Assembly (NCBI GenBank): GCA_051003575.1
Contig: JBPCLE010000208.1
Span: 1 to 49,982, forward strand
Source of the DNA: Acidimicrobiales bacterium
Lineage (GTDB): Bacteria; Actinomycetota; Acidimicrobiia; Acidimicrobiales; AC-14
Length of the DNA: 49,982 nucleotides
Direction: 5' to 3'
Part shown: positions 1-49,982 of the stretch, in pieces
Position numbering within the stretch: position 1 is the first letter of the stretch
Layout: every line of letters begins with the position of its first letter
The notes under the pieces: generated by a model
What the model was told of the DNA's origin: nothing
What the model saw: the letters and a program-made list of their open reading frames with translations, nothing else
Database searches by the model: none
Made by a program: the position numbers and the translations under genes

Positions 1-116
1 CCCTCGAAGAGGGTGGACCCAGTGACCGGCCCGGGAGGCCGGTCCAATAGGCATTCACTGGGCCATCCCTAGAAGAGGGTGGACCAGTGACCAGCCCGGG
101 AGGCCGGTCCAATAGG
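1..116. repeat. Tandem direct repeat: two ~50-nt copies (1-51 and 67-116, 66-nt period), each able to form two short hairpins
   Basis: The copies differ at only a few positions. Copy 1 has 'ccctc-gaa-gaggg' (5-bp stem) and 'gaccggcc-cggga-ggccggtc' (8-bp stem, 24-44). The window edge truncates the upstream context. Confidence 0.8.
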
Positions 117-710
117 ACCGGCGTAGGGGACAGCGCGACAGTTACGCTCACGCGTGTGCCGGTACTGGCCGAGGTGGAGTTGGAGGCGAAGTCCTGCACG
201 CGGTGCTCGCTGGCGCAGGGGCGGACGCAGGTGGTGTTCGGCGTGGGGAGCGCCGACGCCGACCTCGTGTTTGTCGGCGGGGCGCCGGGCCAGCAGGAGG
301 ATCTGCGGGGCGAGCCGTTCGTGGGCCGATCGGGGCAGCTGCTCGACCGGATGGTGCTCGAGGAGATGGGCCTCACCCGCGACCGGTTCTACATCGCCAA
401 CACGGTCAAATGCCGCCCGCCGGGCAATCGCGACCCCCAGCCGGCGGAGATCACGGCCTGCGGCCCGTGGCTGGAGGCCCAGGTCGACATCATCGACCCA
501 TTGGTGGTCGTCACCCTCGGCAACTTCGCGGCCAAGCTCCTGCTCGGCACCACCGACGGGATCACCAAGCTGCGGGGCCGAGCGTACCCCTACCGGCGGG
601 GAGTGCTGGTGCCCACGTTCCACCCGGCGGCGGTGCTTCGGGGCGCCGGCGACATGGGCGCCCAGATGCGGGCCGACCTCGTCCGGGCCAAGGGGTACCT
701 GACCCGGTGA
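87..710 (+). CDS. Uracil-DNA glycosylase, family 4
   Basis: Family-4 UDG motifs: [55 protein letters not shown]. The longest ORF starts at GTG 87, inside repeat copy 2. GTG 156 (VPVLAEVE...) is a more plausible start. Confidence 0.85.
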
Positions 711-1195
711 TCAAGGCCGCCACCACCTCTGTCGAGGAGACCCGCGCCCTGGCCGCCGGCGTGGCCACCCTCGCCGCGCCCGGGGACCTGATCGTCCTCG
801 CCGGCGACCTGGGCACGGGCAAGACCGCCTTCGCCCAGGGTTTCGCGCGGGGCCTTGGGGTCGAGGAGGCGGTCACGAGCCCGGCGTTCATCCTCGTGCG
901 CACCTACCGGGGCCGGCTCCCGCTGGTCCACCTCGACGTCTACCGCCTCGACACCATGCAGGAGCTGGTCGACCTGGGCATCGCCGAGCTGCTCGACGAC
1001 GGCGCCGTCACCCTCATCGAGTGGGGCGACGCGGTGGCGCCCGGCCTCCCCGCCAACTTCCTGGAGGTGCGACTGGAGGCCCGGGGCGGTCCCGACGACC
1101 GCCTGGTCAGCATCCGCACCGTCGGACCCGGTTGGCCACCTCGGGCCCGGGCACTCGAAGCCGCGGTTGCCAAGTGGGCGGTCCAGGGGTGCTGA
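707..1195 (+). CDS. tsaE: tRNA t6A37 biosynthesis ATPase TsaE
   Basis: P-loop 'GDLGTGKT' and 'HLDVYRL' are typical of TsaE/YjeE. The GTG start overlaps the UDG stop (GTGA at 707-710). Sits in a tsaE-tsaB-rimI-tsaD context. Confidence 0.9.
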   Translation: MIKAATTSVEETRALAAGVATLAAPGDLIVLAGDLGTGKTAFAQGFARGLGVEEAVTSPAFILVRTYRGRLPLVHLDVYRLDTMQELVDLGIAELLDDGAVTLIEWGDAVAPGLPANFLEVRLEARGGPDDRLVSIRTVGPGWPPRARALEAAVAKWAVQGC

Positions 1196-1893
1196 TCCTC
1201 GGCATCGAGACCGCCACCATCCAGGTGGGCTGCGCCATCGGTGGCCACGAGGGGGTGCTGGCGAGCTTCCACGCGGCCAAGGGCCGGCGCCACGTCGAGA
1301 CGCTGGTCCCCGCCATCGAGTTCGCGTGCCGCCAGGCCATGATCGAGCTGAGCGAGATCAGCGCCATCGCCGTCGATGTCGGGCCCGGCCTCTTCAGCGG
1401 GCTGCGGGTCGGCGTGGCCACCGCCAAGGCCCTGGCCCAGGCGCTGCGGATCCCCACCATCGGCATCTCCAGCCTCGACCTGCTGGCCTTCCCCGTCCGC
1501 TACACCAACCGGCTCATCGTGCCCGCCATCGACGCCCGCCGGGGCGAGCTCTTCTACTCCATGTACCGCCAGGTGCCCGGCGGCGTACAGCGGCTGGTGC
1601 CCTACCAGGTCGGCACCCCCGAGGATCTGTCCTCGGAGCTCCTGGCCCGCGGGGAGGACTGCCTCGTGGTGGGCGACGGCGCTGTGCGCTACCCCGGGAT
1701 CCTTGCCGAGGTTTCGGGGGCCGAGGCCGGCGGTGCCGCCCCGGCGTACCCCTCCGCGGCCTCCCTGGTGGAGCTGGCCCACCCCCAGGCCCTGCGCGAA
1801 GAGTTCGTGCAACCGTGGGAGCTGCAGCCGCTCTACCTGCGCAAGAGCGATGCCGAGATCAACTGGAGCGCGGTTCTGGACCGGGCGAACTGA
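1189..1893 (+). CDS. tsaB: tRNA t6A37 biosynthesis protein TsaB (YeaZ-like)
   Basis: 'VLILGIETAT...' ASKHA-fold N-terminus and 'AVDVGPGLFSGLRVGVATAKALA'. The GTG start overlaps the tsaE stop. Confidence 0.9.
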   Translation: MLILGIETATIQVGCAIGGHEGVLASFHAAKGRRHVETLVPAIEFACRQAMIELSEISAIAVDVGPGLFSGLRVGVATAKALAQALRIPTIGISSLDLLAFPVRYTNRLIVPAIDARRGELFYSMYRQVPGGVQRLVPYQVGTPEDLSSELLARGEDCLVVGDGAVRYPGILAEVSGAEAGGAAPAYPSAASLVELAHPQALREEFVQPWELQPLYLRKSDAEINWSAVLDRAN

Positions 1894-1896
1894 CGC

Positions 1897-2460
1897 ATGG
1901 TCCAGGCACGGCGAGAGGTGGGCCCCGACCAGCTGGTGGTCCACATCCTGCCCATGCGCCGGCGCCACCTCCGCCCGGTCCTCAAGATCGAGGCCCAGGT
2001 CTACGCCCGGCCGTGGTCGCTGAGCCTGTTCGTGAGCGAGCTGGCCCTGCGGACCAGCCGGGCGTACTACGTCGCACGGGTCAACGGCGTCCTCTGCGGG
2101 TACGGCGGGCTGATGGTGAGCCAGGACGACGGCCACGTCACCACCCTGGCCGTCGACCCCGCCTGGCACCGCAACAAGATCGGCACCCGCCTGCTGCTGA
2201 TCCTGGCGCGCACCGCCATCCGCAAGGGTGCGAGCAACCTCACCCTGGAGGTCCGGGTGACGAACACGGCCGCGCAGGAGATGTACCGGCGCTTCGGCTT
2301 CCGGCCCGCCGGCATCCGCAAGAACTACTACGTCGAGACCAACGAGGACGCGCTCGTCATGTGGGCCCACGACGTGCACACACCCGAGTACGGCCGGCGC
2401 CTGGCCGAGATCGAGGCCGCCGTGCCCGGCGTGACACTGCTCAGCGAGGGCCTACGGTGA
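1897..2460 (+). CDS. rimI: Ribosomal-protein-alanine N-acetyltransferase RimI (GNAT)
   Basis: GNAT motif A 'LAVDPAWHRNKIGTRLL', plus 'AQEMYRRFGF'. Canonical position between tsaB and tsaD. Confidence 0.88.
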   Translation: MVQARREVGPDQLVVHILPMRRRHLRPVLKIEAQVYARPWSLSLFVSELALRTSRAYYVARVNGVLCGYGGLMVSQDDGHVTTLAVDPAWHRNKIGTRLLLILARTAIRKGASNLTLEVRVTNTAAQEMYRRFGFRPAGIRKNYYVETNEDALVMWAHDVHTPEYGRRLAEIEAAVPGVTLLSEGLR

Positions 2461-2467
2461 ACGTCCG

Positions 2468-3475
2468 ATGAGCGAGATGCCCGAACAGTTCCTCGTCCTG
2501 GGGATCGAGACGTCGTGCGACGAGACCGCGGCGGCGGTGGTGGCCAACGGGAGCAGCGTGGTGTCGTCCGTCGTCTCCAGCCAGGTCGACCTGCACGCCC
2601 GCTACGGCGGGGTCGTCCCCGAGATAGCCAGCCGGGCCCACGTGGAGTTGCTGACGCCGGCGGTTGCCCAGGCGCTGGTGGAGTCGGGGATCGACGGGCG
2701 CCAACTGCACGCGGTGGCAGCCACCGTGGGCCCCGGTTTGGCCGGGGCGTTGCTGGTCGGCATCAGCGCGGCCAAGGCCTACGCCCTGGCCTGGGGCCTG
2801 CCGTTCATCGGCGTGAACCACATGGAGGCCCACCTCTACGCGTCGTTCCTGGAGGAGCCCGACCTCGAGCCGCCCCTCGTAGTGCTCCTGGTCTCGGGCG
2901 GCCATACCATGCTCGTTGCCATGGACGACCACGGTCGCTACCGGCTGCTGGGCACCACGGTGGACGATGCCGTCGGCGAGGCCTTCGACAAGGTGGCCCG
3001 GGCCATGGGGCTCGGCTACCCCGGCGGGCCGGCGATCGACAGGGTGGCGCTGACCGGCGACCCCGCGGCAGTGCGCTTTCCCCGGGCCATGCCCGAGGGC
3101 CTCGACTTCTCCATGAGCGGCCTCAAGACCGCGGTCATCCGCTACCTCCGCGACAACCCGGAGGCGTCGGTGGCCGATGTCGCGGCTTCGTTCCAGGCCG
3201 CCGCGGTCGACGTGCTCGTCGACAAGACCCGGAGGGCAGTGGCCGAGGTGGGCGCCCGGACCGTCTGCCTGGGCGGGGGCGTGGCCGCGAACTCACTGCT
3301 GCGCGAGCGCATGCTCGACCTGGCCACCGCCGAGGGCCTGCGCTGCTTCCTCCCCAGCCGCTCGATGTGCACCGACAACGCGGCCATGGTGGCTGCCGCC
3401 GGCTGGTGGCGCTACCGGGCCGACGGCCCGACGCCGTTGGACGTGGGCGCCCAACCCAACCTTCGCCTCGCGTAG
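2468..3475 (+). CDS. tsaD: tRNA N6-adenosine threonylcarbamoyltransferase TsaD
   Basis: 'VLGIETSCDETAAAVV', 'GVNHMEAHL', 'LLVSGGHT' and 'GYPGGPAIDR' are diagnostic Kae1/TsaD motifs. Confidence 0.95.
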   Translation: MSEMPEQFLVLGIETSCDETAAAVVANGSSVVSSVVSSQVDLHARYGGVVPEIASRAHVELLTPAVAQALVESGIDGRQLHAVAATVGPGLAGALLVGISAAKAYALAWGLPFIGVNHMEAHLYASFLEEPDLEPPLVVLLVSGGHTMLVAMDDHGRYRLLGTTVDDAVGEAFDKVARAMGLGYPGGPAIDRVALTGDPAAVRFPRAMPEGLDFSMSGLKTAVIRYLRDNPEASVADVAASFQAAAVDVLVDKTRRAVAEVGARTVCLGGGVAANSLLRERMLDLATAEGLRCFLPSRSMCTDNAAMVAAAGWWRYRADGPTPLDVGAQPNLRLA

Positions 3476-3540
3476 CGACGGCTTCCGCCGGCAGCGGCGG
3501 GCGCGGTGCGAAGCACCCGGGGGCCCGCCGCAGGAACACC

Positions 3541-3583
3541 GATAGTCCGACCCGGTTGCCGAGGCAACCGGGGTCGGACTATC
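3541..3583 (+). terminator. Long GC-rich hairpin (about 20-bp stem with one bulge, 3-nt loop) downstream of tsaD, abutting CIRCE
   Basis: 'gatagtccgacccggttgcc gag ggcaaccggggtcggactatc'. No U-tract follows, so a role as an intrinsic terminator is uncertain. Confidence 0.4.
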
Positions 3584-3584
3584 G

Positions 3585-3611
3585 TTAGCACTCGACATAC
3601 GAGAGTGCTAA
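3585..3611 (+). promoter_or_regulatory. CIRCE operator (HrcA binding site)
   Basis: Perfect match to the consensus TTAGCACTC-N9-GAGTGCTAA: 'ttagcactc gacatacga gagtgctaa'. Lies 35 nt upstream of the groES ATG. Confidence 0.93.
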
Positions 3612-3645
3612 GTACTCCCTTTCGTCCTATGGAGGTCGAACCGAC

Positions 3646-3936
3646 ATGAACCTCAAGCCCCTCGACGACCGCATCGTCGTCCGCCCCAGCGAGGCTGAGC
3701 AGACCACCGTGAGCGGGCTGGTCATCCCCGACACGGCCAAAGAGAAGCCCCAGCAGGGCGAGGTTCTGGCCGTAGGCCCGGGCCGGCGCTCCGAGCAGAC
3801 CGGCGACGTCATCCCGCTCGACGTGAAGGTCGGCGACATCGTCATCTACAGCAAGTACGGCGGCACCGAGATCACGACCGGGGGCGAGGACGTCCTGATC
3901 CTGTCCGGCCGCGACATCCTCGCGGTCGTGGGCTAG
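3646..3936 (+). CDS. groES: Co-chaperonin GroES
   Basis: '[12 protein letters not shown]...', 96 aa, typical Cpn10. RBS 'ggagg' at 3631-3635. Confidence 0.97.
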
Positions 3937-5579
<1,643 letters not shown>

Positions 5580-5580
<1 letters not shown>

Positions 5581-5646
5581 TACGAAAGTCCCGCCGAAAG
5601 GGCGGCCAGCCGGGTGTTCTCAGATCGGCTGGCCGTCCTTTCGTAC
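5580..5646. terminator. Nested inverted repeats between convergent groEL and the ferredoxin gene (bidirectional terminator candidate)
   Basis: Outer arms are 'gtacgaaag' (5580-5588) and 'ctttcgtac' (5638-5646). Inner arms are 'ggccagccg' (5604-5612) and 'cggctggcc' (5626-5634). There is also a small 'ccgcc-gaaag-ggcgg' hairpin. Confidence 0.55.
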
Positions 5647-5823
5647 GTTGATGGCCCCGGTCGGGCACAGCTCGGCCGCGGCCACGATGGCCTCCAGCGG
5701 CGCCGCTGAAGGGTCGACCACCCGGGCCACCCCGCCGGCGATCTCGAAGACGCCCTCGGCCGCGTTCAGGCACGCCTTGGAGGCGATGCACCGGGCCGAG
5801 CTGACGTCGATCTCGATGGTCAT
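5620..5823 (-). CDS. Small ferredoxin (single-cluster, 3Fe-4S/4Fe-4S type)
   Basis: 67 aa. 'C-x5-C' (CIASKAC) plus a distal 'CP' (LCPTGAI), as in actinobacterial Fdx proteins. Confidence 0.8.
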   Translation of the reverse strand: MTIEIDVSSARCIASKACLNAAEGVFEIAGGVARVVDPSAAPLEAIVAAAELCPTGAINVRKDGQPI

Positions 5824-5864
5824 GCGGGTCAGGGTACTTCCGGGTCTCGTCTAGGCTGAGTCCC

Positions 5865-6047
5865 GTGGACGAACGACCGCCCCCCGACCCGACCAAGCTG
5901 CTCGTGGCCTGGATGGAGTGGGAGCGCGGCGACACCCCGCCCGGCCGGGTCATGAGCAACCTCAAGATCGCCGGCATGCGCGAGTTCCTGGAGGCCACCG
6001 CCGAGGCCCAGGCCGACCTGGCTGCCTCCGCCGACCTGGCCGGCTAG
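5865..6047 (+). CDS. Hypothetical small protein (60 aa)
   Basis: GTG-initiated ORF filling an otherwise empty gap. Non-artefactual composition (K, M, E, W present). No family recognised. Confidence 0.5.
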   Translation: MDERPPPDPTKLLVAWMEWERGDTPPGRVMSNLKIAGMREFLEATAEAQADLAASADLAG

Positions 6048-6061
6048 GAAGTTAGCGCCGG

Positions 6062-6988
6062 TCACGCCGGGGCCAGCGCCACCTCTTCGTCCCAGTTCTC
6101 CGCGGTCTGGATGACCCAGAACGCGGCGAACAGGCCGATCTCCCAGGCTTCGAGGAGGAAGGTCGTGTGGTCGCGGCCCAACTGGAACACCTGGATGGCG
6201 ATGCCGCCGGCCGACATCGCCACGGCGACGATGGTGTACAACCGGAACAGGGTCCGATTGGCGTCTCTGCGGTGATCGGTCGCCTTGCCGGCCACCGCCA
6301 GGGTGAGGGCCACGAACATCAGGACGGCCGCAGGGGTGTGTGCCTGGGTCGGGAAGCTGTCCCAGACGCTGATGAGGATCCAGCCAAGGGCCAACGCCCC
6401 CGCGGTGACCAGAAGGGACACCGTCGTTCCCGTTCCAACCGCCGCCATAGCGTTGTTCACGCCGCGGTTGACGAAGAGGGCGATGACCAGGGCGACGGCC
6501 AGCCCGAGCGAACCGGCGATCAGCAGCGCCCGGAAGTTGTTGCCGACGATCGAGACGATGACGTCCGCCGGGATCCGACCGTCCTCGGAGAGCAGCGTCG
6601 ACGGTCTGCACCGGGGAACCGTCGCTTCCGATGCGCCGGTGCCTGTCGTGAAGACACCCAGGTCTCCCGTCGGCACAATGGCCACGACCGGAGCGAACAT
6701 GCCGGCGACGTTCAGGCAGATGTCCTCGTACGAGCGGCGGCCCTTGATCATGATGAGGGCGAAGCCGATGACCATCAGGCTGCCCACGAAGGCGGCCCGG
6801 ACGGGCGTGTAGTAGTAGGCGCTGATCGAGGTCTGCAGGCAGGCTCTCCCCAGGCGTCCGACCTGCCAACGCTCCCACCCGATCGCGGCTCCCAGCAGGA
6901 CAACCGCACCGACCATCCCGATGCGGAGGTACCGGTAGGTCTTGATCGCATCCGCCGACCGGAGTCTCTCCCGAGTCCCCCCTGCCAT
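6062..6988 (-). CDS. Hypothetical polytopic integral membrane protein
   Basis: Multiple hydrophobic helices, e.g. 'YLRIGMVGAVVLLGAAI', 'FVGSLMVIGFALIMI', 'LLIAGSLGLAVALVIALF'. Start set at ATG 6988 (MAGGTRERL...). The longer track ORF (to 7360) would overlap guaB3. Confidence 0.75.
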   Translation of the reverse strand: MAGGTRERLRSADAIKTYRYLRIGMVGAVVLLGAAIGWERWQVGRLGRACLQTSISAYYYTPVRAAFVGSLMVIGFALIMIKGRRSYEDICLNVAGMFAPVVAIVPTGDLGVFTTGTGASEATVPRCRPSTLLSEDGRIPADVIVSIVGNNFRALLIAGSLGLAVALVIALFVNRGVNNAMAAVGTGTTVSLLVTAGALALGWILISVWDSFPTQAHTPAAVLMFVALTLAVAGKATDHRRDANRTLFRLYTIVAVAMSAGGIAIQVFQLGRDHTTFLLEAWEIGLFAAFWVIQTAENWDEEVALAPA

Positions 6989-7166
6989 CGCGCCGTCCTC
7001 TCGCGGTCCGCACTGCCTGGGAAGCGCCCTTGCTAGCAGATTGCCGCCCCCGGCCGCAGGGCCCGCGGGCGGCACGCTCACCTGTCCTGCGCCCGGGCTG
7101 GCCGGATGCCTCGGATCGGCGCCGCACGCTGAGGTCATGGGGCCGGGACCCCGGTATTGTCGACAA

Positions 7167-8330
7167 ATGGCAGAGACTGAGATAGGGATCGGGAAGTCTG
7201 GCCGGCGGGCGTACGGGTTCGACGACATCGCCATCGTCCCCAGCCGCCGCACCCGTGACCCCGAGGACTGCGACATCTCGTGGGAGATCGACGCCTTCCG
7301 CTTCGACCTGCCCCTCATGGCCTCGGCCATGGACGGCGTGGTCAGCCCGGCCACGGCCATCGCCCTGGGCCAGCTCGGCGGGGTGGGCGTCCTGAACCTC
7401 GAAGGCCTCTGGACCCGCTACGACGACCCGGAGCCCCTGCTCAGCGAGATCGCCCTGCTCGACGCGGACAAGGCCACCCTGCGCATGCAGGAGATCTACT
7501 CCGAACCCATCAAGGAGGAGCTGGTCGGGCGGCGCGTCGCCGAGATCAAGGCGGCCGGCGTCACGTCGTGCGCGTCGGTCACGCCCCAGCGCACCACCCA
7601 GCTCATGCGGGCCATCCTCGATGCCGAGCTCGACCTGCTGGTCATCCAGGGTACGGTCGTGTCGGCCGAGCACGTCTCGAAGACGGTGGAGCCGCTGAAC
7701 CTGAAGCGCTTCGTGCGGGAGCTGGAGATCCCGGTCATCGTCGGTGGCTGCGCCTCCTACAAGAGCGCCCTCCAGCTCATGCGCACCGGCGCCGTCGGCG
7801 TCCTGGTGGGCGTCGGGCCGGGCCACGCCTGCACCACCCGGGCCGTGCTCGGGGTCGGCGTCCCCCAGGCCACGGCCATCGCCGACGCCGCCGGCGCCCG
7901 CATGCGCCACCTCGACGAGACCGGTGTCTACGTCCACGTCATCGCCGACGGCGGCATGAGCACCGGGGGCGACATCGCCAAGGCCATCGCCTGCGGGGCC
8001 GACGCGGTCATGATCGCCTCCCCGCTGGCTGCAGCCCACGAGGCGCCCGGCCGGGGCTACCACTGGGGTATGGCCACCTTCCATCCCACCCTGCCCCGCG
8101 GCGCCCGGGTGCGGACCACCCCCCGCGGCACGCTGAGTGAGATCCTCACCGGGCCGGCGCACGAGAACGACGGCCGCCTCAACCTCTTCGGTGCCCTCAG
8201 GACCTCCATGGCCACCTGCGGCTACGAGACGGTCAAGGAGTTCCAGAAGGCCGAGGTCATGGTCGCCCCCGCCCTGCAGACCGAGGGTAAGAGCCTCCAG
8301 ATCGCCCAGGCCATCGGCATGGGGGCCTGA
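7167..8330 (+). CDS. guaB3: GuaB3-type IMP dehydrogenase-related protein (no CBS domains)
   Basis: '[14 protein letters not shown]', '[12 protein letters not shown]' and '[24 protein letters not shown]'. At 387 aa the size and N-terminus match the GuaB3 class. Start set at ATG 7167 (MAETEIGIG...). Confidence 0.88.
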
Positions 8331-8338
8331 GGGGCCGG

Positions 8339-9142
8339 TTGCGCGACGTCACGGCGGTGGCCGGCGGGAACCATGCGGCCCACCTGGCCGCGGCCGAGGC
8401 CTGCCACGCCGCCGACGGCTCCGGCCGGTTGCGGGCGTTCCACGAGCTGGTCGCGGCGTCGCCGGCCAGCACGAACGCGTCGGCCGGAAGGTTGAGTGCC
8501 TACGACCACGCTGGCGGGGTCGTCGACACACGATCGACGCACCCCGACGAGGGATCGTTCGAGGCCAGCCAGGGTGGCGCGCTCGCGGGACGGGAGGGCT
8601 TCGAGGACCTCTGGGACCACGGGCGGCGCTTCGTGTACGGCGCAGTGAACGCCGGAGGGATGGGCGCCGAGCCCTTTGGCGATTTCTGCCTGGTGTTCCG
8701 GGACTGTGGGGAGGACGCCACCGACGCGCTGGCCGTGTTCCCCGAGGACTCGGTGAGCAGGTACGCCGATGCCGTCGGAGCCGTCGATGCCGACCGGGCG
8801 GCAGGGGAGGCGACGTCGTGGGACGACCGTGGCCTGCTCGCCGTCGCCGAGCTCGGCTCGGACGCGCTCGCCGCCTCGGACACGGACTGGCCCGGGGTGG
8901 TCTGCTCGGGCCGCGACTACCTCGAAGTGGTCATGGCCGGGAGCTTTCCCCCGCCGACGCTGTCGGAGATCCGGGTTCGATCGTCTGTCCGTGGAGAGGC
9001 GCACCACTACTGGGAGCAGGCGCAAGAGGGTGTTCGGCTCTCGGCTCGGGCCCGCACGGTCGCCGCCGCCTACGATGTCGTGCTGCGCTGGCGCGACTAT
9101 CAAGGCTGCGCCATCACTGAAGTGCCCGAAGGAAGGCCCTGA
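8339..9142 (+). CDS. Hypothetical acidic protein (267 aa), first gene of the coupled trio
   Basis: TTG 8339 (alternative GTG 8357), 9 nt after the guaB3 stop. No TM segment and no motif I recognise. Its stop overlaps the next start ('TGATG', 9140-9144). Confidence 0.65.
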   Translation: MRDVTAVAGGNHAAHLAAAEACHAADGSGRLRAFHELVAASPASTNASAGRLSAYDHAGGVVDTRSTHPDEGSFEASQGGALAGREGFEDLWDHGRRFVYGAVNAGGMGAEPFGDFCLVFRDCGEDATDALAVFPEDSVSRYADAVGAVDADRAAGEATSWDDRGLLAVAELGSDALAASDTDWPGVVCSGRDYLEVVMAGSFPPPTLSEIRVRSSVRGEAHHYWEQAQEGVRLSARARTVAAAYDVVLRWRDYQGCAITEVPEGRP

Positions 9143-9657
9143 TGAGCCTGATCACACTGGTGTCGATGGTTCCTTCCGGTGAGATCTTCGTCACGCGCGA
9201 CGCTTCCGGCCGGCTGCAGCTCCACAAGTCCCTCGGCGCGGGCGGATCCGGCCCGATCGACGAGCGGACGGCCGACCTGGCGGTGGCCAAGCACGGGTTC
9301 GTCGCCATCAACCGCGTCTTCGCCAGCTGGATCGCGCTCGACGACTTCCTCGAGGAGCGGGCGGCCGAGGCGGTGCCGGCGGTCGTGGTCGACCGCGACC
9401 GGCTCGGGCTCGAAAGCGCCCGAGGCCTGCTCGACGACACCTGCCGGTGCTTGGTGGGCGAGGGCCAGGGCGAAAGGGCGCGACGTCTGGCCCTGAACCT
9501 GCTGCGGGTCCCGTCGGTCCTGGCCGACCGACCGACCCATGACGCAGTGGTTGCCTTCCTAGATGGGCTGGCCCGGCCTGTGCTGATGCCACCACCCGAG
9601 CCGGCATCGCCGCTCCACGCCAGGGCACGGGAGGCCTGGGGCACGCTCGCCGCCTGA
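9142..9657 (+). CDS. Hypothetical protein (171 aa), second gene of the coupled trio
   Basis: The ATG overlaps the upstream stop by 1 nt, and the stop lies 3 nt before the next ATG. No recognisable motif. Confidence 0.65.
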   Translation: MSLITLVSMVPSGEIFVTRDASGRLQLHKSLGAGGSGPIDERTADLAVAKHGFVAINRVFASWIALDDFLEERAAEAVPAVVVDRDRLGLESARGLLDDTCRCLVGEGQGERARRLALNLLRVPSVLADRPTHDAVVAFLDGLARPVLMPPPEPASPLHARAREAWGTLAA

Positions 9658-9660
9658 GCC

Positions 9661-12129
9661 ATGCGGACGATCACCTTCTACTCCTACAAGGGGGGGACGG
9701 GCCGCACGCTCCTGATGGCCAACATGGCGGTGCTGGCCGCCGGGCTGGGCCGGAAGGTGGTGGCGCTCGACTTCGACCTCGAAGCGCCCGGTCTGCCCTA
9801 CAAGCTGTTCCCTGGTACCCCGCCCCGAGCCGACGGCCTGGTGCGCTGGCTGCTCGACACGGTGGGCCCCGGCCCGTCCCCGTCGTCGCTCGACGACTAC
9901 CTGGTCGACGTGCCGCTGGCGGGCGGGGTGCGCGCCGGCGGGTGGCTCAAGCTCATGCCCGCAGGCCGGGCACCGTCACCCAACTACTTCCAGGACCTGC
10001 GCCGCCTCCAGCTCGACCGGCGCCTCGACGACTACTCCGCCCTCGACGCCTTGGTCGACCTCCAGGAGCGCCTTGCCGATGATCTCGAGGCTGACTACCT
10101 GCTGATCGACGCCCGGACGGGCATCACGTCGACTAACAAGGTGACAACCCACGTGCTGGCCGACGAGGTGGTGGCCCTCACCCTCGACACGCCCGAGCAG
10201 CTCGACGGCACCCGGAGCGTGCTGCGCAGCCTGGTGCCCATGGTGTCGGTGCGCACCGAGAAGCCCATCGACCTGCATGTGGCGGTGAGCCGGGTGGCCC
10301 CCCGTCCGGCCGGCGCCGGCATCTACGCGGCGACGGACGGCGAGCGTTCGATGCAGGAGGGCATCGTGGCGTTCCTCACCGAGCCGGCGCAGCCGGTGCG
10401 CAACACGATCGACCTCGACCGGGTCCACCTGCTCCACACCGACCTCCGCCTGAACCGATCTGAGACCCTGTTCTGCGCCGGGCCGGGGGACTGGACTCGC
10501 TCGGCGTTGCAAGTCGACTACCAGCGGGTGGCGGCCGCCCTCTTCGGGCCTGCGGTCATGGATGCCGCGGTCGAGGCCATGGCGGCCGCCGACCCGGGCC
10601 GCCGGATCGAGCTGGGCCACTTCTTCGCCTCGCCCGAGATGGTGATAGACGCCCGCGGCGAACAGCTCAGCGAGCGGCCCGACCCCCGGAGCGCGGATGT
10701 CGGCCTTGAGGACCAGGTGGCCCTGCTGCGGGCGTCGGCCGGGACCGACCCCACCGTGGTCCCCGATCTGGCGGCCCTCCTCCTGCGGGTGTCACGGCAG
10801 CTCCGCGAGCTCGGGCGGCGGGAGGAGGCGGTCGCACCCGCCGAGGAGGCGGTCGAGCACTATCGAGGGCTGGCCGCCACCAACCCCGACCGGTTCGAGT
10901 CGGGCCTGGCCGGCGCGCTGAACGACCTGTCGGTCCGCCTGGGCGCGGTGGGCCGGTGGGAGGAGGGCCTGGCTGCCAGCGAGGCGGCGGTCGAGGTGTA
11001 CCAACGGCTGGCAGCGACCAACCCTGCGGCCTTTGAGCCCGACCTGGCCGCCTCGCTCAACAACCTCTCGGTTCGGCTGGGCGCGGCGGGCCGGCAGGAG
11101 GAGGGTCTGGCCACGAGCGAGGCGGTAGTCGAGGTGTTCCGGCGGTTGGCCTCGGCCAACCCGGCGGCGTACGAGGCCGATCTCGCCCTGGCGCTCAACA
11201 ACCTGTCGAACGGCCTGGGCGAGGCGGGCCGGCGTTGGGAGGGCCTGGCCGCCATCGAGGAGGCAGTGGCGGTGTACCGCCGACTGGCCTCGGCCAACCC
11301 GGCGGCCCATGAGCCCTACCTGGCCGTCTCGCTCAACAACCTGTCGAACCGCCTGGGCGAGGCGGGCCGGCGGGAGGAGAGCCTGGCCGCCATCGTGGAG
11401 GCAGTGGCGGTGCGCCGCCGGCTGGCGGCGGCCGATCCGGCCGCCCATGAGCCCGATCTGGCCCGCTCGCTCAATAGCCTGTCTGTTCACCCGGGCGAAA
11501 TGGACCGGCAGGAAGTTGGACTGACTGCCGGCGACGAGGCGGTGGGGATGTACCGCCGACCGGCGGCGGCCGGCCCCGCGGCCTACGAGCCCGATCTGGC
11601 GATGTCGCTCAACAACCTCTCGAACCGCCTGGGCGAGGCGGGTCGGCGGGAGGAGAGCCTGGCCGCCATCGAGGAGGCGGTGGCGGTGTACCGCCGGCTG
11701 GCGGCGGCCAACCCTGCGGCGCACCTGCCCGACCTGGCCATTTCGCTCAACAACCTCTCGAACCGACTGGCCGAGGCGGGCCGACGCTACGAGGGCCTGG
11801 CCGCCATCGAGGAGGCGGTGGAGGTCCGCCGCCGGCTGGCTGCCGCCAACCCGGCCGCCTACGAGCCCGACCTGGCGACGTCGCTCAACAACCTGTCGAA
11901 CCGCCTGGGCGAGGCGGGCCGGCGCGACGAGGGCCTGGCCGCCATCACCGAAGCGGTGGAGGTGCGCCGCCGGCTGGCCGCCGCCAACCGGGCGGCCTTC
12001 GAACCCGACCTGGCCCGCTCGCTCAACAATCTGGCCACCCGCTTGGGCGAGGTGGGCCGAGACGACGAGTCTGCGCAGGCCCGGCAAGAGGCCGAGGCCA
12101 TCGAACGGCGGCTGCTTACCTCGCCATGA
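9661..12129 (+). CDS. ParA/MinD-like P-loop ATPase with a 'KGGTGR' deviant Walker A, fused to a ~10-unit TPR-like repeat domain (822 aa)
   Basis: N-terminal 'TFYSYKGGTGRT' (Walker A, with Arg in place of the second Lys; aag 9688 and cgc 9703). 'ALDFDLEAPGL' (A'-like) and 'YLLIDARTGI' (Walker B). The C-terminal half is ten 46-aa repeats of the 'PDLAxSLNNLSNRLGEAGRREEGLAAIEEAVAVYRRLAAANPAAHE' type. Confidence 0.85.
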   Translation: MRTITFYSYKGGTGRTLLMANMAVLAAGLGRKVVALDFDLEAPGLPYKLFPGTPPRADGLVRWLLDTVGPGPSPSSLDDYLVDVPLAGGVRAGGWLKLMPAGRAPSPNYFQDLRRLQLDRRLDDYSALDALVDLQERLADDLEADYLLIDARTGITSTNKVTTHVLADEVVALTLDTPEQLDGTRSVLRSLVPMVSVRTEKPIDLHVAVSRVAPRPAGAGIYAATDGERSMQEGIVAFLTEPAQPVRNTIDLDRVHLLHTDLRLNRSETLFCAGPGDWTRSALQVDYQRVAAALFGPAVMDAAVEAMAAADPGRRIELGHFFASPEMVIDARGEQLSERPDPRSADVGLEDQVALLRASAGTDPTVVPDLAALLLRVSRQLRELGRREEAVAPAEEAVEHYRGLAATNPDRFESGLAGALNDLSVRLGAVGRWEEGLAASEAAVEVYQRLAATNPAAFEPDLAASLNNLSVRLGAAGRQEEGLATSEAVVEVFRRLASANPAAYEADLALALNNLSNGLGEAGRRWEGLAAIEEAVAVYRRLASANPAAHEPYLAVSLNNLSNRLGEAGRREESLAAIVEAVAVRRRLAAADPAAHEPDLARSLNSLSVHPGEMDRQEVGLTAGDEAVGMYRRPAAAGPAAYEPDLAMSLNNLSNRLGEAGRREESLAAIEEAVAVYRRLAAANPAAHLPDLAISLNNLSNRLAEAGRRYEGLAAIEEAVEVRRRLAAANPAAYEPDLATSLNNLSNRLGEAGRRDEGLAAITEAVEVRRRLAAANRAAFEPDLARSLNNLATRLGEVGRDDESAQARQEAEAIERRLLTSP
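10762..12126 (+). repeat. In-frame 138-bp (46-aa) tandem repeat array, ten units, encoding the TPR-like solenoid
   Basis: Unit starts occur every 138 nt from 10762 (10900, 11038, 11176, 11314, 11452, 11590, 11728, 11866, 12004). Units 4, 5, 7, 8 and 9 share long near-identical DNA stretches. Unit 6 is divergent. Confidence 0.9.
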
Positions 12130-12138
12130 GTCACCGGT

Positions 12139-12357
12139 TCAGAACGTGAGCTGGAGCGTGAAGCGCCAGAACCACCACGTGAAGATGATGCATGCGATGC
12201 CGAGGATGAGCAGGAGGAAGGCCATCAACGACAGGGCCACGGCCCGGCCGGTCGGTAGTTGCGGGTCGCACATCCTGACGCCGGCCAGGCCGGCGCCGGC
12301 CAACGAAACCGCGCCGAACACGGCGACTGCGGCGACCCTGACCGCGCTGGCGTCCAT
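12139..12357 (-). CDS. Small two-TM membrane protein (72 aa), paralog A
   Basis: 'MDASAVRVAAVAVFGAVSLAGAGLAG...LSLMAFLLLILGIACIIFTWWFWRFTLQLTF'. Start set at ATG 12357. Same architecture and C-terminal motif as the neighbouring gene. Confidence 0.6.
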   Translation of the reverse strand: MDASAVRVAAVAVFGAVSLAGAGLAGVRMCDPQLPTGRAVALSLMAFLLLILGIACIIFTWWFWRFTLQLTF

Positions 12358-12424
12358 GCACCCAATGCTCCGCCACCAGCGGCCCGCCGACCATGGGGGT
12401 TTGCCCTCATCGCCGCGAATCCCC

Positions 12425-12631
12425 TCAGAACGTGAAGTTCTCGGTGAAGTCCCACATCCAGTAGCCGACGAGGGCGATGAAGAGGGCGACGAGGAGCAGG
12501 AGGCCGGCGAGGATCGACAGCTCGACCCGGCGAGCCGTCGGGGCCTCGGGTGCGGTGGCCTTGGCGACGGCGGCGTACGCACCGGCGAGCGGCAGGGCGG
12601 CGACGAGCAGGGAAACGACGATGAACTCCAT
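12425..12631 (-). CDS. Small two-TM membrane protein (68 aa), paralog B
   Basis: 'MEFIVVSLLVAALPLAGAYAAV...LSILAGLLLLVALFIALVGYWMWDFTENFTF'. Start set at ATG 12631. Confidence 0.6.
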   Translation of the reverse strand: MEFIVVSLLVAALPLAGAYAAVAKATAPEAPTARRVELSILAGLLLLVALFIALVGYWMWDFTENFTF

Positions 12632-12770
12632 GGGCCCATCGTCCGCCCCGGCCCGGCACGGGGCCATGGGGGCTGGCCCTCAATCTGAGGTCGCCGGCGC
12701 CATGGGCGTCGCCGCGTCGGCTGATCACCGTCGGCGTGGAGGTGCCCGGCTCGCGAAACGGTGGGCCTAA

Positions 12771-12858
12771 TCGACGATTTGGCTCACACTTGGTGCTTGT
12801 ACGACGATAAACTGCACCAGATCATCGTTATCTGACAATTTCTTGCGGGAGGGAGCCC
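12771..12858 (+). promoter_or_regulatory. AT-rich leader/promoter region of the Fic gene
   Basis: I counted 37 G+C in 80 nt (46%) over 12771-12850, against roughly 70% in the flanks. It contains an imperfect palindrome 'ttgtacgacgataa...ttatctgacaa' and the RBS 'gggaggga' before GTG 12859. Confidence 0.4.
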
Positions 12859-14343
12859 GTGGAAGCAGAGGAGATCATCTTCGCGGGTCAGGAGACTTCG
12901 TCGCGACTGTCCCGCCGGGTTGGCCGCGGCGACCTGCGCCGGCTCGCCGCCGGCGTCTACACCACCAACCTGCACGATCCCGCCGCGCAGGTGTGTCGCC
13001 GTAATTGGATAGGAATCACTGCGCACTTCTGTCCCGGCGCCGTCATCGCCGACCGATCGGCTCGTACCGGCCAGCCCGAGCCCGACGGGAGCCTCTTCGT
13101 GGTGGCCGAGCGCGCCCGTCCCGTTCGCCTTCCCGGCCTCACGGTCAACCCCCGCCCCGGTCTCGGTCCGCAGGGCGACGACATGGCGTACCCCCACGGG
13201 CTTTGGATGAGCTCCCGCCCACGAGCGCTGGTCGAGAACCAACGGACATCGCGGTCAGTGAAGGGCCGGCCGTCTCGGACCCTGAGCGAGGCCGAGCTCG
13301 GCGACTGGATCGACTCCCTGGTGCGCAGCTTCAGCGCCGACAAGGTGGCAGAGATGAGACGCCGCGCCCAGGCGATCGCCGAGGAGTCAGGCCTGAAGGA
13401 GGCCGGACGACGAACGAATCGGATGATCGGCGCCGCGCTGCAGACGCAGAGCCTTCCGACGGCTTCACCGCTTCTGTCGGCCCGGCAGACAGGCGTTCCC
13501 TACGACCCTGCTCGGGAGCAGCTGTTCGATCGGCTCCATGACGCTCTCCAGGCCAGCGCGCCGATGACGATCATCGCGTGGGCGGACGACGCGGAGCGGC
13601 GGGCGACGCTGCCGTTCTGGGAGGCGTACTTCTCGAACTTCATCGAGGGGACCGAGTTCACCGTCGACGAGGCGGTGGCCATCGTCTACGACAACCGAAT
13701 CCCGGCTGGGCGCCCGTTGGATGCCCACGACATCGTCGATACCTACCGCGTGCTCGCTGACGACACGGAGATGAGCCAACGCCCCTCGACGTTCGCCGAG
13801 TTCGAGGAGACGCTTCTTCGTCGCCATCGCCGGATCATGCTGGCCCGTCCCGACGTCGGTCCGGGCGCGTACAAGGAGTCACCCAATCGGGCTGGCACGA
13901 CGTTGTTCGTGGCCCCCGAACTCGTTCGGGGCACCCTTCTTCGTGGCTGGGACCGCCTCTCGCAGCTCGCCAACCCCGTTCACCGCGCCTTCTTCGCCAT
14001 GTTCCTGGTCGCCGAGGTCCATCCGTTCGCTGACGGCAACGGACGCACTGCACGCATCATGATGAACTCCGAGCTTCACGCCGCCGGCGAAGGTCGTGCC
14101 ATCATCCCGATCGTCTACCGGAACGAGTACCTCGACGCGCTCCGCAGACTGAGCCGCGAGGGCGATCCTGGGCTTCTGCTTCGTGTGCTGGACTTTGGCC
14201 GCCGGTACACGGCGGCCATCGACTTCTCGGCCATCGACGTCTCGCGCCAGCAGCTCGATGCGACCAATGCCTTCATCTCGCCGGACGAGGCATTGACGCG
14301 CGGCCGATACCTCACGATCCCTGGCGCCGCCGACTCTCCCTGA
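12859..14343 (+). CDS. Fic/DOC family protein with an AbiEi-like N-terminal domain
   Basis: Fic motif 'HPFADGNGRTAR' (14020-14055). Internal inhibitory-helix motif 'SNFIEG' (13633-13650). The N-terminal 'SSRLSRRVGRGDLRRLAAGVYT' resembles the wHTH N-domain of AbiEi antitoxins. Confidence 0.88.
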   Translation: MEAEEIIFAGQETSSRLSRRVGRGDLRRLAAGVYTTNLHDPAAQVCRRNWIGITAHFCPGAVIADRSARTGQPEPDGSLFVVAERARPVRLPGLTVNPRPGLGPQGDDMAYPHGLWMSSRPRALVENQRTSRSVKGRPSRTLSEAELGDWIDSLVRSFSADKVAEMRRRAQAIAEESGLKEAGRRTNRMIGAALQTQSLPTASPLLSARQTGVPYDPAREQLFDRLHDALQASAPMTIIAWADDAERRATLPFWEAYFSNFIEGTEFTVDEAVAIVYDNRIPAGRPLDAHDIVDTYRVLADDTEMSQRPSTFAEFEETLLRRHRRIMLARPDVGPGAYKESPNRAGTTLFVAPELVRGTLLRGWDRLSQLANPVHRAFFAMFLVAEVHPFADGNGRTARIMMNSELHAAGEGRAIIPIVYRNEYLDALRRLSREGDPGLLLRVLDFGRRYTAAIDFSAIDVSRQQLDATNAFISPDEALTRGRYLTIPGAADSP

Positions 14344-14493
14344 CGACCGGCGCCGCCTGTACCGGCGGCTGTCGAGCAGGACGACACGAGCAGGGCTTCG
14401 ATGGGCCGATGGTCGTTATGCCCGAGGACGGGAGCCACGGTGGTTGGCCCCCGATCCACCCGGTTCAAGGTCAGCGGCCGATCGGTCGACAAC

Positions 14494-15513
14494 ATGAGCA
14501 GGCGAGCCGGCATCGGACGGCGCCGGCCCGGTGATCGCCGGGCGGGAGGTGGGACGGACGTGGCATCGGCGCTCAGAGGACCGTGGAGCAGGTTTCGCTC
14601 GCTGGCCGGATGGATGCAACTGGCGCTCGGCGTCGTGACGGCCATGGTCCTGCTGTCGCCGTTCACCTCCGATGGGGTGCAGACCGTGGCCGCCGGCGGT
14701 ACGCCGGCGACGAACAGTGTCGTCACGACCGCGGTCCTTGTCACCAAGACCGCGCCCGCCACAGCACCGGCGCCGACCGCGATCCCCGCCGGCGAGGACA
14801 CCGCGGTGGTGCGGGTCGTCGACGGCGACACGATCATGGTCACCGGCGGCACGCGGGTCCGACTCATCGGCATCGACACACCCGAGACGGTCGACCCGTC
14901 GAGCCCGGTCCAGTGCTTCGGGCCCGAGGCGACCCGGTACGCGAACGCGCTCCTACCCGTCGGCACCCCGATCCGGCTCGTCTACGACGTCGAGCGCCTC
15001 GACCGCTACGGGCGGACCCTGGCCTACGTCTACCGGACGGGTGACGGCGTCTTCGTGAATCTCGCCATGGCCCGCGACGGCCTTGCCGCGCAGCTCACCG
15101 TCCCCCCGAACGTCGCCCATGCCGAGGAGATCCGGGTGGCCGTGGCTGAGGCCCGTACCGCCAACCTCGGGCTCTGGGCCGCGTGCCCGCCGGCGGCGGC
15201 CGTGGCCCCGGTCCCGACAACGCGTGCCCCGATCGCGCCGTCGCCCACGACCGCCGCCCTGGCACCGAGGCTCGTGGCCCCGACGCCGACCACGGCGGCG
15301 CCGAGGCCGACCACCACGCCCGCGGCGCCGGCGAGCGGGTGCCACCCGTCCTACGCCGGCGCCTGCGTGCCCATGGGGTTCTCCGACGTCGACTGCGCCG
15401 GCGGCAGCGGCAACGGGCCGGGCTACGTCAGCGCCAAGAACTTCCAGGTGGTCGGGCCTGACCTCTACCGGCTCGACTCCGACGGGGACGGGATCGCCTG
15501 CGAGTCGAGGTGA
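14494..15513 (+). CDS. Secreted thermonuclease (SNase fold) with a P/T/A-rich linker and a C-terminal Excalibur Ca-binding domain
   Basis: 'VRVVDGDTIMV...RVRLIGIDTPE', 'DRYGRTLAYVY' and 'GLWAACP' (SNase). 'LDSDGDGIACE' (Excalibur). Signal/TM 'WMQLALGVVTAMVLL'. The ORF opens at 14401; ATG 14494 is preferred. Confidence 0.85.
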   Translation: MSRRAGIGRRRPGDRRAGGGTDVASALRGPWSRFRSLAGWMQLALGVVTAMVLLSPFTSDGVQTVAAGGTPATNSVVTTAVLVTKTAPATAPAPTAIPAGEDTAVVRVVDGDTIMVTGGTRVRLIGIDTPETVDPSSPVQCFGPEATRYANALLPVGTPIRLVYDVERLDRYGRTLAYVYRTGDGVFVNLAMARDGLAAQLTVPPNVAHAEEIRVAVAEARTANLGLWAACPPAAAVAPVPTTRAPIAPSPTTAALAPRLVAPTPTTAAPRPTTTPAAPASGCHPSYAGACVPMGFSDVDCAGGSGNGPGYVSAKNFQVVGPDLYRLDSDGDGIACESR

Positions 15514-15532
15514 CCTCGGCTCGGCCCGGCCG

Positions 15533-15871
15533 TCACTCGGCCTGCATCGCCCCGTGCGCGGCTCCATGGGCCACGACGGCCGCCAGCCCGCCCGCCACCA
15601 GCAGCGGGAGCCCGATCGAGAAGATGGCCAGGATCCCGACAGCTAGGAGGCCGGCGGCCGCCGGCCACAACAACGCGGCCCGCCGACGCGGGGTCACGCG
15701 CAGCGAGCCGAGCCCGATGGCCACGCCGGCGGCGCCGATGACCACGAGGAAGTGCATGACCACGCCGACGATCGGGTCGTCGCCCTCAGCCAGGATGATG
15801 GAGAGGTACGCCACCTCCATGACCAGGGCGATGCCGGCCCCGACGAGGCCCGCAGGAGACGACTTGAGCAT
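15533..15871 (-). CDS. Hypothetical membrane protein (112 aa, ~4 TM)
   Basis: Hydrophobic helices such as '[20 protein letters not shown]', '[18 protein letters not shown]' and '[22 protein letters not shown]'. Confidence 0.6.
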
Positions 15872-15928
15872 TTGCTCAACAGGCTACGAGCTACCCCAGG
15901 GAGATCGCCAGTCCTGGTAGCCTGGTCA

Positions 15929-17461
15929 ATGGCTTTCGACAATGTGCTGGTCGTCGACTTCGGCGCCCAGTACGCGCAGCTCATCGCCCGCAGAGTGCGC
16001 GAGGCGCACGTGTACAGCGAGATCGTGCCCCGCACCATGCCGCTGGCCGAGATGCTGGCCCGCAAGCCGGCCGGCATCATCCTGAGCGGGGGCCCCGCAT
16101 CGGTGCACGTGCCGGGCGCACCCACCATCGACGAGGCGATCTACGACAGCGGCGTGCCCGTCCTGGGCATCTGCTACGGCGCCCAGCTCGTCGCCCAGCA
16201 GCTCTGCGGCGAGGTGGCCCGCACCGGCGCGGCCGAGTACGGCCGCACCGCCCTGTATGTCACCGGGTCGTCGAACCTCTTCGCCGGCCTGCCCGCGGAG
16301 CAGGACGTGTGGATGAGCCACGCCGACTCCATCGTTCGCGCGCCGGCGGGGTTCAAGGTCACGGCCCAGACCGCCGCCGTGCCCATCGCGGCAATGGAGG
16401 ACCCCGACCGGGGCGTCTACGCGGTGCAGTTCCACCCCGAGGTGGCCCACACCGCCCGGGGCCAGGAGGTGCTCAAGCACTTCCTCTACGAGGTGTGCGA
16501 GTGCCTGCCCCGCTGGACGATGACATCGATCGTCGAGCAGGCGGTGCAGGCCATCCGGGCCCAGGTCGGCAACGAGAAGGTGATCTGCGGGCTCTCCGGC
16601 GGGGTCGACTCAGCGGTGGCCGCGGCGCTGGTGCACAAGGCGGTAGGTGACCAGCTCACGTGCGTCTTCGTCGACACCGGCCTGATGCGGGCCGGCGAGG
16701 CCGAACAGGTGGAGGACACCTTCCGCCGGCAGTTCCAGGTGGACCTCGTGCACGTGAAGGCGGCCGATCGTTTCCTGGAGGCGCTGCACGACGTCGACGA
16801 CCCGGAGCAGAAGCGCAAGGCCATCGGCGCCACCTTCATCCGGGTCTTCGAGGAGGTGGCCACCGATTTCGAGGACGCCCGATTCCTCGTCCAGGGCACG
16901 CTGTACCCCGACATCATCGAGTCGGGCACCAAGGACGCGGCCCGCATCAAGTCTCACCACAACGTGGGCGGCCTGCCCGACGACCTCAAGTTCGACCTGG
17001 TCGAGCCGCTGCGCAACCTGTTCAAGGACGAGGTGCGCGCCGTCGGCGAGGAGCTGGGCCTGCCCGAGGAGATCGTGTGGCGCCAGCCCTTCCCCGGGCC
17101 GGGGCTGGCGGTGCGCATCGTGGGCACGGTCACGCCGGAGCGGCTGGAGATCCTGCGACAGGCCGACGCCATCGTGATCGAGGAGATCAGACGGGCCGGG
17201 GTGTACGCCGAGCTGTGGCAGAGCTTCGCCGTGCTGCTCGCCATCCGCACCGTCGGCGTGATGGGCGACGAGCGGACCTACGCCTACCCGGTCGTCGTGC
17301 GGGCCGTCGTGAGCGACGATGCCATGACCGCCGACTGGGCCCGCCTGCCCCACGATCTGCTGGAAGCCCTGTCGAGCCGCATCATCGCCGAGGTCCCCGG
17401 CGTGAACCGGGTGGCCCTTGATATCACCTCCAAGCCCCCCGGCACCATCGAGTGGGAGTAG
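15929..17461 (+). CDS. guaA: GMP synthase (glutamine-hydrolysing)
   Basis: '[20 protein letters not shown]', 'GICYGAQL', 'FHPEV' (GATase), 'GLSGGVDS' (PP-loop), and the C-terminal '...PPGTIEWE'. Start at ATG 15929. Confidence 0.96.
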
Positions 17462-17476
17462 GCCACTTCACGAACC

Positions 17477-17516
17477 GGTGACGCTTGAGCTTGCCCGGGC
17501 GTGCTCAAGTGTCACC
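17477..17516. terminator. 14-bp-stem hairpin between convergent guaA and the nucleotidyltransferase gene
   Basis: 'ggtgacgcttgagc' (17477-17490) pairs with 'gctcaagtgtcacc' (17503-17516), with one G-U pair and a 12-nt loop. Confidence 0.55.
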
Positions 17517-18080
17517 AGTTCGAGGGTGGGTCCCTCGGAGCAGGTTCCGGAGACGTGCCACTCGCGGGTACATGCCCGACCCGCGCAAGGCGACGAGCTG
17601 GCGCTCGATGTAGTCGATGTCGAGACCTGGTCTGAAGAAGGCGATTGAGCGTAGGTCGACCCAGTCCTTGGCTCGCCCGAAGGACAGCTTGAACAGGGCA
17701 AGATCCTCCGCCGACAGGAACGGCAGCGGGATGTGGTCCGGTCCGAAGGGGTGGCTGACGCAGCGGCGCTGAATCTCACCGTACCGCTCGTCGAGGGAGA
17801 GGAAGAGATCGACCGGATAGCCCCCGTGAGCCTGTCGCAGCCGGATTCCTGCCAACGGCAGCCACTGGTCGCGGCGACGTTCGGCCTGGAGGCCCAGGGC
17901 GCCAAGCGCGCCGAGAACAGTGTCGACCTCCTCCGTCGAGACGAACACGTTCACGTCGACATCGACGGTGCCGCGGGGGTCGGCGACATAGGCGAGGGCG
18001 AGCGCTCCCCCGAAGGCGTGGTCGAGGCCGGCGGCGGAGAGTGCGCCGTGGACATCGGAAACGAGGCCGACCAGGCTCAC
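17505..18080 (-). CDS. Minimal nucleotidyltransferase-fold protein (putative toxin-like partner)
   Basis: Pol-beta-type NTase signature 'FGGALALAYVADPRGTVDVDVNVF' (GG-x13-DxD) and a third acidic residue at 'VDLFL'. The GTG start overlaps the upstream stop (GTGA). Confidence 0.65.
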   Translation of the reverse strand: MSLVGLVSDVHGALSAAGLDHAFGGALALAYVADPRGTVDVDVNVFVSTEEVDTVLGALGALGLQAERRRDQWLPLAGIRLRQAHGGYPVDLFLSLDERYGEIQRRCVSHPFGPDHIPLPFLSAEDLALFKLSFGRAKDWVDLRSIAFFRPGLDIDYIERQLVALRGSGMYPRVARLRNLLRGTHPRTGDT

Positions 18081-18442
18081 GGGCGGGTGGCGTCGACCGC
18101 ATCGAGGACGGCGGTCACGGCGCGGACACGTTCCTCGACCGAGGCCGAACGGTCGAGGGCAGGCGCCTCGTCAGCTGGGTCTCCGGGGTCGCGCGACGGC
18201 AGGTCCTCGTCCGGGAACCAACCAGCGACGGGAAGGGGGCAGTAGACGATCCTGTCGCCAGCCGCGGCGGCAAGCTCGAAGCCGCAGCCCACGAGCAACC
18301 GGTTGAGCGTGTCGGCCGACGGGACTCGGCGGTCGTTCTCCACCGCGGAGATGTTCGACGCCCTGACGCCTGACACATCGGCCAGCTGTCGCTGGGTAAG
18401 GCCGCGAGCCTTGCGGACGGCGCGCACGAAGGTCCCGTACAT
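18077..18442 (-). CDS. XRE-family helix-turn-helix protein (putative antitoxin/regulator)
   Basis: 'VRKARGLTQRQLADVSGVRASNISAVENDRRVPSADTLNRLL' is a classic HTH_XRE. Start at ATG 18442. Confidence 0.8.
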   Translation of the reverse strand: MYGTFVRAVRKARGLTQRQLADVSGVRASNISAVENDRRVPSADTLNRLLVGCGFELAAAAGDRIVYCPLPVAGWFPDEDLPSRDPGDPADEAPALDRSASVEERVRAVTAVLDAVDATRP

Positions 18443-18453
18443 ACCTCGGAGTC

Positions 18454-18467
18454 TATCGAACTCGATA
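18454..18467. promoter_or_regulatory. Palindrome 'tatcga-ac-tcgata' upstream of the XRE gene (candidate operator)
   Basis: Perfect 6+6 inverted repeat, 12-25 nt upstream of the XRE start, in the divergent intergenic region shared with pcrA. Confidence 0.35.
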
Positions 18468-18521
18468 ATGCCCAGCGAGCTCGGCCCTGGCGAAATGGGG
18501 CGTCGGTAGGCTGAGGGCCGG

Positions 18522-20759
18522 ATGCCGCCGCCGGACCTGCTCGAGAACCTCAACCCGGTCCAGCGGGAGGCCGTCACCCACCCCGGCGGGCCGCTGCTGA
18601 TCGTGGCCGGCGCCGGCTCCGGGAAGACCCGGGTGCTGACCTCCCGGGTGGCGTGGCTGATCAAGGACCAGGGCGTCTCCCCGTTCGAGATCCTGGCCAT
18701 CACGTTCACCAACAAGGCCGCGGACGAGATGAAGGGCCGGGTGGCCGCCCTGGTCGGCCCGGTGGCCCGCAAGATGTGGGTGTCGACCTTCCACTCGGCC
18801 TGCGTGCGCATCCTGCGCCGTGACGGCCACCACCTGGGCTACTCGTCGTCGTTCGCCATCTACGACCAGTCCGACGCCGAGCGCCTGACCGCCTACGTGC
18901 TGCGCGACGAGAACCTCGACACCAAGCGCTTCCCACCCCGCAGCGTGCACGCCACCATCAGCGCGGCGAAGAACGACCTGGTCAGCGTCGACCACTACTC
19001 CGACCGCGCCCGGGGGCCTTTCGAGACGCGCATCGCCCAGGTGTACCGGGAGTACCAGCGCCGGCTCGTCGCCGCCAACGCCATGGACTTCGACGACCTG
19101 CTGGTGCGCTCCGTCGAGCTCCTGCGGGCCCAGCCGCACGTGCTGGCGTACTACCAGGACCGGTTCCGCCACGTGCTCGTCGACGAGTACCAGGACACCA
19201 ACCGGGCCCAGAACGAGCTGGTGGTGCAGCTCGCCCGCACTCACCGCAACATCTGCGTGGTGGGCGACTCCGATCAGAGCGTCTACCGGTTCCGGGGTGC
19301 CGACATCCGCAACATCCTCGAGTTCGAGGACAAGTTCCCCGATGCCACGGTGATCGTGCTGGAGCAGAACTACCGGTCGACCTCGACCATCCTCGACGCC
19401 GCCAACGCCGTCATCGCCAACAACGCCATGCGCCGGCCCAAGGCGCTGTGGACCGAGCAGATCGGCGGCGAGCTCATCCGGCGCTACTTCGCCGAGGACG
19501 AGCACGAGGAGTCGATCTGGGTCTGCCGGGAGATGCAGCGCCTGCATGAGACCGAGCACCAGCGTTGGGGCGACATGGCCGTCTTCTACCGGACCAACGC
19601 CATGAGCCGCGTCATCGAGGAACAGCTCGTCCGCCTGAAGATCCCCTACCGGGTCGTCGGCGGCACCCGCTTCTACGACCGGCGAGAGGTGAAAGACGCC
19701 CTGGCCTACCTGCGGGCGGTGGTGAACCCCAACGACGAGGTGTCGGTCAAGCGCATCATCAACGTGCCCAAGCGGGGCGTGGGCGACACCAGCCTGGCCC
19801 GTCTCGACGCCTGGGCCACCAGCCACGGCCGCCCCTTCGTCGACGCGCTGGCCAAGGCCGAGGAGGCCGGCGTGGGTGGGCGGGCGCTGGCCGGCGTGAC
19901 CCGGCTGGTGGCGCTGCTCGACGGGCTGCGGGCCTCCGCTGCGTTCGGCCACGCAGGCAGGGGCGGATCGCCGGCGGAGATGCTCGAGGCGGTGCTCGAC
20001 CGCACCGGCTACGCCGACGAGCTGCGGGCCGACGGGGGTGTGGAGGCGACCGGGCGGCTGGAGAACCTGGCCGAGCTGGTCGGCGTGGCCCGGGAGTACG
20101 AGCAGGTCGCGGTCGACGAGGCTCGGGAGGCCTCGGTGGCCGAGTTCCTCGAGACGGTCAGCCTGGTGGCCGACGCCGACCAGATCCCCGACGACAGCTC
20201 CAGCGTGGTCCTCATGACCCTCCACACGGCCAAGGGCCTGGAGTTCCCGGCCGTCTTCCTCATCGGCCTGGAGGACGGCGTGTTCCCCCACCTGCGGTCC
20301 CTCGGCGAGCCCGACGAGCTGGAGGAGGAGCGCCGGCTCTGCTACGTGGGCATCACCCGGGCGCGCGAGCGCCTGCACCTCTCGCACGCGTGGAGCCGGT
20401 CGCTCTTCGGGACGACGCAGTACAACCCGCCGAGCCGGTTCCTCAAGGAGATCCCCGAGCAGCTCACCGAGCTGGTCGAGGGCAGCCGTCAGCGGGGCCG
20501 TTCGTCGTCGGGTTCGTGGGGGCGGGACCGGATCGTCGAGAACGCGGCGCGGCCGGCGCCGGCCACCCGTCCGGTGCGGTCAACAGGTGCCGAGCGCCTG
20601 GGAATCCGGGTGGGCGACGACGTGGTGCACGGCAAGTTCGGGGAGGGCGTGGTGCTGGAGATGATCGGTGGGGGCGACGCCGCCGAGGTGATCGTCCGGT
20701 TCCCCGGCGTGGGCGAGAAGCGGTTGCTGCTGGCCTGGTCGCCGATCAAGAAGGCGTGA
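18522..20759 (+). CDS. pcrA: ATP-dependent DNA helicase PcrA/UvrD (SF1)
   Basis: 'LNPVQREAV', 'AGAGSGKT', 'FTNKAA.EM', 'VDEYQDTN', 'GDSDQSVYRFRGA', 'LEQNYRST', 'TLHTAKGLEF' and 'YVGITRA'. Confidence 0.95.
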   Translation: MPPPDLLENLNPVQREAVTHPGGPLLIVAGAGSGKTRVLTSRVAWLIKDQGVSPFEILAITFTNKAADEMKGRVAALVGPVARKMWVSTFHSACVRILRRDGHHLGYSSSFAIYDQSDAERLTAYVLRDENLDTKRFPPRSVHATISAAKNDLVSVDHYSDRARGPFETRIAQVYREYQRRLVAANAMDFDDLLVRSVELLRAQPHVLAYYQDRFRHVLVDEYQDTNRAQNELVVQLARTHRNICVVGDSDQSVYRFRGADIRNILEFEDKFPDATVIVLEQNYRSTSTILDAANAVIANNAMRRPKALWTEQIGGELIRRYFAEDEHEESIWVCREMQRLHETEHQRWGDMAVFYRTNAMSRVIEEQLVRLKIPYRVVGGTRFYDRREVKDALAYLRAVVNPNDEVSVKRIINVPKRGVGDTSLARLDAWATSHGRPFVDALAKAEEAGVGGRALAGVTRLVALLDGLRASAAFGHAGRGGSPAEMLEAVLDRTGYADELRADGGVEATGRLENLAELVGVAREYEQVAVDEAREASVAEFLETVSLVADADQIPDDSSSVVLMTLHTAKGLEFPAVFLIGLEDGVFPHLRSLGEPDELEEERRLCYVGITRARERLHLSHAWSRSLFGTTQYNPPSRFLKEIPEQLTELVEGSRQRGRSSSGSWGRDRIVENAARPAPATRPVRSTGAERLGIRVGDDVVHGKFGEGVVLEMIGGGDAAEVIVRFPGVGEKRLLLAWSPIKKA

Positions 20760-21234
20760 CGGCCCGCAGGTGGGCGGGCGGCTCGCCGGTCGCGAGCCGG
20801 CGCAGCGGGTGCCGCCGCGCCGCCGGCGCCTCATCGGTGGCGGGGTGCAGCCCGAACCAGGCGAGCTGGTTGACCTGGCCCGACCCGTCGATGGCGGCCA
20901 GCTCACCCCAGCCCTGCGCGGAGGGGTGGCCCTGGCGCAGCCTGCGAAAGGCGTCCCACGCCTCCTCCTCGGAGTCGTAGGTGCCCACAAGGTCGCGCAG
21001 GCCGCCGGCGGGGTGGCGGTGCGAGCCGGCGAAGAGCAGGAAGTTGTGGGGCGTTCCGACCTCGCGCGGGTCGATGCCCAGGCGTGAGCAGAGCTCGTCG
21101 ACCGGTATTTCGACCGGCTCGATGGCGTCGCCGTAGAGCCAGCCCAGCAGTCGGACCACCCTCCTGGTGCGCACGTACTCGATGGCCAGCCCGTTCCTGC
21201 GGGTCGCCGTCCCCAACCGCTTGGCCCTGCCCAT
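20746..21234 (-). CDS. Hypothetical protein (162 aa)
   Basis: ATG 21234 is preceded by the RBS 'aaagggag'. No recognised motif. Its 3' end overlaps pcrA by 14 nt. Confidence 0.55.
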   Translation of the reverse strand: MGRAKRLGTATRRNGLAIEYVRTRRVVRLLGWLYGDAIEPVEIPVDELCSRLGIDPREVGTPHNFLLFAGSHRHPAGGLRDLVGTYDSEEEAWDAFRRLRQGHPSAQGWGELAAIDGSGQVNQLAWFGLHPATDEAPAARRHPLRRLATGEPPAHLRAVTPS

Positions 21235-21342
21235 GACGCTCCCTTTCCAGATGGTGCTGCGCGTGCCACTATTCGGCCAGATCTCGGCGGCTGGGGAAAT
21301 GGTGATGCCCGGTGTCTTCCCTCTGGGTGCTACCACCCCCTG

Positions 21343-22032
21343 ATGAGGGAGGATGGGGCGTTGGAGCAGCTCAGGGTGGTGATCGCCGACGACGAGTACC
21401 TGGTGCGCGAGGGCGCACGGAGCGTGCTCTCGGCGGTGCCGGGCATCGAGGTCGTCGGGCTGGCGGGCGACCCCACCGAGCTGATGGCGGTCATCGAGGA
21501 GACCTCGCCTGACGCCGTCGTGCTCGACATCAAGATGCCGCCCACCCACCGGGCCGAGGGGATCGAGGCCGCGCACCATATCCGGGAGAAGTACCCGGCC
21601 ATCGGGGTGGTGATCCTCTCCCAGTACGCCGACCCGGAGTACGCCATCGAGCTGTTGCGCGACGGGTCGAACCAGCTCGCCTACCTGCTGAAGGAGCGGC
21701 TGGGCCGGCCCGCGCAGCTGGCCGAGGCCATCCGGGAGGTATCCCAGGGCGGCTCGATCCTCGACCCCAAGGTGGTCGACGCCCTCATGGAGGCCCAGCG
21801 CCGGCGGTCTCGATCAAGGCTCCACGGCCTCACCGAGCGCGAGCACGAGGTACTCACCCTCATGGCCACCGGGCGCACCAACGCGGCCATCGCCGGCACC
21901 CTCTACCTGTCCGAGCGGGCGGTGGAGAAGCACATCAACGGCATCTTCCGGAAGCTGGGGCTGTCCGAGGAGCTGGACATCAACCACCGGGTGGCGGCGG
22001 TCCTGTTCTTCCTGCAGCGGAGCGTCGACTAG
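21343..22032 (+). CDS. Response regulator, NarL/LuxR family
   Basis: REC domain ('VVIADDEYLVREG', 'VVLDIKMP') plus a LuxR HTH ('LTEREHEVLTLMATGRTNAAIAGTLYLSERAVEKHI'). Confidence 0.93.
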   Translation: MREDGALEQLRVVIADDEYLVREGARSVLSAVPGIEVVGLAGDPTELMAVIEETSPDAVVLDIKMPPTHRAEGIEAAHHIREKYPAIGVVILSQYADPEYAIELLRDGSNQLAYLLKERLGRPAQLAEAIREVSQGGSILDPKVVDALMEAQRRRSRSRLHGLTEREHEVLTLMATGRTNAAIAGTLYLSERAVEKHINGIFRKLGLSEELDINHRVAAVLFFLQRSVD

Positions 22033-22051
22033 AGGCTCCGGCCAATTCGGC

Positions 22052-23728
22052 CTAGCCGGCGGGGATCTCCGCCCGCACCGGGAACTCGGCCACGACCTCG
22101 GTGCCGGCGCCGGGGGTGGAGGTGATCGCCAGCGTGCCGCCGAAGGAGCGGACCCGGTCGTCCATGTGGAGCAGGCCGCCCCGCCGGCGGCCCTCGTCGA
22201 CCGCGAAGCCCCGCCCGTCGTCGGCCACCGAGACGCGCAGCCAGCCGTCGGCCAGCGACAACGAGATGTCGATCGTGGAAGCACCCGAGTGCTTGAGGGC
22301 GTTGGTGACCGCCTCACCGAGCAGGAAGTAGGCCCCGCTCTCCAGCTCGGGGACCAGGCGGGGGAAGTCCTCGGGCTCGCAGGCCAGGCGCACCGAGACG
22401 GGCAGGCGGCCGGCGTAGCTATGCAGGGCGGCGGTGAGGCCCCGGTCGACGAGGATCGACGGGTACAGGTCGTGCGTCACCTCCCGCAGGCCCTCGATCA
22501 CCGAGTCGAGCTGGCCGCCGAGGCGGGCGACGTCGTCGCCGCCATCCTCCAGCATGCCCACCTGCATCCGCAGCACGACGAGCTGCTGCTGGAGGCCGTC
22601 GTGGAGGTCGCGGGCCAGGCGGTGGCGCTCGCCGTCCTGGGCGGCGACGATGCGCCGGCTGCTCTCCCGCAGCTCCTCGGCCTGGGTCGCGATCGTGTCG
22701 AGCCGGGCCTGGGGCTCCATGCGCATGTGCTCCAGCGAGCCGGCGAGCCGGGCGATCTCGTCGCCGCCGGCGGCCCGGAAGGTGGCCTTGCCGTCGCCGC
22801 CGGCCACCTGGCCGGCGGTGGCGGCCAGGTCCACGAGTGGGCGAATGAGGGCCCGGACCAGCAGCCAGCCGAGCCCCAGCGCCACCAAGGCCGACAGGAG
22901 GGCGGAGACCAGGCGGGTCTGGGCCAACGAGCGGTCGAGGGCGCCGGTGGGATCGCTCAGCACCACCCCGATCGCCCCGCCGGCACCCTCGACCGAGCGG
23001 CTGACCGGCGTGTAGGCGACCATGCTGCGGGTGCCGGCGAGGGTCACCACGGTGGGCTCGCTCGGGACCTCACGCGTCGCCCCGTCCTGCGCCGGCGGCG
23101 TGACCGGTTGCTCGGGCAGCGTGGAGCCCGCCATCTGACCGCCGGCCACGAGCACGATGTGGTCCAGGCTGCCGATCTGCTTGCGGAGACGGTACGCGAA
23201 CGGGTCCTGGAACTCGTAGCCGGCGAGCAGGACCAGCGGGGCGGGGCCGCTGGCGAGGGCGACGGGAACGGCCTGCACGTACCGGCCGTCGGTGGTGCGC
23301 AGCAGCCGGCTGGCCGGGGCCAGCGACACCCGTTCGTCGGGGGCGCCCGAGGGCGACTCGAGGGTCGAACCCACGCCGATCGCCGGCGACAGGTCCTGCC
23401 CGGTGGCGTCGAGCACCCGCAGGATGCCCAGCTCCAGGTTGCCCCGGGCCCGGCCCAGCTCGGCGATGAGGTCGGGCCGGCGCTGGGGCGCCAGCAGGCC
23501 CCGGCCGGCCAGCGTCTCGGCCAGGTTGCGGGTGTTGACGACGAGGGCCCGTTCGCGCTCGCTGTATGCCTCCTGGAGCACGCTCAGGCGGCTGCGGGCG
23601 GCCCGTTCGGCCTGGGTGTCGAGGGTCTCCCGGGTGAGCCGCGACGCGACCACGGCGGTGACCATCCCCGACACCGCCAGGGCCACGACCAGCGCCCCCA
23701 CCACCTTGAAGAGGATCGAGCGGGTCAT
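22052..23728 (-). CDS. Sensor histidine kinase (HisKA_3/NarX-type) with a large extracytoplasmic domain and HAMP
   Basis: H-box 'ERHRLARDLHDGLQQQL', N-box 'EAVTNALKHS', 'DDGRGF', 'GGLLHMDDRV'. Two TM segments flank a ~250-aa loop. Confidence 0.92.
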   Translation of the reverse strand: MTRSILFKVVGALVVALAVSGMVTAVVASRLTRETLDTQAERAARSRLSVLQEAYSERERALVVNTRNLAETLAGRGLLAPQRRPDLIAELGRARGNLELGILRVLDATGQDLSPAIGVGSTLESPSGAPDERVSLAPASRLLRTTDGRYVQAVPVALASGPAPLVLLAGYEFQDPFAYRLRKQIGSLDHIVLVAGGQMAGSTLPEQPVTPPAQDGATREVPSEPTVVTLAGTRSMVAYTPVSRSVEGAGGAIGVVLSDPTGALDRSLAQTRLVSALLSALVALGLGWLLVRALIRPLVDLAATAGQVAGGDGKATFRAAGGDEIARLAGSLEHMRMEPQARLDTIATQAEELRESSRRIVAAQDGERHRLARDLHDGLQQQLVVLRMQVGMLEDGGDDVARLGGQLDSVIEGLREVTHDLYPSILVDRGLTAALHSYAGRLPVSVRLACEPEDFPRLVPELESGAYFLLGEAVTNALKHSGASTIDISLSLADGWLRVSVADDGRGFAVDEGRRRGGLLHMDDRVRSFGGTLAITSTPGAGTEVVAEFPVRAEIPAG

Positions 23729-24972
23729 GGGTGCAGGACGGCGAGTGCCCCGGCCTGAGCGTTCTTCAGCGCCACCCGGGGGTCGGCGCCGCCAGGGCGG
23801 AACACGTCCTCCAGCGCGGCGGTGAACTGCTCCGACGGCCCGTCGAATGCCCCCAGCTTGGGCGGGTGGGCCGTCCGCAACTGCTCCAGGAAGACCTGGA
23901 GCGCCGGTTCGGCGAAGAAGGGGTCGTCGAAGACACGGGGGCGCACGGGGAGCCGGCCCTCCTCCTTCGCCAGACGGAGGGCGCTGGCGTCGGAGATGAG
24001 GTGGGTCATGAACTCAAAGGCCAGCTCCCGCTGCGCCGCCCCCTTGGGAACCCACATGCTGCTCCCCCCCATGGCCGAGCCCGAGGCGCCTGTCGGGCCC
24101 CGGGGCATCAGCGCCGCCCGGAAGTCCGCCCCGGGCAGGCCGCGCCGCAGGGCCACGAGGTCCCACGAGCCGCTGGCGTGGATGGCCACCGAGCCCGAGG
24201 CGAAGAGGGCGACGGCGTCGCCGGTGTGGGAGTCGGCGGCGCGGGGCCCGAAGGCGTAGCCCTTTCGGATCAGCCCGGACAGGAACGACACCGCCTGGAC
24301 CACCTCGGGCGAGTCGAGGTGGAGCTGGACCCTCCCGTCGTCGCCGATCTCCACGGTCTCCCCGCCGTTGGCCCTGATCCACCCGTAGGTCCACCACGTG
24401 CTGTTGGGCACCACGAAGCCCCGGCGCTGCCCGTCGGCGCTGGTCAGCTGCTGCACGAGGGTCTCGAACTCTGCGAAGGTCATGGCCGGGCCGGGCTCGG
24501 CCACCCCGGCCTGGCGCAGCAAATCGGCGTTGTAGAGGAGCACCAGCGCGTTGGTGTCGAGCGGCACGCCGTAGCGGCGGCCGGCCCACGTCACGTCCTC
24601 GACCGCGCCGGGGAAGAACTCCGCCTCGGTGAGGTGGGCCGCCCACAGGTCGTCGAGGGGCTCGGCCAGGCCCTGGCCGGCGGCGGAGAAGGCGTGGCTC
24701 TGGACGAGGTCGGGCGGCCCCCCGCTGCCGATGCCGGCGCGCACCGCGTCGGTGAGCAGGGAGATCGGGCCCTTCTCGATGACCACGCGCACGGTCGGGT
24801 GCCCTCGCTCGAAGCTGCGGACTGCGTCGACGAACGGGATCGTGACCCAGTCGTCGGTCATCAGGACCCGCAGCAGGGTGGTGGGTTGCTCAGCGCTCCC
24901 CGAACCGCAGGCCGCGCCCAGGGCGGCCAGGCAGAGCAGGACGGCCACGACACGCCTCCGGCCACCGCTCAC
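23725..24972 (-). CDS. Extracellular solute-binding lipoprotein (ABC family-1, sugar-type), with no cognate permease or ATPase genes nearby
   Basis: Lipobox 'LLCLAALGAACGSG' and 'GRRYGVPLDTNALVLLYNADLL'. The stop overlaps the kinase start (ATGA, 23725-23728). Start inferred at GTG 24972; the track ORF extends to 25182. Confidence 0.8.
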   Translation of the reverse strand: MSGGRRRVVAVLLCLAALGAACGSGSAEQPTTLLRVLMTDDWVTIPFVDAVRSFERGHPTVRVVIEKGPISLLTDAVRAGIGSGGPPDLVQSHAFSAAGQGLAEPLDDLWAAHLTEAEFFPGAVEDVTWAGRRYGVPLDTNALVLLYNADLLRQAGVAEPGPAMTFAEFETLVQQLTSADGQRRGFVVPNSTWWTYGWIRANGGETVEIGDDGRVQLHLDSPEVVQAVSFLSGLIRKGYAFGPRAADSHTGDAVALFASGSVAIHASGSWDLVALRRGLPGADFRAALMPRGPTGASGSAMGGSSMWVPKGAAQRELAFEFMTHLISDASALRLAKEEGRLPVRPRVFDDPFFAEPALQVFLEQLRTAHPPKLGAFDGPSEQFTAALEDVFRPGGADPRVALKNAQAGALAVLHP

Positions 24973-25028
24973 CCCCGAAGCGAACCAGCCCCGGCGCCGG
25001 CGCGCAAGGGTGGTAGCACCCGTGTGGT

Positions 25029-25517
25029 TCAGGGAGTGGGGCTGCTGAGGTCGACGACGACGATGCCGTCGTCGTTCACCGTCGTCGGGAACCGCACCAG
25101 GCCGGCGCCGTCGGGCGGGTAGACCGTGCCGTCGCAGGGGTCGACGAACTGCCGGTTGCCCTGCTCCCACTTCAGCACGCATTGGCGGGAGGCGCCGGCG
25201 GCGCGGGCCTCGAAGGCCAGCCAGGAGTCGTCCTCGTCGAGGTGCTGGATGTCGCCGAGGTGCTGGATGAAGATGTCGCGGGACCGGCCCTGGGGGTCGG
25301 GGAACAGCAGGGGCCCGTCCCTGGCGATGGACCGGGCGTAGTCGGTGGCCCTGCCGAGCTCGAACTGCGCGTTGCGGTTGCCGGCGCCGCCGGCCGGCGC
25401 CGAGCTCGTCGAGGTCACTCGGGTCATCACCGCGAAGAGCAGTGCTGCGGCTAACACGGCGCCCACCGCGGTGAAGAGCACCGTGCGGCGCTGGGTGGGG
25501 TCGTCGGGCTCGGTCAC
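25029..25517 (-). CDS. Hypothetical membrane-anchored protein (162 aa)
   Basis: Single N-terminal TM 'VLFTAVGAVLAAALLFAV' followed by a soluble domain. Start inferred at GTG 25517. Confidence 0.55.
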   Translation of the reverse strand: MTEPDDPTQRRTVLFTAVGAVLAAALLFAVMTRVTSTSSAPAGGAGNRNAQFELGRATDYARSIARDGPLLFPDPQGRSRDIFIQHLGDIQHLDEDDSWLAFEARAAGASRQCVLKWEQGNRQFVDPCDGTVYPPDGAGLVRFPTTVNDDGIVVVDLSSPTP

Positions 25518-25536
25518 CCCCCTAGTATGCGGGGCG

Positions 25537-26679
25537 GTGGATCTCCTCGAGCACGCGGGCAAGCGGGTCCTGGCCGCCCACGGGGTCAGCGTCCCCATGG
25601 GCCATCTCGCGTCCGACGCCGGCGGGGCCGTCGCCGCCGGCGACGCCATCGGCTACCCGGTGGTGGTCAAGGCCCAGGTGCCGGTCGGCGGGCGGGGCAA
25701 GGCCGGCGGGGTGAAGGTGGCGAACGATGCCGGCGAGCTGGCCGAGGCCGCCGCGGCCATCCTCGGGATGTCCATCAAAGGCCACGTGGTGCGCACGGTG
25801 TGGGTGGAGGAGGCGCTGAACGCCGCGCGCGAGCTCTACGTGTCGTTCACCTTCGACCGGGCCGCCAAGGCCCACCTGGGCATGCTCTCGGCCCGGGGCG
25901 GGATCGACATCGAGCAGGTGGCCGCCGAGTCGCCGGAGGCGATCCACCGTTTCCACGTCAACCCCCTCGACGGGTTCTCGCTCGATAGCGGGACGGCGGC
26001 CGTGGCCGGCGCCGGCATCGCCGGCGAGGCCGCCGGGCCACTGGCCGACCTGCTGGTGCAGCTCTACGACGCCTACGTGGGCGAGGACGCCGAGCTGGTG
26101 GAGATAAACCCGCTGGCGGTCGTGGCCGACGGGCGGGTGCTGGCCATGGACGCCAAGGTCGTCCTCGACGACAACGCCGCCTTCCGCCACCCGGCGTGGG
26201 AGGAATGGCGCGACCTCGACGGCCTCGATCCCCGTGAGCGGGCGGCCCGGACCAAGGGCCTGACCTACGTCGGCCTCGACGGCAGCGTGGGCATCATCGG
26301 CAACGGCGCCGGCCTGGTGATGAGCACGCTCGACGTGGTGGCCCAGGTGGGCGGGAGCGCGGCCAACTTCCTCGACGTGGGCGGGGGCGCGGCCGCCGAC
26401 GTGATCACCGCTGCCCTGGAGGTCGTGAACGACGACCCGGCGGTGCGGGCCATCCTCGTGAACATCTTCGGGGGGATCACCCGGGGCGAGGAGGTGGCGA
26501 GGGGAATCGTCGAGGCGTTGGGCCGGGTCGACCTGCGCAGCCCGATCGTCGTCCGCCTCGACGGCACGAACGCCGAGGAGGGGCGGGCCATCCTCGCCGG
26601 CCACGAGTCCGAGCGGCTGGTGTCGCGCCCCACCATGCTGGAGGCGGCCAGCACCGCGGTGGAGCTGGCGGCCCGATGA
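25537..26679 (+). CDS. sucC: Succinate--CoA ligase (ADP-forming) subunit beta
   Basis: '[20 protein letters not shown]...[19 protein letters not shown]' aligns with the SucC N-terminus. '[12 protein letters not shown]' is also present. Start at GTG 25537. Confidence 0.93.
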
Positions 26680-27560
26680 GCATCCTCGTCGACCAGTCGA
26701 CCCGTGTCCTGGTCCAGGGCCTGACCGGCAGCCAGGGCCGCTTCCACGGCCTGCGCAACCGGGAGTACGGCACCAATGTCGTCGCCGGCGTCACGCCGGG
26801 CAAGGGCGGGACCGACGTCGAGGGCATCCCCGTATTCGACACCGTGGCCGAGGCGGTGGCCGCCACCGGCGCCGAGGCCAGCCTGGTCTTCGTCCCCGCT
26901 CGGGGCGCGGCGGCGGCGGTGGTCGAGGCCGGCGAGGCCGGCGTCGCCCTGGTGGTTTGCATCACCGAGGGCATCCCGCTGCACGACGAGGCCCGGGCCT
27001 ACGCCCACCTCCGGCGGCACTGCCCGGGCACCCGCCTGCTTGGGCCCAACTGCCCCGGCGTGATCTCCCCGGGCCGGGCCAACCTCGGCATCACGCCCGG
27101 CTCCATCGCCCTGCCCGGCGGCCCCGTGGGCGTGGTCAGCCGCTCGGGCACGCTCACCTACCAGGCCCTCCACGAGCTGACCCGCAACGGGATCGGCCAG
27201 ACCACCTGCGTCGGCATCGGCGGCGACCCCGTTCCCGGCACCGGCTTCGTCGACTGCCTGCGGCTGTTCCAGGCCGATCCCGAGACCCGTGCGGTCGTCT
27301 TGATCGGTGAGATCGGCGGCTCCGACGAGGAGGCGGCGGCCGAGTTCATCCGCGACGGGATGGACAAGCCAGTGGTGGCCTACGTGGCCGGCGTCACCGC
27401 CCCGCCGGGCCGGCGCATGGGCCACGCCGGCGCCATCGTGTCGGGGGGCAAGGGCGGGGCCGACGCCAAGATCGCCGCCCTGGAGGCGGCCGGCGCCAGG
27501 GTGGTGCTCGATCCCACGCTGCTGGGCTCCCGGATGGTGGAGGTTCTCGCCGGCGCCTAG
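26676..27560 (+). CDS. sucD: Succinate--CoA ligase subunit alpha
   Basis: '[11 protein letters not shown]', 'GPNCPGVI', 'SRSGTLTY' and '[11 protein letters not shown]' (catalytic His loop). ATGA overlap with sucC. Confidence 0.96.
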
Positions 27561-27850
27561 CTCAGCTTGGCCAGCCGGTCCGGCAGCTCGTGGTGGTACT
27601 CGGGGTAGTAGCGGGAGATGATGGCCAGGGAGAACTCCGGCAGGATCGAAGTCGCCGGCTCCCGTTCCAAGAGGAAGGCGAACGACTCCCGGACGACCTC
27701 CTCGCAGTCCTCGTCGGCGAGGCCCCAGTCGGCGAGCAGCGTGGGGGGGACGATGACGCGGTGCGAGGTCGTGTCGCTCCCCGCGGTCACCTCGACCCCG
27801 AACTCGTTGGGGCCGGCCGGGGTGATCCGGATATCGCTCACGACCCCCAA
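27557..27850 (-). CDS. Hypothetical conserved-looking protein (97 aa)
   Basis: Balanced composition. TTG 27850 or GTG 27841 start. Converges on sucD with a 4-nt overlap. Confidence 0.55.
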
Positions 27851-27885
27851 GGTACCCCGTGGGCACCCGGGGGTATCGCTCAGGG

Positions 27886-29397
27886 ATGACCTGGTGGCAA
27901 TCAGCCGTGGTGTACCAAGTTTACCCGCGCTCGTTCCTCGACACCGACGGCGACGGCGTCGGCGATCTCGGTGGCGTCGGGTCCAAGCTCGCCTACCTGC
28001 GCTGGCTGGGTGTCGACGGTCTGTGGCTGTCGCCGATCTACCGGTCGCCGATGGCCGACTTCGGCTACGACGTCAGCGACCACTGCGCCATCGACCCCCT
28101 CTTCGGCGACCTCGCCGGCTTCGACCGCCTCTTGGCCGACGCCCACGCCGGCGGCCTCCGGGTCATGCTCGACTGGGTGCCGAACCACACCAGCGACCGC
28201 CACCCGTGGTTCGTGGAGTCCCGCGCGTCACGGGCGTCGCCCAAACGGGACTGGTACGTGTGGCGCGACGGCCACGGTCCGGGCACACCACCCAACAACT
28301 GGCTCGCCGCCTTCGGGGGCCGGGCATGGACCTGGCACGACGAGACGGCGCAGTGGTACCTCCATCTCTTCCTGCCCGAGCAGCCCGACCTGAACTGGGC
28401 CAACCCCGGCGTGGTCGACGCCATGCACGACGTCCTGCGCTTCTGGCTGGACCGAGGCGTCGATGGGTTCAGGGCCGACGTGGTCCACCTGATCGGCAAG
28501 GACCCGGCGCTTCCCGACCAGCCCCCCGAGCTGGCCGGCATGGACCTGGTCGGTGTCCACGACCACCCGGCGTCGCACCCGCTGCTGCGCTCCATCCGAT
28601 CCGTGCTCGACTCCTACCCCGGCGAGCGGGCCATGGTCGGGGAGGTGAACCTGGGCACGCCTGCCCTGCTCGCCCCGTACTACGGCGCCGGCGACGAGCT
28701 GCACATGGTGTTCAACTTCTCCCTGCTGTGGGCGCAGTGGGACGCCGGCGAGTGGGCCGAGCGCATCGCCGCCTCGGAGGCCGCCCTCACGCCGGCCGGC
28801 GCCTGGCCGGTGTGGGTGCTCTCCAACCACGACACGCCCCGCCACCACACCCGCCACGGCGGGCGTGAGGACCGGGCGCGGGTGGCGGCCGCCGTGCTGC
28901 TGACGCTACGCGGGACACCGTTCCTCTACGCCGGCGAGGAGCTGGGGCTGGAGGATGCCGTGGTGCCCGACGCGCAGAGGGTCGATCCCGGGGGCCGCGA
29001 CGGCTGCCGCTCCCCGATCCCGTGGGACGGCTCGCCCCGGCACGGGTGGGCCGGCGACCCGTGGCTGCCCTGGCCGCCCGAGACCGGCGACGCGGCCGCC
29101 CTCGCCGGCCACGAGGGCTCGATCCTGCACCTGTACCGCCGGCTCCTGGCCGCCCGCCGGGCGTCGCCGGCCCTCCACGCCGGCTCCTGGGAGCCGCTGC
29201 CGGCGCCGGCCGGCGTGTTGGCCTACGAGCGCCGGGCCGGCGACGACGTGCGCCAGGTGTGGGCCAACTTCGGCGACGAGCCCGTCAACTGCCCGATCGC
29301 CGGCGGCTGGTCCGTGGACGTGGCGACGGGCGACCGGCGCGCCTGGAGCGGGCGCCTCGGCGGCGCCGAGGCGATCATCCTCCGGCCGGCTGGGTAG
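27886..29397 (+). CDS. GH13 alpha-glucosidase / oligo-1,6-glucosidase family
   Basis: 'WWQSAVVYQVYPRSF.DTDGDGVGDL', 'DWVPNHTSDRHPWF', 'GFRADVVHL' and 'NHDTPR' are GH13 conserved regions I-IV. Confidence 0.9.
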   Translation: MTWWQSAVVYQVYPRSFLDTDGDGVGDLGGVGSKLAYLRWLGVDGLWLSPIYRSPMADFGYDVSDHCAIDPLFGDLAGFDRLLADAHAGGLRVMLDWVPNHTSDRHPWFVESRASRASPKRDWYVWRDGHGPGTPPNNWLAAFGGRAWTWHDETAQWYLHLFLPEQPDLNWANPGVVDAMHDVLRFWLDRGVDGFRADVVHLIGKDPALPDQPPELAGMDLVGVHDHPASHPLLRSIRSVLDSYPGERAMVGEVNLGTPALLAPYYGAGDELHMVFNFSLLWAQWDAGEWAERIAASEAALTPAGAWPVWVLSNHDTPRHHTRHGGREDRARVAAAVLLTLRGTPFLYAGEELGLEDAVVPDAQRVDPGGRDGCRSPIPWDGSPRHGWAGDPWLPWPPETGDAAALAGHEGSILHLYRRLLAARRASPALHAGSWEPLPAPAGVLAYERRAGDDVRQVWANFGDEPVNCPIAGGWSVDVATGDRRAWSGRLGGAEAIILRPAG

Positions 29398-29407
29398 GGA
29401 CGTCGGC

Positions 29408-31054
29408 ATGCACGAGCGCTGGTACAAGCAGGCTGTGATCTACTGCCTCGACGTCGAGACGTTCCAGGACTCCGACGGGGATGGCATCGGCGACTTCCCC
29501 GGCCTCACCAGCCGGTTGGACTACCTGGACCGCCTCGGCGCGACCTGCGTCTGGCTCAACCCCATCCACCCAGGGCCCAACCGCGACGACGGCTACGACG
29601 TCGCCGACTTCTACGCCGTCGATCCCCGCCTGGGCTCGCTGGGGGACTTCGCCGAGTTCGTGCACCAGGCGGGAAACCGCGGCCTGCGCGTGATTATCGA
29701 CCTCGTCGTGAACCACACATCCGACGAGCACCCCTGGTTCAAGGCCGCGTGCGCGGATCCGTCGTCGAGATACCGCGACTGGTATGTGTGGTCGAAGGAC
29801 GAGCCGACCGACCGCTTCCAGGGCATGGTGTTCCCCGGCGTCCAGCACGAGACCTGGACCTGGCAGGAAGAGGCCGGCGCCTGGTACTACCACCGGTTCT
29901 ACGAGCACCAGCCGGACCTGAACATGGCCAACCCCGAGGTCCGGGCCGAGGTGCGCAAGATCATGGCCTTCTGGCTCCAGCTCGGCGTCGCCGGCTTCCG
30001 GATGGACGCCGCCCCGTTCATCATCGAGCGCACCCGGCCCGACGAGCCGACGTCGCCAATGGAGTTCGACTTCCTGCGCGAGTTCCGGGAGCTGTTGTCG
30101 TGGCGCAAGGGCGATGCCGTGATCCTGGCCGAGGCCAACGCCGAGAAGGAGGAGCTCGTCGAGTACTTCGGGCCCGTAGGGGAGCGCCTGCCCATGCTCT
30201 TCAACTTCCTCGTCAACCAGCGCCAGTTCCTGGCCATGGCCCGGGGCGACGCTACGCCCATCGTCTCGGCGCTCGAGGCGGCGCCGAAGATCCCCGACTC
30301 CTGCCAGTGGGCGACCTTCCTCCGCAACCACGACGAGATCGACCTCGGCCGGCTCAGTGAGCGGGAGCGGGCGGAGTGCTTCGCCGCGTTCGGCCCCGAG
30401 GAGAGCATGCAGCTCTACGGCCGGGGCATCCGCCGGCGCCTGGCCCCGATGCTCGGCAACGACCGCCGGCGCATCGAGCAGGCCTACAGCATCCAGTTCA
30501 CCCTGCCCGGCACGCCGGTGCTGCGCTACGGCGAAGAGATCGGCATGGGCGACGACCTGTCGCTACCCGAGCGCGACGCCATCCGCACCCCGATGCAATG
30601 GACCGGCGGGCCCAACGGCGGGTTCTCCACCGCCAGGAGGAAGTCGGACCTGCACCGGCCGGTCATCAGCGGCGGCGACTTCGGGTACGAGACCGTCAAT
30701 GTCGAGGCTCAGCGGAACGACCCGGCGTCCCTCCTGCACAGGATCGAGCAGATGCTCCACACCCTGCGCGAGTGCCCGGAGTTCGGAATCGGCACGTGCA
30801 CGCGCGTCGACGCCGGCGACCGGGCGGTGCTCGCCCTGCACTACGAGGCTCCGGGAGGGGTGATGCTGGCCCTGCACAACCTCTCCGACAAGAAGCGCAC
30901 CGTCGACCTCGGCGAGCAGCCGGGCCAGGAGGGCGACCCCTTCGAGATGTTCGCCGACGGCCGTTACGACCGGGTCGGGCCCGAGCTCAAGGGCGTCGAG
31001 CTCGCCGGCTACGGCTACCGCTGGATCCGCCTTCGGGAGACGCCCGGGCGCTAA
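29408..31054 (+). CDS. GH13 trehalose-synthase-like (TreS / maltose alpha-D-glucosyltransferase family) enzyme
   Basis: 'WYKQAVIYCLDVETFQDSDGDGIGDFPGL', 'DLVVNHTSDEHPWF', 'GFRMDAAPF', 'FLRNHDEIDL' and 'IRRRLAPMLGNDRRRIE' closely parallel TreS. Confidence 0.8.
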   Translation: MHERWYKQAVIYCLDVETFQDSDGDGIGDFPGLTSRLDYLDRLGATCVWLNPIHPGPNRDDGYDVADFYAVDPRLGSLGDFAEFVHQAGNRGLRVIIDLVVNHTSDEHPWFKAACADPSSRYRDWYVWSKDEPTDRFQGMVFPGVQHETWTWQEEAGAWYYHRFYEHQPDLNMANPEVRAEVRKIMAFWLQLGVAGFRMDAAPFIIERTRPDEPTSPMEFDFLREFRELLSWRKGDAVILAEANAEKEELVEYFGPVGERLPMLFNFLVNQRQFLAMARGDATPIVSALEAAPKIPDSCQWATFLRNHDEIDLGRLSERERAECFAAFGPEESMQLYGRGIRRRLAPMLGNDRRRIEQAYSIQFTLPGTPVLRYGEEIGMGDDLSLPERDAIRTPMQWTGGPNGGFSTARRKSDLHRPVISGGDFGYETVNVEAQRNDPASLLHRIEQMLHTLRECPEFGIGTCTRVDAGDRAVLALHYEAPGGVMLALHNLSDKKRTVDLGEQPGQEGDPFEMFADGRYDRVGPELKGVELAGYGYRWIRLRETPGR

Positions 31055-32010
31055 CCCAGCTCGCTGAAGAACCGCCAGATGGTGCTCGTGGCGTCGAGGG
31101 CGCCGTTGGCGGTGCCCAGGCCGGCGGCGAACCAGATGTGGCCGGCGCCCTCCACGGTGACCAGACGCACCACCGCGCCGTCGCGGCACCCGGTCCACGA
31201 CTCGGTGGTGACCGGCCCGGCGGGTTGCGCCGGCGCCGGCGCGGGCATCGGCGAACCGCAGCCGGCGACCTCGGCCCAGCGGGCCACCATCGCCGGCGTG
31301 GCTGTGTACGGCGGTCCGCCCTGGGCCTCCTCCGCCGATGGCTGGCCCCCCAGGTAGGGCACGAGCTGGTCCTCGGTCCCGTGGATCTCGAGCACCGACA
31401 CCGGCCGCGACGGCTGGCAGTCGACGACGACCGCGCCGGCGACGGATCCCACGGCCTTCACCCGGTCGGCCCGCTCGCAGGCGAACCGGTAGGCCATCAT
31501 GGCCCCGTTCGACACGCCGGCCACGAACACCCGTGTGGCGTCGACGGGGTAGTCGGCCTGGAGCCGGTTGAGCACATCGGTCAGGAAGCCGACGTCGTCG
31601 AGGCCGCGCCGGGGTGCGTTGCCGCAGCACGTGCCGGCGTTCCAGGCTCTGCCGGCGCCTTCGGGGTACGCCGCGATGAACCCCCCGGCCACGGCTTCCC
31701 GGTCGAACAGCGTCGTCTTCACCATATCCTCGGCGGTGTTGTTGCCACCGTGGAGCACCATGACGAGCGGCGCCGGCCGCGACCGATCCAGCGTCGGCGG
31801 CACGTAGACGCGGTAGGACCGGTCCAAGCTGTCGACGGTGAGGCGGTGGAGCTGGACCGGCGCCGGCGGGGCCGAGGAGCTGTCACTACCGCCGCCGCAG
31901 GCCGCGGTCACGACCAGCACCACCAACGCGATCCCGCACCGCCGTCCGATGGCGCGAGCGTACCCGCCGGCGGTCAGACGAGCTGTGGCGGTCGCCCCGA
32001 GCGCACCCAC
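31051..32010 (-). CDS. PHB-depolymerase/LpqC-family esterase lipoprotein
   Basis: 'LVMVLHGGNNTAEDM', 'NAGTCCG' and 'VFVAGVSNGAMMAY' (GxSxG). Lipobox 'VVLVVTAACGG'. The start is uncertain: GTG 32010 or CTG 31977, and either overlaps the whiB 3' end. Confidence 0.8.
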   Translation of the reverse strand: MGALGATATARLTAGGYARAIGRRCGIALVVLVVTAACGGGSDSSSAPPAPVQLHRLTVDSLDRSYRVYVPPTLDRSRPAPLVMVLHGGNNTAEDMVKTTLFDREAVAGGFIAAYPEGAGRAWNAGTCCGNAPRRGLDDVGFLTDVLNRLQADYPVDATRVFVAGVSNGAMMAYRFACERADRVKAVGSVAGAVVVDCQPSRPVSVLEIHGTEDQLVPYLGGQPSAEEAQGGPPYTATPAMVARWAEVAGCGSPMPAPAPAQPAGPVTTESWTGCRDGAVVRLVTVEGAGHIWFAAGLGTANGALDATSTIWRFFSELG

Positions 32011-32261
32011 TTGCGGCGGATCGACCGACGTTCCTCCTCGGTCGTGCCGCCCCACACGCCCGTCATCTGGTTGGTCTCCAGGGCGTACTGGAGGCACAGC
32101 TCCCGGACCGGGCAGTCGAGGCACAACGCCTTGGCCATCTCGGCCTGGGCCAACGGCTTGCCCGAGCCGCCGAGTGGGAAGAAGAGGTCCGGGTCGCTGC
32201 CCAGGCACCGGGCCTGGCTCCGCCAGCTCTTGTCGTTCTCCGCCAAAGACTGCTCACCCAA
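31974..32261 (-). CDS. whiB: WhiB-family transcriptional regulator
   Basis: Four Cys in the pattern 'C-x22-C-x2-C-x5-C' (ARCLG...ALCLDCPVRELC) and the 'GVWGG' turn. Confidence 0.95.
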   Translation of the reverse strand: MGEQSLAENDKSWRSQARCLGSDPDLFFPLGGSGKPLAQAEMAKALCLDCPVRELCLQYALETNQMTGVWGGTTEEERRSIRRKWVRSGRPPQLV

Positions 32262-32397
32262 TGTGGCCCCCCGCCAGACGTGAGAGTGGATATCTGCCCG
32301 GGTATACCCATCTCACTGCACGTCAAAACAAGAACGAGAGCGCCACTTCCCCGCTGGAGGGCGTCATTGCGTCAGCCGTCCTAGGATCGGTCCCGCC

Positions 32398-32631
32398 GTG
32401 ACCGACCTCGCGCCCGAACTGCTCGCTCCCGACGTGACCGACCCCGCAGTCGACGACGGTGACGACGACGATCTCGCCCACTACGCCCGCAACGACGAGC
32501 TTGTCGCGGCGCGCAAGCAGGGGCGGGCGGTCAAGGCGCTGTGCGGCACGCTGTTCCATCCCCACGCCGATCCCAGCAAGCTGCCGGTGTGCGTGGTGTG
32601 CCAGGAGCTCGCCGCCTCGCACTCCCGCTGA
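32398..32631 (+). CDS. DUF3039-like small protein
   Basis: 'LAHY...KALCGTLFHP..DPSKLPVCVVC.EL' matches my recollection of the actinobacterial DUF3039 pattern. GTG start. Confidence 0.7.
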   Translation: MTDLAPELLAPDVTDPAVDDGDDDDLAHYARNDELVAARKQGRAVKALCGTLFHPHADPSKLPVCVVCQELAASHSR

Positions 32632-32634
32632 GGC

Positions 32635-33045
32635 TCAGCGGCCGGCGTGCTCCTTGGTGAGCGCGAGCCCGCCGTAGGCCAGCACCGCGGCGAGGGGGAT
32701 GCCGAGGTAGGCCCCCACCGACAGGAAGTCGGTGGTGCTGGCCAGCTTCCACGCCAGCAACGCCAGCACCGCGAACCCCGCCGGCGCCTGCAGCTTGACG
32801 AGGGTGGGGTTGACCTTCTGGTTGCTGTACTTCGTGAGCAGCACCTGGGCGACCATGGCGACGGTCACCAGGAACGCCAGCGTGCCCTGGAGCTGGTTCG
32901 GCTGTTGCAGCCCCGTGAGGGTGGGGTCGCCACCGAGGAACCCGAGCATCTCCAAACGGTGCCAGGGAAAGAAGGCCAGGCTGACGAGGAGGAGGCCCCC
33001 GGTCACCACCACGAACCGTTCCCCTCGACTGAGCCTCGCGAGCAC
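32635..33045 (-). CDS. Hypothetical membrane protein (~136 aa)
   Basis: Four hydrophobic helices. Start inferred at GTG 33045, because the longer track ORF would overlap purN. Confidence 0.55.
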   Translation of the reverse strand: MLARLSRGERFVVVTGGLLLVSLAFFPWHRLEMLGFLGGDPTLTGLQQPNQLQGTLAFLVTVAMVAQVLLTKYSNQKVNPTLVKLQAPAGFAVLALLAWKLASTTDFLSVGAYLGIPLAAVLAYGGLALTKEHAGR

Positions 33046-33101
33046 TTTCTCCCTTTCGTGAAGTCGCCCAACGATGCCATGAAAGGGCGGTACGGTGCCG
33101 T

Positions 33102-33656
33102 GTGATGCGCATCGGCGTCCTCGCTTCGAGCGGCGGGACCAACCTGCAGGCCATCCTCCGCGCCGGGTTGCCGGTGGTGGCGGTTGTGGTCGACCGCCCG
33201 TGCGGCGCGACATCGGTGGCCGAGGCCGCCGGGGTGCCGGCCGAGCTCGTCCGCCGGGAGTCCTTCGGGCCCGACTTCGACCGGGGCGCGTATACCGAGC
33301 AGGTGGTCGAGGCCCTGGAGCGCCACCGCGTCGAGCTCGTCGTCATGGCCGGGTTCGGCACCGTGCTCGACAAGCAGATCCACGACGCGTACCCGATGCG
33401 CGTCCTCAACACCCACCCGGCCCTGCTTCCCGCCTTTCCCGGCTGGCACGCGGTGGAGGAGGCGCTGGCCTACGGCGTGAAGGTGACGGGCTGTACCGTC
33501 CACCTGGCCACCCTGGAAGTCGACAGCGGGCCGATCCTGGCCCAGGAGGCGGTGCCCGTCCTCGACGGCGACACCCCCGAGACCCTGCACGAACGCATCA
33601 AGGAAGTGGAGCACCGCTTGTACCCCGAGACCATCCGTTGGTTCATCTCCCGGTGA
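33102..33656 (+). CDS. purN: Phosphoribosylglycinamide formyltransferase
   Basis: 'IGVLASSGGTNLQAI', 'VLNTHPALLPAFPG' and 'GCTVHLATLEVDSGPIL'. Confidence 0.95.
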   Translation: MMRIGVLASSGGTNLQAILRAGLPVVAVVVDRPCGATSVAEAAGVPAELVRRESFGPDFDRGAYTEQVVEALERHRVELVVMAGFGTVLDKQIHDAYPMRVLNTHPALLPAFPGWHAVEEALAYGVKVTGCTVHLATLEVDSGPILAQEAVPVLDGDTPETLHERIKEVEHRLYPETIRWFISR

Positions 33657-35179
33657 GGGCGCTGCTCTCCGTCTACGACAAGACCGGCCTCGTCGAGCTC
33701 GCCCGCGGCCTGTCGCGCCTCGGCTGGGAGCTGGTATCCAGCGGCGGTACCGCCGCCGCGCTCTCCGAGGCCGGGATCGCCTGCACGCCCGTCGAGGCGG
33801 TGACGGGCAGCCCCGAGATGCTCGGCGGGCGGGTCAAGACGCTGCATCCCGCCATCCACGGTGGCATCCTCGCCGACCGCGACCGGCCCGAGCACCTCGC
33901 CGACCTGCTGGCCCAGAACATCGCCGCCATCGGGCTGGTGGTGTGCAATCTGTACCCGTTCCGCTCCGACCCGTCGGTGGAGATGATCGACATCGGCGGG
34001 CCCACCATGGTGCGGGCCGCGGCCAAGAACCACGCCCACGTGGGCGTGGTGGTCGATCCGTCCGAATACCCGGCAGTCGTCGAGGAGCTGGCCCGCGACG
34101 GCCTGCTCAGCCCCGAGACCCGCCGGCGGCTGGCCCGCGCCGCCTTCGCCCACACCGCGGCCTACGACGCGGCCATCGTGACGTGGTTCGACGGGGAGGC
34201 CGGCGCCTACGCGCTCCCGGCCACGCTCGGCCTGCGTCTCGAGCGAGTGTCGCAGCCCTTGCGCTACGGCGAGAACCCGCACCAGCAGGGGGCGCGCTAC
34301 CGCCGGCTGGGGGCCCACAGCTGGTGGGACGACGTGATCCAGCACGCCGGCCTGCCGCTGTCGTACCTCAACCTGTTCGACGCCGCCGCCGCGTGGCAGC
34401 TCGTCCACGAGCTGGGCAAGAGCGGGGAGCACGGCCCGTGCCCGGCGGTCGCCATCATCAAGCACGCCAACCCTTGCGGCGCCGCGGTGGCCGGCGACCT
34501 GGCCACGGCCTACCGGCTGGCGTATGAGGCCGACGAGAAGTCGGCGTTCGGGGGCATCGTGGCCCTGAACCGCCCGGTCGACGATGCCACCGTGGCGCAC
34601 ATGGTGGCCGCAGCCCAGGCCGACGTCGTCATCGCGCCGGGCTACATGTCCACGACGCTCGACGCGCTGGTCGCCAAACGCAAGAACACCCGCCTGCTCC
34701 AGGCACCGCCGCCCGGCGACGAGGAGCTGCACGTCCGCCAGATCAGCGGCGGGTTCCTCGTGCAGCAGCCGTACCGCTTCGCGGCCGCCCGCGACACGTG
34801 GCGGGTCGTGACCAAGGTGGCGCCGACGGCCGCGCAGTGGGCCGACGCCGAGCTGGCCTGGAAGCTCGCCGGCTACACCAAGTCGAACGCGGTGGTCCTC
34901 GTGGCCGGCGGCCAGGCCGTAGGTATCGGCGCCGGCCAGCAGAGCCGGGTCGACGCAGGGGAGATCGCAGCCCGCAAGGCCGCCGGTCGGGCCAAGGGCG
35001 GCGCGTGCGCCACCGACGCCTTCTACCCCTTCCGCGACGGCCTCGATGTTGCCGCGGCGGCCGGCGTGGCCGTCGTGGTCCAGCCCGGGGGGTCGGTGCG
35101 CGACAAGGAGCTGATCGCTGCCGCCGACGAACAGGGCCTGGCCATGGTGCTCACCGGCGAGCGGCAGTTCAGGCACTGA
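33653..35179 (+). CDS. purH: Bifunctional AICAR transformylase / IMP cyclohydrolase
   Basis: '[16 protein letters not shown]', '[15 protein letters not shown]' and '[10 protein letters not shown]'. GTGA overlap with purN. Confidence 0.96.
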
Positions 35180-36045
35180 TGGCCGCGGTCGTCATGCACG
35201 GGGCGCCCGTCGCGGAAGCAGTCCTGGCCGGCGTGGCCGGCGGCGTGGCCACCCTGGCCGGCGCGGGCCGCACCGTCGGGCTGGGCACGATCCTCGTGGG
35301 TGAAGACCCGGCTAGCGCCGGCTACATCCGCAAGAAGCACGAGGCGTGCGAGGCAATGGGCATCCGCTCCGCCCATCGCCAGCTCGAGGCCGACGCGCCC
35401 CTGGCGGAGATTCTCGACGCGGTCCGGTCGTTCAACGAGGACCCCGCGGTCGATGCCTTCCTGATCCAGAACCCGTTCCCCGGTGGACAGGACTACAACG
35501 CGGCCATCGCCGCCGTCGACCCGGCCAAGGACGCCGACGGGCTGCACCCCACCAACCTGGGTCTGCTCGCCCTGGGGGTCGACGACGCCCCGCTGGCGTG
35601 TACGCCGGCGGGAATCATGGCCATGCTCGCCCACTACGAGGTGCCGGTGGAGGGCCGCAACGTGGTGATCGTGGGGCGGGGGCCGACGATCGGCCGGCCG
35701 TTGTCGCTCCTGCTCTCCCAGAAGCGCAGGGGGGCGAACGCGGCGGTGACCGTTGTCCACACCGGCGTGGCGAACTGGGCCGACTACACCCGCGCCGCCG
35801 ACATCGTGGTGGGCGGCGCCGGCGTGGGGAACATGATCGGCCCCGACGACGTGCGGGCCGGCGCCGCAGTGGTGGGGGCGGGGCTGACGTGGGAGGGCAA
35901 GCGCGTCATCTCCGACGTCGATGAGAGGGTCGGCGAGGTCGCCGGCTGGGTCACGCCCCGACGCGGCGGCGTGGGTGTCACCACCGTCGCTCAACTGCTG
36001 GCGAACGCCGTGCGTGCAGCGCAGCGCCGCGCCGCGGCAAGCTAG
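35179..36045 (+). CDS. folD: Bifunctional methylene-THF dehydrogenase/cyclohydrolase
   Basis: '[24 protein letters not shown]', '[12 protein letters not shown]', '[14 protein letters not shown]' and 'GGVGVTTVA'. TGATG overlap with purH. Confidence 0.95.
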
Positions 36046-36053
36046 TCACTCAC

Positions 36054-36929
36054 ATGGCCCAGATCATCCAGCTCATCGACGAGGGGACGACGTTCTCCTT
36101 CGAGTTCTTCCCGCCCAAGAACGACGTGGAGCAGGCCACGCTCGTGCGCACGCTGCGCGAGCTGGAGCCGCTCCACCCGGCGTTCGTGTCGGTCACCTAC
36201 CGGGGCGGGCGGGTCTCCCGCGAGCGCACCCACGACCTCGTCGCCGGCATGATCCGGACCACCACGCTCAACCCCATGGCCCACCTCACCTGCGTGGTCC
36301 ACAGCCGGCTGGAGCTGGCCGAGATTCTTGTGGAGCTGCGCAAGGCCGGCGTCGACAACGTGCTCGCCCTCGGCGGCGATGCCCCGCCCGATGCCAAGGA
36401 GCTGGGCCACGCCGAGCTGACCCACGCCATCGACCTGGTCGACCTGGCCCGCGCTATCGGCGGCTTCTCCATCGGCGTGGCGGCCCACCCCGAGCTGCAC
36501 CCCAGCTCGGGCGGCGACCGCGACCTGGACCGCCGGCACCTGGTCGCCAAGATGCAGCTGGCCGACTTCGCCATCACCCAGTTCTTCTTCCGGACCAGCG
36601 ACTACCTCAGCCTGGTCGACGACCTGTCGCATCGGGGCATGAACAAGCCGGTGATCGCCGGCATCATGCCCATCACCAGCCTCTCGGGCGTGAAGCGCAT
36701 GGCCGAGCTGTCGGGGTGCGAGGTGCCCGCAGAGGTGGTCGCCCGCGTGGAAGCGGTGGCCGATAACCCCGAGGACGTGCGTCGGGTGGGCGTGGAGCTG
36801 GCCACCGAGCTGTGCCGCGACCTGCTCGACAACGGCGTGCCCGGCCTGCACTTCTACACGCTCAACCGGTCGACCGCGACCCGGGAGATCTACGCCAACC
36901 TCGGGCTGGTGCCGAGCTCTCAGGGCTGA
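36054..36929 (+). CDS. metF: Methylenetetrahydrofolate reductase
   Basis: 'FSFEFFPPK', 'FVSVTY', 'HLTCV' and 'GLHFYTLN'. Confidence 0.93.
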   Translation: MAQIIQLIDEGTTFSFEFFPPKNDVEQATLVRTLRELEPLHPAFVSVTYRGGRVSRERTHDLVAGMIRTTTLNPMAHLTCVVHSRLELAEILVELRKAGVDNVLALGGDAPPDAKELGHAELTHAIDLVDLARAIGGFSIGVAAHPELHPSSGGDRDLDRRHLVAKMQLADFAITQFFFRTSDYLSLVDDLSHRGMNKPVIAGIMPITSLSGVKRMAELSGCEVPAEVVARVEAVADNPEDVRRVGVELATELCRDLLDNGVPGLHFYTLNRSTATREIYANLGLVPSSQG

Positions 36930-36956
36930 GCGCGCCCAACGGTGACGGCGTCGCCG

Positions 36957-38450
36957 TCAGCGGACCTGAACCACGATCTCATGGTGGCCGGTGGCGCCAC
37001 CGGGGCGGGGACGCCGACGGTTGTCGGTCTGCACCCGTCCGGCCGCGTCGATCGCACGCACGGTGATGCGGTGCCGGCCGGGGGTGGCATCCCAGTCGTA
37101 GCGCCACTGGCGCCAGAGGTAGGGGGTCAGCTCACCGGCGAGCACCGCCGGCTCCCATGGCCCGCCATCGACGGCGACCTCGACCGCTTGAACGCCCGCA
37201 GGGGGTGCCCCCGCCATGCCGGCCAGGGTCTGGCGGCCGCGGCTCAGCTCGGCGCCATAACGGGGCGTGTCGATGCGAGACTGGATCTCGACGGGGCCGA
37301 GCTTGTCCCACCCGCGCGGTACCCAGTACCCGTCGAAGCCCTCGAGGGTGGTCAGCTCGATCTCCTCCAGCCACTTGGTGGCCGACACGTACCCGTAGAG
37401 CCCCCCGACCACCAGCCGGGCCGGGAACCCGTGGGCGAAGGGCAGCCCCTCGCCGTTCATCCCGACGGCGACCAGCGCCGGCCGCCCGTCGGAAGCCAAG
37501 GCCGTCGGGAAGCCGCCCGTCCAGCCATCGATTGACCGGCCGACGATCTGGGTGCCCTCGGGACGCGCACCGGCCTGCTCGAGCAGGGTGGCGAGGGCCA
37601 CGCCCTGCCAGCGCGCACTCCCCGCCAGCGACCCCCCGACCTCGTTCGACACACACGAGAGCGTGACGTCGGCCTCTGTATCGGACAGCGCCACGAGCTC
37701 GTCGAAGGTGAGCTCGAACGGCCGATCCACCAGTCCGCCGATGCGCAGGCGCCAGCTGGTCAGGTCGACCCGGGGCACGACCAGGGCGGTGTCGATGCGG
37801 TAAAAGCGACTGTTGGGAGTGAAGAGGGGCGTGAGGCCAGCGATATCGGTGAACGATGTGGCCGAGGCCGGCTGGCCGAGAGGGGCGCTGGGTGCCGGCA
37901 GAGCCACGTCCGGCGCCCCGCGGGAGGTGAAGCGGGCCAGGAACCGGCCGGTACCGCCCGCGAGCACCATCACCGCGGCACCCTGACCAATGGCGCGCAG
38001 GGTGGCTCGGCGCCCTCGGCTGTCGGCCTCGTCGTCGGGGACTTCGCCACCGGTGCCGGCGGGGTTGGGGAGGGGTACGGCCACGGCCAGCCACAGTGCG
38101 GCCAGCCCGGCGGCGACGGTGGCGACGCCGGCAGCCAGGGCAACCGCCGGCCGGCCGGTCGTACGGGTGAGCGCCGGCCAGGTCAGCAGCACCCCGCCGG
38201 CGAGGTAGGCCACGAGCGGCACCCACGGCCGGCGCCGGGCCACCCGCCCGATGGCCGCGCCGATGAGGAGGGCGACGGCCGCCATGGCCGCGACCAGCAC
38301 CGGCTTGTCGGCGGTGCCGAAGGTCTCGATGGCCAGGTCCTTGGCCCGCGGCGGGGCCCGATCGATGACCGCCTGGCCGAGGGATACCAACAGCGACGGC
38401 GTCATCCGGTCGAGCCCGCCGACGAGCTCGCCGGCGGCCAGGGCGACCAC
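36957..38450 (-). CDS. Sulfite-oxidase-family molybdopterin oxidoreductase with an N-terminal multi-TM domain
   Basis: 'FYRIDTAL', 'LSCVSNEVGG', 'ARWQGV', 'MNGE.LP..HGFP.R.VV.G.YG' and 'KWL..IEL'. Upstream TM helices. GTG 38450 is the most upstream start available in frame. Confidence 0.85.
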   Translation of the reverse strand: MVALAAGELVGGLDRMTPSLLVSLGQAVIDRAPPRAKDLAIETFGTADKPVLVAAMAAVALLIGAAIGRVARRRPWVPLVAYLAGGVLLTWPALTRTTGRPAVALAAGVATVAAGLAALWLAVAVPLPNPAGTGGEVPDDEADSRGRRATLRAIGQGAAVMVLAGGTGRFLARFTSRGAPDVALPAPSAPLGQPASATSFTDIAGLTPLFTPNSRFYRIDTALVVPRVDLTSWRLRIGGLVDRPFELTFDELVALSDTEADVTLSCVSNEVGGSLAGSARWQGVALATLLEQAGARPEGTQIVGRSIDGWTGGFPTALASDGRPALVAVGMNGEGLPFAHGFPARLVVGGLYGYVSATKWLEEIELTTLEGFDGYWVPRGWDKLGPVEIQSRIDTPRYGAELSRGRQTLAGMAGAPPAGVQAVEVAVDGGPWEPAVLAGELTPYLWRQWRYDWDATPGRHRITVRAIDAAGRVQTDNRRRPRPGGATGHHEIVVQVR

Positions 38451-38547
38451 CGCCGCGACTGCGCCCGACGCCCCGGGGTGGCGGGCCGTCCAGTCGGGGC
38501 CGTTGGGCCGCGTGCCGCGAACCGAGCGTGGAGCCGTGGTGGTGGTC

Positions 38548-39012
38548 CTAGGTGACTTCGAAGGTGACCGGGATGATCACGGCCGAGCCACTCGAGGGGA
38601 CGACGGTGACCGACCCGGTCCAGCTCCCGCGCATGGAGAACTTGGCGTTGAAGCGGTAGGTGCCGGCCGACACCTCGGTGCCCTCGCCGCGCACCGGCGG
38701 GTGAGACATGCCGACCATGTCAGTGTTGAGGCACACCTTTGCGCCCTTCACCGCCGTGCCGTCGCGGGTGATGCTCACCTCGAAATTGGCGGCGTCGGTC
38801 CGGGGCGGGGAGGAGAACGCCAGCTTGTAGGCCGCGTCGGTGCTTGCCGAGCCCCCACAGGGCCCCACGGAGCCGGCCGCGGTGGTCTGGGTGACGCCTG
38901 CCGCCTCCGTCGCCTGGGTGTCGCCGCTGTCGTCGCCTCGAAAGAGCGCGAACGCCCCGACGAAGACCACCACGGCCACCAGGGCGATCAGCCCGATCCT
39001 CGAACGGCTCAT
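38548..39012 (-). CDS. YtkA/FixH-like secreted protein (possible Cu-handling accessory protein)
   Basis: N-terminal TM/signal 'IGLIALVAVVVFVGAFAL'. The segment 'NTDMVGMSHPP...GTYRFNAKFSMRGSWTGSVTV' resembles the YtkA-like Ig fold with Met/His ligands. Confidence 0.6.
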   Translation of the reverse strand: MSRSRIGLIALVAVVVFVGAFALFRGDDSGDTQATEAAGVTQTTAAGSVGPCGGSASTDAAYKLAFSSPPRTDAANFEVSITRDGTAVKGAKVCLNTDMVGMSHPPVRGEGTEVSAGTYRFNAKFSMRGSWTGSVTVVPSSGSAVIIPVTFEVT

Positions 39013-39043
39013 CTGCGGACCTTCCTTCTCTCGGTCGGGCCGA

Positions 39044-40261
39044 TCATCCTCCGGCCTTCTTGCGCTGGTAGGCGTTCTTGTAGCCCTCGTAGGTGACGAA
39101 GGTCATCAGGCCGCCGGGCTCCACGGTGTCGTTGCCGACGTGGTGGAGGATGTGGCAGTGGAACATCCAGTCGCCTGGGTCGTCGGCCACGAACTCCACG
39201 TCGTACCGCTCTCCTGAGCCGACGAGGACCGTGTCGGCCAGGTACGGACTGGCCAGGCGGGCGCCGTCCTTGGCCACCACCAGGAACCGTTTCCCGTGCA
39301 GATGCATGGGGTGGGCCTGGTACCCGGCGTTCATGATCCGGATCAGTGCCCGGTCACCCTCCTTGACCACCATGTTCTCGGTCGCCGGGAACGACTTGCC
39401 GTTCAGGGTGAACCAGTTGTACTCGGCCTGGTTGTGCCCGGCGTGGCCCACTCCCTCCCAGCCGTTGCGGCCGTCGGGCAGGCGAATCCACTCGTCGACG
39501 AGCTGTATGAACTCCTTGTCGTACGCCGGTTCGTCCTTGCCCTTGATCACCATGGCGCCGGACAGGCCCATGTCGAGCTGGCGGGCCGAGTCGAAGTGGG
39601 AGTGGTACCAGAAGCTGCCCGACGGCTTGGCCGTGAACTCATAGGTGAAGCTCTTACCCGCCTCCACCGCGTCCTGGGTGACGCCGGGGATACCGTCCAT
39701 CTCGTTGGGCACCGCCACCCCGTGCCAGTGGATGGTGGTGGCCGCCGGGAGCTTGTTGGTGAACTCGACGCGCACCTTGTCGCCCTCGTCGAGCCAGAAC
39801 TCCGGACCGGGCACCTGGCCGTTGTAGCCCCAGGCCGTCACCGTCTTGCCGGGAATGATCTCCCACTGGACCGGCTCGGCGGTCAGCTTGAACACCTTGA
39901 CGCCGTCGACCATCTGGGACTCGGCTCGGGTGGTGCGTTGGCTCCTGACCGGCGTGGTGGCCATGTCGGTCTGGGCCGGCACGTCGACCTGCTCCTGATG
40001 GACGTCACCGCCCGTGGGGCCGGCGCCATGGTCGTCGGCGGCGGTGGTGGGGGCGGCCACGCCCGAGGGCGAGGTGTCACCGCCGCCGTTCCCGTTCCCG
40101 CCGCCGGCGAAGAGGGCGGCGGCGATGATGGCCACCACCGCTACCGCGCCGAGGATCCCGAGGAAGCGGAGGTTGGCGGCCTTCTCCTTCGCTCCGGCAC
40201 CGCCGGAACGGCCCGCGTCGCCTCCGCTCTCGCTGTCGCCGGTCTTGCCGTCGCTCGGCAT
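39044..40261 (-). CDS. Two-domain multicopper oxidase (SLAC-like size), membrane-anchored or secreted
   Basis: Four Cu motifs: 'HWHG', 'WYHSH', 'HPMHLHG' and 'HCHILHH'. About 105 aa separate motifs 2 and 3, which implies only two cupredoxin domains. N-terminal TM 'FLGILGAVAVVAIIAAALFA'. Confidence 0.88.
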   Translation of the reverse strand: MPSDGKTGDSESGGDAGRSGGAGAKEKAANLRFLGILGAVAVVAIIAAALFAGGGNGNGGGDTSPSGVAAPTTAADDHGAGPTGGDVHQEQVDVPAQTDMATTPVRSQRTTRAESQMVDGVKVFKLTAEPVQWEIIPGKTVTAWGYNGQVPGPEFWLDEGDKVRVEFTNKLPAATTIHWHGVAVPNEMDGIPGVTQDAVEAGKSFTYEFTAKPSGSFWYHSHFDSARQLDMGLSGAMVIKGKDEPAYDKEFIQLVDEWIRLPDGRNGWEGVGHAGHNQAEYNWFTLNGKSFPATENMVVKEGDRALIRIMNAGYQAHPMHLHGKRFLVVAKDGARLASPYLADTVLVGSGERYDVEFVADDPGDWMFHCHILHHVGNDTVEPGGLMTFVTYEGYKNAYQRKKAGG

Positions 40262-41979
40262 CAGGGGGTGCTTCTCGCCGCCGAGGAAGCCGAGCCGCGG
40301 CGGGAGCTGCTGAGGGCGACGAGAAGGAGGGCTCCACCGGCAACGAGGGTGATGGCCGCGCCGGCAAATCCGGCCGCGACCGCGTTGGTGCCGCCGGTCG
40401 AGGTGCCCAGCGGCGTTGGTTGATCGAACCGGATACGCGTGAAGAACGCGTCCTCGGCCTCGTTCGTCGTGCCCCCAACCCGGGAATCGGCCCAGGCAAG
40501 GTAGGCGGCCTTATCCGTGGAGGCCAGCGCAATCGGCGCTCGGATGTCACTGCGGTTGAAGGTCACGCCGACGCTGCCGTCGATCATCCGATCGGTCGCT
40601 CGGATGTTGGGCGACCAGGTCGCACCCCCGTCGTTCGAGTAGGCGTAGTACACGTCCCAGTAGCGCTCCCCGACAGCGGTGCCCATGTTCCCCGACTCGC
40701 CCGGCGTGAAGAACGGGTCGTTGCGGAAGTCGAACCAGGCCACGTCGACGCGCCCGTTGGGGGCAACGCTGACGTTGGGGAAGTACTGGTCGGTGCGCCT
40801 CGCCGGGTCGTCGTCGGTGATGTTCATCGGCTCGCTCCAGGTCTCGCCACGATCGGTGGAGCGGGTGAAATATGCCTCGGACGGGTTGGATGGCTCGCCG
40901 GTGGGCGTCCTGGCCCCGCGCGCCGCGTAGGTGAGGTACAAGGTGTCGCCGGCGGAAATAGCCACACTCGGGTTGTCGATCTGGTCGACACCGTCGTTGA
41001 TGACCTTGGTCGTCCAGGTGGCGCCGCCGTCGGCCGAGCGGAACATGAACAGTCGAGATTTCGGTGCCGGCGTGCCTTGAGCCGCGTTGGGCCGCTCCTT
41101 GGTGAAGCCGTAGACGGTGCCGTCGGAGCCGACGACCATCGAGGGGGTGTCGGCGTGGGTTTGGAGGTCCCCGCTGAACGAGAGGCCCGCGGCGGCTGCC
41201 TGGGCATCGTCGAAGGTCGCCCGCAGGACATCGACGGGGTCGGACCAGGTCCGGCCCCCATCGCTCGATGAGGCGATGTAGGCGCGCTGCGGGAAGGCGC
41301 GGAACGACACGTCGTCGATGCCCCCGTTCCACAGGCGCCAGCCCATGTACAGCTTGTTCGGGTCCGTGGGGTCGACGGCCATGCTGGGGAGCCGCCACTG
41401 ATAGAAGCCCGACCTGGTCGGCCCACCACCGGGCGGGGTGTAGGTGAAGCCGTCGGTCTTGGCCACGGTGAAGGTGTCGTGGGTGAGGCCGAGATCGGTG
41501 CTGCGTGCGAGGAGCGGCGTGATCGGGCCGTTGGGATGGCCGGTGGCGGTGGCCGAACCGCTCATGGCCACGTAGAGGGTCCCGTCCGAGCCGAATGCCG
41601 GCGCCATCACCGGGCCGAAGTTGCGGTGGATGCAGAAGTCCTGGTCCGGGGGAAGAAGGTTCGGCGCGGTGGTCCGCCACGACAGCCCGCCGTCCTGGGA
41701 GACCCGAACGCCGCACCCCCCGTTGCGAGCGTCACCCACCGCCATGACCACTGTCGACGGATCCTTGGGGTCGACGGCCAGGGCGGGGGAAACGAACAGC
41801 CTGACGGGGTTGGGGTCAGTGGTGACCGGTCTGGGTGACTCGACCACCGGCGGATCCAGGGTGGGCCCGCCGTGCGCCGTCCCTGTGACGGCCAACCCAG
41901 CGAGAGCGACCATCCCGACGCCGGCACTGAAATCCCGAAGCCTCGAATCCCTAAGTCTCGGCAACGATGTCTCCTCCAT
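40261..41979 (-). CDS. BNR/Asp-box beta-propeller protein with an N-terminal signal and a C-terminal TM anchor (paralog 2)
   Basis: Asp-boxes 'SQDGGLSW', 'SSDGGRTW', 'SADGGATW', 'STDRGETW' and 'SNDGGATW'. C-terminal 'AAGFAGAAITLVAGGALLLVAL' plus a basic tail. The stop overlaps the MCO start (TGATG). Confidence 0.85.
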   Translation of the reverse strand: MEETSLPRLRDSRLRDFSAGVGMVALAGLAVTGTAHGGPTLDPPVVESPRPVTTDPNPVRLFVSPALAVDPKDPSTVVMAVGDARNGGCGVRVSQDGGLSWRTTAPNLLPPDQDFCIHRNFGPVMAPAFGSDGTLYVAMSGSATATGHPNGPITPLLARSTDLGLTHDTFTVAKTDGFTYTPPGGGPTRSGFYQWRLPSMAVDPTDPNKLYMGWRLWNGGIDDVSFRAFPQRAYIASSSDGGRTWSDPVDVLRATFDDAQAAAAGLSFSGDLQTHADTPSMVVGSDGTVYGFTKERPNAAQGTPAPKSRLFMFRSADGGATWTTKVINDGVDQIDNPSVAISAGDTLYLTYAARGARTPTGEPSNPSEAYFTRSTDRGETWSEPMNITDDDPARRTDQYFPNVSVAPNGRVDVAWFDFRNDPFFTPGESGNMGTAVGERYWDVYYAYSNDGGATWSPNIRATDRMIDGSVGVTFNRSDIRAPIALASTDKAAYLAWADSRVGGTTNEAEDAFFTRIRFDQPTPLGTSTGGTNAVAAGFAGAAITLVAGGALLLVALSSSRRGSASSAARSTP

Positions 41980-42184
41980 CTCGGCGACAGCGCCGGAGCC
42001 GGCGTGCGCTCTAGAGGGGCGGTTGGCCGAAGCCAGCACCGGTCCCGTCCCAAGTATGGGCGCTCGTGCCGGGTCGGCCAATCGGGGATGACCCTGACTG
42101 GATCTCGGGGTCGGGCCAACCATGCTCGACCGGCGCGTCCTGGGTCTACCTGGGCACGCCACTGGCCCACCCCGCCTAGCTAGG

Positions 42185-43747
42185 TCACGTCGGGATGTGC
42201 TGAGGGGTGGGCCGGCGACGGGTGACCAGGAAGGCGAGCACCATGGCGATACCCATTCCAAGCATCACGCCCGCGATCGCGAGTGGCCACGCATTGGTCG
42301 TGCCGCTGGATGCGCCGACGAGGATGTCATCCGGGTCCAGCTTCAGGGACGCGAAGTAGACGTCCTCTGCGTTCGTCACGGCATTCCCGGCACGGCTGTC
42401 CTGCCAGGCGAAGTACACCGAGTCGTTGGTGGACGCGATGCCGACGTTGTAGTGGCTGTGCACGTTGTTGGACCACACACCGATGTTGCGGTCGATCAGG
42501 CGGTCGCTGATCCGGGTGTTCTCACTCCACGTCCGGCCACCGTCGGTGGACGAGCTGTAGTACACGTCGTTGAACCCACCGACGTTGAATGGGGCTGCGA
42601 ACTCGACGGGGAGCTTCTCCGGCTCGGCGCTGTTGCGGAAGTCGTACCAGGCGACGTCGACCCGGCCGTTCGGCGCGATCGAGATACCCGGGTCGTAATG
42701 CTGGGTGTTCACCCGGCTGGCGTCGTCGTTGATCGTGATCCGGTCGCTCCAGGTCGCGCCGCCGTCGCTCGAGACCCGGACGAAGATCTCATTGTCGTCG
42801 GCTGCGGTGGGCACTTCCTTGGTGGTCCCGTACCAGACAAAGTAGAGGTTGTTCGAGATCGGGTCGGCGGCGAGCACGTGCTTGCGGTTGTGGAAGAAGC
42901 CGGCGCTGCCGGGTTCGATCACGACCGCCTCACTCCACGTGCGCCCGTGGTCGGTGGACTGGCGGTACCACACGGGGCGCACGATGGGATTGGTCGGGTT
43001 GAACTCGCCCGAGGGGAAGACGGCGTGGACGACGCCCTTGCCGTCGACCGCGAGGCGGGGCTGGTAGTGACGGCGGTCGTCGGTACGCATCGGCGTCGGC
43101 TCGCCGAACGTGTTGCCACCATCGTTCGACGCGGCGATGCGGCCGCCGGTGGGCTGCATCCAGCCCACATAGACGTAGCGGGAGTCGTGAGGATCGACTG
43201 CGATCGTCGGGCGACGGTTGTCGGGGTTGGAATCGGTCCCCCTGAACACCGACGTGGTCTCCCATGTTCGCCCGCTGTCCGAGGAGCGGGCGAGGAAAAC
43301 GTGACGGGGCCGTTCGCTGCGGTTCCGGTCGGCGAAGGCAGGATCCGTCGCCGTGAACGCCACATAGAGGACGGCGTCGGAGTCGAACGCCATGGTGAAG
43401 TACGGCCCGTTGATGGCGTAGTCGGAGTTCCAGGTGAAGGGCTTGATCATCGGGTCACCGCCCGGGAACCAGGTCCGCCCGTCGTCGGTCGAGGTGTGGA
43501 CCTTCACGGCGAAGTCCCCGAAGACGTTCGTCTCAACGATGACGAGCTCACCGGTGTCGGGGTTAACAGCGATCTGCGGTGACGAGTGGGCGCGGACAGG
43601 GTTGGGGTTCCCGGTTACCTGGACGGCGTTGGTGACAACCGGCTCGTCTCCAACCTGGGCCGATGCAGGGCCGGCAACCAGGGCTGATACCGCGCCGAGA
43701 ATGAGCAAGAGATGTACGGGTCGAATCGCTGGCCTGACGCGCAACAT
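42185..43747 (-). CDS. BNR/Asp-box beta-propeller protein with an N-terminal signal and a C-terminal TM anchor (paralog 1)
   Basis: Asp-boxes 'STDDGRTW', 'SSDSGRTW', 'SNDGGNTF', 'STDHGRTW', 'SSDGGATW' and 'STDGGRTW'. Shares 'APNGRVDVAW.DFRN' with the neighbouring paralog. C-terminal TM 'LAIAGVMLGMGIAMVLAFLV' followed by 'TRRRP'. Confidence 0.85.
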   Translation of the reverse strand: MLRVRPAIRPVHLLLILGAVSALVAGPASAQVGDEPVVTNAVQVTGNPNPVRAHSSPQIAVNPDTGELVIVETNVFGDFAVKVHTSTDDGRTWFPGGDPMIKPFTWNSDYAINGPYFTMAFDSDAVLYVAFTATDPAFADRNRSERPRHVFLARSSDSGRTWETTSVFRGTDSNPDNRRPTIAVDPHDSRYVYVGWMQPTGGRIAASNDGGNTFGEPTPMRTDDRRHYQPRLAVDGKGVVHAVFPSGEFNPTNPIVRPVWYRQSTDHGRTWSEAVVIEPGSAGFFHNRKHVLAADPISNNLYFVWYGTTKEVPTAADDNEIFVRVSSDGGATWSDRITINDDASRVNTQHYDPGISIAPNGRVDVAWYDFRNSAEPEKLPVEFAAPFNVGGFNDVYYSSSTDGGRTWSENTRISDRLIDRNIGVWSNNVHSHYNVGIASTNDSVYFAWQDSRAGNAVTNAEDVYFASLKLDPDDILVGASSGTTNAWPLAIAGVMLGMGIAMVLAFLVTRRRPTPQHIPT

Positions 43748-43785
43748 GATCTCCCGAGTTCGACGATTGTGGTAGGTGCCGTCCA

Positions 43786-43825
43786 CCCTACCCGTGGACC
43801 CCCGACCCTACCCGTGGACCCCCGA
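43786..43825. repeat. Perfect 20-bp tandem direct repeat ('ccctacccgtggacccccga' x2, plus a degenerate third copy to ~43843)
   Basis: 43786-43805 and 43806-43825 are identical. The repeat lies 39-78 nt upstream of the BNR-operon start codon, in a divergent intergenic region. Confidence 0.85.
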
Positions 43826-43915
43826 CCCGACGCACGGACCCCGGGGCCATGGCGACACTGGTCGAATGGGAACTCGCCTCCCGAGGGTACGCGGACGAGC
43901 TGAGGGGTAAGGCGT

Positions 43916-44095
43916 GTGAGGATGACGTTCGTTCTCGTCCTGCTCATTCTCGTGGCGGCGGCCGCGGGCGGTTTCCTCGGCGAACTCCTGGAGTTCGCTG
44001 CATGGATCATCGTGGTCCTCGTCGCCCTGGGCGCCGTCGCCGGCTTCCTCGCCTGGCGGGCCGTGCGCTCGTTCGTCGACGGACGGCGTCGCTGA
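43916..44095 (+). CDS. Small two-TM membrane protein (57-59 aa), below the ORF-track size cutoff
   Basis: My own translation: '(VR)MTFVLVLLILVAAAAGGFLGELLEFAAWIIVVLVALGAVAGFLAWRAVRSFVDGRRR*'. GTG 43916 follows 'gagggg' by ~8 nt; ATG 43922 is the alternative. Confidence 0.45.
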   Translation: MRMTFVLVLLILVAAAAGGFLGELLEFAAWIIVVLVALGAVAGFLAWRAVRSFVDGRRR

Positions 44096-44158
44096 CGATG
44101 CTGTGCACTACGCGGGCACCGGGATCCGGCTGCGGCGCGGTGCCCCAGGGCGCAGCTC

Positions 44159-45334
44159 TCAGGCGGCGAGCTGCTTTTGTAGCGGCGTGGGGAACCGGGG
44201 GGTGATGCGCACGTCGCCCAGCCACGCCGTGAGCCGCGCCGCCTCGGCCGCCACCGCGGCGGCGACCTCGGCGCCGGCATCCTCCAAGAGGCGGAACACC
44301 ACCTCGCCGGTGTCCTTGCGCTGGGCCCAGCCGCCGATGATCCGCCCGTCGGCCCACACCGTGGGGCCGGCGTTGCCGTTGGTGTCGAACAGCGCCTTGC
44401 CATGGCCGCCGAGGTACCAGTCGCGCTGCTTCCAGCCCATCGTCGTCGGGTCGAGGCTGGGCAGGAGGGCGACCCACGGCGCCGGCGCAGGCGTCGGCTC
44501 CACGTCGTCTGCCAGGACGATGCCCGGCTCGCCGTCGAGGTCGACCGCCTCGACGGCGATGGATGCGAGCGCCAACCTGACCTGCCCGAGCGTCAGCCCG
44601 CTCCACCACTTCAGGTCGGCGATGGTCGCCGGCCCGAAGGCGCCGAGCCAGCGCCGGCAGAGCTCGATCCGGGCATCGTCGGCGGTGGGCGGCGTGGCCG
44701 TGGCCGGCACCCACGCGGAGATGGGCGACCACCGGTAGGCGCTGCTGTTCCACCCGCCCTTGGGCCGGCCCCGCACCACCTTCTGCTCGGTGGACAGCAG
44801 GAACAGCACCCGGGTGGTCATGCCCACGGTGCCCTCCCATTTCGTGCCCACCCCGACGATGAGCTTCTGGCGCAAGCCAGGGACGAGCTTTGCGAGCTCG
44901 GCGCCCGTGGCCTCGCCGGCCTTCTCGATGGCCGTCACAGTCGCCGCTCCGAGCGCCCGGAGGTGGGTATCGGGATCGGCCACGCCGGCCTCCCGGAGCA
45001 TGGCCAGGGTCCGCGCTCGTTCGCCCGGGACCAGCGCGTCGGTGCAGGCGGCCTGGACCACCGGCACGAGCCCGACAGGCAGCACGAACATGGTCCGGCG
45101 CATGCACAGCGTGCGGACGAGCAGGCGCTCGTCGTAGAGGGCCTGCTCCAGCCGTTCGGCGCTGGGCGTGGCCATGCGGGCCGCGGCCGACAGGAACACC
45201 GTCGCCGGGTCGGTGCCGTGCAGGGCGACGACCGCGTCGGCGATGGCCACGGCGTCGTCGATGCGGGCGCTGGTCGCCAGGCGGTGCCGCACGCCGAGCC
45301 GGGCCCGGCGCTCGTCGACGGTCATCCGCAGCAC
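44159..45334 (-). CDS. Winged-helix YcaQ/AlkZ-like (HTH_42) protein, putative DNA crosslink-repair glycosylase family
   Basis: 'RRARLGVRHRL', 'VVALHGTDPATVFLS', 'LLPSLDPTTMGW', 'FDTNGNAGPTVW.DGRIIGGW'. Start at GTG 45334 or ATG 45325. Confidence 0.75.
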   Translation of the reverse strand: MLRMTVDERRARLGVRHRLATSARIDDAVAIADAVVALHGTDPATVFLSAAARMATPSAERLEQALYDERLLVRTLCMRRTMFVLPVGLVPVVQAACTDALVPGERARTLAMLREAGVADPDTHLRALGAATVTAIEKAGEATGAELAKLVPGLRQKLIVGVGTKWEGTVGMTTRVLFLLSTEQKVVRGRPKGGWNSSAYRWSPISAWVPATATPPTADDARIELCRRWLGAFGPATIADLKWWSGLTLGQVRLALASIAVEAVDLDGEPGIVLADDVEPTPAPAPWVALLPSLDPTTMGWKQRDWYLGGHGKALFDTNGNAGPTVWADGRIIGGWAQRKDTGEVVFRLLEDAGAEVAAAVAAEAARLTAWLGDVRITPRFPTPLQKQLAA

Positions 45335-45354
45335 GCGGGCATGATGGCAGGTCG

Positions 45355-45795
45355 ATGGAGCTCGCCCAGTGCAACGTGGCCCTCGCCCAGGCGCCCCTGG
45401 ACGCTCCGGTGATGGCGGGCTTTGTCAAGGCGATCGACGACGTCAACTGGCTGGCCGACCACAGCCCTGGGTTCATCTGGCGCCTGCCGCCCCAACACGG
45501 CCATGTGACCTTCGGACGGTTGGACGGCAACGAGGTCATCGTCACCCTCTCGGTGTGGGAGGACTTCGAGTCGCTCCAGCGCTACGTCTACCGCAGCGCC
45601 CACGGGCTGTTCATGGGCCAGCGTCGCCGGTGGTTCGTGCCTTTCGGTGGCCTGACCACCGCCATGTGGTGGGCGGCCGACGGCGAGCGGCCGGCGCTCG
45701 ACGAGGGCGTGGGCCGCCTCGAACACCTGCGCCGCAGCGGGCCGACGCCGCACGCCTTCTCGCTGCGCCGGCAGTTCGACCCCGAGGTCACGTAG
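45355..45795 (+). CDS. DUF3291-like protein
   Basis: 'ELAQCNVALAQAPLDAPVMAGFV..ID.VN.LAD.SPGFIWRL' and 'VWEDFESLQRYVY...H' match my recollection of the DUF3291 pattern. Confidence 0.65.
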   Translation: MELAQCNVALAQAPLDAPVMAGFVKAIDDVNWLADHSPGFIWRLPPQHGHVTFGRLDGNEVIVTLSVWEDFESLQRYVYRSAHGLFMGQRRRWFVPFGGLTTAMWWAADGERPALDEGVGRLEHLRRSGPTPHAFSLRRQFDPEVT

Positions 45796-45804
45796 CGTGA
45801 GCTG

Positions 45805-47481
45805 ATGCCCGACGAAACCTTGCGCGAGCTGGCCGAGGAGTTCTGGGAGACCCTGCTTGAGGCCAGCCCCAGCACCGCCACCCTGCTCGGCGACCACCGC
45901 TTCGACGACCGGCTGGAGGATCTCTCGGTGGAGGCCGAGCAGGCGCTCCGGGGGAGATGGGCCTCGCTGCGTGAACGGGTCGACGCAGTGCCCCGCGAGG
46001 GGTTGGACACCCAGGATCTGGTGACCTTCGGCCTCCTCAACGCCGAGCTTGACGACGCCATGGCCTCGATCGACCAGCGTCTGATCGAGTTGCAGTCCGA
46101 CCAGATGACCGGCTTCCACGTCGACCTGCTCCAGGCCGTGCCGGTCATGGCCGCCCCCGACGAGGCGTCGGCGAACATGCTGGTGGAGCGGTTCCGCCAG
46201 ATCCCCCGGGCACTGGCGCAGGCCGGCGAGCGCTTCCTGGCCGGCGCCGCCGCCGGCTGTACGCCGGCGGCGATCTGCGTGTCGCGCTCGGCGAACATGG
46301 TCGAGGGCTACCTGGCCTCGTCGCTCGACGACGACCCCTTCGCCAACGTTGGGGGCCCCGACGGTTGGGACCGGACCGAGCTGCGGCGGGTGGTGGAGGA
46401 GGAGGTGCGGCCGGCGTACCGGCGCATGGCCGACCTGCTGACGGACCGGCTCCTGCCCGTCGCCCGCGACGACGACCATTGCGGGCTGTCGTGGCTGGGC
46501 GACGACGGGGCGGCGATCTACGCCACCCTCGTCTCCCGCCACACCACCCTGGATCTGCCGGCGGAGGAGATCCACGCCATCGGCATGGCCGAGGTCACCG
46601 AGCGGCTGCCGGCGGAGTACGCCGAGGTGGGCGGGCGGATGTTCGGCATCACCGACCCCGCCGCGGTGCTCGACCGCCTTCGCACCGATCCGGCGCTGCG
46701 GTACTCCGCCGGCGAGGAGATCATGGCCGATGCCCGCGAGGCGTTCCTGGCCGCCAAGGCGCGCATGGGTGACTGGTTCGGCCGGCTTCCCCAGTCGGAC
46801 TGTGCCATCGAGGAGGTGCCGGCGTTCCTGGCCCCGGACTCACCGAGCGCCTACTACTTCCCGCCGGCTGGCGACGGCTCCCGCGGCGGCACGTACTACG
46901 TCAACACCCACGCCCCCGAGGACAAGGCCCGCTACGAGACGGCCTCGATCGCATTCCACGAGGCCATCCCCGGCCACCACCTCCAGCTCGCCATCGCCAC
47001 CGAGCTGACCGGCGTGCCCCGCTTCCGGCGGTTCTCGTTGACCAACACCGCCTATGTCGAGGGCTGGGGCCTGTACTCCGAGCGTCTGGCCGAGGACATG
47101 GGCCTCTACCGCAACGACCTCGACCGCCTGGGCATGTTGGCCGCCGACTCCATGCGGGCCTGCCGGCTGGTGGTCGACACCGGTCTGCATGCCCTGGGCT
47201 GGACTCGCCAGCAGGCCATCGACTTCATGGCCGCCAACATGCCGGTATCGGTGGAGGAGGTCACCGTCGAGGTCGACCGCTACATCGGGATGCCGGGCCA
47301 GGCCCTGGCCTACAAGCTCGGCCAGCGCGAGATCCTGCGCCTGCGGGAGTGGTCGCGCGCTGAGCTCGGCGACCGTTTCGACATCCGGGGCTTCCACGAC
47401 GCCGTCCTCACCTCGGGCGCCGTACGCCTGCCGATCCTCGCCGAGCTGGTCGGCGCCTGGGTGGATTCCGTCCCTGCGTAG
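45805..47481 (+). CDS. DUF885-family protein (metallopeptidase-like)
   Basis: 558 aa. 'AYYFPP', '[11 protein letters not shown]', 'EGWGLYSE' and 'RY...PGQALAYK.G' are typical of DUF885. Confidence 0.8.
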
Positions 47482-47513
47482 GCCGGTTGTGCCCACGCCG
47501 TAGGCTCAACTTC

Positions 47514-48710
<1,197 letters not shown>

Positions 48711-48725
48711 CCCCCCTCGCCCGCA

Positions 48726-48769
48726 CTGGTGACGATCGAACACGCTCTGGCGTGTCGAACCGTCACCAG
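48726..48769 (+). terminator. Imperfect hairpin downstream of icd
   Basis: 'ctggtgac' (48726-48733) pairs with 'gtcaccag' (48762-48769). An inner 'acacgc'/'gcgtgt' stem is present, flanked by C-run and G-run sequence. No U-tract. Confidence 0.45.
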
Positions 48770-48783
48770 TTGGGGGTGGGGGG

Positions 48784-49716
48784 GTGAAGGTCTCCATCGC
48801 CGGCGCCGGCTTCTACGGGTCGACCCTGGCCCAGCGGGTGGCCGAGGGCGGCTACGCGGAAGAGGTCGTGCTCACCGACATCGTGGAGGGCAAGCCCCAG
48901 GGCCTGGCGCTGGACCTGATGCAGAGCCGCCCGCTCGCCGCGTTCCAGACGCGGGTTACCGGCACCAACGGCTACGCCGAGACCGCCGGCTCCGACATCT
49001 GCGTGATCACTGCCGGCATGCCCCGCAAGCCGGGGATGAGCCGGATGGACCTGTTGGAGACCAACGCCCGGATCGTGGGCGACGTCACCGCCAAGCTGGT
49101 GGCTGCCTCGCCGGAGGCGGTGCTGATTGTGGTGTCCAACCCGCTCGACGAGATGACTGCCCTGGCCGCGGCCGTATCCGGGCTGCCGAAGCAACGGGTC
49201 ATGGGCCAGGCCGGGCTCCTCGATTCGGCCCGTATGCGCCATTTCGTGGCCGAGGCGTTGGGGGTGTCCACCGACACCGTCGAAGCCATCACCCTCGGCT
49301 CCCACGGCGACACCATGGTGCCCGTCCCCTCGCTGGCCACGGTGGGCGGGCAGCCGTTGACCGAGGTGCTCGACGCCGGCGCCATCAACGAGATCGTGCG
49401 CCGCACACGGGACGGCGGGGCGGAGGTCGTCGCCCTGCTCAAGACCGGTTCGGCCTACTTTGCCCCCGCGGCGGCGGCGGAGACGATGGTGCGCGCCGTG
49501 GCCGACAACACCAACGAGATCTACCCGGTGAGCGCCTGGGTCGACGGCGCGTACGGGATCTCGGGCGTGTACGTGGGTGTGCCTGCCAAGCTGGGACGCG
49601 ACGGCGTCACCGAGGTCGTCGAGCTGGACCTGGCCGGCGAGGAGCTGGACGCGCTGCGGACCGCGGCCGAGGCGGTGCGGGCCAAGCAGGCCGAGGTGCT
49701 CGGGCTACTGCCCTGA
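48784..49716 (+). CDS. mdh: Malate dehydrogenase (LDH-like type)
   Basis: 'KVSIAGAGFYGSTLA' (Rossmann), 'ITAGMPRKPGMSRMDLL' and 'GSHGDTMVP'. GTG start. Confidence 0.93.
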   Translation: MKVSIAGAGFYGSTLAQRVAEGGYAEEVVLTDIVEGKPQGLALDLMQSRPLAAFQTRVTGTNGYAETAGSDICVITAGMPRKPGMSRMDLLETNARIVGDVTAKLVAASPEAVLIVVSNPLDEMTALAAAVSGLPKQRVMGQAGLLDSARMRHFVAEALGVSTDTVEAITLGSHGDTMVPVPSLATVGGQPLTEVLDAGAINEIVRRTRDGGAEVVALLKTGSAYFAPAAAAETMVRAVADNTNEIYPVSAWVDGAYGISGVYVGVPAKLGRDGVTEVVELDLAGEELDALRTAAEAVRAKQAEVLGLLP

Positions 49717-49982
49717 ACGGTCTCGCGACCGCAGCATGACCATGAGCGGGGCCATCACGAATCCCACGCCCGACAACGGCACCAGCACCATGGAGAAGGT
49801 CCGCAGCCCGGTGGTGCCGGTCATGACGCTCAGGAAGAACAGGCCCACCGCGCTGATCGCCATGAGCACCGGGGTCATCACGAGCATGTCCGACGGCCGG
49901 CGCTCGCCGGGGGCGTAGGGCTCGTCGCTGAGATCCTCGGGGTCTTCGTCGTCGTAATAGAGCGGCTGCCAGCCATCTCCCG
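49705..49982 (-). CDS. C-terminal part of a membrane protein; the gene continues beyond the window end
   Basis: The reading frame is open to the window edge: '...GDGWQPLYYDDEDPEDLSDEPYAPGERRPSDMLVMTPVLMAISAVGLFFLSVM...'. Two C-terminal TM helices. Confidence 0.5.
   Translation of the reverse strand, partial: GDGWQPLYYDDEDPEDLSDEPYAPGERRPSDMLVMTPVLMAISAVGLFFLSVMTGTTGLRTFSMVLVPLSGVGFVMAPLMVMLRSRDRSGQ

Follow-up and report, generated by a model that had tools for sequence, protein, structure and literature searches.

A trio of adjacent genes coding for a predicted ADP-ribosyltransferase, a small middle protein and a KGGVGR-motif ATPase with TPR repeats

Organization of the locus

The window, that is, the whole stretch of 49,982 nucleotides that was analyzed, carries three consecutive ORFs downstream of an IMPDH-family gene:

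8329-8334, + strand: Shine-Dalgarno-like GAGGGG, read from the sequence, 4 nt 5' of the ORF1 TTG
8339-9142, + strand: ORF1, 267 aa, TTG start
9142-9657, + strand: ORF2, 171 aa
9661-12129, + strand: ORF3, 822 aa

A preliminary description of this DNA had reported a tightly packed, same-strand trio, and we found both junctions: ORF1 and ORF2 have a stop/start overlap of 1 nt (TGATG at 9140-9144), and 3 nt (9658-9660) separate ORF2 from ORF3. The gap upstream of ORF1, given there as 9 nt, is 8 nt, counted from the TGA stop codon of the IMPDH-family gene (8328-8330), which the GAGGGG motif overlaps, to the TTG. This TTG start is supported by 10 homologues that align from the first residues of ORF1. 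No sigma-70-like promoter was present in 7900-12900, which makes joint transcription with the IMPDH-family gene probable for the trio here. The coding GC3 was 0.86-0.91 in all three ORFs, slightly lower than in nearby core genes (0.92-0.97).

Predicted features of the three proteins

The ORF1 product is acidic, as had been noticed (pI 4.7), and its family, which comprises 449 clusters at 50% identity, is without a model in Pfam, NCBIfam or PADLOC. The search for sequence matches to any ART family gave none, and Pfam DUF3626 matched 0 of 105 family members. The AlphaFold2 model, based on a 105-sequence alignment, had a pLDDT of 97.4, and Foldseek grouped it with ADP-ribosyltransferases (SopF/DUF3626, DarT, Tpt1, cholera toxin). 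The best structural match was SopF (PDB 7dn8/7dn9; E 3.2e-4, prob 1.0, TM 0.52/0.48), and DarT (7yk3, 7omy, 7omv) formed the second-best group. All PDB matches with a Foldseek probability of at least 0.5 belonged to the ADP-ribosyltransferase superfamily (SopF, DarT, Tpt1), with TM-scores against these enzymes of only ~0.5. In a viral structure library, where the strong matches were mostly unnamed, phage polyvalent and DUF3626 proteins were among the matches (best E 2.9e-6). The fold predicted for ORF1 is that of an ADP-ribosyltransferase, with SopF/DUF3626 and DarT as the nearest structures, and its family is predicted to be a previously unannotated toxin-type enzyme. Conservation in the family alignment marked the following residues:

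8591-8926, + strand: candidate catalytic constellation of ORF1
8591-8593, + strand: R85, invariant in 105 sequences
8636-8644, + strand: Y100-G101-A102, with Y100 at least 90% conserved
8747-8752, + strand: D137-S138, with S138 nearly invariant across phyla
8918-8926, + strand: Y194-x-E196, with E196 invariant in 105 sequences and Y194 nearly invariant across phyla

In the same 105 sequences G109, G114 and C117 were at least 90% conserved, and predicted beta-strands of the model hold Y100, C117 and E196. We infer from this conservation that such residues may have NAD-site roles.

Of the two upstream proteins that had been called unassignable, only ORF2 still deserves the term, with no known-family match in profile searches. 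Every complete locus has a member of the ORF2 family immediately after ORF1 and immediately before the ATPase gene. Its small N-terminal domain bears the motifs L.A...G...V...L..PP and AV.HGF...F..W. The C-terminal half is helical, and hhalign aligned it with the counterpart of ORF2 in a sister ATPase clade (prob 84%, E 7e-6). With a mean pairwise identity of 29%, this is the least conserved of the three components. The protein ends as follows:

9643-9654, + strand: C-terminal tail TLAA-COOH of ORF2, part of a family-wide hydrophobic tail with small last residues

An Ala-Ala terminus occurred in 21 of 65 family members versus 2.1% of background ORFs, and the last residue was Ala or Ser in 41 of the 65. 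Judged by these sequence features, ORF2 appears to be a fast-evolving adaptor or a putative antitoxin-position protein.

ORF3 combines an ATPase head with a repeat array:

9661-10233, + strand: aa 1-191, KGGVGR-motif variant MinD/ParA-like P-loop domain (NF047398)
9676-9708, + strand: Walker A FYSYKGGTGRT, aa 6-16
9769-9792, + strand: switch I DFDLEAPG, aa 37-44
10099-10122, + strand: Walker B LLIDARTG, aa 147-154
10234-10761, + strand: aa 192-367, middle region linking the ATPase to the TPR array, from the alignment
10762-12129, + strand: aa 368-822, ten 46-aa TPR units of the TPR_10/kinesin-light-chain type (Pfam, TRF)

The head is no undescribed oddity; with 127.8 bits against a cut-off of 90 it belongs to the "KGGVGR-motif variant AAA ATPase" family of NCBIfam (NF047398), with at least 593 loci in species-representative genomes, and it resembles the PADLOC candidate PDC-M28B (3.5e-20 over the ATPase domain). 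Its assignment as a SIMIBI/ParA-type NTPase with a deviant Walker A was upheld, since the three motifs are present and the loop, KGGxG[K/R][ST], lines up with archaeal MinD structures (SGKGGTGKT) position by position, R15 corresponding to the canonical P-loop lysine and K10 to the signature lysine. Among 32 homologues K10, G11, G12, G14, R15, D37, D39, R152, T153 and G154 were invariant; the P-loop Lys position is always Arg, although the protein retains the signature Lys, the Asp residues of switch I and that of Walker B. With Arg at that position the NTPase may not hydrolyze. The MinD/ParA-like modules of other conflict systems were called inactive by Kaur et al. (PMC7159879).

In the middle region R211, H259 and D286 are invariant in the trio-associated clade, and the match to ORF3 extends to residues ~294-360 in loci of this clade versus ~191-216 in other clades. 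The ten-unit TPR solenoid described earlier was recovered by Pfam TPR_10 (4.7e-28), with further matches to TPR_12 and to kinesin light chain TPRs, and by TRF as a tandem repeat of 138 nt (8.4 copies, 79% identity, 10905-12059). Prolines occur in unit 5 (aa 604-649), which is degenerate. The number of TPRs is variable, and the DNA units are 79% identical. From their sequence, the repeats look like a peptide-binding-type TPR array.

Conservation and genomic context of the trio

The same gene order and tight coupling were found in loci L001 and L002 and in three further loci, and 21-22 of the 82 KGGxGR loci carry the trio, which spans more than 10 bacterial phyla and one archaeon. In a metagenome scan anchored on ORF1, all three genes occurred in order in 38 of the 39 loci that had at least 900 nt of DNA downstream. 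The co-occurrence that had been named as a check extends well outside this genome. Flanking genes were unrelated between loci, which have only the three genes in common. Since dozens of unrelated genomes carry these three families in one and the same order, the arrangement is far beyond chance. The distance matrices of the three genes correlate (rho 0.83-0.86, Mantel p<=0.001): the genes co-evolve and are inherited together. Their phyletic distribution is patchy and their contexts are variable; one copy adjoins a DDE transposase, and no plasmid or phage copies were found. The trio appears to be a self-contained, translationally coupled, horizontally mobile and widely transferred module, close to obligate. 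In one case an ORF1-ORF2 pair was joined to an SNF2-like helicase in place of the ATPase, which suggests that ORF1 is the portable effector.

The flanks of 27 loci were mostly housekeeping genes (UvrA, ABC transporters, histidine kinases, Suf), and only ~5 of 120 flanking genes matched specific defence families. Frequent PADLOC matches to mad3, mad8 and AriA in the flanks were in fact UvrA, ABC transporters and histidine kinases. Enrichment beside defence genes was therefore not found in these 27 loci. Nor do the local Fic and SNase genes serve as evidence of conflict, since no other locus has the same neighbours. At several loci a core gene precedes the trio and is coupled to it by its 3' end: uvrA at L009 and at L112, and, in the window, the IMPDH-like gene. 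The lack of a partition or division context stated for this DNA was also seen at the other loci examined. PADLOC v2 does not list the trio as a system, and none of its members belongs to a catalogued defence system. No ADP-ribose hydrolase (macrodomain, ARH, NADAR) was linked to it. In a sister clade the ATPase gene is preceded by those of a small protein and an MqsA/Xre-like HTH antitoxin-type protein, and in other clades by TIR-like FxsC or by PDC-M63A.

Possible functions of the trio

CmdTAC (PD-T4-9) is a toxin-antitoxin-chaperone anti-phage system in which an ADP-ribosyltransferase toxin is released by degradation of the antitoxin (PMC11618068). The gene order toxin, antitoxin and third component would be the same in the trio, and ORF1 is likewise a predicted ADP-ribosyltransferase. 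Unlike in CmdTAC, the third component of the trio is a KGGVGR MinD/ParA-like ATPase with TPRs, and none of the PADLOC models, among them those of CmdT and CmdA, matches ORF1 or ORF2. We propose, with a probability of about 0.55, that the trio is a toxin-antitoxin-sensor conflict system with CmdTAC-like logic. A conflict role is favoured by the antitoxin-type and TIR-like partners in other ATPase clades, the PDC-M28B match, the copy beside a transposase, the patchy distribution in changing surroundings and the variable TPR number; the housekeeping flanks and the lack of plasmid or phage copies count against it. ORF1 would be a toxic NAD-dependent effector, neutralized or tethered by the N-terminal domain of ORF2, which in turn would dock on ORF3 by way of its helical half, its hydrophobic ...AA tail or both. 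ORF3 would act as an ATP-dependent dimerizing switch whose TPR array senses a trigger, for example a phage protein, as the third CmdTAC protein does. Trigger binding or a change of nucleotide state would release or destabilize ORF2, possibly through exposure of the LAA-like tail to ClpXP, much as the labile middle protein of CmdTAC is lost. Once free, ORF1 would modify protein or nucleic acid targets, with arrest of either the cell or the invader as the result.

Other known systems resemble the trio in part. DarT, a structural match of ORF1, is an ADP-ribosyltransferase toxin with which bacteria defend themselves against phages, but the trio lacks both a sequence match to DarT (DUF4433) and a macrodomain antitoxin, and consists of three genes including an NTPase. 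The NF047398 family recurs with TPR repeats and conflict-type partners, but it is defined by its domain only, and the ORF1 and ORF2 partners lack models and are "hypothetical" in RefSeq. PDC-M28B has an extra N-terminal part of ~128 residues, and its A component did not turn up here; no vWA-MoxR pair lies in the window. The comparison with STAND, Avs and NLR-like sensors made earlier holds for the architecture, in which a repeat sensor comes after an NTPase switch and the toxic effector is either fused or separate. It is an analogy only: the domain search found no NB-ARC, NACHT, AAA_16 or other STAND domain in ORF3, whose SIMIBI-class NTPase would dimerize and is not a STAND oligomerizer.

A rather unlikely alternative is that ORF1 serves endogenous regulation and not conflict, reversibly modifying a host protein in response to a ligand from the cell that the TPR array would recognize; ATP-bound ORF3, bridged by ORF2, would turn it on allosterically, as ARF-GTP does with SopF and cholera toxin. 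SopF, which carries DUF3626 (PMC6682159), is an ADP-ribosyltransferase that requires the P-loop GTPase ARF (PMC10333799), and the housekeeping flanks, core-gene coupling and lack of defence-island enrichment also agree with this reading. SopF is secreted and targets eukaryotes, its activating GTPase is the host's, its identity to ORF1 is 10%, and its triad is I-Y-E versus R85, Y100-G, D-S138 and Y-x-E196 in ORF1. Reversibility is without support, since no ADP-ribose hydrolase is linked, and the very patchy distribution over phyla and the unrelated contexts are unlike a core regulatory pathway. The TA-like and TIR-like partners in sister ATPase clades also argue against it.

It is quite improbable that ORF3 is itself the substrate, ADP-ribosylated by ORF1 at, for example, a conserved Arg as a switch, the output being whatever the TPR-ATPase scaffold controls. 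DraT modifies an Arg of NifH, a protein of the SIMIBI class, by ADP-ribosylation, and ORF3 belongs to the same MinD/NifH-type class; R15, R152, R189 and R211 are invariant in its family, and its gene is obligately linked to and co-evolves with that of ORF1. Such a system would lack an effector, however, since ORF3 has no recognizable output domain beyond the TPRs, and both the non-ART partners in other ATPase clades and the pair with the SNF2-like helicase speak against it.

About as improbable is ParA/MinD-type positioning with ORF3 as the ATPase, ORF2 as a MinE/ParB/McdB-like stimulator and ORF1 as cargo or cargo adaptor. The motifs of ORF3, signature Lys included, resemble those of MinD, ParA and Soj, and ParA-like systems typically have a small partner gene beside the ATPase, as here. 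But ORF3 scores far under the MinD and ParA equivalog cut-offs (32.6 vs 201.75 and 16.8 vs 180), has Arg for the P-loop Lys throughout its family and has no membrane-targeting helix or noted DNA-binding feature. ORF2 has no basic N-terminal peptide, the trio has no MinE/ParB partner, parS site or division context, and the ORF1 fold is typical of toxins.

Chance adjacency or annotation artefacts, conceivable in high-GC DNA with its many long spurious ORFs (several antisense ones lie in the window), are refuted by the order kept in more than 60 loci and the correlated distance matrices, and also contradicted by the GC3 signature, the length-matched homologues of each ORF and the high-confidence ORF1 structure.

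The conflict-type reading is the most plausible one, and under it a ParA-like TPR NTPase would stand where CmdTAC has a SecB-like chaperone.

Organization and distribution of the cassette

The cassette is formed by three genes of the window:

8339-9142, + strand: ORF1, TTG start, 267 aa, predicted ADP-ribosyltransferase (ART) effector
9142-9657, + strand: ORF2, 171 aa, predicted adaptor
9661-12129, + strand: ORF3, 822 aa, KGGVGR ATPase with TPR repeats

The coordinates agree with the preliminary description, which held that the three ORFs are coupled on the same strand: the ORF1 stop and the ORF2 start share one base (TGATG, 9140-9144), and 3 nt separate ORF2 from ORF3. The gap to the upstream gene (guaB3, IMPDH family; Pfam IMPDH) had been given as 9 nt; the stop codon of this gene is at 8328-8330, and therefore the gap is 8 nt. 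A GAGGGG motif overlaps that stop codon, and a promoter scan of the surrounding window DNA found no promoter-like site near the trio. The TTG start of ORF1 is supported because homologues align from its first residues. GC3 of the three genes (0.86-0.91) is of the coding type and slightly lower than in the neighboring core genes. ORF1 and the TPR region contain no Lys; this was dismissed as a special feature, since most genes of this genome have 0.5-2.7% Lys.

In its longest form, the IMPDH-like ORF (462 aa; 6942-8330) overlaps an ORF for a 432-aa membrane protein on the opposite strand (6062-7360, minus). The true start of the gene is probably near M76 (~7167), because Pfam IMPDH matches from residue 91 on.

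In the search anchored on ORF1, 39 metagenomic loci had 900 nt or more of DNA downstream, and 38 of them carried ORF2 and the ATPase gene in this order. The only exception (L136, 1760-2552) has room for the ATPase gene and lacks it; an assembly break or a degraded copy is the probable cause, because downstream of ORF2 there is no ORF and there are repeated segments. When the search was anchored on the ATPase, ORF1 and ORF2 were immediately upstream in 21-22 of 82 loci. The hosts were Actinomycetota, Acidobacteriota, Planctomycetota, Gamma- and Deltaproteobacteria, Myxococcota, Omnitrophota, Nitrospirota, Armatimonadota, Bacteroidota, a Cyanobium, and a Methanophagales archaeon. The ordered co-occurrence that the preliminary description had proposed to check thus extends over many phyla, and the trio was also seen in all five further loci inspected, one of them from Methylobacterium currus. 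We read the trio as a conserved and mobile unit; only ORF1, ORF2, and ORF3 are common to its loci. The pairwise distance matrices of the three genes correlate at 0.83-0.86 (permutation p<=0.001), and the trio-associated ATPases are confined to one half of the KGGVGR family tree. In the RefSeq isolates checked, ORF1 and ORF2 were annotated as "hypothetical protein."

A different arrangement was observed in L086 (4394-6815). Here the gene after an ORF1-like gene encodes an ORF2-like N-domain (E 2.6e-30) joined to the beginning of an SNF2-like helicase (..LIADDVGLGK), which replaces the KGGVGR ATPase; Metallophos and VWA genes are found upstream. This arrangement suggests that ORF1 and the ORF2 N-domain are a portable effector module, and that the predicted ART and adaptor pair can be wired to a different NTPase.

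Predicted functions of the three proteins

The first protein of the trio had been considered unassignable, and sequence and profile searches gave the same picture: ORF1 and 105 diverse relatives had no sequence match in Pfam, NCBIfam, PADLOC, or the PDB, and none of the 105 family members matched a Pfam family of the ART clan (DarT, DUF3626, ART-PolyVal, and others) at E<=1. A profile search of 1.84 billion representatives defined a family of 449 clusters, counted at 50% identity, whose members are almost all stand-alone proteins of ~270-280 aa. A 499-aa homologue (P0197) was rejected as a fusion; its N-terminus is of low complexity, and its start was probably mis-called.

Structure prediction changed this assignment. 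The AlphaFold2 model obtained with a 105-sequence alignment had a pLDDT of 97.4 and a pTM of 0.93, and was used instead of an unusable model (pLDDT 58.7) from a shallow alignment of 11 sequences. The Foldseek search that the preliminary description had suggested for this product placed it among ADP-ribosyltransferases. The best PDB match was SopF (E 3.2e-4, probability 1.0, TM 0.52/0.48), and others were several DarT structures, yeast Tpt1, and, at lower probability, cholera toxin. All PDB matches with a probability of >=0.5 (SopF, DarT, Tpt1) belong to the ADP-ribosyltransferase superfamily. Against viral models, phage polyvalent proteins and a DUF3626 protein were among the strongest matches (best E 2.9e-6). 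SopF itself carries DUF3626 (PMC6682159); ARF GTPases activate this ADP-ribosyltransferase, which has an I-Y-E triad (PMC10333799). The ORF1 model has the split beta-sheet ART fold, though TM-scores are only ~0.5. On these structural matches, ORF1 is predicted to be a SopF/DarT-like ADP-ribosyltransferase.

R85 and E196 are invariant in the ORF1 family, and Y100-G-A, C117, D-S138, and Y194-x-E196 are conserved across phyla. The YGA and YLE motifs sit on predicted strands and are similar to HGS and YNE in PARPs (PMC7955679). The conserved residues are candidates for the active site, which in ADP-ribosyltransferases has an H-Y-E or R-S-E triad placed in the NAD pocket.

ORF2 is the least conserved component of the trio, with a mean identity of 29% versus 52% for the ATPase head. 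Direct searches found few relatives, and profile iteration found ORF2 in every trio locus. That this protein carries no placeable motif held up: neither ORF2 nor its distant members matched any family in Pfam, NCBIfam, or PADLOC, and the PDB matches, all to designed helical bundles, were rejected as unspecific and explained by composition. A small domain makes up the N-terminal part of the protein, and its C-terminal half is helical. By hhalign (probability 84%, E 7e-6), this half is a distant relative of the C-terminus of the protein found at the equivalent position in a sister clade of the ATPase. Nearly all family proteins end in a hydrophobic tail with small residues last (9643-9654 in the window), for example ...TLAA, ...ILAA, ...VFAPAS, and ...PMGSAA. 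The ending was Ala-Ala in 21 of 65 members, versus 2.1% of background ORFs, and Ala or Ser in 41 of 65. Judged by its sequence, the tail may act as a ClpXP degron of the ssrA type, or as a C-terminal peptide that the TPR array binds.

Residues 1-191 of ORF3 matched NF047398, "KGGVGR-motif variant AAA ATPase," a domain of ~190 residues, with 127.8 bits over profile positions 2-189 of 190 (curated cut-off, 90 bits); the ATPases of distant trio members scored 144-150 bits. By this match, the ORF3 head is a member of an ATPase domain family that is already known and uncharacterized. The family is large, with more than 939 word-index matches, some of them named KGGVGR-motif ATPase by NCBI or UniRef, and at least 593 loci in contigs taken from one genome per species. 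Scores for the NCBIfam equivalogs MinD (TIGR01969, 32.6 vs. 201.75), ParA (NF041546, 16.8 vs. 180), BcsQ, and VirC1 fell far short of the cut-offs, and the score for Pfam CbiA (24.6 vs. 25.4) was also under its own.

The deviant Walker A (SYKGGTGRT, within the N-terminal FYSYKGGTGRT), reported to have Arg for the second Lys, was borne out by alignment with archaeal MinD structures (SGKGGTGKT), in which R15 aligns with the canonical P-loop Lys and K10 with the signature Lys. The form KGG[VT]GR[ST] is present in 80 of 80 loci; the form with both lysines (KGGxGK[ST]) was not found, K10 being kept and the P-loop Lys being Arg in every family member. Across 32 homologues, K10, G11, G12, G14, R15, D37, D39, R152, T153, and G154 are invariant, and the residues that make the nucleotide and dimer contacts of MinD are retained, except for the Lys-to-Arg change. 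P-loop K-to-R mutants are the basis for expecting slow or absent hydrolysis. By analogy with them, we infer that ORF3 is a putative ATP-binding switch with slow or no hydrolysis. Kaur et al. (PMC7159879) predicted that MinD/ParA-like modules of actinobacterial conflict systems are inactive.

The C-terminal 455 residues of ORF3 form ten TPR units of 46 aa, as the proposed ten-unit solenoid implied, and the underlying DNA repeat has a period of 138 nt (8.4 copies, 79% identity). Unit 5 (11470-11607, ORF3 aa 604-649, LNSLSVHPGEMDRQEVGLTAGDEAVGMYRRPAAAGPAAYE) is degenerate, with prolines and a broken consensus; the rest of the array is homogeneous, with units 79% identical in DNA.

A ParA-type positioning system is a less likely reading of such an ATPase. 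The inspected loci contain no ParB/parS, MinE, MinC, or other partition or division context, as had been noted for the window; their neighbors are unrelated housekeeping genes, and the only conserved partners of ORF3 are ORF1 and ORF2.

Genomic flanks and sister clades

The cassette of the window is placed between the IMPDH-like gene and guaA, together with the following features:

12425-12667 and 15533-15871, minus strand: small hydrophobic (membrane) ORFs
12859-14343: Fic-domain protein, 494 aa, between the trio and guaA
14401-15513: SNase + Excalibur nuclease, 370 aa, probably secreted, between the trio and guaA

The stretch 8339-15700 looks like an insertion between these two genes; no tRNA or integrase marking an island boundary was found in the window. 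In two Methylococcaceae-type loci (L009, 3652-6498, and L112, 749-3568), the trio is directly 3' of uvrA on the same strand, much as it follows the IMPDH-like gene in the window. The 3' ends of housekeeping operons may be preferred landing sites of the cassette. In Methylobacterium currus it adjoins a DDE transposase.

The preliminary description had regarded the Fic and nuclease genes as a conflict-gene neighborhood. The flanks of 27 other loci contained mostly housekeeping genes, with ~5 of 120 flanking proteins matching specific defense families, and no defense-island enrichment was seen in them. The PADLOC matches mad3, mad8, and AriA were rejected as such an enrichment; by Pfam they were UvrA, ABC transporters, and histidine kinases. 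Searches by tblastn with ORF1 found no plasmid copies (window and Methylobacterium copies as queries) and no phage copies (window copy). The neighborhood argument is unsupported because of these flanks and the lack of plasmid or phage copies.

Every other clade of the KGGVGR family has its own two coupled genes, ~1 kb upstream of each ATPase:

Loci of sister clades with upstream gene pairs
L007, L014, L017, L020, L021, L023, L034, L038
L027, L030, L031, L036, L043, L075
L033, L035, L037, L039, L041, L044
L055-L082

The first gene of the usual pair encodes a small unknown protein, and the second an Xre/MqsA-like HTH protein of the antitoxin type. In Bacteroidota the gene upstream matches PADLOC PDC-M63A; FxsC, a TIR-like protein, is the partner in Frankia and Lentzea. 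By hhalign, ORF1 showed no relation to the upstream partner families of other clades, nor ORF2 to their HTH proteins. This pattern of partners per clade favors a conflict or toxin-antitoxin-like role for the whole KGGVGR family.

Comparison with known systems and proposed mechanism

PADLOC gave no named system for the trio, as the preliminary description had anticipated. The candidate PDC-M28B matched the ORF3 ATPase domain (3.5e-20, profile positions 129-316 of 438); PDC-M28 requires components A and B, whereas here ORF1 and ORF2 match nothing. In the searched literature on KGGVGR ATPases, PDC-M28, and MinD/ParA with TPR and ART, we found no description of the trio. In contrast to STAND sensors (NB-ARC, NACHT, Avs), ORF3 has only CbiA/ParA/MinD-type matches in Pfam and NCBIfam and none to NB-ARC, NACHT, or AAA_16. 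Neither the DarT toxin (DUF4433) nor the macrodomain antitoxin of DarTG was found in ORF1 or ORF2 with Pfam, NCBIfam, or PADLOC.

By analogy, the closest functional counterpart would be CmdTAC, whose genes have the same order: its toxin is an ADP-ribosyltransferase, its antitoxin is degradable, and its chaperone senses capsid protein (PMC11618068). No component of the trio matched the CmdTAC models. The third component of CmdTAC is a SecB-like chaperone, whereas the trio has the ParA-like KGGVGR ATPase with TPR repeats. A C-terminal extension governs the stability of the CmdTAC antitoxin; in ORF2, the candidate for such an element would be the conserved hydrophobic tail ending in AA or AS.

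The best-supported model of the trio is an effector-adaptor-sensor system. ORF1, the predicted SopF/DarT-like enzyme, would be held in check or tethered by ORF2, and ORF2 would depend on ORF3, the ATP-switchable protein with TPR repeats. When the TPR array reads a trigger, the enzyme would be released. A second route is suggested by the dependence of SopF on ARF (PMC10333799): here the NTPase would activate ORF1. Less likely is a DraT/NifH-like relation, with ORF1 modifying ORF3. The interpretation in the preliminary description is partly supported and has been sharpened: the trio would be an NTPase-gated toxin system, combining a known but uncharacterized ATPase family with an unannotated, predicted ADP-ribosyltransferase family.

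A broader reading, to which we give roughly one chance in three, is that KGGVGR-TPR ATPases are a wide, unrecognized class of non-STAND immune sensors with clade-specific upstream toxin-adaptor pairs; the pair described here would be a member of a new SopF-like ART family, switched by the nucleotide state of its ATPase, and an adaptor whose ...AA tail serves as TPR ligand or degron. If the nucleotide-gated reading is true, the trio would be a prokaryotic, self-encoded counterpart of the ARF-activated ADP-ribosylating toxins.

The cassette lies outside defense islands and is therefore of the sort missed by guilt-by-association searches. If the model is right, a new and widespread family (~450 clusters at 50% identity) would be added to the ADP-ribosyltransferases, the puzzling KGGVGR form of ParA/MinD ATPases would gain a function, and immune sensing by an NTPase with repeats would reach beyond STAND proteins into the SIMIBI class. 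The logic of toxin, antitoxin, and third component known from CmdTAC would then have arisen more than once, with different sensors, and the trio would be a compact three-protein model of how an NTPase can gate an ADP-ribosylating toxin.
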